64,000 nt of DNA from Nageia nagi (taxonomy: Eukaryota; Plantae; Pinophyta), in the NCBI GenBank assembly GCA_050084985.1, contig JBITNC010000002.1, positions 5,270,001 through 5,334,000 on the forward strand. The letters are read 5' to 3'. This document shows, piece after piece, positions 1 through 64,000 of this stretch. Position numbers and translations under genes: made by a program. The notes under the pieces were generated by a model that saw only the letters and a program-made list of their open reading frames with translations, had not been told where the DNA came from and ran no database searches. Each line of letters begins with the position of its first letter. Positions within the stretch are counted from its first letter, which is position 1.

Positions 1-1146
1 TTCAAGTTCATTCAAAAGCTAGTTTTGCGTTATTTCGGAACTCTCCCAAAGGCTCCGATTATCACTCTATTAGGTATATTTAGAGATTAATAAGTTCATC
101 TAATTTTATTTTGTTTACACAATTTAGAAAGTATTTGCATTTCCGTTATTCTCCGTGATATCATTTGCAGCAAACAAAGATCAACTATCAATACTATAGA
201 ATCAAGACAATGTGACCATCCTTTGATCCAAACCAAGTCTCTGGTGGATAAGAATTAGTGTGTCAATGCTGTACAATGCTTTCTAGAGTTTTAGTATTGC
301 ACACAGATTTATAATTGCCTCATCCATATAAAGCACATCCAGAATTTACTCGTGTGGCAGGCTAGGACACTTTCTGACGCAAAGTCATCAAAGTGCAAAT
401 GAGATGATTTGGTGGGTTTTCCTTATTGCTTGCTTCGACTGTTTATTCATCAAAGACATATTCTTACACAAAAATAAGGCCCCCTACAAAACAACAAATG
501 CTTATCACTTTAGTTAGCTGTCTATACAACAATTTTCCTTTCTGTGCAGTTGTTTTCAAAAGTTTGAGTAACATCAGCTTCAAACAAATAACAGCAGGTA
601 AATATTCAGGCCTCTTCTCACATTAAAAATGCTGATAAATAAATAACAACTTTTTCCCATAGTAGCTAATAAAAAATGAATTTAATATATCTTCGCAGTA
701 TTTCCTTAACAATATATTGGATCTCCATCACATGGAGCACAATAAACGAGTCTCATCTTGCAACGAAGACCCTGTACAGGTAAATTTCATCAATGTAGAG
801 AATTCCACCTTTAGTATTGAAGGCCTACCATAAGCCTCCAAAGGAAGAGTAATATTATTGACTATCAATACATGTACGCCTCCTTGCTTAACAACTCAGA
901 AGACGTGATTGCCTCCTTGGGTCATTATCATGTTTTATGAGCATAACTGAGCGCCATACATGGAAGTACCTCTTCCAAAAAAAGAAATTGGATAAAAAAG
1001 AATTAATTTTCCAATCTAAACGCACAAACCATCAGAATACTGCAGAAAAACCTCCGACCATGTTTGATGCTTACCATACTGGATCAACATAGTCCTCAAC
1101 TGATTTAGCAGGCAGATGTGGTATTCAAAAAATGAACAAAAGTATA

Positions 1147-4100
1147 CTAATCTAATGCCGCCTTGTTCCGCCATCCATTTGATGGTCTAGGTATAGCATC
1201 AAACAGAGGTCTGGACACAGCAGATGTCAAAATACTCTGACTGTCACCTTTTGTTGCCGACCTAGAGACTGATTTTAGTGGAGATATCATTGCAGAATCT
1301 TGCAAACTTGGGGTGCTTGACGATCTCCTCACCTTAGATAACAAATCGTGCCCAGCCTTTCCATTACCAGAGCTATCCCCAAACCCCTTCATCACACCAA
1401 CTCCAATGACAAGCACATCAGCCATATTAGGGTCGCTTATCGTGAACGGATTATCATTGGCACCTGTTACATCACTTGAGATAGAAACTCTACCAGCAGA
1501 TTTTGGTCTCAAAGACAGGCCATTTCCACCCCTCCCAGTTAAGCTAGCTTCCTGTTTGAATACATTTTCAGTGACACCTGGTAAGAAATCTGTGCCTTCA
1601 ACCTTGGCTCGCCTTCTAACTGAGCTTTCAGTTGTTTTCTCAGTTTCAGTTGAACTTGTATCTGCAACAAGTTCCATCTTATGAAGGCCATTTGTTTTTG
1701 TTAAGTTGTCATATGTTAAGTCTTGCTCAGCCTTCATCAGTAAATCTCCATTGTAGAATTTTTTATACATCCTATTTACATCTTCAATTTGGCCATTAGC
1801 ATATGTTTGAGGTGGAGTGGATGGTGGATCTCCTGTGGGGAGAATATTGTCTGTTTTATACACAGTCATCTCTGTCCCTTCATCTCCCTCGCTCTTACTT
1901 GGTGAAAGCCCATAATAACCTCTTAAGAGACCCATCGCAACAGAAACTGGTCTACTATCAGATTTCTTTGTCCCAGGAACATAGACAGAGTCAGAAGACC
2001 CACAATATGATGTACGGGTCCCATACCGTGGCGGTCGTGCGGGAGGAATGCAACTACCAAGAAATTTAATGACAAGATTAGTATACCTCGGGTTCAAATG
2101 CTTTCAAATTATATTACTATAAATACACAAGACAAGCTCATTACTCTCCTGGTGTTTAAATTCAAAATCATTAAAAACAGTATGTTTTTCAAAAGAAGTA
2201 TAGGATGCTCCACCCAATGCAATTTTGAGCATACCAAGCATATTATGGAAAAGGCGATGCTTCAGACAAGAAGTATCTTTTATCTGCTGAAATTCCATAC
2301 CATCTCCATTAATTAAATAAAATACACAATGAATGGTATACACTTTTCATATGATGAAACATGCAAGCAATGGTTGCTCATAAGTGGGAATGAAAACCTA
2401 AACAAAATCCTCTGAATTAGAATAAAAAGCAATTAATGCTTATATTTGAGGAACATAAAGTGGACAGAGCTTCAAAGTTTCGACAAGATTTAGGTTGCAG
2501 ATTAACTGTCAAAAAGTTCCTGTTATCAGAATTAACTTTTGTATAGCTTGCATAATCCTTCATACTTCGTTTCCTGTTTCAGCAAAGCTGCAAAACAAAT
2601 AGAAAAGAATAAAGAAAAGAAAGAAAGTATATTAATGTCTCACGGAAAACGAATGACAGTCTATGAGACGATTGTAGTGAGCCAGTACATAGCATGTATG
2701 TCTCGTAGTAGGAATCGAACATGAGACACAAAGCATAGCAAGATCAACACATAACCAACTCAACCAACAATAGAGAAAAGATATGTTAGTGATCAAAGGA
2801 AATGTTGCTGATTTGCAAAGGCTGTGAACAGTGGCCACAATGGTCTTTGAGATGCTTTTGCTGACAAATTTTGGCAAATTGCTACTAAAAGATAATGGTA
2901 ACTTAGAAGCCAATTATCTATGGACCTTACAAGTGCCTAGCATTAAGATTCAAGAAACTTAACTTTTTCCTTGTTAGCGCCATATAGAGATACCTTAGAA
3001 AGACACAGTGACCTGATTATCAAATATTTAAGTCCTACACACTGTTGTGCAAACATCCCTCATTAGTGGTAAAATAGGTCTATCAATATTATGGATGTGC
3101 TGAGCAGTGACAGGCAATGCCTCTGTTAAAATCAGACCTTATGTCATTCCATTCTTCAAAAGAATGTCATCTTCCTTGATTACATTTCAATTCTATCAAG
3201 AATGCATCTATTTACATTGTTAGGAATTAGGTTTATCGCATTACATCATGATAGGTTTAGGTTATTTGAATATTAAAAGAAATGTTAATATGTTAGGTAT
3301 TTACGAATTATAAAAATAAATTATCTAAAAAAATAATTCTTAATAATAATATATTTTAGGCAAAGTTTAAAGTAGTCAGTAAATTACAGAACTTACAACT
3401 TTTATAATTAGGTTTATTGTATTACATCATTATAGGTTTAGGTTATTTGAATATTAAAACAAATGTTAGTATCTTAGGTATCTAGGAATTATAAAAATAA
3501 ATCATCTAAATAAATGATGATTAATAATAATATTATTATGGGAAAGTGGCAAGTAAAATACAGAACTTACCAACATTTATTTATTATTTAAATTTACACA
3601 ATGTTAATGCAAAGTTCACTCATTTGCAAGCCATCCTTGGTCCACATTTTCCTTGATCCACATTTTCCAATATAGTAATAGAGTAGATCTGATCCATTCA
3701 TTATATGTCATGAGATTTTGAAGGGCATAGAAGGCTGTGGATTTGAAAGAGTGCTGATAGATTTATATGTAAAATCTCTATTCGTTGTATGACTTCAAAT
3801 ATTTATGCCCATGTGAAGACCATAACACCTTACAAATAGTTATATGTAATAGTGTTGAAGAGTACACACAAATCTGAGAGAGAGACCAACTCTTGAGGAG
3901 ATTTCATAGTTCAAATAAAAGGGCATGTTTTCATGTAAGGGAAGCATCTGCCAATCCAAACGCATTTACAAGTGAGAAGGATTCAACTTTCACCTTTTAT
4001 TGAAGTTAAGAACTTCCCAGTAGCTTAAATTCATAATTTGCTCTCCTTCAAATATTATTGTTAAAAACAATCACTTGAATAGATAAATGATATACATTCA

Positions 4101-7100
4101 TTCTTTGGACAAATTTTGATAGGTCCTACAAACCATTAGGTCATTCATTCATTGCTCTCACTAATTTCCAAAAAATGAGTAGTATCATCTTTTGAAATAG
4201 AATTGACGGCATGGAGATTGCTGGGATTGTTGGCAATCTATATGGTGAGACTGGTGTTCCATACCTGATGATTGGAAAACATGAGCGCAGGTGGCAAACT
4301 AATGTTGACAACAGCAATTCTCCGACAATGGTGATCTTTTTTTCACAACTTTATTGAAACAATGCTGAAAAGTGCTGGATGAATCACAATATGGATTACC
4401 TGCCTAACAAGTCTGACCTGACATTATACTATGGTGAAAGGCTCCACAAGCTGGTTAACATTGCCAATTGTGCCAAATAGCTATACATGAAAACCACTGA
4501 AAATCATGGTGACCAACTGAAAAATAAAATAAAATACAAAACTATGAAAACAGATACAAAGTTTTCTTAGAGGAGAATATGGAAGATTTATGTCAGTATT
4601 CTCCTATCTCAATGCGGTGAAGAAATTTGGGCGGTGAAGAGATTTGGGCAAGAGAACCATCACAATCTCCAACAGATGATTTGGGTGGTGAAGATAAGCA
4701 CCTCACCACCACATATACTTACTATTCAAGGCCCTACTAGTATAACAAGCGTTTGACAAGGGGTGCAAGTAACTGAATTACAGCAGACCCACATGGGTTT
4801 GACAAACTTTACTGAGTAAGCTCAAATTCTTATTTCACATTGTTCATGTGGTAGACATGAGTGTTTGCTAGAAATATGGATCATAAAAAATAAAAAATAA
4901 TCTTATGAGTATCGTTGAAAGAAAATATCATATACCAAAATAAAATAAGCTTCACCACCATAGGAAGAGCATTTAAGTATCAAAGACGTTTAGAGGCATC
5001 ACCCCTGCCAAATCAATCACAAATGAAGTAGAAGACACCAAAAGAAAAGAGCATTCACCACAAAAATGAAGAGACACCAAAGTTTTCAAGGACAAAAAAG
5101 TAAAGACAAAAACCCAATCTGTTAATGAAGATGGAAAACCTAGAGAATGTTACAATAAGAACTAAGACATGAAATCTCCACACGATACTAGCACTCTAAC
5201 ACTATCATGTCATCCTATTGAAGAATGAATGAGAAGCACCTCTACATACAGAGATGATAAAGGCAGTTGCATAAACAACTCACATTTCTAATATTGCAAT
5301 CATACATTTGTGCGTGCATGAATAACACATACAACCACCTAAGATTCCTCTTAGAGAGAAGTTACAAATGACTCATCCTCACGTATGTGTGAGGAACCTC
5401 ATAAGAGAAAAAGAGTTGTAGGGATTCCTTTGGAATATTTCCTCGCAATTTAATTAATAAATGAGAAATAGTAAATAAATCTTACACCTAGGACCTGAGT
5501 AAAGATTATTTTTCCAACAAAGCTTATAGAGCAAATATGTTCTATGGTATTTGAAGCAAAAATGAAATGATTATAATTGAATCAGAATGTATTACTTTCA
5601 TAGTTTTGCACAAAACAAAATTTGGACACTTATGCAAAGAAAATTAAGGAAAGCGAAAATTTTATTTTTCACATTTTTCAATTGAGGGGTCAAATTATAA
5701 GGACTTCTGTAGCTGACATTGCTGATATTGACACAGAAAGTGGTGCTGAAATCAAGGACAGTGAACCTTAACAGATCACAATGTAGGTGAGGTGATTGAA
5801 GGTCCATTACCACTTTAACCTTGCACAGTTTGTTGCAGAAGAAGGTGAAGTTTGTCGTGTGGTGGTAGAAGGTCCACTACTGCTACTGCTTGGTTGACAT
5901 GCCGCATCAAAGTCCTAAATATGTTGATGAAAGCATTGTCTACTGCCATTAGAGAGAATGTCGCACCATCCAGGTTCTGATATTTTATCTGTAGAAACTA
6001 TCAAGTTTGTCTTCAGTTTCTTGAGAGTTTCTGGATACTCTTAAGTGTGTCTTCAGTATATACAGATATTTTTGGAAAAGAATGATAGTTGACCAGCTAG
6101 TAGAAAGATGATATTTGAGAAGAACACTCATTCAGTTCCTAATGTTTGTGTACAGTGAGGCCATTCCTACCATTGTTGCATCTAGTGAGTCGTTTCCACT
6201 AGACAATTGAAGTTATTACCAGAGACGTCATTCCGCTTGCAATGTGAGGCTCAATCCCTCTTATTGAACAGAGTGTTCAGCAAGGGCCAATTTGACTGAG
6301 CAGCTGTATCGGTGAATAGGCATGTTCACTATATTTCAACTTATTAAATTAGGAGTGTCCTTATCCCATTTTTTTATTATGATTACATAAGTGGGATGTT
6401 AAGAAATTAGGTTTATTGTATTACATCGTAATAGATTTAATTTATTAGAATGTTAAACAAAATGTTAGGTATTTAAGAATGATAAAAATAAATTGTCTAA
6501 ATAAATGATGATTAATTATAATATAGGTTGAAGATTAAGTAGTTAGGGTAGGTGGAAGGTACTCACTAAATTACTGAACTTACAATTTTATGTATTATTT
6601 AAATTTACACATTGTTAATTCAAAGCTTGCTCATTTGCAAGCCACCCTTGCTCCATAAGGTACTTATTAAATTACTGAACTTACAACTTTATGTATTATT
6701 TAAATTTACACGATGTTAATTCGAAGCTTGCTCATTAGCAAGCCACCCTTGCTCCATATTTTCCAATATGCATATTGTCGTAGTTTATTTTCAATTTCAA
6801 GGCTTCTCTTGATAGACTACAAGAAGATTGCAGCCAGCATAATTAGATTTATCTTTCTTCCTTTAGGAAGTATAAAACAGTGTCTTGGCAAACAGAGCCA
6901 TACTGCTATAACATTTATTCCCACAAACTTCGACCTCGCATTTCAAGAGCAGATATTGTATTGAATCCAAAACCAAGGGAGATGATGTAAATCAATCCAG
7001 AAAGCTTTCATGAATAACTACATAGAGAAATAACGTTTTCTGAACAGATCAGCACAACTCATATTACGAATCAACTAATAGATAATAACAGAATAATATC

Positions 7101-10100
7101 CTAATTATATCAAATAACAATAGAATAATAATATCACAATATAATATCAAATGAAGAATATCCCACAAAAGCCAAAACCATAATAATAATATCAATGACT
7201 GAAATTCCAAAGATTATAGGTTCTACCACTTCCCGTTGGTGAACCTCCTCGCCACTTGAGGGGGCAAACACAAAATATTGCAAATCAGGTCATTCATGTT
7301 AGGCAGCTAATCCATATTATCATTGTAAGTTGGCTATTGGACCACCACATAGCTTTATAATTAGCATTAATATCATTGTAAGTTGAATATAGGTTACAGA
7401 CTACGTTACCAGGTTCGCTACCCTGAGCCCTGATCTGGGTCCAGTTTGCACCTGGTTTGGGTGCAGGTCCAGTCCCCTGCATAGGGTCCGGAAAAATCCG
7501 ACCCAGTTCGCCTGCGATGAACCAGAGTTAGCCCTGGATGATTGGGACGGTTCTCTCCTTCAGGTTCTGAAGGTTCCTTCCAGCCAAGTGCCATATTCGA
7601 GAGTAGAGTATGGTTAGGGCACTCCCATTGATACGTAAGGTGGGATGGGAGCAAGCATTTCCATTTCTGCAGTAGGCTCACTCGCTAAGCAGGCAATTCG
7701 AAATGTTTAGGATGTTAAAGGGTTTTCCATGCATGGATTAGGGTTTCAGGATAAATCCATTTGGGGAATTTCTATCCTTGACTGCAATAAAATTCAACCC
7801 ACCAAAATATTATGAATGTCGCTCTCTCACAACTCTGTCCAGACAGGTGGTTGAAGGACGCAATGCACATTTTGCTTACAGATACAGAGACACGCTACTC
7901 TCTACGGCCTAAAAAGTTAAAACATTTTAATTAATTTTAAAAACTTTTAATTTTAGACTTTTTAAAACTTTTAAGTTTTTAAATTTTAATTCATTTCAAT
8001 AATTTTTACTTTTATTCAATTTTAATTTAAGTTTAATTTTAATTAATTTAATTTTTAAATAATGAATTTATGCATTTTAATTTTAAAAACTTTTAATTAA
8101 TTTTTAATTTTAATTATATTTTAAATTTTTTAAATTAATTAAATAATGTTTAATATATTAATTTTATTAATGTTTTAAATATATTTTAAATTATATATTT
8201 AAGATAATTTTAATATATCGAATTTAATGTTGAATTTCATGTTTTTAATATATTTTAAACTTTATTTTAAATGGTATTCAAATTTATGGCTGTTTTGTTG
8301 TTAATATGATGTTTTGTGATACTCTAATCTTAATTTCATGTTTCTATGTTGCACATATATAAAAATGTATGATTTTTACTTGTTTTTTGTATGGACGAAC
8401 CCAAACAAACCAAACCCCCTCAAAAAAATTTAGCCAAACCAGTAAACCCGGTTGCTGAATCCAAACCCGAACAGGTAACTTAGGTTACAGAGAACCGGTA
8501 ACTTAGGTTACAGAGATTGGTGCAGCACTTATAGTTATTTATAAATAGAAACATGGGTTAGACTTGTTGAGAATCTTTGAAACGTAGTTCGTAAGTTGTT
8601 GCAAGTTCTGCCTCTACCTTCTAATGCCTTGTTGAGTGCTTCCTCCTATGTTTTAGGTTAAGCATGTTTATTTCCTTCATGATATTCTCTTTTAATCTTT
8701 GAAGAAAAGTCACCAAAGTGCCTCCCTTGGAATGCTATGTACATTGTTGACTGTAACAAACCCAAGTAGAAAAACCCAGAAATATTGCAAAATAATAATA
8801 GATCTAAACAAATTAATGCCATAGTTTTCAGATCTGAAATACCAGATCTAAATGAATTGTAGATCTAATACCTTTTCAAGCCCTAGATAACGGATCACAA
8901 TGGAAAAATACTCAAATATTCATATCACAATAATTCCTGCAAAACCTGGCTTAAATGATATATAAAATGGCCAATACAATAGAAAATCCTCTGATTTAGG
9001 TAGCAAAATGCAGATTTGATACAAACCCTTTCTAGAAACCACAAATCACACCAGAAACACTACTAGAAGTCCTCAATGCTGAAGAAACAGGTACATATAC
9101 CGCAGAATCGCAGATCACTACAAAATAAGAAAGGTGCACCTGAATAAAGATGCAAACCCTCAAGTAAAATGCAGATTAGCCTAAGTCTGGATGTCTGGTT
9201 ATGTTCACAAAACCTTGCTGAAGGGTATCCAAAAAATGGTGCCAAACCCTTGATCTGAATGTAAAACCCTCTGATCTAGTCCCCAACTCCTGATTTTGAA
9301 CTTCAATCTCTGCAAGTTCTGATCTCAACTCGGATCTGATTATAATCTACAACTCTGATCCAAAACCTTTAGATCTGATAAATCTAGTCACAATACCTTC
9401 AGATCTGATGGATCTATTCACAAGACCTTCAGATCTGATGGATCTATTCACAATACCTTCAGATCTAATACATCTATTCACAATACCTTCAGATCTAATG
9501 CATCTATTCATAATTCCTTCAGATCTAATAGATTTATTCACAATTCCTTTAGATTTGGTCTCAAACTCAGATCCGATCTCAAACTCATCCAGAAATCTGA
9601 TCTCTTTCACAATGAGGCTCAAATGTGAACCTTGGATGGATTCACCATAGAAATTCCAGGTTGGTCTTCCTCAAAAGAGGCTGGCCTTCCTCTAGGGTTC
9701 CCACTTCTGTAGAGTTTCAATGCTACATAAGGAAAGAGATTGCTACTCCAGCAATGTCTCCAACATATCAGATGTAAAAATGATCCAAAATGTCCTTGCA
9801 AATGAAACCCTAATAACATATATAGACAAGTAATCCTAACGGAAGATTAGATCTTAGCCACAAGATGCAATGCCCCTCTCTAAAGTGTAAATCTGACCTT
9901 TAGATCCTCCTAAACAAATCAATCACACTTAATAAACCTATAGGGACCCACATTCACTTAAGAACCTTTTAAGCACATGCCAAATTAGATACAAATGCCA
10001 ATGATATTTTATAAAGTCTGATCTTTTATTTAGAAATACTCTTAAACAGTTAACTAACACACCTAATACACTTTATTTAAAATATAACATGCCTCTATAC

Positions 10101-13100
10101 CATAAAACATATTTAATTCCTTTAAAACATGACTATCTCCTTCTAGAGAAGGAACGTTCCACCCTTAGTGATAAATACACAACACTTAAACACAAAAATA
10201 CATCATTTACAATGTTGGATAAAAATGGGGACATTACATTGACGAATTTGATTAACTGAGCTCCAAAGTCTTTGCCTGAACCTGATTGTTTATGATTAAA
10301 TACACATACCATATGAGTTTCAATATTAATAGTATCAAACCTTTGTATAATCCATTTGCAGGATATTTTTCTAAGACGGTGTGTTTCAGCTTCAATTTCA
10401 AACAGATAGTTTGTCATTCATCCTTTTCCAAGTATGTGATTGCTAAGGGTACCCTTCCTGGTGCTTGAATACCAAAGAGTGCAAAGTTTTGTTCAATTAA
10501 CCCTGGCCATTCTTTTGGATCCTTTCCACCAAAGTTTCTTATATTCAACTTAGAAGGTTTACTACTGTAGGGCCACAGTGGACAAAATTCTTCATTACTT
10601 TCATGATGAGAATCAGATTCATAGTTAGAAGAGTCATATCTTTCTCTATGTTGATGTGTCGAAGAGTTATTCTTTTGAGTGGTGCTAGGTTTTTTGATGT
10701 TAATTCCTTTTCTGGCTGATCATGCTCTTCTTTCTTGATGGTCTTCCCTTCAAAAAACATACTAGCAACCTGACACACTGTTGTAGTAATTGTTGAATAT
10801 ATTGTTGGAGCCATTATAGCTGCTACTTTTTATGCCATATGTTCCATATCTTGTTCTTCTTCAATCCTTTTCATATTTATATATGCATCTACTTCTTGGG
10901 TGATCTTTTCATCCATCCAATTATCAAGGATCGATTCCATTGATGTCTCTCTTGATGCTTGCTAATTTGGATTCATTGAAGCTTTTTGGGTTGATTCTTC
11001 CTGTGGGCTTTTTGCATGTCAAGGGGTTTTGTCTCTTCCCATATTAAATTCTTCTTTTGAAACCAACATATTGGATACAGGGGACCTTATCCAATATTTT
11101 ATATATAGTATTAACTTCCTCAAAATATATCAAAAACGAGCTGAAATTTTAAATATAGGATACTTGCCTGTGTTTCAGCATTCTTGCCAAAAATTTCTTG
11201 AAAATTTACTGATTTGTAGCATAGGGAGTGCTTTTTGTGGAGAAACCTTAATTGTGCAAAACGTTGGCCACTATAGCTTCAAATCTACTGAAAATTTGCC
11301 TGATGCATGCCCTTATGCAATTACAATTTCTCCCCAAATATCATCATAAAGATATTCACTATTTTCAGCCCTAGAAAGAAAGTTTATTATGAAACTTCAA
11401 TTGCCAATAACTTGATGAATATATGTCCATTTTGCCTGAAATTTGGACTCCAATTTGTTGAATATGATTTTTGTAATCCCTTCAAATTTCAACAGAAAAT
11501 TCACAAAAATATATAAGATATAAGAGTTTTACTCAAACCCCCAAAAGGCTAAAAAATATCGAATTTTTGGCCCTCAAGTAACCAAAATTGATGCTCTAAC
11601 ACCACTTGTTACAAACCAACTAATACAAATAACAGAATAATTCCTAATGATATCAGATGACAAACTTGCATAACATAGAAAAACATATCACCATATAATA
11701 TCAAATGAATAATATCTTGTAATAGTCAAATCCAGAATATTGACGAATAGAAGTCAGAAGATGATAGGTTAAAATCATTTTGCAGGGGTGAACCTTCTCT
11801 CCAATTTGAAAGGGCAACCTCCAAATATTGCAATTAAACAATTATGATTTTCCAGTGATATTATGCCTATCTCCTACTTATATGTAACTATAACTACTGC
11901 ACTAATCTCTATGACCTGTAGCTGACTTACAAGTATATTAATCTAGTTATATAGTAGATTAATGCTAGTGTCTGATATTAATCCAACATCTTCTAAGAAC
12001 AGTAAAAATAAATAGGCTATGAAAAACTATGTTAACAAAAAGTCAAAGAACAACATCTGGACTCCTTTTACGTAATTTGTTATGAAGCAGGAGTGAAATG
12101 TAAAACAATGTTTGCTCTCACTAAAACAAATAAAGCAGGTATCTTGTAGATGCCGAATTAGTAGTATGTATAAGAAACGTTGTGAAACTTTAATCCATGG
12201 TCATAAATTGTTGACACGTAGATCTTTTTACAAGGATTGAACAAATAGAACAGTACAGACTAGATCATGTAATGTAGAAAAATAAGACTAGATGACATGT
12301 CTTAAATGAAGAACAAAATGAATTCCTGTATTAAAATTACCATACACCAAAATATCTCAAAAAGAATAAGTCTCTGGTTAGTGAGTAAAAACTTTCATAT
12401 GACAGAAAAATGCTACCATAAACACTTGTCAGCATTATATCCACAATAAAACATGTCAAAAACAGCGTATACCTGGACGTTTTTGGATCATCTGACAAAG
12501 CAGCTGAAGGAGGATGTCTTCCAGGAAGTGGTATTTGTAAAGTCTTGTGAGCAAACATTTGAAGATCTGTCGTCAATCCATTCATCCGTTTAATATCTGA
12601 AACCTGTATCCAAACATGGTATTTTAAAATTCAAGTCAGCTGTTTTAGCTCCCACTAACAAAGTAAGCATGTGGTCTCAAACCTCTAGAGAATAATTAAA
12701 AAAAAAACCAATTCAAGAATGGAAAAATTCAACAAAATGCCTATGACACTCATTATTGATTTTTGTCTCCCCTCTTCAGTTATGACTCCACTTAAGCATG
12801 GATCTAAATGCTAAGCAGGGAAACCTCTCTAGAACAGCAAATTGCTATCTGTATGCGCAACTGGAAATACATCACTCCTGAACCTGAAAACACTCAGTTT
12901 TGAATTCTTTCATGTGCTACGTGCTATAATATGCCCGGTTTAATCATTTATGGCCTAACATTTTGCACATCCTGTCAAAAAACTTCTCCAACAGGGAAAA
13001 TTCACGAGAAAGTAAATAATTTACAAACACATAATAGTTGGCAGATCGTCTTCAAGTCCAAAATAAAGTAACACATATCGCAGGCCACTATTTGAGAAGC

Positions 13101-14647
13101 ATATATGTAACAATAATATTTCTAGAATCTGCCAAATCTAGTAAATTTTTAAGTACATCTTATACATAGACTTTACTCGCTATTTCGGATATCTTATTTT
13201 TGGACGTAGAAATTCAATTCACACAAGAAGTAAATTGTTCTCCGATACTAGCTTTATAAGGTAATGTGACAATTCCCAAGATTTGAAACCGTAGATTCCA
13301 GATGGCACTTAACACAGCTGAAGTCCACAACAGATTTGCCCATCAGCTCCCACAAACTAAAATCTCAATGCAAAAATTCTCCTTGCTACGCTGGCAACTC
13401 GTTCCCACTCAAATCCTCGATATTCCATCAACAAACAACAAGAACCACAAATGCCCAATTATTCATAGCTCCATGATTCCTCGGATTGAAATAAGACGGT
13501 TAAAGTATCTAACTGACGTTGTTAGATGGTGCCCAATCATCTATAGCTCCATAATTCCTTGGATTGAAATAAGTTAAATTATCTAACTAAACGTTGTTAG
13601 ATGGTAAGATGGAGCACATATCTGACATTGACCCACTTGCAAAAGTAGCTGATGCATCCGATGTTACTTGTGATCTAATGGTTAAATGGGGAACTTATCT
13701 GAAGATGATGCGATTTCTAGAGACAGCAATGTCCCACCTGTTAAGTGATTCCAATGTGAAATGTGATGATCGACAGGTAAAATGGAAACAATCATCCACC
13801 AATGACCCGCATTGAAAAAAAAACAGCTAAATGTGATCATCTAACAGTAAAATGGGGGAAATGTCCAACAATGGCCCATACTAAAACAAATAGCAGATAC
13901 ACCCTTGTTAAGTGATCCTCATATTCGTTGTGATCTAATAATGGTAAAATGGGCGAATTATCCATCAATAACCCACATTCAAAACCATGAAAATGTGCTA
14001 GATGTGCCCCTGTTAATAATACCATGTTAAATGTGATCTAATGGTAAAAATGGAATAGTTTCCAAAATGCAGATGTGCCCCTGATAGCTGACACATATGT
14101 TTAATGTCATCCAATAGTAAAATGGGAAGTCATCCATCAATGATCCACATTCTAAAAACAGCAAACACAACCTTTTTAAGAAATGCGCATGTTAAATATG
14201 ATCGCTAGAATTATCCCACAATAACCCATATAATCAAAATCAGCACAGACATCCGCTCTGAAGTAGTTCCCGTGGAAAACTATACATCGTGATTAAAGAA
14301 AGTCCACCAATTGTAATTCAATAAACATTTAATCGAATGAGCTAAAAACTCTTAAGACTTCAAATTTCACATAAAATCGTTCAAACTGAAGAAAACAAGC
14401 AAATGCATAAATAGATCCATACCTCGACTCCATACTTAATTGCAATGCCCGCCAAGGTGTCCAACTTCGAAACCCTATGCTCAATATAATTATTCCCCGA
14501 CGAAGAAGCAGCAGAAATCAATGATGATGATGAACAAGAAGAAGATGCAGCGTAAGGAAGAGAAGGAACATCACTGAAACTCAGATCCATATTCCTTTCC
14601 CCCAAATGTCCAAAGTTAAAGGCATCAGCATGCCCACCATGCCCCAT
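1147..14647 (-). CDS. LysM (peptidoglycan-binding) domain protein, At5g23130/At5g08200-like family; exons 14423-14647, 12473-12603, 1147-2053; about 420 aa
   Basis: The spliced frame gives YIEHRVSKLDTLAGIAIKYGVE|VSDIKRMNGLTTDLQMFAHKTLQIPLPGRHPPS (LysM) and the family C-terminus RPLFDAIPRPSNGWRNKAALD*. GT/AG junctions have consistent phases (0, 2) and the total of 1263 nt is divisible by 3. Confidence 0.9.
3218..6768 (+). mobile_element. Old internally deleted LTR retrotransposon (Copia-like) in LysM intron 2; LTRs 3218-3672 and 6397-6768
   Basis: Two related direct repeats starting TGTTA and ending CCAATA. Flanks TACAT/TGCAT (1 mismatch). Degenerate PBS tagtaatagagt at 3673. Purine-rich aagtggga before the 3' LTR, preceded by an HVHYIST...KLGV-like Copia pol end. 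Each LTR has its own internal tandem duplication. Confidence 0.6.
4913..5519. mobile_element. Possible solo LTR nested in the element above
   Basis: Ends cgttgaaagaaaatatc...gattatttttccaaca resemble TG..CA inverted LTR termini. No matching TSD. Confidence 0.3.
7401..8483. mobile_element. Non-autonomous hAT-type element (MITE)
   Basis: TIRs ctacgttacc(a)ggttc / gaacaggtaacttag, with an 8-bp TSD GTTACAGA at 7393-7400 and 8484-8491. Very AT-rich interior and GC-rich subterminal repeats. Confidence 0.8.
8752..10238. mobile_element. Solo LTR (1487 bp)
   Basis: Starts TGTAAC and ends GGGGACATTACA, with a perfect 5-bp TSD TTGAC at 8747-8751 and 10239-10243. It interrupts the gag remnant. Confidence 0.85.
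9350..9560. repeat. 30-bp minisatellite (about 6-7 copies) inside the solo LTR
   Basis: Unit approximately caataccttcagatctgatggatctattca. It produces the repetitive ORFs 9347-9622 and 9408-9650. Confidence 0.9.
13450..14260. repeat. Degenerate tandem repeats in LysM intron 1 (two copies of about 77 bp, then several units of about 60-90 bp)
   Basis: tgcccaat..atagctccat.attcct.ggattgaaataag occurs twice. The motif tgtgat..aatggtaaaatggg...tccatcaatgacccacat recurs. Confidence 0.7.
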
Positions 14648-16007
14648 CAAAAACCCTCATCCCCAATTTCCAAAAACCAAAACTTTCTCTTCCTTCTCTT
14701 CTCCTCTGAAATCACTCTGATCCACTGGAATTCGATCCCGGATCGTCTCAATTTAACGAGTTCACATTCATCCAAACCCTAGGGTGGTCCAAATTCCGCC
14801 AAATCTTCACCAAATTAGTCGCAAAAACCCTCTATCGAACCAAGGAATCGCACCGGATTCGATCATTCGCTGCAATGCCTGAACTTTCCAATGTGTATGG
14901 ACCCTCCTGAGAAATTTCAGGGCTCGTCCTCCTACAGGCGAGGGTTATTTGAGAGCAGGAAACACAATATAATAACGTTGTACGAAAGTGCCACGCCAAG
15001 TCCATGGCATGAAAGCTGGCAGGCCTTTGACATTTTGCACGGTAACATTTTGTGAGAATATTTTACTCTGGTCAATGGTGAAAAATAAATAAAAATTATT
15101 ACCAGGTATTTATTTACGCGTCCCATTTACGTTGTCGGTGCGAGGCAGGTGGTCACTAGGGTTCCTAACCTTACGGATAAAATGGCCGATTTATATTATT
15201 TACTACGTTAAATTTATTTATTTTATTGATTATTTATTAATATAAATATTTATATAGTTATAAGGGATTGGGTAGTTAAATTTTCTTATAATTGAATATT
15301 TGAAGGTATTGGATTTTAAAAACAAAATTTTGAACCTTATACACGATTCACTTTCATTATTTGTTTACCTTTTTCCAAACCAATTTTTTTATTGTCACCA
15401 TGTATGAGTCCAATCTTTATGGACAAGGAAAAAACACTGTTTATAGGTTGGAAGTTTCCTCCACATGATTTGTATTCCTGTCATGCATATTGTCACACTG
15501 ATTGTCGTTTTTAATATGAAATAGTTTATTTTACAAAGCATTCCTACAAGGTTTAAATATTATTTTGCAAATCTAAAGACTTGTTTTTAGGCTTTTTCTT
15601 ATATTGTGTAATTACTTCAATTTATATTATAACAATAAGGAAGTTTGAGCTCCTATCTTGCTTCAATTATATTATAAGAAGAGAGTGTTTCTAAGATCTT
15701 CCACTTCACTTAAAGAAATTGGTGAGGGTTAACAATTTTTCTTTCATGTCAGGAAAAAAATATTAGAGTTAAATTATATTTATTTATTTATTTATATATA
15801 GGGTAGAGGATTCAATAGTTGAGCATGTTCTAATGGTTGTGAAGGTTATTGTCATATATTTGTCCATTTATAGAATATATTTGGTCTCATAGTTATGCAT
15901 TAAAATATAAATTGTTGTACATTAAATTATCAATTTTTATAAATTTTCGTGTTAATAAGTAAATTACAAGTAATCATTTTAAATTTATTTTAAATATATC
16001 ATTGATA

Positions 16008-16443
16008 GGGGAAAAGATCTAGTAGTGATGCACCCTAATTTCATGCCTCTTAAATTCCAACTTAATAAAGTCTAATCGTTCTAAATTTTTTATAATTTCT
16101 TCCTCGCATAGTTGTCTACTTATAACTAAAGTTTCGAGTCATCTTCATCAAATTTGATAGGTTAATTAAACATGTGACTTAACGCTTAACTACTAGTGTA
16201 AGTGTAATTAACAATAGGGGGTTGTAATTCACACCCATAGGTATGACTTTAGAAAAGTGTTATTTTGGATAATTTCTACGACGATGCATAATTAACCTAT
16301 CAAATTTTATGATGATGACTTAAAACCTTAGTTATAAGCAGTCAACTAAACAAGGAAGAAGCTGTAAAAAAAATAGAGCAATTCAACTTTATTATGTCAG
16401 GTTTTAAGTGGCATAAAGTTAGGGTGCACAACTACTGGGTCCT

Positions 16444-16449
<6 letters not shown>
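16008..16449. mobile_element. Fold-back MITE with inverted arms of about 160 bp and TA flanks
   Basis: 16008-16168 is the reverse complement of about 16290-16449 (roughly 80% identity by eye). TA lies on both sides. A related end gggtagagga..tagttg occurs at 15801 after another TA run. Confidence 0.8.

Positions 16450-16505
<56 letters not shown>
16450..16505. repeat. (TA)n microsatellite
   Basis: About 27 TA units directly after the MITE end. Confidence 0.95.
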
Positions 16506-16508
<3 letters not shown>

Positions 16509-17010
16509 GTTATTTATTATTACAAAATTGATTATAGTAATTAAAAAAATTCAAAATTACTTTAAGAGGTTTCATATATTAATCAATTATATTATATTTA
16601 AAAAATTAAATTTATTAATATTAATAAATTTATTCTTTTAAATATAAAAGGTAAAGTTAACATTTAATATCTTTTAATCATATTCAATTGTAGAGTATAA
16701 GAAGAGATTTTAAATGTCATTAATGTAAAGGGTGGAAGCGAAATGTAGGACCTTCCACATGGGTGTCTTCACATCTCCCTTCACCCAACTTCGGTAATAA
16801 GAGGTGATAGAACTAAATAATAATGTAAAAATAAACATAACTCCTCTTATTTAGGGTGTTGTTTAGAATCTTGAAGGTTTCAAGCAAGCAAAATTAAGAT
16901 GATTTAGAAAATGCAATATTACAAGTCACATCACATTATAAAAGTTTAATTTATTGATTGTTTTAATGATAGCTAACATAATAAATAAATACATCGCAAT
17001 CATCATGAAA

Positions 17011-17138
17011 TGTTAAGGGAGTTGGGAGAACATTAGGTGTGGAAACTCTCAAATGATGTAAAGAGAGTCCCAAGTTCAAATCCCATCCCTTTGAGGCCCT
17101 TGTAAAATCCCTTCTCAATAATAATAAAAAAATAAAAT
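17011..17138 (+). mobile_element. tRNA-derived SINE-like element
   Basis: B-box-like caagttcaaatccc, an A-rich tail, and flanking direct repeat ATCATGAA on both sides. A related fragment lies near 24645-24700. Confidence 0.5.
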
Positions 17139-17341
17139 ATCATGAATAAAAAGTAAAACATATATTCTAAATATTGCAAAATAGTAAATATGTAAGGATC
17201 TTCAATAATAGATTAATTAAATATAAATTGGAAATGAGAAAAGTTAAAGTAATAATGTTAAAAATAGAAAAAGAGTTCTTGTATATGAAGAAAGTTTACC
17301 TCCTAAAATAAAAATTTGATACAATTGGAAAATATATGATG

Positions 17342-17545
17342 GCCTTTATTACAATGATTTGATGATATGCTAAGATACAACCCTTCCTATATTAACAATG
17401 CAATGTCCTTTATTATAATGATTTGATGATATGCCAAGATACAACCCTTCTTATACTAACAATATAATGTTCTTTATTACAATGATTTGATGTCCTTTAT
17501 TACAATGATTTGATGATATGCCAAGATACAACCCTTCCTATACAA
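17342..17545. repeat. Tandem repeat of about 65 bp, 3 copies plus a partial
   Basis: cctttattacaatgatttgatgatatg.caagatacaacccttc repeated. Confidence 0.9.
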
Positions 17546-18096
17546 ATATGTAATTATATGAATAATTAATAGTGTTAGGATAAACTCCTAGCATGCCCTC
17601 CTCTTTCAAAAGGGTTTATCCACAATGCTAGAAATTTAAAAATTACGGTTGAAGTTGATATAATGATTCCCATGTAGCATCCTCAAGTGATAGTCCTTTC
17701 CATTGAACTAATACTTATATGATGGTGCAATTATGTAGGGGCGAGAATGATCGTAAATAGTTATTTTATTTATACAAATATCGAAACTTCTTCATTGAAC
17801 TTGGATAAAGTACTTTGAATTTATATGTTATGATCAATATTTTTTTTAGATCTTAGAGGAAGTTGGTAACTCTAGTTGTCGAATATAGCACCAGTATATC
17901 AAATGACTTTGTATGGCTTGTAAAACTTTGGGATTTAGGGGCAAGCAATTTAAGGTATTTTTTATGCAACAGTTTTTAGCCACCTCACTTTGGGATTTTG
18001 GTGGGGTGGTTTTAAACCACCACCATAAATCATAAGGAGGTGGGTTAAAACCACTTCTCAATGTCATCCCAAAAAAATAAATAAAAACCTTCACAA

Positions 18097-21000
18097 GGAA
18101 CTTAGACGAGCACTTGGAAATGCAATCACTTAGAAAATTTTATTTTTTTCAAGTTTTCCTAAGAGAGTAAAGGTGAGGAGGTAGAGGAGAGGAGAAGAGA
18201 GGCAAGACAAAGTGAAGCGAGGCACCATTGTAGCAAGTATCTTGTCAAAGAATTGGTGTGCCTTATATTCTTTTGCATTTTGCAAAGTACATGTCTAAGG
18301 CTTAGCACCTAACAATTTATTTTAAGTTTTAGGGTTTGAGAGAGCAAAGGTAAAATAGATAGAAGAGAGGAGAGGCAAGGTGAGCATAGATGTCAATACA
18401 GTAAGTATCTTAACAAACAATTATTGTACCTTAAATTATTCCATATTTTACAAAATACATGTATAGGGTTTAATACTTGATAATTATTTTTTAGTTTTAG
18501 GGCTTGAGAGAGCAAAGATGAGGCAAGTAGAGGAGAGGAGAGGTGAGGCATGGTAAATAGAGGCATTGGTGTAGTAAGTATCTTATCAAATAATTATTAC
18601 ACCTTGTATTCTTGTGCATTTTGTAAAATGCATATTTAGAGTTTAATACCTAATAATTATTTTTGAGTTTTAGGGCCCAAGAGAGTAAAGGTAAGGTAAG
18701 TAGAGGAGAATGAAGGTGAGGCGAGGAGAGACATTAGTGCAACAGGTTTACTTAAACATTTTACAAAATACATCTTTATCAAGGTTTAATAATTAATAAT
18801 TACATTTAGAATAAAAGTCTTTAGCATTTTTTTCAGAAAACCTGTCTTATCAAACAATTTTTGATCCTTGTGTATTCTTTCACATTTTGCATACATGTCT
18901 ATCATGACATTCAAAACCACAACATTTGATTTACAAGAACCAAGTAGAAAGATCAACACATTTAATTCAAGTTTGAGTATTTTGGTAATGAAGTTCAAAG
19001 CTCCCTCGAGATAGCCTGCACGAACAAGAGTCACTCATGCTATTAAAGTATTTATAACCCTCAAACACTAAACCTATATGATTGCATGTTATTAAAGTAT
19101 TCAAGTGCTTTCATCAAATCAAAAAGTTTAAGGGCATCCTTGTATTAGTCATGAATTATGTATACTCCAATCATTATAGTCCATGAAGATGTATTTGCAT
19201 CATGTAGATTATCAAATGATTCTTGTGCCTTGTGTATTCTTCCATATTTTCCATACATGTTTACAGGGCATTCATAACCATAGGATAGGTGAGGTAGGAA
19301 AAGGCATTAATGCAGTAGGTATTTTTTTATATTTTGCAAAATACATATCTATGAGGACTTAACACTTGATAATTTCATTTGGATAAAAGTCTCTAGGTCC
19401 TTTTTCAAAAAACCCATTTTTTATGTGTCTTGCAATCATTACAATCCATGAAATTGTGTTTGCATCATGCATCGTATCAAACAACTCCTGGGCCTTTTGT
19501 ATTCTTCCATGTTTTGCACACATGTCTATAAAATACTCACAACCACAACATTTGATGAAAACCCATTTTCAACTACTCTTTGATGGATGTCCATACTTTC
19601 TTCTAGAGCTTCAATGGTGTCATATGTTGGAAGAATTCTAGCAAATGTTACAAAGTTTTCTTTACACCTAACAATTGCATTTACTGAAAATTTTGTAGAG
19701 CCTTTTACAAAAATCCATTTTTTGCATATCCTATAATTGTTGTAGTCTATGAAACTGCATTCTGATGAGACATAAATTTTTTTATAAGAAATTAATTTAT
19801 GTTGTGTGTCTCGTAAAAAATATGTTAGTACTCTATCTTTTATCAGTGTCCTTACTCTTTAAATACCATAATAGATATAATGTTTCATGGGTATCAATCG
19901 TAAATAGAGTATGCATTGATTAGTGGGTCTTACCAATTGATGCTATTATATGTTGGATAAGATTAGCAAAAATGATAGTGGATGAAAACTCCAAGGATAC
20001 AGAAATGTTATGAAATTTTATCCATTGAAAACTACATATTTATTTAAATAATAAAAATCAATGATTGTTCCTTTGTGATGAAAATAAAAGTAAATTATTA
20101 TGTTAGGTATATATAGCTACCATTAATTATTGAATCATAAAGTGAATTCAGATCTTGGAATCATTTGAGATAACTCATCCTAAGGAACGCATACAATGCC
20201 AATAGTTTATGTATAATTCATTTATGTACAAAATGTTGACATTGTGTCCTTTAGGATAAGTTTTCTCAACGATTTCAAAATCATAATTCCTTTCAATATT
20301 TAATGCTATAAAAATGTATCAATGGAAAATAATTTACTTTATATGATGTGTACAATTTCTAATTACTATTATGTACATTTCAAGATGATTTGCATATTAA
20401 TGAAGAATTTTTCATGAAATTTTTATATTATAGAAACCATCTCCACTTTCTTCCGAAACTGATTTTCTACAATGTTGATGCATAAATATTTGTATAAGAA
20501 ACTAGTTTAAAAGTCTATCTTTTACCGATGTCCTCACCCTTTGAACATAAAAGCAACTATTATGACCTCCTTATTACCTTCTTGGCAAATTGTATTCATT
20601 CCTCCAAGGCATATTGATGTTATTAAAGACTCTTGAATGAGTGCTTAGGAACTTAGGCATACACTTAGAAAGTTATCAAGTGGGCAGCTAAAAAGTTTTG
20701 AGTTTCCTCGAGAGAGCATAGGTGAGGGGGTAGAGGAGATGCATGACAAGGCATCGATGTAATAAGTATATTATTAAATAATTGTCATGCCTTGTATTCT
20801 TCTCTATTTTGCAAAATGTGTTTATCAGGGCTTAACACCTAAAAATTACATTTGGATAAAAGTCTCTAGGGCCTTTTGCAGAAAATATATTTTTTATGTA
20901 TCCTGTAATCATTACAATCCATAAGATTATGTTTGCATCATGCTTCTTTTCAAACAATTCTTGGACCTTGTGTATTCTTATACATTTTGCATCTTTTTTG

Positions 21001-22555
21001 CAGCCATGAATTATATCCTCCAATCATTAGAATCCATGAAACAATGTTTGATTTATGCATCTTGTCAAATAATTATTGGGTCTTGTGTATTCTTACACAT
21101 TTTGCATTCTTATTGTATCCATGATTGCATATCCTCCAATAAATTGCAATCCATGAAATTGTTATTGCATCATGCATCTTGTTAAATGATTCTTGCATCA
21201 TTTACATTGCATAACCAAGAAGGTCAACAATGCATGTATGATTCATACCAAGAATAACACAATAAGATTTAATCACGTTATTAGAGTATTTACAACCAAA
21301 GTTATGTTGTAATGGTTTGTTCTCAAGTGCTTCATCAAAGAGTTAACTAGGACATATTTGTTGTAGTTATGAATTGCATATCATCTAATCATTGCATTCC
21401 ATAAAAAAGTATCCCATGTAAAAAATAAAAGGAACTTAGGTGGGCACTTGGAAAGTTTCAAATTTTTTGAGTTTGTCAAATAATTATTATGCCTCATATT
21501 CTTCCATATTTTGTAAAATACATATCTATCAAGTTTTAACACTTAATAATTATTTTTGAGTTTTTGGGTAGAGGATAGGAGAGGTAAGTAGAGGCATTGG
21601 TACAATAGGTATTCTTTAGTATTTTACAAAATACATGTCTATCAAGACTTAAAACTTGACAATTGCATCTAGAATAAAAATTCTTAGGGTATTTTTTTAG
21701 AAAACCCATTTTGTATATATTCTATAATCATTGCAAACCATGAACCAATGTTTGAATCATGCATTTTGTCAAATAATTCCCAAGCCTTATTTATTCTTCC
21801 ATATTTTGCATATATATCTATCATGGCATTCAAAACCATAATATATTTGATTTATAAACACCAAGTAGACATACACACATGCAATTTAAATTTTATGGGC
21901 ATTTTGGAAATGAAGTTCAAAGCTTCCTCAAGATAGTCTACACGATCAAGAAGGTCAACAATGCATGTATAATGATTCATCCTAGGAATAATGAAATAAG
22001 AGTCAATCATGCTATTAAACTATTTACAACCCTCATCCATTAGAGTTACATAGATGCTTACAAGTAGAACACATACAATGGTTATCTTGTTAGGGTCGGT
22101 TACACATTTTGCATCCATGTCTATCAGGGGATTTACAATCATAACATTCAACGATAAACCATTTTTAACTACTCTTTAATGTATTTCACGAAAAATCATT
22201 GACAACTCTAACAATGATTCCAATGGGAATCTTTAACAACCCTAACATAATTAACAACTTTTTGCTATGCTAGCAAAGAAGCAATTCTTTATTATCAACC
22301 TCCACATTATGCAACCATGTATTGTATTTGGAATATAACTCATTGCCTTAATCTATTTCTCCATTTTTTTATAGATCTATGTTTGTGGGTGTGATATCTC
22401 TCCTACAAGAAAAGTATGTACCCTTTTTTCAACTTCAATCCAACCATATCCAGGTATATTCTTGATTCTTCTAACTGTCATCAATGTCCTTACTCTTTGA
22501 ACATTATCCAACTACCCACTTCAACATAAATATTTGAAAGGAGAACATAAGATTA
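18097..22555 (-). pseudogene. Scrambled, tandemly amplified PLS/E-class PPR gene fragments
   Basis: Many minus-strand IDMYAKC.RIHKA..LFDK and W..MI.GY motifs. An E/E+ remnant YVLLSNIY..W..VQRVRTLM..PGYGWIEVEKRVHTFLVGEISHPQ lies at about 22380-22550. Stops and frameshifts throughout. Confidence 0.8.
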
Positions 22556-22559
22556 AACA

Positions 22560-23900
22560 TATTTAGGTTCTAGGAAAAAAAGAATATTTACCACAAATTC
22601 CATCCCACCTACTTCTAACAAAATCCATAATGCATGATGAGTGGGGTTAGTTCCCCAAGTGATAAAATTATCTTTCCATTTGTTAGCTAATAGAATGATA
22701 GGGTCTCCACTACCATGAGAGTGATTAGTGACATGGTAGAGAGTGATTAGTGACATACAACTGACTTCTAGCCCATAAAAGAGAGTATGTATATTAAAAT
22801 GTGAAATCAACTGCTTTAACTTCTTGCAAATATATGAAATTAAGATGATCACAAGACTAAGAACAATAAACAAATTCATCTCATATTATATATCATGAAA
22901 CTGGGTTTGTCAACCCCTTGACATTCTAGGAAAGCAAATCATTTTGGAATGTTGAGTATCATACCTCCACTTGCCTGGTTAATATTCTCCAAATTGGAAA
23001 GCATCTGTAAAGAATTACTTGTAAAAATATCTTGAGCCTTATTGGGAAAGTTGGTTTATCTTCATTTATCAATCTGAATTGGAATGTTTCCTCAAGGAGA
23101 ATTGTGTGACCGTCAACCCTAAAATCAAGTGTGAACCCCCTCTCCTACCTCTAATTGTTGAATAATTGAGGACACAAGAGGGAGTACTCCATCTAGTATG
23201 TCTTGTGTTTAATTTGAAACAAATGACAATGACAAAGAGGGAGTTTGCATCTCCAAGGACAACTTGAGGGCTACCACTTGGATATAACTTGAAGAGGGTT
23301 GACTCATATTCACAAGCTTACCCCCTTTTCCTTTCTTGTTTGTCATGGTCTTCCATTCGTCCTGATTCCTCTCCGAAAGTTGATTTGAAGTGGTGGGAGC
23401 TGGAGCAATCAAAGATGGTCCTTTGGCTTTGAATTTTTCAACCATCAATGGACAATCTTTAATTATATGACCCCGATTGGCACCTATAACAAGTGTCAGA
23501 AAGGTTGACATACACCACCCTTGATGAAGATGGGTATTCCTTATTTGAATATACACATACTCTTTTAGGGATTTTGCTAAATCCACTTTGATACACATTC
23601 AAGAAGTTAGTCGAGCCACATAAAAAATGGGTTGATTCATCACATAAATTCTCCTATGAGAGAAGCTAGGATTCGTAAAAATAATCATTCAAGCAAAAAG
23701 ACGCTTGGGAACTCCACCCAAACTAGGACAACTACCAGTCCCTAGACCATGGCTGAAAAAAAAAGAATGTTATAGACATAGCATGGATCTTTGCTAAGAA
23801 CTTGTTGAACTTTAATAAAATCAAAGAAGCAAAAATGAAAAAAAAAACCTTTGGTGAAATTTACACATGTTCAATTGTATTGATCAATGCAAGAAATCAT
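22560..23900 (-). mobile_element. L1-like LINE fragment (ORF1 zinc-knuckle region and probable start of the endonuclease)
   Basis: CIKVDLAKSL...GHIIKDCPLMV closely resembles ORF1 of the LINE at 33.6-34.1 kb (HKIRDCPLMV). Confidence 0.65.
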
Positions 23901-25660
23901 GTACTCTCTCAAAAAAAAAAGCAATTTGAAAGAAACTAGCAGTTCTAGCAATGCATTTAGTTTAACTCTATCTAAGCTCTCTCCATGACCATAATATCAA
24001 CTTCAGATCAAATTATAATTACAAATATCATTATAAAAAAAAAAAAATCTCATCTTTTTTAACATTTTAATTACAAAACTTACATATTATTTAAGATTTT
24101 AAAAGGAAAAAAATCTCTTCTTCTATAATATCTAAATTACAAAACAAAACTTACAATATTTAAGGTATCATCCATCTACCTATTTCATATGTAATTTGAA
24201 GTTTATATGAATTATTTCTTAATTTTGTAAATTAATTTTTAATTTTATAATCATAATCTTTGTTGATTTAAAATTATCCATATTAGAAATTTATGTGAAT
24301 TAGTTCTTAATTTTGTAACCATAATCTTAAAGATATATTTTATTAACATAAAAAATTTCACATTTAAAACTTCAATTATTACTGGAGTTTATTAAAGTAA
24401 TAAATTCTTCCATTGTAAATTCAATTAATTTTGATATAATCCTTTACATATATTAAAAAACGCCTAGAGATATCATTTCCGAATAATTTAGAAACTATTT
24501 CTTAAAATTATTATATTATCAATAATATAGATTATAAACTATTTCACGGCTGATAATATAATAATTTAGAAATTAATGTTTATAAGAAATGTATATAAAA
24601 AATTTAAAACAATGAATATATAAATTTAAAACATCATCTAACAAGTGTAGGGCAGTTGGTAAGAAGGGGTAGTTGAAATCTCTCGAGTTGTTAACGAGAG
24701 GTCTATATAAATTTAAAATACCTAATGCATTTAAATATTTTTATTTGAATACACGATAAATATATTTAAAACAATGATTGTATTATATGATATGAACAAT
24801 AACAATTACATATTTGAATACACAACAAATGTATTTAATTACATATTTTAAACAATGAATGCATTTTATAATCTGAACAGTAATAATTTAATATAATTAT
24901 GTCGATGTAGTATTAAATTATATATAAATTAAAACAAAAAATGTATAAATTTAAAATAATCAATGTATTTAAATATATTAAATTATATACAACTAGTATA
25001 GCTATGTCGGTATATTATTAAATTTATATTTAAAATAATTAATAAAGTTGATTGTAGATGATGAATATACTGAGTGACATTTTAACTCCCCACTTCCCAC
25101 CCTTTAGCTACCATTATAGTTATACCTTTCAACCTAAAAAATACATTTAATAATCTATATGAATAAAAACATCTTGTTTGCTGCATAAAAACTAATAACA
25201 TTCAATTCCACAAATAGTATAACAAATCTTTGGAAGAAATTTATCTGTAAAATTATCAATCAATATCCAAATAGCTGTAATGATGATAGCTGTTTAAATA
25301 TACAGTTGATCTATTTCATCTAAATCATAGTCAAATATGATGCAATGTTGAAATCCTGGATAGTTGGATTTTCTTAGATTTCTACCTTCATAGCACATAT
25401 TACAACATGCCTACAAGTAGCAGCTATAAAAAATTTAACACTTCTGGTAAATGCTCACTGATAGAACAGAGATGCAAGTTTGTATAAAGATGTAACATTA
25501 TAACAGTAGTATTTGTAATGGTTGCACCTGTATGATTAGAAACATAGCATAGAATTGGTGAAACAATGATCATAACCAAACCTCGACTTGGATGTAGGAA
25601 AGGGGCAATGAATCGCTATATATAGTTGATTGTTCACTCCTTTCAGCCCTGTAACTTTGC

Positions 25661-28600
25661 TCATACGTCTGCAGCAAGAAGTGTTCCAGAAAGTGACACC
25701 TGCACATTATGACAGTCATAAGTCTGTGGGTGATCAAGTCTCATACATAATTATTATTATTTTTGTATCTTATATCACTCCCCATCTCTGGTTAGAAAAA
25801 TTAAGTAGATGAAAAGTGGTTATACCTTCTCTCCAAGTTTGAAAGGAGGAAGTCCATTGTAAGGGCAGCTCCTACACCGGAATGCATCTCCTAGTCCACA
25901 CTAAAAATAACAAAGCCATTATGTGAGAAAAATGACGAGGAGTATTATGTCATGTTTTTCCCCACAGTACAAGGTTAACTAAAGTACATTGTAAATGAGA
26001 AACATTATATAGGTTCTAATCCAAGAGAAATTACTGCTTCTCAGATATGAAGTTAAAGCAGCAAGATGATGAAGATGGTTATTTGTCACAATCTCAAGGA
26101 ATTAAGAGTTTAGTTAAATGATAAAAACATAACAATAGATCAAAATCTTACTAATACTAAATATCTAAGGAATAGGCTTGACCCTTGCCTATTGTGACTA
26201 TTCTTGAAGCTTAAGAACTAGAGCATGAACTGTTGATTGGACTATTGAGCATCTATCAGTATCAGTACATTATCCGTCAATGAAGGCATCACAGCTAAGT
26301 GAGAAACCATGGAACTGATGCATTGGTTGAATTATTATTTCTTGCAGGAGGAATGCAGATTCCAAAGGGCATAAAAGAGGCTATGGCTTGCCCCTGTACC
26401 GCTCTCAGATTTCGTGCCAGCTAAGGAAAACCAGTAAGGAATTGGAAAGAAACTCTTGTTCCAAATGTTTCCTATTATTTATTTATGCCTCTTTCAAACA
26501 AGTTGCAGGTGAGGTAGGTCAACTAGGCTATGGTTCATTGCTAAAGTTGGTTGGACTACTATACATTTCATCATGACTCTAGTCAAGCAGAATGATAGAC
26601 CCTAGAAGTTTTAACATACATTTCTAAAAGGGAGAAAGTTAGATGCTAAGTGCACAGATCCTGAGAGGATTGTTTCCTTGTTAGCTTGTCGACAAAAAGA
26701 AAAATGCAGTTCAGAAGAATAATGATGACATTGGTACAGGAGTTGAAGATTACCTTCATGCTCTTTTTTCTACGGTTGACCTTTTGTGATATTTGCTGCC
26801 GAGTATTAGTTTTCTAGTTACCCTCTACCAGGCTTAACTTTTTGGCTTTCTTATACTTCAATTTTAAAATACAAGGGTTGAATCTTGACGTCTCCAATAT
26901 GAAAGAAATGTGTATATGCACAGAGAGCAAGTTGGATATTTATTTCTGGTAATTTACAACATTTGTTCTTGTGTATGGTGGAGCAATTAAATTTGTATAA
27001 TAAGTAGCTCAAGCAAACAAGTAGAATGCTAAAAGAAGGAAATTTTGTGTCCCTTAAATGGGAATCAGCCGTACTTATTGACACTTAGACAATCAACGGG
27101 GAAAATGGATAACTTTAAGAACAGACATACATTTCCACAGGCAGATTGTGGGTTGTTCAACTGATCTGCATTCAGGCCTAATTTCTCTTGTTTCTTTTCC
27201 ATTTCAGCTCGATCACATGTACAATTCTTGCACGCTTTTCTCTTTGTACCAACTTCACAGTCACCAACTGTAGAATAAAACAAAACAAAATTCAAATTAT
27301 AAATTGAAACTTTAGACACCAAAATTAACCTATCCTCCAAACCATGTACTTATCTACTTCTATATCAATCACTAAAATAATAACAAATTCTAAACTGACA
27401 CTCATCAACAATGTGACTAACCAGTAGACAGGACAGGCTTTTTCATGTCCTCTTCAGTGAGAAGACTGTCCTCATCTATGAGATCCTCTAAATCATCATT
27501 CATTTCCAACTTTAGACCTAATATGCCACTTTTTGGCAAACTGGGTGGTTCTATAACAGACTTTGGCTTCAACAAAAATGATGACCCTATCTCCCAAGTA
27601 GGCTTTTGTGCTTTCATCTGCAAAAGAAAATGCAAGAGATAAATGTCCATAGTCATTAAAGACATTAAATCTATAATATTTTTTTCTACTTCAATTCAAA
27701 TCCTAAATGAATGTACCATAAATGTCTGAAGCCCATCAGATGTGCATAATCCTTCTGCGGAGCTGACAATTTCTGGTGTCACAAAACCTGCCAGCAAAAG
27801 GCTTTTTCCCAGGCTGGCATGAATTTGTGTCATTCCCTGTTCAAGAAGCATGCAGAAGAAAATATTTCTCACGGTATAACTTGAATAAACCCAATGTGCT
27901 ATGGAATCTACTTCTGTTCAAAGTCAAGAAACAAAGCCTTCTCAACCATACTTTATTGTGTAAATCTACTTCTGTTTGAAAGTCATGAACAAAACATTCT
28001 CAACTATACTTCATGGTGTAAAACGAAACGAAGTAAAAATACTCACATATTCCTTAGTTATAGAACTCTGTATGTACACAGCACCCCCTGGTTTCACAAC
28101 TCTTGCTAACTCCATCATCCAATTAAATTCGTCAAGCTCATTCCTCTCATGAATAACAACCACCACATCAAACCATGAAGATTGAAACTGTAGTTTCCGT
28201 TCTGTAAACAACAAACCATAAACAAGGAAATGCCTGTTAGTTATACCTCATGGGGCTAAATGTAAAGTTAGGACAAGGGCATTGGATTGCATGGAGAACT
28301 AAACCAACTCTCCGAAGAATTAAAAGTGGCTTATCAAAAGAAGGTTAAAACCCATACGAAGAGGACTTATCCCAAAATCACTTGTACCGAAAGGCCTAGC
28401 AGAATTAAGCTGTGGTTTATCAAGATAGGGGCAAACCTAAACGACTACAAACTATAAGTTTATCTCAAATGCATTTGCACTCAAAAGTTCCAGTGGAAAT
28501 AAACATGGCTCAAGATCTGATGAAGTAAATGGGACCAAGGAGAATTGGTAAATTTAAAACAAAAGTTCAACTACAAATTTAAGGTTGAAGTTCTTATGAA

Positions 28601-29069
28601 AGCCAGAGTTTTGACAGAAGTTAAAACACTTCTGAACATAAAAGCAAAAACAGGACTTCCAAGAGAGTTTAAAGAAAATGAGGAGATCCCAAAACAAGAC
28701 ACCTTGACTGGAAATGGGGAGTATCCTAAACCAATAAGCTAGCTAGAACAAGGAAGAAAAATGCATCCATCCTAGAGCATATGAAAAATTAAACTAATCA
28801 AACATATCCATACGTCTAATTGCCCAATCCAAAAGGATCAAATACAACATCCATATTCATGGCTTCATTCATGTAACAAAATAATAACTGACATTGACCC
28901 AGATTGAGAAACACGGTATGCTATCTATCTGACCTAGTAGATTGGCCTGTGTTAGCACTAACAATTTGTTGCCCCCATCAATCTTGTCCTGGAATGCCTG
29001 AATGGCCCATGCGACCACCCCACCTCCCACATTCAATGCCTCTGTCACCAACAACACACCTCCGTCCAT
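25661..29069 (-). CDS. DRE2: Anamorsin homolog / Fe-S cluster assembly protein DRE2 (CIAPIN1); exons 28934-29069, 28047-28201, 27717-27836, 27422-27617, 27131-27267, 25826-25900, 25661-25699; about 285 aa
   Basis: N-terminal methyltransferase-like part ([14 protein letters not shown]), [13 protein letters not shown], acidic linker [12 protein letters not shown], and Fe-S motifs [16 protein letters not shown] and [31 protein letters not shown]. All junctions are GT-AG and in frame (858 nt). Confidence 0.95.
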
Positions 29070-29279
29070 CTTCACAACATATTACAAAACAACTACTGAA
29101 TCAGACCCACAAAAACATTCTTAATATTAAGAGATTCCATTAAAGCAAAGCAGATTCATACCTTAACTTCCAAGGACCTGCAAGCTTCCTAGTATATTCT
29201 GTAAGTCGTATGCACCTCAGACAAGTAACTGAATCCCTTCACCTCATGCAAAATGCCAAGCTACACCTCTGTAGCAACT

Positions 29280-29482
29280 TTATATATACAATGGGTGTGT
29301 ATATATATATATATATGACAAGGTGGCACTATGTGTGCACGTTGCCTTCTAATTTCATCAAAAGCTTCCTCACAGCGGTTATTTGCTGACGTGTAGGATG
29401 ACTGGGCATGCGTGGGTGTGGCACGTGCTCGCCAAAACCTTCCTTATGGGGTCACGTGTCAGACATCAGCTGACACCAGCTG
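29280..29482 (-). promoter_or_regulatory. Putative DRE2 proximal promoter with TATA-like run and G-box/E-box cluster
   Basis: TATA-rich 29280-29316; TGACGT 29387-29392; CACGTG 29422-29427 and 29453-29458; CAGCTG 29467-29472 and 29477-29482, all in a GC-richer patch. Confidence 0.5.
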
Positions 29483-31669
29483 CTAGGGGAAGTTTTGTTG
29501 TCCACGAATCTTGTGTATTTATTTTGTATATTATTTTTTAAATAATTCTAAGAGTTAACTTGAATTCAAATTCTTCCCACATAAGAAAGCATGTCAAAAG
29601 AAGGAATTTTTGTTGATTAAAAAATATTGATTATAGAAATATATATAGATAAATTGATGTATTTTGATATATTTTTAAATTTATTGGTTTGTAAGATTTA
29701 TAAAAAAATTCCATAAGTAAATATATATCAATTAAGTATTTGAATAATTATTTTTTGTATAACTGAACATATTTAACAATGCACATATATTTCTAGAAAA
29801 ACATGAATACACCTAAGAACAACACTCACATTCATCCATTGAAAATAATTCATTAAAATAAAATTCTAGAATTCGATCAAACACAATATAATAATGTTAA
29901 ATAATTGCAAAATGAAAATAGATTTACTACTAATCCGGTTCAGCATAATCCACTGCTAAACCGCCAATACAAAATCTGCTAACTACATACAAAGGAGAAG
30001 TCAAGCATCCATCCACCAAGGCTTATTCTTGATCATTTTTAAGCATTTCTAGGGCATAACAAGATCAAAAAGTAGCATAGTGTATTTGGATGAGTATGGG
30101 AGGATGGCTCATAAAGGAAATGAGAAATTGAAGGATACCGAGAGCTAGAATTAAGAGGAAGCCTACTCAAACCTATATGGAGTTCTTTGAGAGCAAGGAG
30201 GACGTTATGCATGGAGGTGAAGTTCCCTGCTATAACTAAAAAGCCCTATAAAGGAGGCGAACAAAGTGAAGGTGGGGCTAGACCTATGGAGTCTTTAACA
30301 ACGATAAACTCTTAAACCCTTAAAATAAGATAAAGTCATGGTGGAAGAAGTTCTAACTTTAGGATTAAAGATGCAAGGCATGGTAGGTGAATCGTTGGAA
30401 AGAATATGGATGATCCGTGGTGGAATGCAAGGGCGAATTGATGAGCTCAAATGCTAGGTAGGTCAATATATAAACTTGTGTTTTATTTTTGTTGTCTAAT
30501 ATTTAGTCGATTTACTTCTAAATACATTTAGAACAACTTTTATTTTTTTGTACAACATTGTTGTAGAAGGATTTTGATAAGTTTGAAAATCTTTAAGATG
30601 TAATTAAGGTTTTAAGGTCATTCAAATCCTATTCCTCCAATGCAAATAAATTATATATATATAAATAAAATCTTAAAGAAATTTTTTTATTATTAATGCA
30701 CTCGTGCCAGAAGTTTGTGAGATGTGTAATGAAGCTTATTTTTGTATTATTAACATTTCTTTTAAATGAATTTAAATACATAATTTAATGAAATTTATAT
30801 ATATTAATTTTTTAAATAATAAATAAATACATATTTTAATTAAAATGGTTTTTATATAAAAAATTATAATAAACATGAATCATCGATTTATCTAGATGGC
30901 ATGCTTGAGCAGCCAATTGGACCATAATTTTTTAGTATGGATGAGGAGAATTGATCCAAGATCAAGTTTTGATTAGGAATTTTACTAGAGGTTCCATGAT
31001 TGAATCTGATATTCTTGTTTACTTTGTTATTTGGTTGATGTTTGTTTCTACAGAGATAAGAGTATCAATGTGCTAACAATGATGGTAGTTCTAGCATTTG
31101 GACTTATGGAGATTTAGGTGTCTAAATTGTGTGAGATGATGGTTCCTTTTATCTTTTGCATGGATGACTTGATATGACCCAACTTTTTACACTATGATGG
31201 AAGTGCTAACACTAATAGTATCACCAGCATTGGTTTTCCTAAAGAGTTTACTTTCTATATTTAGAGGTTTGATATGTGGACATGGTGTTATCTTGATATT
31301 ATGTTCCTTTTCACATTTATGTACAACAAGGCTAACACTAACCTTGACTGACCATAACGTATTTTTAGGAAGTTAAAGATGTTTGAGGAGTTTTGAAATG
31401 GTTCTTGGGAGTTGCAACCCTTGGGGAAGCCCAAGGGGTGCCAAGTTTTGATAATAAAACATCCTAGACACTTCATTGTGTTGTTGTTGATAATAAAATA
31501 TTTCAAGTTAAGACATTAGGTTTAATTTTTAAAAAATAATAATGATATTAAGCTTAATTTTTTTAATTTATGACATTAGGCTTAATTTTTTATTTATTTA
31601 TGACATGAAGTTAAACTTTATTTATTTATTTATGATATTAAAATTTTGATTACCTTTATTTAGTGATCA

Positions 31670-33085
31670 TCATGATAGGAAAGAAACCCCATGGAAAGGA
31701 CCAATTACCTTTTGATCCTACAAAGGACAAGGAAGCACTAGTAAGTATCAATATGTATTATTGTAATATCAATAAATTTTAATTAATGCTTTGATTTTAT
31801 AAGGCAAAGAACTTAAGTTTTATTTTTCTTTCAGGGAGAGTTAGTGAGAGCAATGTTTAAAATTGCGAAGAGAATTTTTATAACCAAAGAAATGGAGGAA
31901 AATTTGGGTATTTGGACTTCTTATAGACCTTCGACTATGACAAGCTCTCCAAATGGTAATATTTTTTAATGATTTATTAATTTTTTTTATTTATGAATGA
32001 AGTAATGTTGTTAAATTATTTATTTTTGAATCGGTTAAAGTGATGTAATTATTAAAAGTACAAAGTATGTAAATCACGATACCTTTGCATTTTCAACATC
32101 AAAAGGAGCAAAGTGGATTGAAATAAGGATTAAAGACGACAACGAAGTCATGTGAGATGAAGCTGGTAAGAGTTGATTTTTGAAAAATATATATTTATAT
32201 GTAGACTTATAATATAAAAATTTACTAATTTTTTCAAATATTGTTTAGGAAAAAAATTACAATTACCTCAAGGATGTTGTGTACCTGTATTTTTATGCAA
32301 TATTGGATATTGAATGGAATAAACAAGAAAAGAAGGTATTTTTTAATTATTACTAATAGTAATTTATAAAAATATTTTTAGTGATATTTAAGATTTTATT
32401 TTATAAAAACAACAACTATTTTTTTTTTTTTTGTATATTGTAGGCAAAAGACAATTGATAGATCACCTCAAAAAATTGGAGTGATGGGTGGAGTGTAAAA
32501 AAAAGCATTCAAAATGAAAAGTTGTAACTTGCATTGGAAAAGGGACCACTTGAGGCGATCCATAAAAAACTTCCTCCAAACGATCATATAGGTGTCTAAC
32601 CACCAACATGCACCAAGAAAGTGTAGAACCAAATAGTCAAAAAAATGAATGATAATGAAGCGTGTACAAGTCCACAGATGAACTCTCATTATGAGAAAAA
32701 GCTTCATCTATGTATACTTTTATTAGATCAAAAGCAGTTGGTGGTACACATCATACTGGTAGCCAAGGAAAAGATGGAGTTGAGGCTATATTTATGAGTA
32801 TATTTGTAAATAAATATTTGGAAGACTTCTGACATCAAAGGAATTAACTTATGGACTTAAAGAAAGTGTCCACAAATTGATCTCATTAGTGGTGGAGGTA
32901 AGTAATTAGTGATATTTTATGATCTTTTAATTCATTTCATTATGTAGTTAACATTTCTAATTTCTATTTATTTACTAACATCTATTTAATTTTTAATTGT
33001 AGAGGGATTCATCATTAGTGTCAATACATGTTGAGGATCAAACTGTTGAGGATAAGAAGAGTGACAATGGTGATGGTTGATATTA
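31670..33085 (+). pseudogene. Decayed multi-exon gene, possibly a DNA-transposon (CACTA TnpA-like) accessory gene
   Basis: Purine-rich exon-like blocks alternate with very AT-rich GT..AG introns of about 90-100 bp (e.g. from 31741, 32125, 32336, 32898). In-frame stops; HHTGSQG motif near 32750. Confidence 0.4.
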
Positions 33086-33399
33086 TGCTACATTTATGAT
33101 GTGATTTAAAATTTTGATATATTTACAGTTTAAGTTTTAAATGTATACTTTAAGCTGAATTTCATATTTAATATTTATATTTATTTACTTAATTCATTTT
33201 AATTTAATAAAATTAAACTAAACTAATTTTGTTGAAAATAATATTAAAATGATCATACTGCATTAATCCACTTAGATTGCTATGGGACACCCTCGTCTTG
33301 ATACGAATTGTAATTATACCACCATTTGTGGTGTCATGCAATTTTAAATATGGATATTTCCCATCCAAACACTTCATTTGTTGATGAAGTTGTTGGAGT

Positions 33400-36300
33400 T
33401 TTCAATAGCACCCAAAGAACATTCTTGCAAATTCCTTTCGAAGGTGGAGTACAAGGTAATGTTTCTGTTCCCCAATATTTTATTCGTATTGAAGAATTTG
33501 TTTAACCTACCAATGGTTTGAGTCGCATACATTAGTGGGTTATTTTCTAGGTAGGATTCCCAATGATACTCTATTATGTACTTGGGTAGGCCAGGTTTGG
33601 AGTCCTTACAGTTTCAAGGTTGAAAATATCTATAATCTTTCTAAAGGGTTTTTTTTTGTTTCAATTCTCTGATCATGTGCATGCCCAAAAGGTGCTTAGC
33701 AAAGGCCCTTGGACTTTCTGTAACTCCTTGCTAATTTTACAACCTTACGATGCATGTTTTTCTATCCAAAATGAAGGTGCAACTGTTGTTCCCATTTGGG
33801 TCAAATTCTCTAGCCTTCCCATTATCATGTGGCATTTATTGAAATCCTTAGATGAAAGTCTTGGGAAGATTTTATGTCATAAACATGAACGATTCTTTTT
33901 GGTTCGATCCTCCAAAAGGATCTATGTTAAAGTATATTGATATTAATATCGATGATGAAGGCCTCCGTCAACATATGGAGTTTATTAGACTCCCAAATAC
34001 TTGCTATTGTTGCCAACCTTCAAACCACAAGATTCGTGATTGCCCTCTCATGGTTGGTATGTTTAAGGAAAATTTTGTTGTTGTTAACCCACCTTCCTCC
34101 TCTACTCCCGCTATTATGAACAAGAATGAGGAAGATGAATAGACTCATGTTCATAACATATGTAATTAGAGTTCTATGAATTGCCAAAATATTCAATAAG
34201 CTAGTGTTAGTCACATACCCCAAGTTGCTCTTGTTAACCAAGCTAATATGCAACCTGTTAGGGTTGATCTTGTGATTCAGCCACCCATGGTTACCAATAC
34301 AGCTTTTAGTGCTACTAGTGACCCTTTTATGAACTCCATTTGGTTTGGTCCCTCTTATACCTCAACAATGACAATGCCCCCATGCTTCTAGTGTGAAGGA
34401 ACCTTCCTTCAAACTTAATTGGTCTAGAAGCCCGTAGAGGGGCAATCATCATGAACTTGTGAAGAAATATCAAGAAGTTGATTTTCCTTTGGGAAGAATG
34501 CAAAGTGACAGTAACTCATTTGAGTCCCTACATGTATTGGGAGATGTTGAGGTTACCATGGATCTTCAATTCCTTGACTTTCCTTAATGATTTTTTTCTT
34601 GGAATGTTAGAGGGTTCACGAACCCAACCCACAAATATATGGTTTAGGATGAGCTTAATGATATCACTCATTCTCATGACATATTGGATTTTGTTTGTTT
34701 GTAAGAAGTAAAAATAACTAATTTTATTTTGCAGTGCACTTGTCAATTTCTATGGCCAAGGGGCCCTTTCTTTCACACCAATCTTGCTTTTGGAACAAGG
34801 GAAGCAATGATTTTCATTTTGTCTAGGTCCTCAAGATTTATGGTGCATCCTTTGGTATTGTCAATATTTATGCTTCCAATGATTCCCAAGAGAGAAAATA
34901 GTTATGGTGTTGGCTCATCTTTTCTCTACCTTTTGATACATGGGTTTTGTTGGGGATTTCAATATGGTTGAAAAGTATACAAATAAAGTAAATAAAATCA
35001 TTATGATATGGAATTTGGATGAGTGAGAAGCATGGTTTTTTATGAAAAATAAGCTTAGCCTTTTTTACCCTAATTACACCTTTTTCCTCGTTGACTTTCT
35101 TGAAGCTCAATGGTTTCCCTGGTCAAATTTCCAAGATGATGAAACTCATATCCTTAAACCTCTTGAAAGAACCATAATTTTAGAGTGTGACTTGTTCCAT
35201 TTTCAAAGGCTATCCTTTCCTTTGCCCTTTATTTTTGTTGTACTTGGTACTACTCTTTCAGACTACTCTCTGATATTCTTTACAATTTCTTTCTCTCAAG
35301 CTCCCACTCATAATTTTCCCTTTTCCTTTTACTTGAACACTTCCTTTTGGCAATCCTTTTAAATGAAAGGTCACATTTCTAGGATCTAAAATCTTCTTCC
35401 CAGGCCCTCGGGGTCTTCTAGATGGATTCAATGGCAAAATCAAGTGATAGTTTGCACTACTAAAGTGTTGCACACATTAGGATGGAGTTTTCTAAGAGAC
35501 GAAAAAGATTTGATTTGGCTATTATGTAAGAGCTTTCTCAAATTAACTGGGACCTAGAGGCTAATCCCTTCAGTCATCCAACCTAGGACTATGTTGTTGC
35601 TCTTCAACATGAGATTAGGAAAGTTGAATTATATGAATCTAGAGGTGCCTAGCTTCGAGCTCGATTTAGCTAGCTTAAAGTGGGGGATAAGTTGGAAAAA
35701 CTCTATTGTAACTCTATCCCCCACTTTAAGCCAGCTGAACTAGGCTCGAAGTTGGGCACATCTAGCTTCATACATATCAAAACCATTCAATCTAATGGGA
35801 TCCATTTCACCAACTTGTTAGAGATTATGGAGGTTTTTATCAAGCATTATCAGTCAATTTTGTTGCTCATCCTTTAACCCTTGCAAGAGTAGCTCTTATT
35901 ATAGAGTGCAAATCTGTCATAACTTAAAAGTTATCTCCATCTCAGAGGGATTTTTGTGATACATCCCTTTCTTTAGAAGATTTGAAAGCCACCCTTTCTC
36001 AAATGGCCAATGGTAAAGCTCCTAGAATTGATGGCTTCCCCTTTGAATTTTACAAAGAATTTTGGGATATGGTCGACCTTGATTTGCTCCATATTTATAA
36101 AGAAGCCTTGGTCTTAGGTTCTTTAGGCCCAATGCTTAATAAAGGCAATGTAAAGTTTATCCCTAATCTTGAAGATCCTAAAGTGATTACAAATTGGTAT
36201 CCCATCACTTTGTTAGATGTGACCTACAAAATTATAGCCAAGGCTCTTGCTCTTAAGCTTCAATCTTTGCTTCTCCTAATTATTCATCATGAGCATACTA

Positions 36301-39050
36301 GTTTTATTATGGGAAGATATATTTTGGATAATGTAATTGCAATCTAGGAAGGCATGGAATGGGCCCGATCCTCTAATCAAGATGCTCTAATCATTAAAAT
36401 TAATTTTGAGAAAGCATATGATTAGATGCAGTTCTCACTATGAATGGGGACTAGTCTGAGTACATTGCTTTAGGTTGATCTATTCACCAAGGTCTTCCTC
36501 TAGCCCCTTCTCTGTTCATTCTTGCTACTAAAGCCTTTGGCTATCTTCTAACTCATCAAGCTTCCAAAGGTCTTATTAAGGGAATTTCCCTTCCTAACTC
36601 TCAAGTTTAGCTTTTAAATGACCATTTCGTTGATGATTCCTTTTTCACTCTTAGATAAGATGAGTAATCTATCACAAATTCCCTCAAATGACTTGATAAT
36701 TTATGCTTAGTTTCATATTCTAGTATTCAATGGCAAAAACCCTCTTATTATAAGCAGTCTATTCATACACTTCCTGATTGGACTGCTCATTTTCCTTGGA
36801 AGTGGATTCAAAATGGAGAGACATTCATATTTCTAAGCATTCCTTTTTCCTTCCAATCTTCTCCTGATTAGCTTTAGAATTTTGTAGTATAAAAAGTTGT
36901 GAAAAGCTTAGTTATTGGGCAACTAAGAAGTTATCTTTGGTTGAAAAGTTTCAAATTTATACCAAGATGTCGGCTTCTACCCATGTCTACTATTCTTCTT
37001 ATTAGGTTCCTTCCAAAGCTTGTTATTAGAAACTTGATAAGATTCTATGTGATTTTATTTGGGCCTCTAATGTTCATAAGAAATATTTTCATAGAGTGGA
37101 TTGGAATATTTATTATCTTTCTCGAGTTGTTAGGGGTATCAAGTTGTTTAACTTCTAGAGCCAAGGGTATACTCTTTGTGTAAAGTGGATTTTAAGAGCT
37201 TTAAATAAAGAGAAAGCCTAGAAAATTCTTATTTGTCATTGTTTAGCCTTAGGTCTTCTCTTTGGTAAAAAAGTTTGAAAAGGCATGTCTTTGCAAACAA
37301 TTTTTACGATTCATGTGCTGGTCAAAATTATTGGCTCTTTTGTTATCAAGAGTATTTGGAAAGCTTAGGAAGTCTTCAAGCCTTGGGTTTCATGGCAACT
37401 CCACAATAAATCTATAGGGCCTCAATTTCCACAATTAATTTGTGGTGGTCTCCTATAATTTTTATTGAAGGTCTTCCTTTGGTTAAAATTTAGCGGATTT
37501 GAGTTTTAAGGTTTCATAAAAAGGGAATAGATTCTCTTTTTGATTTTTTTGATCCTCATACCAAGAGTTAGTTCTCCTAGAAAATTTTTAGAAGATGCTA
37601 TGGTATAAAGGTGGATGATAAAACCACTTTTGATATTATGAGTGATCATACTCCTTTCTCTGTTTGGTCTCGACTTGGCAGGTAATTTCAAAAACCTTGG
37701 TAGTTGGATTGGTCTTGGCCTAAGAATGTTAATTTTTTGAAATTCAAGCCTCATCTTGGATATACTTGGCTTTCCCCCAATGTTCCCATGGTTGATACTC
37801 TAGAATTGCAATGGGATTTGGTGTTTACTCAGTTGCGATAGTCTCTTTGGTTCAATGTAGTCTGGGCTAAGTATTTAGAACCTAAGAATAGTTTCTTTGC
37901 TTGGAGTTTGCTTCATCAGGGGCTTCCTATTAGCCATCGTTAAGTGTATTTGGATGTGGTTAACCCAACTTGTGCTTTTGTTTGGAACTAGAAGATTTTG
38001 TTCATGTGTTTTGGTCTTGTCCTAAAGCTCATGAAGTTTGGGATTGTGTTTACTCTTTTTTAATCCTTTCCTTACTTCTCTTGTTATTTGGATCCATGCT
38101 ATCCTAGGAGATCCTATGGTATTTTTAGAACCTCTTAGTGAAGTTTGGCATATTTTTCAAATTAGTGTTCTTTATCATTTATGGAAAATCAAAAATAATA
38201 TTATCTTTAGGAGATAAGAGGCTTCAACCTCTTTCTCTCTTGTTGATAAGTACTTTGTATTTTTTGACTCATGGTTGCAAGTTATGATTTAAGTTGAATA
38301 AGTGATCATGGAAGTGCAACATTTACGAAATCTACTTGACCATTGGAGGAATGCTCCCTATCCTCTCAGTCATGTTCCACCGAAAGTTGCTCCTCCACCG
38401 TCGGAGTGATCTTAGAATCGAGGAGGCTGTGGTCGTCACCACTCCTATAGCTGCAATCATGTTCATCACTTGTATAATGCACACAACTCAGGTCCTTCAT
38501 TACAATGTCATTCATCTCAACCCTTGTAGAATCCTCTTCGTATGCAACTAGCAATTCTAGTTGACAGGATGTTTGAATTTTGTATAAATAATGGATGGGA
38601 TATTCCAACCTCTCCGTCTACTCACATGGTGGATTGGAGAGATGAGTTGTAACCCATGTCTCATGAGCTTTCAGGGAATGAGAAGCATGCCTACATTGAA
38701 GGAGGGGAATCCAATGATGGAGCCACTGATAATGATGGTTGGAATATCACGTTTGATGATAATGGGGGTGGGAGCATATGAACTTTGTTGATTACTTCCG
38801 CCCTCTTCACTCTAATGTATGAATATTGTTAAATGCTTGCTAGCTAGTTGGTTGGACTTTGAGATGTGTGTTGGTGGTAACAATTTCTCTTGACAGTTGT
38901 AGTTTTTTATGCATCAGTATTTTTTGAAAATTTAAAAATTTTGTATTATTGATGGTATGTTTTAAGGGGTGTGCAAATTCCACCTACCCTTTTTATATGA
39001 AGAAAGTTTCTTAATATAATAGAAAGACTTTTTTATTCAAAATAATAATA
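33400..39050 (+). mobile_element. Near full-length degenerate L1-like LINE (ORF1, endonuclease, RT, zf-RVT)
   Basis: ORF1 KGFFLFQF..VLSKGPW..VPIWVKF plus a CCHC-type knuckle. RT motifs KAPRIDGFPFEFYKEFW, NWYPITLLDVTYKIIAKAL, GRYILDNV, KINFEKAYD, QGLPLAPSLF, HFVDDS. HVFWSCPKA near 38000 and an A/AAT-rich tail near 39040. Many stops. Confidence 0.9.
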
Positions 39051-41189
39051 ATTATCAAGTGATTTTATTTATATTAAGAAACTTTCCTAACACATTTTGA
39101 CGTTACCATAAATACAATATTGTATTTTGAGATGATGCAACAAATGACGCTATTACTAATGTGTCCATTAACGTTGAACCTAATGGCAAGATTTTAGGAA
39201 AAAAATTAAAAAAAAAATAACAAAGGATTCTACCGCGCACCCTGATGCTAAATAGGTTTTGTGTTGTAGTGCCATAAAATCAATCATATTCAAGGAATAA
39301 AATTATGCTATAATTTTAAATAATTAAGTTTCCATGTTGTTCTATATTTCAAAAGAATAATTAATTTATTATCTATTTTAATTTTATTATTGCAAATTGT
39401 TTAGAAAAAGAAAATCTTGGACATACCAATGTGGATTAGAGAAACAAGATTATTGCTTGTTTCAATCTCATAACCTTTAGATCTTTAAATAACATACTAT
39501 TTTTCCTTGACCTTAATATGACAATCCAAAGAATTGGAAATACCAATTTCATTATTGATTGAAAAAACCAAAGACAATAGTCTAAACAATTAAGTTGTCC
39601 CAAGTAGAAGATTTAAAATATTATTTGAAAGTATCCAAATTTTCTTACCATTTATTGCATCACCAATACATATAATATCTTGATTTTGGCCCAATTTAAA
39701 CCCATATCAACACTTTAGCAAATATAGTAAACTAACATTTTTTGTAAGGTTATTATGGTGGCCATCGTACCAAACCTTGGTGGATTTACTACAAGGTAGT
39801 TTTGGGTCCCTTTATTTATGGGATACAAGCATAAAACCAAGTGGTTAGTACATGGGTATCAACTTGAAGTTGTTAGTATACATTCAAGCATAAATGTTAT
39901 ATGAAAATAAGTGCTACTCACTAGATCTTGGAGTAGTCCTAATTGAGGAATGCAATAACTTTGTTGAAGCATAGTTAGTATTATTAACAATGGAGATATT
40001 GGTTAACAATTAGGTACCAAACACTTTAGTCATCTCCACCTAGTGTAGTAATAATATATCCACATAGAACTACAAATTGCATATATCTCTAATTACTAAC
40101 TTTGTGGATAAATAAATGAATTCAACAAAAGTGCAAGGTCTACATTTGAATCTTTCAATAATTATATTATGGAAGTAGATTTGCATTCAACTATGTTTAT
40201 CACTCATATGTCATTACTTGTACATACTGATAGTTTTTTTTCCAAAGAAGTAATAGTTTTTTTATTTAAATCATATCTCAAGATTTTTATTTCCAGTTTC
40301 TTCTAATTTCTTATTGCCACCCTAGTCTCTCCTATTTTTGTATTTTTAAGCACATTTCAACAGATACCTATCCTTCCATCTCTTCAATAGTATTGCAGGG
40401 CCTTTAATATTTGAGTTCTTCATTAATTTGAAAGAAACTATTATGTTTTAGTTACCATTATAGAGTTCCATTCAAAATTGACACTATTATATTATTAATT
40501 TCAGGTAACCATGTAAAGAGAATGAAAGAAAGAAAATAAATTAAATTTCAAAAGTGATAAAAAATAGGTCAATAGGAATCAAAAGTACTTCCATCTAGAA
40601 ACAAAAAAAGTGCTAGGATTTGGAAACCCTTGAGACTGACACTATAAGGGCTATAAGAACTAGAGTCTTGTTATGCCTTCATGATACACCCCTAAATTTT
40701 ACACATTTGGGGACCCTCAAAACACATTTATTTTGATATTTTTTGAATTTGATTTACAATTATATTATCTTTTGTATGGTCGTGGTCTTCAAGTCTTCGT
40801 ATTTCATTGCAATGCTTTGATTTGTGGATTGTATTTCATTTTTTATTTAGCTTAAATCATTTAGATTCAATAGCAAGATTTCTATTTTGAGTGAAGTTGT
40901 GCTGTGAGAATAAGAAGAATCTTATAAATCTTTTTTAGACATAAGGTGTTATAGTCTTTCCTTAGTGTTTATTTTGTTGAGTGATCATTTCCTTCCATTT
41001 TATGTGATTACCTTAGAGAAAAATGTTTTTGCTATCTTTTGCCTTTATTACAAGACCAGTAATCTTTTGGAAAGATTATTCTAAGATATTTCCAAGGATA
41101 TATAATTCTTTATTCTTTTTGGGTAAATTGTCATCATTAATCATGTTTTGCAACACATACTAAACTCAACTACATTGTCAAATTTTTTG

Positions 41190-41670
41190 ATTAGCCTCAC
41201 TTTCACCATAATTTGCTAGAGTTATATTACTTTAATTCTGATTATTCATACACCATTAGAAACATTTTTTATTGATATATAATACTATATATTTTGTATC
41301 ATATATGTCATAGTTATACCTCATTTTATGTTGAACTTGACTCATTCATAGCATAGATGATATAGTTCATATTTCACCATGAATTGCTAAAGTTTTGCCA
41401 ATTCAATTATGGTGATCTTTATATACTTAGAAATTCTTTTCTAATACCTTTTTCCTTGATATATAATACTTCATACTTTGTGTATGAATTATCATTATTT
41501 CTTCATATTTTAATAACGTGCTTGACCTAGTTTCATTGAAGTTTATTGTGACATAGCTTAACTTTTACAAGAGTTGTTCTACTTCAATTTTGGTGATCTT
41601 TATATCATAGTAAAGCTCAATTCGATATCTTTCAATTGATATATAACATTTTATATTTTTTGAAGCTTTA
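41190..41670. repeat. Three degenerate tandem copies of about 170-190 bp
   Basis: Recurrent gagtt...acttcaatt.tggtgatcttta...ttgatatataa.act.tata motif. Confidence 0.6.
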
Positions 41671-43419
41671 GTATGACAAATTCATTAATCTTTTAAGCAC
41701 TTCGCCAAGTCTTGAGGCATTTCAAAATTTTGTCAAACTTCAGAGTTGTTACTTAGAAACTTTCAAGTCATATTAAAGCCCTTTAGTGGAAAATTATTCA
41801 TGGTCAACCATTAAATTCTTCACTTGTTATCCTATTTTATTGATCTAATGGGATTAAATTTCTTAAGTGATGACTATTTTAATGGGGATGAAGATTAATG
41901 TTGACTTTGTATTTAAACATTTAAATATTAAATGCCAATGATAAATGAAAAAGTACCACCTAATAAAGTATTGAATAAAATATTGAATATTTTATTATAA
42001 ATTTAAATAGGAGAGGTTACAGTTGAAGATGATAAGGAAATAGAAAATCAAGATCTTCCAACACCCATGCCAATTGTCAATCCTCAAGTATGGAGGAAAC
42101 GGGTAGAAATTGAAGAACGTTGGGGTAACATGAAGGAAGTTCTTAGATGGAAGGAAAAGAAGCATGAATCAAATCCTTTTGAAGAACTACCAAAGGCATC
42201 TATTATGGAAGAATGACCAAAAGATGGTAGATAGCCAAATACAATTGAAAGAGACTCCAAAATCATATATAATGTAACCCCATTCATGTTATTTACCTAG
42301 TAAAGAGACAAAGAAAATGAGTTAAGAGGTATTAAGTTTTTGCCAATAGGAGCTAATAAATGACTACTATTCAAAATAGACTAGTTGCTCCTTTTTGTTA
42401 TATTGGGTACCAAACAATAATATTTTAATTTGTTATACAAGTTTTGGGACTATGTCCAAAAAAAACTCTTAATCTTGTTTAACTTACCCAAAAAAAATTA
42501 TAATAAGTACTTTAAAAGGATTTAAAGTAAAAATCATTTGTTATTGAACATTGATGCTAATATTTGATTTCATTTTTCAAGTGATGGCTAAAAATAAAGT
42601 GAAGTATTCAAAGGTTAAAAATTGAAAGTATAGTCTACCACAAGGGTGGGGAGGCCATGTAGAGAGTAAAAGTCAAACTAGCATGATCAACCAAGGGGAG
42701 ATGGTGCGAGACATGAAGATCATGAATATGGGGGATCAAAGAAGTTGGCAAGGGTGTAGTCTACCACACTCACAACTCCATTATGATGAAAATAAATAAA
42801 ACTACTAAAAGTTAAGAAACAAGATAGCCCATTGACCTCATATTTCACTAAGCTAAAGAAGATGCCCCCCATATGTTGTATCAAGACCATTCTTGTTCAT
42901 AGAAGTTCCTTGTAAGCCAAAATCACTAAGATCCAACTCTCAAATACAATGTCATTATCCCCAAGCTCATGAACATGTGTGCAATAGGTCCCAATACAAG
43001 CAATAAAATCACCCAAAAGGATGACATCCTCCATCATGGAATAATGGGAGATCTCTTAGTACAAGTCCATGTATGGCTCATTGTCAATGTGCATAACAAA
43101 TGAGGATGAAGATAAGGGAAAATAACACACAACAATGAAAACATCATAATAATGAGATGTACCCCTCCAAACTTTAATCCACATGTAAAAAGAGTGAGTG
43201 TCAAATGGCAATAATGAGATTCAAAGTCTAAGGTGATCATGAATGACATAAGTCAAGCCCACATATCCCTGAACAGATCTTGATCTTTCAATCTCCCACT
43301 TGAAAGCTCAAATCCAATAGTAGCTTATAAAAATGGGGAATGGACGTTCAAGGCTCTCATGATTCTTAAAGAGAAAGATAAATCTCGTGAAAACATCACA
43401 TTGTTGATATTGCATATTT

Positions 43420-43775
43420 AATTACTTAAGCGACCAAGTAATGCATACACAATCGGTTTAATGAGTTGGTTTATGGTTGAACCTTGCATATTTGATGAGA
43501 TTAGTGAGCAAGTTTATGCTTGATCCTTTTGAGCTTCATTTGCAAGTAGTGAAACAAGTATTTACGCATGTGATAAGTACTTTGGAGTTTGATTGGGAAG
43601 AAACTCTAGATGATAGAAAATTAACTTTCAACAATTGTTTCTTTAAACTACAATTTGGTCAGTTGAAGTTGATTATGCCACTCTCTTCAGTTGAAGTTGA
43701 TTGTGTCACTCAAACAAAGGTAGAGTAAATGGCAACCATAACAACAATAACTCAAGCCTTATGGGTTGGATTCTC
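43420..43775 (+). mobile_element. Copia RT/RNaseH remnant
   Basis: LVSKFMLDPFELHLQVVKQVF..DW..LDDRK..PLSSVE matches the Copia VS.FM..P...H..A.KR..DW....DRKS..ALSS.EAE pattern. Confidence 0.65.
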
Positions 43776-46191
43776 ATGCAGTATTATGAATTCCCACATC
43801 GTCATAACTAGCACCATTGCAACAAATTCATTGTTTGGGGTGTTTTTTGGGGTATAAGGTTCAACAATAGCTTTTTCTCAAATATATTTCAAAGACCATA
43901 ATGTAGATGTGTGTTTGATCAATGGCACCATAAAAAATGATAATTATGCTCTACATAGTTTTTATGGGAAATTTAAATCTATATTATGCTCACTCAAACA
44001 AAGTGTTTAGTCATTACTTCCTATTGTGAATGTTATTACGCCTTTCTTATGCATACAATTCAAAGAAATCAAAATGAATTAAAAAAACATGCTTTGTATA
44101 GTGTCTCACACTTAAAGTAAGATAAATCCTTTCCTTAAAAGGGGATTGTTTGTTTTCTTGATTGTATTCTCACTAGGGTCTCTTGTTGATGGTTCCTTAT
44201 GTATCCTCATTGTTGTTAACAAAGAATCAATTCCACTTTAGTAACATTTCAAGCATGCTATTTAGGGAAAATGGTGATCTTCCTTACCTAATGAAAGTGC
44301 TTCAAAAGTAGATTTTCAATAACTCTACAAACACCAGCTCCATAATTTATATAAGAATGTAAATTTAATTCCTTATATTCCCTGATGGTAACAACACCTT
44401 CTCCACCAAGCCTAAAATAGATAAACATAACCTAAAATTAGCCTATCACTTGCACACATCAAGCCCCAATATTGGACTTGGACTAAAATGATTCTTGACT
44501 ATAAGTGCGTGGAAAAGAGAACTACACAACATCATTAATGTCATCATTAGGTATTCCATACAATGACAACATCATCTATCAAAGAGTGTTGGCAGAGTTG
44601 GTCATTGGGTTCCTTGCTATGTCATGTGTCCCATGTTTCACTCTCAACAATGACATACAACGGTACTCCCTCTACAATCCCATAGATCGCTCTTGGTCTC
44701 CCGTGGACATTAATAAAATTTATTTCTTTCACCAACAAGCCTAAGACACACATACCTAAAATTAGCCTATAATTCACAAACATCAAGCCTAATAATGGAC
44801 TTGGACTCATTATAAACTCTCACATTCAAACCTCTCCTCAATTGTAACTTCCTAAGCTCTCACGATCTTATCAGATCCCTTTGAATCTTTGCTTGCAATT
44901 CTTAATTATTTCTTGAACTCTCACAACTTGCTAATGGATCCTTTATCTATTCTTGAACACTATATCTTTCATAGCATTAAGTGTGGCCTTTCATACCTTA
45001 AAACTTTATGAGATGTTTAAAGCTATCAATGATATAAGATTTAAGAAAAATCAAAGATTCAATAGTTTTATAAATTTTTTAATAGTTTTGACACACTTAT
45101 ATTTTGGTTTTTGGCATTTAATATATTCTAGTGTAACCTTAATTAAGATCAAAATTTTGCATTAGATTTTATTAAATAGGAGTCACTACAAGAGGAATAA
45201 GAAGAGGAAACATTTTCGACTTTTCTTTACAATTTTTTTGGATATATAACAAAGGATTTGCTTTATTTTGTGCACATTCATTTTAGGCTTGAATGGAACT
45301 TGTTTGAGATTTGGTCGCAATTAAATAGTTCTTCATTTGGTATCCCTCCGAGTGGTGCATCTTGAGCAACAATAATGAAATCTTTTAAAGATGAAAATCA
45401 TTTCCTTATTTTACTTGTCTTGTGCACCTAAATTATATGAGAAATAATCATTGAACTAGCTATCTATTTATTCTAGAAGGTACTTGGATAAGACCACAAT
45501 GCACCATTACAATTCCAACAAATACAATCAATTATATCATTGCCCATTAAGAATTATGAGCATCTTCATTTAGTCGACCAAGGGTGTGCCATCATAAGGG
45601 GGAGAATTGTGAATGACTACTCTATATTTCTAAATTAGTGCCTATTTATTCTCTTTCATTGTAACCATTACTAAGATGCAAGCTTTGCGGAGTTTTTTCC
45701 ATTTGAAGTCTAGTGAAATCTCCATCTAAATAAATGTTCTAAGAGAGAAAATGACTTTTTTTTGGCTCACAAGGCCCATAAAGTTCCCTTGACAACCTAG
45801 AGTGTCATCCAAGGTAGTCGAAGCCTTCTCAAGAGAGATATCTTTCAAATCCAAAGTCTCTTCCAAGAATATATGGTCAGCATTGAATGGATCAATTGTT
45901 TTCAAGAGGCTACAAACTCTAAGAGGGCAACCACTCATGAGGATGCTAGTGGGCTAGAGGGCAACCTCTCCTCAAATTTCGATTGTGTTCCCATTTCAAC
46001 CATGAGCAAGGCTTTCTTCCCTTTGACAATCCATACCCATGAATTTTGTTCTACCATTTGTTTCTAAATGGACTACTACTATGCAATAGTTTCCTATTTG
46101 AGGCATTCATGTTGTGTAAGAATATCTTATTGTTTGTCTTTTAAGTTCGATTATCACATCTTGGCGCTTTGGAGCTGTTGTAGATGTTGTT

Positions 46192-46305
46192 GTGGAATCT
46201 CAACAGCAAGGGGGTGCTTGAGATTGTTTGAGTTAGACTGATTTAATTCAGTGTGGAATCTCAACAGTACAGGGGCTTGAGATCGTTTAAATTGGACTGA
46301 TTTTC
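46192..46305. repeat. Tandem duplication of about 60 bp
   Basis: tgtggaatctcaacag..gggg..cttgagat.gttt...gactgattt occurs twice. Confidence 0.8.
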
Positions 46306-47941
46306 TCCTTTAACTCAGTGATAAGGTCATATTTTTCCTGAATTATTGTTGAAACAATGCCAAAAGATCTCTGAAACCTGTCAACTATTTCTCCAAACCA
46401 GAAAGCCTAAAACAAACTTATCCAACCAATCATCCAACACACAAAATATAGTTTAGTTTTAAGATTTTACATCATGATAGTCTTTCCCATAGTGAAAGTT
46501 AATTAAGATGGACGAATGCCAATAAATTCATTATGATATTCTCAAACTTCAATATAAGTCCACTATAGCTGTAAAAAAAATCATGGGGGTATTGCTCTTT
46601 AGGTAGATTACAGAACCCAAGAAGGTCAAGATGGATATGAAGGTTCAACCCAGCAACCATGCCTAATTAGAGATTTTCTAACAACATATGATAGATGATA
46701 ATGCTGCAGTTCAATCTTGCAATACTTTTTGTCTCTTATTTTCACAAGCAAAATACACAATAGCATGGGGATTTCGAGCTTCGCTGTTTGAAAATGAGGC
46801 TTTTATAACAATATAGTAAATTTTTCACAAAGGGTCCCAACAGTGCATAGGATCTATTCCTAACAGTAAGTAAATAATACTAGTTTGATTTTCACCGAGA
46901 CTAATAATATTCAGGATACAGTTGCTATGACTGGTGACCATATCATCAACCTATTGTTGGCTGATGGATGCCATGTTGATACTCCAACGAATTTACCAAT
47001 CCATTTCGGTCAAATCATGGCTTACTTTATCCGTTACAAAATATCAAAGTACTCATGATTTTGAAAGCAAAAGAAATCATACCACATTTTTACCTTGGGT
47101 GTGAATATGAAAGGAATCAATTCTTAAAGTTACTTGCTATAGAAAGAAAAACACAAAAATAAGGAGAGATTCAGCACCTAAGGCAGAAAACAAGACAACT
47201 ACAAATGCTTAAATATATAACAAACAAGTTCTCAACTTTGAAATTGCATAACTTAAAGCTGCTGTACACAGCCTGTTTCAAAAATCTGCAAGTAACAGAC
47301 GATTACTCGCAGGTAACCACAATTTGAAGGTAATACCAGTAATCGGGGTCATTACTCGATTCTGGTGGTTTTTGAAGATTACTCAACCGTTACTAGACAA
47401 TTATCAAACTAGAGTTAAAAAACACGAAAAAAAAGATAGTAAACACCAAAATATGCCTTTTAACTAGCTCATTGTATTTCATTCTTCTCATTCCATTGTC
47501 TTTGTTTAGTTTTTTTGCTCTGCAGATCAGTTTGTGAAAGATTTGAAGGTTGAGTATCAATTTGAAGAACTTCACCGCTAATTTGTAATGTTTTTATATT
47601 TTGTAAATTTTCATATTTTGAAATGTTTTAAGTTTTTTTTGCCAAATTTTGATGCCCAATTTTTGCCAAGTACTCTCCAATTTTTTTTCGGCCATTCCAA
47701 CCTTAGTACACAGAACAAGACACATGCTTTTACTTTCATTGTTTTATCCCTGTACACATGGAAAGTGGCCAAAATCTACCTTACATTTAATATGGCAGTC
47801 TATTAAAGAAAAAAGCCTATTAACCATTCAGTGAGGCAGATAAGCAGAATCTAAAAGAGTCTATTTTCGGCCATAAGTCTCTCTCCACAAGTTCTCATTC
47901 ATTGATAAATTTAGCAAGCAGATCAAAAACTATGCTTTTAT

Positions 47942-48857
47942 CAAGGAAACATGGGGACACATCCCCCTTGAGGATTGGGTTTCCCCATCCTCTCATCCCC
48001 AAGAACATGGGATGTCAAAGGGGACATTCCCTTGTCAAACCCCTTTTGAGAGAAATGACAGATGTTTCAAGCCTCGAGCACCTGATTGTCCCCAAGGATA
48101 ATTTGACCAGCTATTACTTTATAATATCAAAATTATAATATTAATAATTTTATTTATCAAGAGTAGAGAAGGTAGTTGCAGTGCATAGCTCTCTTCACCT
48201 TTGTGAGAGAGTTAAGCAAGAGTACAAAGCATTTCCAACTATTTGATGGGATGTAAATCCAAATGATCTGAGCCAAATTGATGAGGATGAAAATCAAGAG
48301 AAGTTTCTTCAGTTGCATGATGTTGAGAAGGATAGCTTCTCAGATAGATCAGTGGAGGATAAGCCATTGGACTTGAGTCATTAGGTTTAGATCAATAGTT
48401 TTACTTTAGTTTTCATTTTGACTTCACGTATGACATTATGATCATTTTGACTTCACATGAGTGATATGACATTAATTATTAATATTATGTATTTGATTCA
48501 TTTTTGAATATTATTATTTTAGTAACTTAGTTTCACTTTCAAATTTCAGTATTCTGAGTTCTCAATTTTCTATTTTTATTTTTAGTATTTACTATTTGAT
48601 ATTTAATTTCATATTTGATTTCAAATTGAATGCTTCATGAATAAATTCGATTATTGATCGAGTCAATGAATTGATAATATGAATGTAGATTGTAGAATTA
48701 GAAACTAAACTATATTTATTTCTAAAACATCTGAAATTTCTGAGAATTTTTACTAGTTTTATACCTGCCATTTCCGAACCATCCCCTAAAATCAGATCTC
48801 TGTACCCTACTGTCCCTAGGTTCGCGTACCCCTGTACCCAACCCATGTGTAACCTTA
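47942..48857 (+). mobile_element. Internally deleted hAT element with transposase C-terminal remnant
   Basis: Ends caaggaaacatggg / cccatgtgtaacctta. Around 48160-48385 it reads VEKVVAVHSSLHL..EYK..WDVNP, resembling the end of the hAT dimerisation region. TSD not clear. Confidence 0.55.
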
Positions 48858-49445
48858 ATTTATAGTATCAAAGGTCTGCAGTTCAGTATTTGTAACATCT
48901 ACAAGTCACCGTCCACCAAGCTCCTATTATTTAAAGATTGACACACAGTTTAAAGTCAAATTATGGAACTAGGGATCCATTACCCATACAACAATCAAGT
49001 TATGTTTCATTAATCAAATTATATAAATAACATTACTTGCCGGTTTGCCTGAAAACAATAGGATACCCAGTGCAATTTAAAAAAGACATTCCATTATAGC
49101 TTTTAAAGCTAAACTAGCATGCATATGCAAAGCTCAAAGTAAAACATCTAGAATAAACTGCTACACGCATGGTAATTTTGTGTGGAGAGAAACTCTGCCA
49201 CATCACCTTCGGGTGGTTGACCACAAATCTCTACATTTCACATATCATGCTTTTAATCCACAAAGCAATGGTATATAAGGTTTCTTTCACGTGAACAATG
49301 GATACAAATTCCAAACGGGCAGCAGATTTCAGAAGAAAAATTTAGCATGCCCGGTGCACCATTTCTTTACAAGCTGTGCAACAAATTTTCAGCAACACAA
49401 CAGCTTTCACAAATAAAGTCATCCATATGCCTTCCCAGTATATTT

Positions 49446-52400
49446 TTACACAGTTTTCACAAGCTTTGTCTGGATACTCTGCAGATCTACATTATTTTTA
49501 ATGCTGAAGACAACAAAAATAGTTGAATCACAACATCATCCACATATGATGCAATTATCCTAAACATAGATATTAACTTTGCTATACTTCCAACAAAATT
49601 TACCTGTAAAGATAGTCACCACTAGTGGCTGTCCTGCCAGATAACCAGTCAGGAACCAACTCCTGAAGAAGCTGCAACTGTTCTTCAATCTCACCTTTAA
49701 AAAATAAAAACGCATTAAATGAGACTGAGGACATTTCAGTATTTCGAAGATGAAGGAAATATACAAGTAAAAAGCTGTTTACTTCTATCTGTAACATCAC
49801 AGTGATTGGATATTATTTTGTGCACAAGCTCCTGCTGTGTGATAACTGAACGCTTGCAGGAACGAAATATATCACGAATCATGTTGAAGAGTTTTGGTAA
49901 ACATGCTATCATCTGCTGACGTCTCTTAGCACCAGATAGACCCAACTTGCAATCCTCGAGATTTTTTTTCTCTCTCTCAAGGACCTGGAGATAATATAGG
50001 GTGTAATTGGCATGAGAAAAAGAGAGATAAAGATGAGCTAAATGCAAACATTGTTGGACATAAAACCGAACAAATAACGTTATATGGAACAGAATAGATG
50101 ATGACAAGTAACATCTTTCAATTTCACAAAATTGATGCCTTACAGAAATTCCTAGACAAGTCAATATATAAAAAAGGCAAAGTTGAAAATATTTGCAAAC
50201 ATTGAAAATAAATGAATAGCATCAACATAGTCATAATAGGAAAAAAAAAAAAAAAATTACCTTGCTCACCAGTTCTGGGGAAAGGCTCTTAAGTATTTCC
50301 CTTTCTGATTCGGAAATATTCTCAAGGCCCTCATAACATGACTTCTGAACACTGATACTTCCAATCTCTGTTTCCTTTGAACTGTTGGATTCACTATCAA
50401 AATTTAGCTTGCAAGGCTGAATAATACTTTTTTTCAGTGATTGAATTTTTGCAGGGCATGACTCGGTTTCTTTAATTGGAGCAACATTCTCATCGTCTGC
50501 ATTTTGTCTGGATCGCTTGGGACAGTGTATGGGTGGAGTTTTGAGGAAGACCTTCTCTGGAGTTTCCTCACTTTGAATCTTCTCCAAGCACAAGGTATTT
50601 GTCGGAGACTGTACAGGACAAGCATATTTATTCATTGCTTTCTCATTGTTCTTGGGTTTTACCACCATCCTTGAGGGAGAGAACCTAACTGAATCTGCAC
50701 AGTAATTAAGTGCAGAGTGCACAGAGTTCTTTGTAGATTGAAGATTTTCAGTGAAGTTATCATTTAAATTACACTCAGCAACCTTTCTTTTCAGAGTGAC
50801 TGGATGAAGTGAAGCCTTCTCACAAATAGATGAATCTTTACAAACAGAATAATCACCAGAATTTTTATCTAATTTGTTAAAATTTATTGCTCTTTTCACA
50901 TTTGATGCTTCAGATTTCCCCTCGGACAATTGAGAAACGCAAGACAAATTTGGAGAACCCAAACTCGGAGGACGTTGGGGAGATGAAATATGTGAAATTG
51001 GATTGGGCGAATCAGGAACATTCTCAAAACGAACGTTCTTCTTACAGGTAGAGCTCTTGATACAAGACTTGACTGGAGTTTTTTGAGCAATGGGAACAAC
51101 AGGAACTGTGTCCAGAATTGCAGAATCAGGTTCAACCCTGTCTGTTGTGATGGAAAAACAACTTTTACCCAAAGAGGAACTTGCATTTTCTATTGCCATT
51201 TCTTTTTTGCAGAGCGTGTTTTCTTTAGAAGCATTGTTAATGATATGTTTTGCTCCAGTGACCTTAGAAAGAGTCTCTAATGGATCAGAAACAGTAGCTT
51301 CAGATGCATCAGGTTGCTTCAAAACTGGGGAGGAATCAATCTCATAAGATTTCTTCAAGCCTTTACTGTCCCGAAAAATTTTACTGGATCGGAATTTGGA
51401 TGCAAAGTGGGTCTTGAAACCTGCAGGAAAATGGGAACTGACAGAAGATGGAATACTCACACCAGAACCATGTGGTTTTCTTACTTCAAGCGCTTTAAGA
51501 GGGTTCAAATTTTGCTCCTGATCAGGAATACATGATGAATTGGGAGCTACATGAGCTGTGGCCTTTAAATGAGAAAAACTCTTCTGGAAGCTTTTTGGCA
51601 ACAGAGGAGATATTGTAATACCCGACGGCGTACAACTTAGTGTAGGAACATCATTGTTGGTCTTCACAAGAGTGGACAAACATTTTTTATTAAAAGGCTC
51701 TGGCAGATCTTCCAGTGGAACATCAATCCCCTGCAATGATTTGAAAAAGTAAAAAAACAACTCACTAAAGTTGCAAACAATTTTGAGTGATTTGACAAAC
51801 CTGAAATTTATGTGCAAAGAAAGAGGGAGAGAGTTTCATTATGGCAATCACCTCCGGATGGGATTTGGCAAACTCCACCAGTCGTGTATGAAATGTCCTT
51901 CGCAAAATAGATGTATTGGCTTTGAAAGCAGATGTAAAACCATGTCCATCCTTTGCATTGGGCAATGCATCATGCAAGAGAATGATTTTAAGTTCTGCTT
52001 TCATGCAGAGAGTTTTCTCATCATGAATCATCATCTTCTCCAGCAACAGTGCTTCTGGCAAAATATACTTCATCTGTGCCACATGACAGTGCATAAAACG
52101 CCTGAAAAAAAGTAGTTAAAATGTAATCATTAGTAGTGAAGTAGGGACGCACCATTTGTATGTGTTGTATCAAGCACATTGACAATTAGAGAGAAGAAGT
52201 AGAGCAGGCCTGGTTTTCAATTTGTGATTGTGAGGCATACGGTTCAACTGGTAAGGCAAGGATCCCATATGGGTGGATGGCATCGTGGAATATGATTAAA
52301 TATGATTTAACTCAAAAATACCAAAATTTCAGTTCATGTGCAGAAAATGAAAAACTAGACATTTTGTAGGAAGAAAATTTCTAACAGATGCTATAAATTT

Positions 52401-54067
52401 TGCAAACTCAACTCATCATCTTTAGTAGTACGAGTTTGTTAATAATTTACCGCCAAATTAATGAAGCTCCAAGTTTTATCAAATAAATACAAGGTAAAAT
52501 GAAACTGTCATGCATTCCAAATGCCAGGAAGGATGCTATGTTGTGACAATATAACTTCAAGTACCTGAAAATGCTTCAAATTCTCCCAACAGGACCTGCC
52601 AATGAATATCACTAAGCCCTTCCACAGGCCCATTGCCTAAGCTACAGTTTGTAGGGTATATACGTTAGAACTCCAAGTAGAAAAGACAGAGAAATGATGT
52701 CATGAAAAAGGAGTACACCTAAACATAGAGAAAAAACCAAGACCAACAAAGGGCAAAGCCAAATAATTACTCTTCACAACCATCAAGAAGTTATATTGAT
52801 CCGGAGATCTTGCCTTAAGTGTTGATTTGGCTAGGAGTTTTCACTTATGAGCATGATCCATTGCTTAAACTGAAATCTGGTATTATGAAGGTTTTGATTT
52901 TGTAATCACTCCATCTTTGATTAAATTCTTTAAGGCTAACATTCTTAGAACGAGGATTTTGAACACTCTCACTTTTGGGTGATGTTTGGAGGTTTTCCTT
53001 TATGTCTTGTGAATTTTCTATGCCATGGAAAATGTCGAAAATAAATCGCATACCTGTTTGTCATGGCTTCTACTTGAGGGGAGATGTTACCAAATGTAGA
53101 TATTGTCTTGCGGAGCCTGAGCAATCTAATAGCAGCCTCCATGGCATCAAAAGACTCCGCCAAAAGTGTATACCTGTAAAATCTCTTACATCCAGATCTA
53201 TCAGACAACAAAACCACCTAGAAACCAGAAAAAATTGCAAATTTATCAGCCATCCTCACCACTCAGAAATCAAACGAATAAATACACAATTCGCCCCAAA
53301 CCCAGAAATACAAATTTGTCAAAAAGTATTTACATCCAGAAACAATTTTATTTTTTCTTAATTCAAAATAAATAAAATTTCTAGCTCACCAGGCTATCAA
53401 AGCACCAAGAAATCTATATTAAAAAAAAATGTGTTTCATACAACTAAACATCCAGGACTTCCCAAAAAAATATAAATTGATTAAACAACAAACCTATATA
53501 TTCAAAGGAATATACAAATCCATCAATGCAAAAGACCGAAAACTATACATTAATAAGAAAAAAAAAAAACAGAATGCAGGAAAAACAAAAACAGTAGGGA
53601 TTCAATTACTTTTCGGGAAGATTGAAGTCCGCTTCCTTTGGAGTTTTGGCTTCCAATTCCGCGGCCTTTCCCTGCGAATTCTTTGGAGTTTTCTCCGCCG
53701 ACATCTGCAACTTCTTGGCCTCCGCAATAACATCTTTGAGAGATTTGGCGATCCGCTTATTCCTAGTTCTTGAGGAGGGCGGATCATAGACCTTCTCAGG
53801 AGTCGAAATATCATCAGAAAGGGTTTTAGCAGATAACTTAGCAGGGCTCTTAGAAGGGAGCTTTGCAAGAGCTGGGGATTTGGTAGGGGTTTTAGCGGGG
53901 GATAATTTGGCAGAAATTGTGGGGCTGAGCCTTACTGGCTTCTTGCAGGGAAAGCACAGAACCGCCTGGTTTGTTGGGGCGGGTGAGGACTTGAAAAGCA
54001 GGGGTTTTTCGTTTCTGGTTTTGTGGGCAGAGGACGCCATGGATCTTCTCTTGCCAGCGGACTCCAT
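49446..54067 (-). CDS. CDT1: CDT1-like DNA replication licensing factor; exons 53610-54067, 53054-53173, 51852-52101, 50261-51730, 49783-49984, 49604-49694, 49446-49503; about 882 aa
   Basis: CDT1 domain LPEKY.LLAESFDAMEAAIRLLRLRK..STF..I..QVE.MT.RRF..H.AQMKYILPEA and HPEG.DVP...LPEPF. C-terminal MCM-binding region RRQQMIACLPKLFNMI..IF..EIEEQLQLLQELVPDWLS. All junctions are GT-AG and in frame (2649 nt). Confidence 0.93.
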
Positions 54068-54097
54068 TGCTGATGGGTATTCGATTATCTTCCAGAT

Positions 54098-54242
54098 TTT
54101 GGCGCTTCTGATACAGATTTTTGGTGTTGGATTTTCCCGCCAAGTAAGGAGGGAAATCAATAGGCACGACGATCTTGGACTTGAGTGCCAATTGTGTTGC
54201 TTGTTTGTATTTATAGAGCATCCTTAACCAAAACTAGCCGTT
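54098..54242 (-). promoter_or_regulatory. CDT1 leader/promoter: two E2F sites, TATA box, MSA-like core
   Basis: TTTGGCGC 54098-54105 and TTTCCCGC 54133-54140 both fit TTTSSCGC. CTATAAATA on the minus strand near 54208-54216. AACGG (minus) at 54238-54242. Confidence 0.7.
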
Positions 54243-55151
54243 TTAAATTTAAATGTTTTAATAATGTGTGAAAGCTATTTTATGTGTGAAAAATTATTAA
54301 AAAATAAAATTTATAAACCCAAAAAAAAAATTAAGTAGATATTTTTGTAATTTACGATGTGTTGTTTTAGTATTTTTTTTTTTAAATTTGATGAAGGGTG
54401 TATTTCTTTTTAAATTTATAACAAAAGTATTTAAACTATAGAATTTATACAAGAAAGTGTTGAGATTTAAACTATAACGTGAGAATGTAAATTATTTATT
54501 TTATCAATTTATCTTTTATTGAGGTTTTTATGATATACTTTTAAAGAATATTTTTTTTATTTTGTTTATGGAAATCATCTTTTAGAAAAACGATCTTCAA
54601 CTTAGGAGTTAGGGGTAGAGAATATTTCATTTATAACTTACATTTGGCTTGAACCACTCAAATTGCATTTATAATTCAATAAATTTTTATTGTGATCATT
54701 CATACTATTAAGGGTGAAGAGAATTTAACTTATGACATTCAATTTTATGACAAATTTTAAACTCCCCTTAGTATGGACTCACATTTCATTTTATTTTTTA
54801 ACTCAAAAATATTATTTTTGAGTTCATCTTTTTATTTTCCTAATGAAAATCTTCATCTTTTTTATATTTTTCAAATGAGAAAAAGAAGCATAAGTTTATT
54901 TTAGTTTGAAGAGCAAGATAATAGTTTTTCTATGAATATAGATTGAAAAAAATTAAAAATTTATAATTTTGTATTGTTATATTAGGGAAATTGAGTAACC
55001 TCCTTATAAATCCTAGTTGCACCAAGTAAACTTTTTAATGTAGTTAACGATTGAGAGATTGATACTGAGACTTCGCCTCCTCTAAGGAGTAGCTTTAACC
55101 ATTATACCAACCCTCAAGTCTAATTTTATTACATCAAGAGGCATCATATAA

Positions 55152-55535
55152 TCATAGACAAAGGGGGTTAGGGAGAGTCTAATGTCTCGTTTGTCCATTC
55201 GTTTAACAATGGACACATTATATAAATTAAAAAATATATATCAAGTCAACTATATGCTACATATTAAAAAAATATATATAATCACAAAGAAATAAAAAAT
55301 ACATGCTCAGATCACATTCTAATTGTTTCGTTTGTTATGTTGAGAGTTTTCCAACAGTCATAGACAAAGGGGACAAGGAGAGTCCAAATGTCTTATCCAT
55401 TTGTCTGTTTAACAACAAACCCATAATATAAATTTAAAAAAAATATCAATTTGACTATATATTGAATATTTAAAATATTTTATATAAAATCACAAAGCAA
55501 ATAAAAAAAACATGCTCGCATCACATTCTAATTAT
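55152..55535. repeat. Tandem duplication with a period of about 205 bp
   Basis: tcatagacaaagggg...acatgctc..atcacattctaatt occurs twice. Confidence 0.8.
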
Positions 55536-55818
55536 TCCTCAAGTTGGAAGGCACCGTAATTTTGAAGATAGTCATTGCAATTATTTGGATATGTGAGTTC
55601 ATTTTTATATATATTATTCCTATGAATTCATCTTTTATAGTTACATAATATTGATGTAATAATTCTTATATTGAAGCTAGATAAGATTGATACCTCTCAA
55701 CATTTTTAGATATATATAAGATATCTAAGCTAGTATATATTTCTTAGAAAATAAAAAATAATCTCAATTTTTGGCTCAAAATATTAAAAAATATTGTGAG
55801 CTAAATTATTTTAGGAAG

Positions 55819-55899
55819 CCTCTCACAACCACCAATTTAGGGTAAACTTTCATAGTCTCCTCTCACAACCACCAAATTAGGGTAAACTTTCATAGTCTC
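55819..55899. repeat. 40-bp tandem duplication
   Basis: cctctcacaaccaccaa.ttagggtaaactttcatagtct occurs twice. Confidence 0.9.
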
Positions 55900-56870
55900 T
55901 TCCATCCACCTGATGGCTATGGATAAATAGTTCAACTATAGCCAAACGGTAGCCGAGCTAGAGCCCCTCTACAATTTTGTTATATCAATTAGAATGACTC
56001 AAACTTGAAACCTCCTAAAGGCAAATCCAAGCACTTAACCATCACGTTGTCCCCTTGAGGACATAGAAATTTTTGTTTTTCTATCAAAGGTTATCATAAT
56101 ATTATTTATATTAGATTATTAAATCTTAAAGTATTTTAATTGAGTTAGTAATTATTATACCTTAATTGTAATATTACTAAATCTTTGGGTTATTTTAAAA
56201 TGTTGAAACTTTTAAATTATCTTCTTAATACTTTATAGTATTCATAGTATCTTCCATCATTCTTCCATTCCTCTTAAAATATATTGCACAAATAGCATAG
56301 AATCTCCTTTTTTCTTGATCTTTGGAATTTTCACTTATATACATATTTTTCAACCTTCCCAATGTGTCAATCCCCAAGCCTCACATTTAGGTTGAATAGG
56401 AATATTAATTACAAAATGGGTTACAATTTTTTCAAGATTGCTATGAAAATGCTATAAATTTTATTTTTTAGTTTTTTATGGTTGGATTATTTAGAATTAT
56501 ACTAAGTATCTCATTTTCCCAAATTCAATTCCAATTTAACCAGAAAAGAGATAGTATTTAATTATTATTTTATTTTTAGTCAAGGTTTTATACTTATAAT
56601 TTCTCCAAATGCTTATCAATTACACAACGATCTTTCCAAAATGGGAATTTTCCTTTATCCCTTATTTTCTATCTTAATTCTTGGCATGCCCTTAATAGAA
56701 TTAGATTATCTAACTGCATGTATACCCTTATTTAGCATCACATTCAAACATGGGTTCATTTTAGTTTTCCTACCTCTATTGTATTTGATAGGGATTTGAG
56801 AATTTTGGGCAATTTTTTGACCATTTTTTGGGAAAGGATGGATACCAAGATGAAAAACCAGCATTGCCTT

Positions 56871-57760
56871 TGTAATGTCCCAAAAATGAAATTACAGAAA
56901 TACAAGTATAGAAAAAATATAGAACTGAAATATTACTCAAAAGACACCCAAAAAATGAGTAATAACCAGCCAAGAGAATATATTAAAATATTGCAAGACA
57001 ATACATGCGTTGGAATAACCAAGGGCATCTACAAAATAACATCAAAATGCAAATATAACACCTTCAAAATGCCATGAATCTCCTTGGGACTTTTTTTTAT
57101 GTTTTTAGGGCAATCACACCTTCAATGAAATTGCCAAAGATCCCAACCATGCACCTTCAATGCACTTTGGGGTGAGCAAGACCTTTAATCTTCACTCAAA
57201 GAAACAGGGCAATCACACCTTCAATGAAATTGCCAAAGATCCCAACCATGCACCTTCAATGCACTTTGGGGTGAGCAAGACCTTCAATCTTCACTCAAAG
57301 AAACTCAAGGGTTTCAGATTTCAATTTTAATAATATCAATAACATACCCAAAATGGAGTGTTGCATCTCCTTATATAGACTCCAACCCTAATCTTGCATT
57401 GACCCCTTTAAGCTAATCTAAGCCATTGATTGGCCTTATTACAAATAAAAGTACTTAAAATAATATTAGAATAACATAAAAGTTTATTATAATTCAACAT
57501 TGCACTTTTAAGTAAAAATCCACTAAGTTAAATGGATTTTCGTGTGTAGGCACGATATGGAAGACTGGTCCGACTGGCAAACTTCAAGTAGCCATAACTC
57601 TTTCATTTCTTGTCCAAAAGGGGTCATGTGACCACTTAAAACAAATGCCACAAGATGCTCTATCCAATTATGAAGGTGCAACGACCATATTTGACTTATA
57701 GGAGAAAAGATTTGTGGAAAATCCCAAATGCAAGATATTCTTAAAAATAGGGTCATTACA
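56871..57760 (-). repeat. 3' LTR (890 bp)
   Basis: Direct repeat of 61655-62395 with an extra 99-bp tandem copy and about 48 extra bp. Confidence 0.95.
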
Positions 57761-57877
57761 AGTTCACCCTTCTCAAATTGCTTGTCTTCAAGCAATCCCA
57801 ACACCAACTCTACCCTGCTTAGCTGAAACAAATTTAAATCATCTATGATACCAAGATCCCAAATAATTTTACCAAAA

Positions 57878-59830
57878 CTACCAGCCCTTACTGCTCCAAA
57901 GTCCAAAATCTTTATTGCTTTCTGAATGCTTGACCTAACCATAGGGTGATGTTGCAAACCAAGGGGCTCAAGTGGTTTGAGTTCATTGTCATCTTCATCC
58001 CAAGGTGTCGACGAGCATCTCCAATTCCTATTCCTTTCAGCTTCTGCTTGTAGATCTCTTAAACATTTTGCTCCTTTCTCAAGCTGAAAGATGGCAGCAG
58101 CTTTTTCACTGGTCATGGATTCTAATTGTGTTTGCTTCAAATACAGTAAATCAGTAAGTTCACACTATTGCTTCTCTAATTCCATTTGTGCCTACTTTGA
58201 GTATTGTTCTGCATCCCTTTTCATACTAGATATTTCAACTCTCATCTTTTGAGTTTCAGCCTCCATGGCAGAAAGTTTCATCTCTACTTCCCTCTATGCC
58301 TGGCGGGCCTGCTCTGCTTCTTCTCTCCATGCTTGAGATGTCTGACTAGCTTCCTCTGTAGGCCTTTTTTATTCTTGATGAGATCGAGCTTCCAATGCTT
58401 GAAGCTCCTAAGTTAAGGTTGCACATTCCATCTCAAGCATAGACACCTTGTGTTCCAGATCTGCTACTTTCTGAGTCCTTTCATCTACTGTTCTCTGAAT
58501 TCTTGCCAGTGCTGAAGATGATTCAGCTGCACGGTGTTCCAACTCTGCTTCTCTCTCCATGGCAGCCATTCATGTTGCATTATGTGTTGCACGTTCCTCC
58601 TCTACCCTTCGTTCAGTTGATGCCAGTTCTTCACGCAATGTCTGTATCATCCTTATCTCTGTCAATTTTTGATTTCTAATTAGAGATTCTGTATTTTCCT
58701 GTAATGTTACAAGTTTCTCTTCAGAAATAATAGCCTGCCTTTTTAGCATCTCCATTGAAATCATGAGTGCTTCTATTTCATCATTCTTTGAAGTTAGGGC
58801 ATCAGCCATCTCTGATTCAACAACGCTTTCTGCAGTCTTTGCTAAAGATAGTTCTCCTTCTAGCTCCTTTACTTGAGCATTGTATAAATTCTTTTCTTCT
58901 CTCTCTACAGAAAGTAGTTCCTCAAGTTGCGCATTTTCATACTTGTATTCTTGCAGCCGAGATGAAAGTCCTGCACAAACCCTCGCCAGTCTGGCTTCTT
59001 TGGACTGGCCCATTGAAACAATAATTTTAAGTAGTCCTTGTGCCTCATCAAGATCTTCTAGTCCTCTAGCAGGCTTAGTTGCTTCATCTATACCAACTCA
59101 TTCAGAATGGATGGCTTTGGAGAAGGCTTTACCTCGACTATCTCTTCCCTAAGTTTCTTCTTCTGGCCTTTATCTGTCTCATTTTCTAACACAGTACCAG
59201 CCTTCTCTGGGGTTTCATTGGTGATGCATTCTCTGCATACAACTGTACTGTGACAGTGCCATTCTTAGATGCAAAATTGCATTTCACAGAACCCTGATCT
59301 AACTCTGCAACTGCCAAAGAATCTGAAGCATTCACTCCTGAAGATGAATCAAATGTTATGCCCTACAAATTACTAGTAGGAGAGCTTGATACAGCTTCTT
59401 CATTATCCTCTTTTCTAGGAAGTTCTATCAATCTATCAATTTTCTGCTCATCATCGTTGTGCAAAGAAGGCTTTTGAACTTCTAGAACAGCTGATTTTGC
59501 TAGCTTCACATCCTGATTAATTTCAACTGGTAGATAGATATCTGATTGGTTAACTGCATCCTTTTCCTGATGTATTAAAGAGTTATCCCTCTCAAGAAAA
59601 CCATTAGATTCTAGCAGTGTAATATCTTCCCCAATATCTTTTTCAGAACCATTTGGCTTCACCAAAGATTTAGTACGGGATGTCTTCTTAGGTCTCTTCA
59701 CGTTAGAACTTTGTACCTGTGGCTTTCCAAGCAAATCTTGCTCAGATGCTAGCTTCTGTATGTCAGGCAGCTTATCTAAATTATCAGCAACAACTTGTTT
59801 AGCTCTCTAATCTACCTTTTCAAACAAATC
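57878..59830 (-). pseudogene. GC1: Processed (intronless) pseudogene of golgin candidate 1 / golgin-84 inside the LTR element
   Basis: DLFEKVD*RAK at the start, then LDEAQGLLK..GQSKEARLARVCAGLSSRLQEYK.ENAQLEELL, EEERATHNAT*MAAMEREAELEHRA, ELTDLLYLKQTQLESMTSEKAAA.FQLEK, ending KAIKILDFGAVRA. Continuous without introns, with at least 8 stops and one frameshift. Start codon and TM anchor are missing. Confidence 0.9.
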
Positions 59831-61654
59831 AAGCTATCCCAAATCCGTCTCAAGTCTCCATATGCCTCAAAACTGAGTGAAGGTAAGTCGGATTCAACGT
59901 AGGCCAGCCAAAACTGAATATGAAACAATTTGTAAAGCCATGAAAGCCACAAAAAGAAGTGAAAAGATACCACATACATCCATGAAAAAGCATCTCCTTT
60001 TGCAATGTTCCATGTGAGAAGTGTTCTACCCCACCTACCATGCATCCACATGAGAAAAATCAACATTTTATTTGAAGGAACTATGGTTGTAGTAAATTTA
60101 CCTTTACATAACAGAATTTGTGAAATGTCAAAGGATTTTCCTCCTCCCATGAGATGAGTATGAGACATGTACCATGGCTGAATATGCTTGTGCTTCTCTC
60201 CTCCAAAAGAACTCTTACCATATATGAAAAGAATTCCTAGATCCCATGCATTTAAAGGTTGATCACAATTCTCAAGTGTGATTGATCTTTCCCTCACAAA
60301 ACTCTTCAAATAAGGAAAGCTAAGGCCATTATGATCAAAATTATCTAAGGGCTTAATTTGGAGTTCTAGCCCATATCTCTCCAAACTTTCACAAACTGAA
60401 AATTCGCCAACACCCTTTTGTATCTTTTCCATAGAATATACAAAAAACAAATCTGAAACATTCTCTAACTCTTTTCCCAAGTAATGAGCATCATGTTTCT
60501 CATTGAATTTATTCTCAACATGTGTAGGTATAAATGTACAAAAAGAAGTATTTTGGTTCTCTTTCAAACATACCTTAAGTGGGAGAGTAGCATCTCTATC
60601 ACCAATCTCTTGAGTGAAATCAATCATGCTAGATGAACCATGCTCCATTGTTGAAATGTCTTAATTACCCACATTTTTTTCAAAATTTTCTATTTGGCCC
60701 TTTTCCTCTTTTTCAATGGGAGGAACAACTTCAAAATTTTCTGCATAATTCTCCTCAAGCTCTTCCTTTTGATGGAAAATTTCAGATTTCTCTACTTTTC
60801 CCAAAGTTGATACACCATCTTGACCATTAAAGGTGGGAATGGTCATTTTCTGTTGCAATCGTCTGTTCTTCCTCTTAGGTTCACTGGTTCCATTTTGTTG
60901 CATGCTTGCCCTTTTTAATGTCACTATCTCTTGCCTATTTGCTTCCTCTAATGTCAACATCTTTTGCATCAAAGCAATCATTGCATCCAACTTTTGTTCA
61001 TTCTCTTTTCTCCTAAATAGTTCCATGATCCACTCTTAGCAAACATCAACCTTCAAAACCCTATTTGTGCAATTCCTGAAATATAGGTCAGAAATCATAG
61101 GAAATGCTAGATTTCATATCAAAAAAAAAAAAATTCAACTTTTTTTCTAAAGATAGCAATGAGAAGTAGAGATTAATGGGTGCTCAAATCTACCCGAAAA
61201 ATACCTCCAACTGATTAAATCTTCAAAAACGTCACTTTCCTATTTTTCCTTTGAAAAACCCTTCTAGAAGCTTAAAACGGCATGCAAAGTGCCCAAAAAT
61301 GCTCCCAAGGGTCAAGTACTTTACTTAGCATACTGAATCTAATGCTAAGAGTCCAAAATCCACCCTAAATGACCCCCTCAAAATAGGGTTTCTTGATATG
61401 GACGAATTTGAGGTTTCTTTTTCTATAACCAATCAAATCACAAAAAAAAACCCTAAATCTAAAATTTCAGAAATCTTACCTAAATTTTTTTCTCAAACCA
61501 TAGATCTGCAATTTGGCCAAAAGGGTATCCAGATCTGCAATACCCAGATGCTGGAAACTGAAGATCTGAATCTTCTACAAAAACTCTAACTCCAAATCTT
61601 TGAAAAATGTTAGATCTAACCACAGGCTGGCAAGATCCAAGCTCTGATACCACT

Positions 61655-62395
61655 TGTAATGTCCCAAAAATGAAATTACAGAAATACAAAATGAGTAATA
61701 ACCAGCTAAGAGAATATATTAAAATATTGTAAGATAATACATGCGCTGGAATAACCAAGGGCATCCACAAAATAACATCAAAATGCAAATATAACACCTT
61801 CAAAATGCCATGAATCTCCTTGGGACTATTTTTGTGTTTTTAGGGCAATCACACCTTCAATGAAATTGCCAAAGATCCCAACCATGCACCTTCAATGCAC
61901 TTTGGGGTGAGCAAGACCTTCAATCTTCACTCAAAGAAACTCAAGGGTTTCAGATTTCAATTTCAATAATATCAATAACATACCCAAAATGGAGTGTTGC
62001 ATCTCCTTATATAAACTCCAACCTTAATCTTGCATTGACCCGTCTAAGCTAATCTAAGCCATTGATTGGTCTTATTACAAATAAAAGTACTTAAAATAAT
62101 ATTAGAATAACATAAAAGTTTATTATAATTCAACATTGCACTTTTAAGTAAAAATCTACTAAGTTAAGTGGATTTTTGTGTGTAGGTGCGATATGGAAGA
62201 CTGGTCCGATTGGCGAACTTCAAGTAGCCATAACTCTTTCATTTCTTATCCAAAAGGGGTCATGTGACCACTTAAAACAAATGCCACGGATGCTCTATCC
62301 AATTCTGAAGGTGCAACGACCATATCTGACTTGTAGGATAAAAGATTTGTGGAAAATCCCAAATGCAAGATATTCTTAAAAATAGGGTCATTACA
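61655..62395 (-). repeat. 5' LTR (741 bp)
   Basis: Adjacent to the Met-tRNA PBS; TG..CA termini. Confidence 0.95.
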
Positions 62396-63221
62396 GCCTT
62401 TCATCCATAAATATATGGACGAATTGAGGTGATGAATAGGATAATATATGATTCTTGGGTATTATAGTAATCATTTGAAGACTTAAAATAAGAAACTCAT
62501 CGACATACAATATTCATACAATAAGGAAGTCCATACTTCGACTAGTAAGACTCCATTTGAGATGTGTTTTAGGTACCTTCCACCATCATCATTTGATTAT
62601 AGTTTTGGGGAACAAGATGACTATGATCAAGCATTCTTAAAGGACAAGGAAGAGAATGAAAATTTTATTAAGAAGATTTAACATGTTTACATGAAGGTAC
62701 AAAAGCACTTAAAGACAACCAAGAAAGTGTAAGCTAAGGCATGAACATAGAGTTAATCATAAATTCAGAGTAGATGACAAGGTATGGTTATGTCTCAAAA
62801 AGGAGAGATTACAAGGTCAAGCTAAGAAGTTGAAGCCTCTCCAGTATGGACCATTTGGTATCATTGACCAAGTAAGTAAGAATGTCTTCAACTTGAATTT
62901 GCCTACCTATATGCAAATTTATTTGATGGTTAATGTGGACAACTTGAAGTTAGATGAACTAATTGTGATAATAGAAGATGTGAGATAAGTTTTTTCATCA
63001 ATTGATGATTTATCTTAGGTATAATGAAAAAACTTGAGTAGGATTCAACCTTGTAAAAGAAGGTTCATACCACTAGAAGAGGATAATAAGAAGTTCAGTT
63101 GATTGGTATAAAGGGAAACTATCAAATAATGTGAAATAGTATGATAGAACAAAGGTTGATGAGTTTTTTCTTCACATCACTTAAAAGTGAAGCTTTTGGA
63201 GATCAAAATCCTCCTTAGTAA

Positions 63222-64000
63222 TGTTGGAATCTAATAAGACTATGTTCAAGTGATAATGCAATAATAAATAAATCATAAGAAAATGGTACCACATAACAAA
63301 GAGATTTACCTTGGTTCACTTGATTTAGACTACATCTAGCAAGAATAAGGAGCGTCAACTCCTTCAAATTGTATTGTCAATGCTTTGTACAATCAAGTAA
63401 ATCCACTTCTAGATCATACAATGTAAAATCATATGTTCAACCACATCACATCCAATTATCTCCACACAACAAGCATAATAAAATCTACATATCACAAATT
63501 TGGTGATATAATCCTCATGTTATACCACATGAGATCTCCATGGTCTGTACATCAATGCTATACCACACTCAGCACTATACCATGCTCCATGAACCATGAT
63601 CCATGCACCAAGGCATATAAACTTCATGCATCAACTACTAGACTGCAATCCATAATACATGATCTAACATGTGCTCTCATGCCCAAACTAGGACATACAC
63701 AATCATCCCATTATGGGATCCATCCATATCCATTGCATCTATCGTAACATGCATGCCATATCCACATGTGTATCAAGATCCACATACCATGTCTCCCACA
63801 CATAGCATGCTCACACACAATATGATTTGTCACATTCATATTATGTGATCAATCTTAATACCAACATGAAAGACACAGTATCACTATGTGCCATGCCCAA
63901 ACCTTAAGCATACTTGATCCTCTCTAGGATACTCCATCATGCTCTTCCATGTCCAACCCAGGGCAAAAGCATTGATCCAAAGGATTCTTTATGTATCCCA
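63222..64000. mobile_element. Start of a probable further LTR, truncated by the window end
   Basis: TGTTGG start right after the Gypsy remnant, followed by non-coding CA-rich repetitive sequence. Confidence 0.4.

Follow-up and report, generated by a model that had tools for sequence, protein, structure and literature searches.

A non-autonomous LTR retrotransposon of Nageia nagi carrying a decayed, intron-free golgin-84 fragment

A 64,000-nucleotide stretch of the Nageia nagi genome (contig JBITNC010000002.1, positions 5,270,001 to 5,334,000; hereafter the window) contains a non-autonomous LTR retrotransposon on its minus strand (56871-62395), within which lies a processed fragment of the host gene golgin-84/GC1 read on the same strand. 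An origin of this cargo from a spliced host GC1 mRNA is supported by comparison with related sequences, and the cargo was probably acquired when a reverse transcriptase switched templates from element RNA onto GC1 mRNA and back. Evidence on the parental gene and on sibling elements is drawn from contigs of related runs, the best public run sharing 0.25 of the window's words.

Structure of the element and its cargo

The element is flanked by a GCCTT target-site duplication (56866-56870 and 62396-62400) and bounded by two minus-strand LTRs, both of the form TG...CA: a 5' LTR of 741 nt (61655-62395) and a 3' LTR of 890 nt (56871-57760), with 715 matches and 26 mismatches between them (K2P 0.036, or 3.6% divergence). 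A 99-nt stretch is tandemly duplicated in the 3' LTR, which also has 48 nt without counterpart in the 5' LTR. A primer-binding site (TGGTATCAGAGC, 61641-61652, minus strand), presumably of the initiator Met tRNA type, is located 2 nt inside the 5' LTR, and a polypurine tract (GAGAAGGGTGAACT, 57761-57774, minus strand; 11 of 14 purines) adjoins the 3' LTR. No tRNA genes were found in the 64-kb window. The structural hallmarks of an LTR retrotransposon, namely a TG...CA LTR pair, a target duplication of 4-6 nt, a primer site and a purine tract, are all present, as the original prediction had it from inspection of the sequence.

Two internal segments belong to the element itself. The first is a gag-derived reading frame (59834-61026, minus strand), which appears to be a remnant and not a working gag, because its capsid core is missing and it has an internal stop (60661-60663). 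Pfam finds no Gypsy-type gag domain (PF03732) in this frame; a relative that retains the capsid core, P0190, gives PF03732 at E 0.13, below the cut-off, and the Atlas leads reach 0.81-0.86, all below 0.9. Such support as there is for the gag-like start proposed earlier thus comes through a relative and not from the window's own frame. The second is a 3' internal remnant (57761-57876, minus strand) of 38 open codons that ends near LEDKQFEKG, a peptide that we take to resemble the end of a Gypsy pol. The peptide is indeed in the sequence, but the 38-codon tail has no Pfam match, and the pol label therefore stands for a resemblance only; LEDKQFEKG did not occur among the matches listed in a motif search of the literature.

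The cargo (57874-59830, minus strand) overlaps the 3' remnant by 3 nt (57874-57876), so that its bounds are 57874/57877-59830 and its length is about 1.96 kb. It matches golgin-84 in Pfam (PF09787, E 1.4e-7), is 75-80% identical to gymnosperm golgin-84, and is approximately 96% identical to one spliced golgin-84/GC1 RNA contig, a transcript that may come from another species. Collinearity begins near residue 10 and stops immediately short of the membrane anchor. Both ends of the cargo fall inside coding sequence, and the start codon and anchor, into whose codons parent contigs extend (loose ends, related runs X1 and X4), are absent. A collinear, intron-free stretch of about 1.95 kb in sense orientation had been predicted, and its bounds are shifted here by no more than 4 nt. 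In a tree the cargo groups with gymnosperm golgin-84 (Cryptomeria, Taxus; support 94/95, not starred, long branch), and a horizontal origin was therefore rejected.

Decay of the cargo has proceeded by C-to-T changes, which make up 61 of the 72 tallied differences from the transcript. There are eight in-frame stops and two frameshifts (1-nt deletions at 59093 and 59210), and the cargo frame is out of frame with the upstream gag-derived frame. Judged from these lesions, the cargo is a dead pseudogene, and no golgin protein output is predicted from the element. The eight stops and two deletions had gone unmentioned in the original prediction.

Parental introns and cargo-free siblings

The cargo is continuous across six exon boundaries that related-run DNA contigs show or imply: one has both flanks in a contig, three are read from loose ends and two are implied. 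An intron of approximately 120 nt at 59044 has both flanks in a single contig (X18, record 4); loose ends reveal a GT donor at 58699 and AG acceptors at 59696 and 58333; and alignment ends imply introns at 58642 and 58192. An intronless parent over this span had been named in advance as the outcome that would count against capture of a spliced mRNA, and the related contigs instead show introns there. Additional intron-free GC1 contigs of differing divergence are found in DNA runs X2 (records 9, 11 and 12) and X3 (records 18 and 21), and GC1 may therefore have been retrocopied by more than one route.

Sibling elements in four of the six related runs (X1, X3, X4 and X18) lack the cargo: their sequence passes from 57876 to 59834 or 59837 through only 16-19 nt. 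Such a cargo-free sibling is about 3.4 kb long and has no pol at the cargo site, which indicates that the family was already pol-less before the cargo was gained; the element sequence displaced by the cargo amounts to only about 13-16 nt. Neither the element nor the sequence between the siblings' joined flanks contains a pol domain in Pfam, so the reverse transcriptase, RNase H and integrase that mark Ty3/Gypsy are lacking. Two other readings of the sibling contigs were rejected. The 16 letters at the joint are not the siblings' version of 57862-57877, since records 24 and 25 align through 57876 and keep 16-19 extra letters; and an X3 joint of 56795 to 62399 with 24 letters between is not an empty target site, since the flank is not restored.

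These joints bear on the original prediction that an autonomous Gypsy element had its pol exchanged for a GC1 mRNA and so gave rise to a retrovirus-like transducing family. The gag-derived start, the pol-like tail and the complete cis signals are consistent with that idea, and the further intron-free GC1 contigs could be sister copies. However, the siblings leave no room for a pol, the cargo is dead and out of frame, and neither a contig bridging a cargo-element junction nor a second cargo-bearing copy is present among the related-run contigs listed. A golgin-carrying transducing family is therefore not supported, and replacement of pol is very improbable. Contig depth in X2 and X3 is 126-464 over most internal bins versus 0-7 over the cargo, which suggests a high-copy family, contig depth not being the same as copy number. 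Among the contigs listed from these two runs there is no cover at 57880-58159 and 59700-59769, which is no proof of absence.

The search for relatives that had been proposed thus yielded empty siblings, but not an autonomous partner. A protein search returned two relatives among 2259 candidates (237-755 residues), and a wider search returned seven matches among 1.84 billion representatives; none has a pol domain, and both results are weak negatives.

Junctions, age and route of acquisition

At the 3' cargo junction, element and mRNA match over 3 nt on a strict reading (6.7% by chance) and over 7 nt on a second reading. At the 5' junction there is no match to the mRNA, and three bases (59831-59833, minus strand) either derive from the element, with one substitution, or have no template. 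Of the two junctions at which microhomology was to be sought, one thus shows a short match that chance could produce. On the second reading, the cargo ends in the 7-mer TAGTTTT, of which a copy with one mismatch lies at the 5' junction. The last 7 nt of the cargo match the 7 nt of the element at the opposite breakpoint (about 0.25% by chance within 25 nt), and an imperfect, U-rich duplication of 6-7 nt surrounds the cargo. The junction is therefore also compatible with the cargo having entered an element copy already resident in the genome. An insert with its own target duplication and poly(A) tail had been named as contrary evidence, and of this pair the duplication is present on one reading, but there is no poly(A), with no sense-strand run of at least eight A in 57761-59900.

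Relative age was estimated from C-to-T load. The ratio of cargo to per-LTR load, corrected for CG, CHG and CHH context, is 1.1-1.4 (interval 0.66-2.4), calculated from 22 transitions in the LTRs and from the 54 differences listed for the cargo out of roughly 74. This estimate gives no clear sign that the cargo postdates the insertion, and since the cargo has decayed as much as the LTRs, capture at about the time of insertion fits.

One route into a genomic copy would involve a reverse transcriptase of LINE type: after internal priming at the 7-nt match in GC1 mRNA, the cDNA would be inserted with a 6-7-nt duplication and no tail, one unit of a 15-nt repeat being already missing from the recipient or lost later. 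The element does look interrupted and not gutted, TAGTTTT recurs as such a duplication would, X2 and X3 contain further GC1 contigs without introns, and in mammals retrocopies without tails are described whose priming relied on 2-18 nt complementary to the target (PMC5322556). However, the duplications in that class measure 8-35 nt and its internal priming sites are A-rich (PMC5322556), as opposed to at most 6-7 nt, one mismatch and a U-rich site here. All joints listed carry both repeat units, so that the one-unit recipient is not among them (contigs drop rare variants), and the cargo does not seem younger than the LTRs. Features of ordinary LINE-made processed pseudogenes are missing as well, given that there is no tail and that the 3' end lies within coding sequence. 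We consider this route unlikely.

Alternatively, a double-strand break in a genomic element copy might have been patched with GC1 cDNA or older processed GC1 DNA, joined on the 3-nt match with loss of 13-16 nt. End joining would account for the small size of the deletion, for the short match on one side of the cargo and for the bases on the other side, which may be filler. Intron-free GC1 contigs of varied divergence in X2 and X3 could represent such a source, and at 58907 X3 record 21 agrees with the window and not with the RNA contig. Patching requires no retrotransposon step, but it explains neither the sense orientation nor why 2 kb would be taken without reaching either end of the mRNA. 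An old, diverged pseudogene is excluded as the donor, because the cargo retains 96% identity to the transcript and its changes are so largely C-to-T. This alternative is quite improbable.

Template switching is favoured because the element's ends are intact with a 5-nt duplication, because the cargo is sense-oriented, cut within coding sequence at both ends and without poly(A), because introns in related DNA contigs are absent from it, because the short match lies at the junction where a switch onto the mRNA would fall, and because the C-to-T load does not clearly place the cargo after the insertion. Against it stand the loss of only 13-16 nt, versus replacement in all 15 fly cases of Tan et al. 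2016 (PMC5131818); the 5' junction without an mRNA match and a 3-nt match that could arise by chance; the resemblance of the recurring 7 nt to a target duplication; the wide interval of the age ratio; and the failure to find an autonomous partner or, among the contigs listed, one that bridges a junction. As originally proposed, switching onto GC1 mRNA is thus the likeliest mechanism, but it is inferred, and the junction can also be read as a duplication. The pol-less family would have been packaged and copied in trans by an autonomous partner, probably Ty3/Gypsy. During minus-strand synthesis, the enzyme would advance some 115 nt beyond the purine tract, switch from the element RNA to GC1 mRNA at the short U-rich match, copy 1.96 kb of the mRNA, and re-enter the element RNA no more than about 16 nt from its exit point. 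The chimeric cDNA would then integrate with the GCCTT duplication, become methylated and decay.

Relation to known retrocopies

Capture of mRNA by LTR elements is a well-described process, and the present element is an ordinary case of it. Plant retrogenes reported within LTR elements include maize Bs1, 27 in rice, three in Arabidopsis and eight LTR-retrogenes in Thlaspi arvense (PMC5131818, PMC8764390), and LTR-borne retrocopies also occur in animals (PMC5131818). The cargo shares with LTR-mediated retrocopies a partial, intron-free mRNA copy of an intron-bearing parent (seen in related-run contigs), truncation at both ends, lack of poly(A), one LTR element with both LTRs on its flanks, and a short junction match. 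It differs in that the match is at one junction only, in that it is known from one insertion site, and in that an already pol-less element lost 13-16 nt, whereas each of the 15 cases in the fly set of Tan et al. 2016 had part of the element's reading frame exchanged for host sequence, with none resembling a continuous element that had been interrupted (PMC5131818). Maize Bs1 and other plant cases likewise combine a plant LTR element with spliced host coding sequence, but Bs1 joins three host genes, is multi-copy and is expressed, in contrast to one dead gene seen once.

Within the same plant group, a gymnosperm survey reports a mean of 481,821 elements per conifer genome with exon sequence, including Gypsy and Copia examples, and many retrogenes without poly(A) and duplications (PMC13477047); golgin is not named there or in the supplement as searched. 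The survey is genome-wide, whereas the present case resolves at least six exon junctions over 1.96 kb together with the empty site. TR-GAG-like elements (PMC13570524) similarly have LTRs, a primer site, a purine tract and a gag-derived frame but no enzymes, in contrast to the missing capsid core and the stop in the present copy; the empty form of about 3.4 kb falls within an unnamed 1.5-4 kb range of non-autonomous LTR elements given there. Therian tailless retropseudogenes (PMC5322556) are comparable in lacking a tail and, on one reading, in a 3' end that matches the target, but differ from this plant case in their longer duplication and A-rich priming site.

Because the cargo is dead, nothing points to a new gene or to an advantage for the element. 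A broader suggestion, which we regard as unlikely, is that a high-copy pol-less gymnosperm LTR family gains long spliced mRNAs nearly loss-free, because the reverse transcriptase re-enters the same RNA at its exit point; in that case the remaining GC1 contigs without introns would represent sister copies dispersed together with the element, and the site beside the 15-nt repeat a recurring capture point. The geometry departs from the replacement pattern reported for flies (PMC5131818), and whether an element is interrupted or replaced cannot by itself separate LTR capture from later insertion. The element is a single clean example of a known gene-duplication route in a plant group for which captures have largely been reported as bulk counts, and, with donor transcript and empty site both readable, it shows that 2 kb can enter a non-autonomous element at a cost of about 16 nt.

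Element structure and surroundings

The LTR retrotransposon occupies 56871-62395 on the minus strand of a window with 33% GC. Its 5' LTR (61655-62395, minus, 741 nt) and 3' LTR (56871-57760, minus, 890 nt) both have TG...CA ends, and the target duplication GCCTT is present on either side of the element. A primer site, TGGTATCAGAGC, which we take to be of the initiator Met type, lies 2 nt interior to the 5' LTR, and a purine tract adjoins the 3' LTR. Chance does not account for this anatomy. When the LTRs are aligned, 715 columns match and 26 mismatch (K2P 0.036); 22 mismatches are transitions, 11 assigned to each LTR, and the 149 gap columns reflect mainly a tandem duplication of 99 nt together with a difference of 48 nt.

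Directly right of the target site is a decayed Gypsy integrase end (62487-62988 plus; Pfam SH3_Tf2-1, E 5.2e-12) in the opposite orientation; the integration site was possibly at the margin of an older element. The element is also upstream of a CDT1-like replication-licensing gene (exons within 49736-54223 minus; Pfam CDT1_C, E 5.5e-8), ~2.7 kb from its first long exon. Elsewhere in the window, families of degenerate 60-170-nt repeats (18193-22147, spacings of ~101-117 nt and multiples) presumably resemble a decayed pentatricopeptide-repeat gene. A 30-nt tandem array lies at 9331-9570, an inverted repeat of 169 nt with its arms 110 nt apart lies at 16005-16452, and a 318-codon open frame (1147-2103 minus), which had no match in a Pfam search, is probably a host gene exon.

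Golgin cargo and intron loss

The cargo, at 57874-59830, has a Pfam Golgin_A5 match (E 1.4e-7, in frame 57523-58164) and is collinear with golgin-84 from residue 10-11 on, in three frames (tblastn). A read-through translation of 57874-59133, with X in place of stops, retrieved golgin-84/GC1 at 75-76% from proteins including Cryptomeria and Ginkgo-labelled ones, at 80% over 81% of the query from Taxus, and at 60-64% from the best-scoring angiosperm proteins. By this comparison, its affinity points to a gymnosperm-like plant.

Public sequencing runs of related plants (X1, X2, X3, X4, X14 and X18) provide further evidence. A single 2767-nt contig of X4, a run guessed to be RNA, spans the entire cargo with 74 substitutions and 2 gaps, and pieces from X1 together cover it as well. 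At one side, loose ends of these contigs add nine codons that lead up to the start codon; at the other, they enter the codons for the membrane anchor. Both cargo ends therefore lie inside the coding sequence. The cargo is interrupted by 8 in-frame stops, has lost a single base at both 59093 and 59210, and has no poly(A), and its frame does not match the element's upstream frame. Relative to X4, the window's copy has 72 tallied changes, 61 of them C-to-T in type; of the 49 such changes with a listed position, 38 are in CG or CHG context, a pattern suggestive of a methylated, decaying copy. A diverged GC1-like contig (X1 record 3, 58437-58720), with 32 differences in 284 versus 10 in 284 for the main contig, is possibly a paralogue or another retrocopy, and possibly expressed.

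DNA contigs of the related runs break at points where the cargo runs on. For instance, X18 record 4 matches the cargo to the left and right of 59044, its two alignments being separated by ~120 letters and sharing a three-letter AGG, as expected from a GT-AG intron. Similarly, loose ends carry a GT donor at 58699 in X18, an edge that recurs in X14 and X3, and in X2 they carry AG acceptors at 59696 and 58333; alignment edges imply exon boundaries at 58644 (X3 record 17) and 58193 (X18 record 2). All six boundaries fall between codons. The original prediction named an intronless parental GC1 as grounds for refutation; in the relatives from which these contigs come, GC1 carries introns over this span. 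One intron-bearing contig (X2 record 14, 59438-59697) lacks the transcript's letter at 59497, 59538 and 59595, as does the window. Some window-transcript differences may therefore reflect species divergence or recurrent change.

Additionally, contigs of X2 (record 9, 25 differences in 283; record 11, 10 in 233; record 12, 40 with 12 gaps) and X3 (record 18, 9 in 126; record 21, 7 in 316) pass exon junctions without introns. Record 21 does not have the 59093 deletion, yet has the window's letter at 58907. These low-depth contigs, from runs guessed to be DNA, suggest that the X2 and X3 genomes harbour multiple processed copies of GC1. No contig among those listed bridges cargo and element.

The empty site and its junctions

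In contigs of X1, X3, X4 and X18, 57876 connects to 59834 or 59837 across 16-19 intervening letters. This joint occurs in four of six runs examined, X3 and X4 being one sample and the short side in X3 being just 22 letters; X2 has the empty-site letters as loose ends, and no such joint is among the X14 contigs listed. The cargo-free element measures ~3.4 kb, of which 1.95 kb is internal, and its reading frame continues across the cargo site. Since these siblings join across the site with an open frame, there was no pol there to displace. The original prediction was largely right in what it observed, but its headline, that spliced GC1 mRNA had replaced pol, is incorrect: the family was already non-autonomous when the cargo came in.

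A capsid-like core is kept in a relative, P0190, and is missing from the window's copy. P0190 matches PF03732 weakly (E 0.13; Atlas scores <0.9), and the internal frame is tentatively regarded as gag-derived. Searches for relatives, over 2259 candidates of 237-755 residues (two relatives) and 1.84 billion representatives (seven hits), gave none with a pol domain. The primer site and neighbouring bases (61620-61654) are common to dozens of contigs (X2, X3, X14) that then run into dissimilar sequence, so other families have the same motif; candidates for a helper, the presumed autonomous partner supplying enzymes, may be among them. One low-depth X14 contig (57795-61645) connects the primer-site and purine-tract ends across 28 letters and, with a short side of only 21 letters, is a possible miniature derivative of the family.

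The siblings' cargo site consists of two 15-nt units, each starting TTTGGTAAA, and the junctions can be read in two ways. In one, 13-16 nt gave way to the cargo, whose 3' end shows a 3-nt match (chance 0.067) and whose 5' end shows none. In the other, a duplication of 6-7 nt with a single mismatch flanks the cargo, and one 15-nt unit was lost; TAGTTTT, the last 7 nt of the cargo, is identical to the 7 nt that the element has at the 5' breakpoint, a coincidence with a chance of ~0.0025 within 25 nt. This second reading resembles a target duplication, as would be left by internally primed, target-site insertion of GC1; however, no recipient with one 15-nt unit is among the joints listed, and we consider such an insertion unlikely. 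The same duplication could also be obtained by a reverse transcriptase returning to partly degraded element RNA and recopying a few bases, in keeping with RNase H behaviour. Break repair using GC1 cDNA is similarly unlikely.

Age and route of capture

Per-copy LTR transition rates, by context, were applied to the cargo. They predict 44 C-to-T changes, and 49 listed or up to 61 tallied were observed, giving ratios of 1.1 (95% interval 0.66-1.9) to 1.4 (0.84-2.4) from few events, with 54 of ~74 differences listed, a donor transcript maybe from another species, and LTR conversion possible. The cargo is thus about as old as the insertion, which argues against a much later insertion of GC1 into this copy, but not against one soon after.

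The probable route is a double template switch by a helper's enzyme during reverse transcription. We infer a helper that would package and copy the pol-less element's RNA, its reverse transcriptase switching from element RNA to GC1 mRNA and back; the chimeric product would then integrate and afterwards decay.

LTR-element retrocopies of similar structure are described across animals by Tan et al. 2016, who also refer to maize Bs1 and to 27 examples in rice (PMC5131818); unlike here, the element frame was partly replaced in 15 of 15 of their fly cases. Likewise, 8 LTR-retrogenes are listed for Thlaspi and 3 cited for Arabidopsis (PMC8764390), conifer genomes have a mean of 481,821 exon-capturing elements each (PMC13477047), gag-remnant elements of 1.5-4 kb are regarded as common (PMC13570524), and tailless retropseudogenes are defined (PMC5322556). 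Golgin had no matches in two supplement files of PMC13477047, and nothing combining golgin, LTR retrotransposon and retrocopy appeared in the literature searched, which excluded subscription papers and bioRxiv supplements. Overall, golgin may be an unreported cargo, and the kind of capture that brought it into this family is already known.
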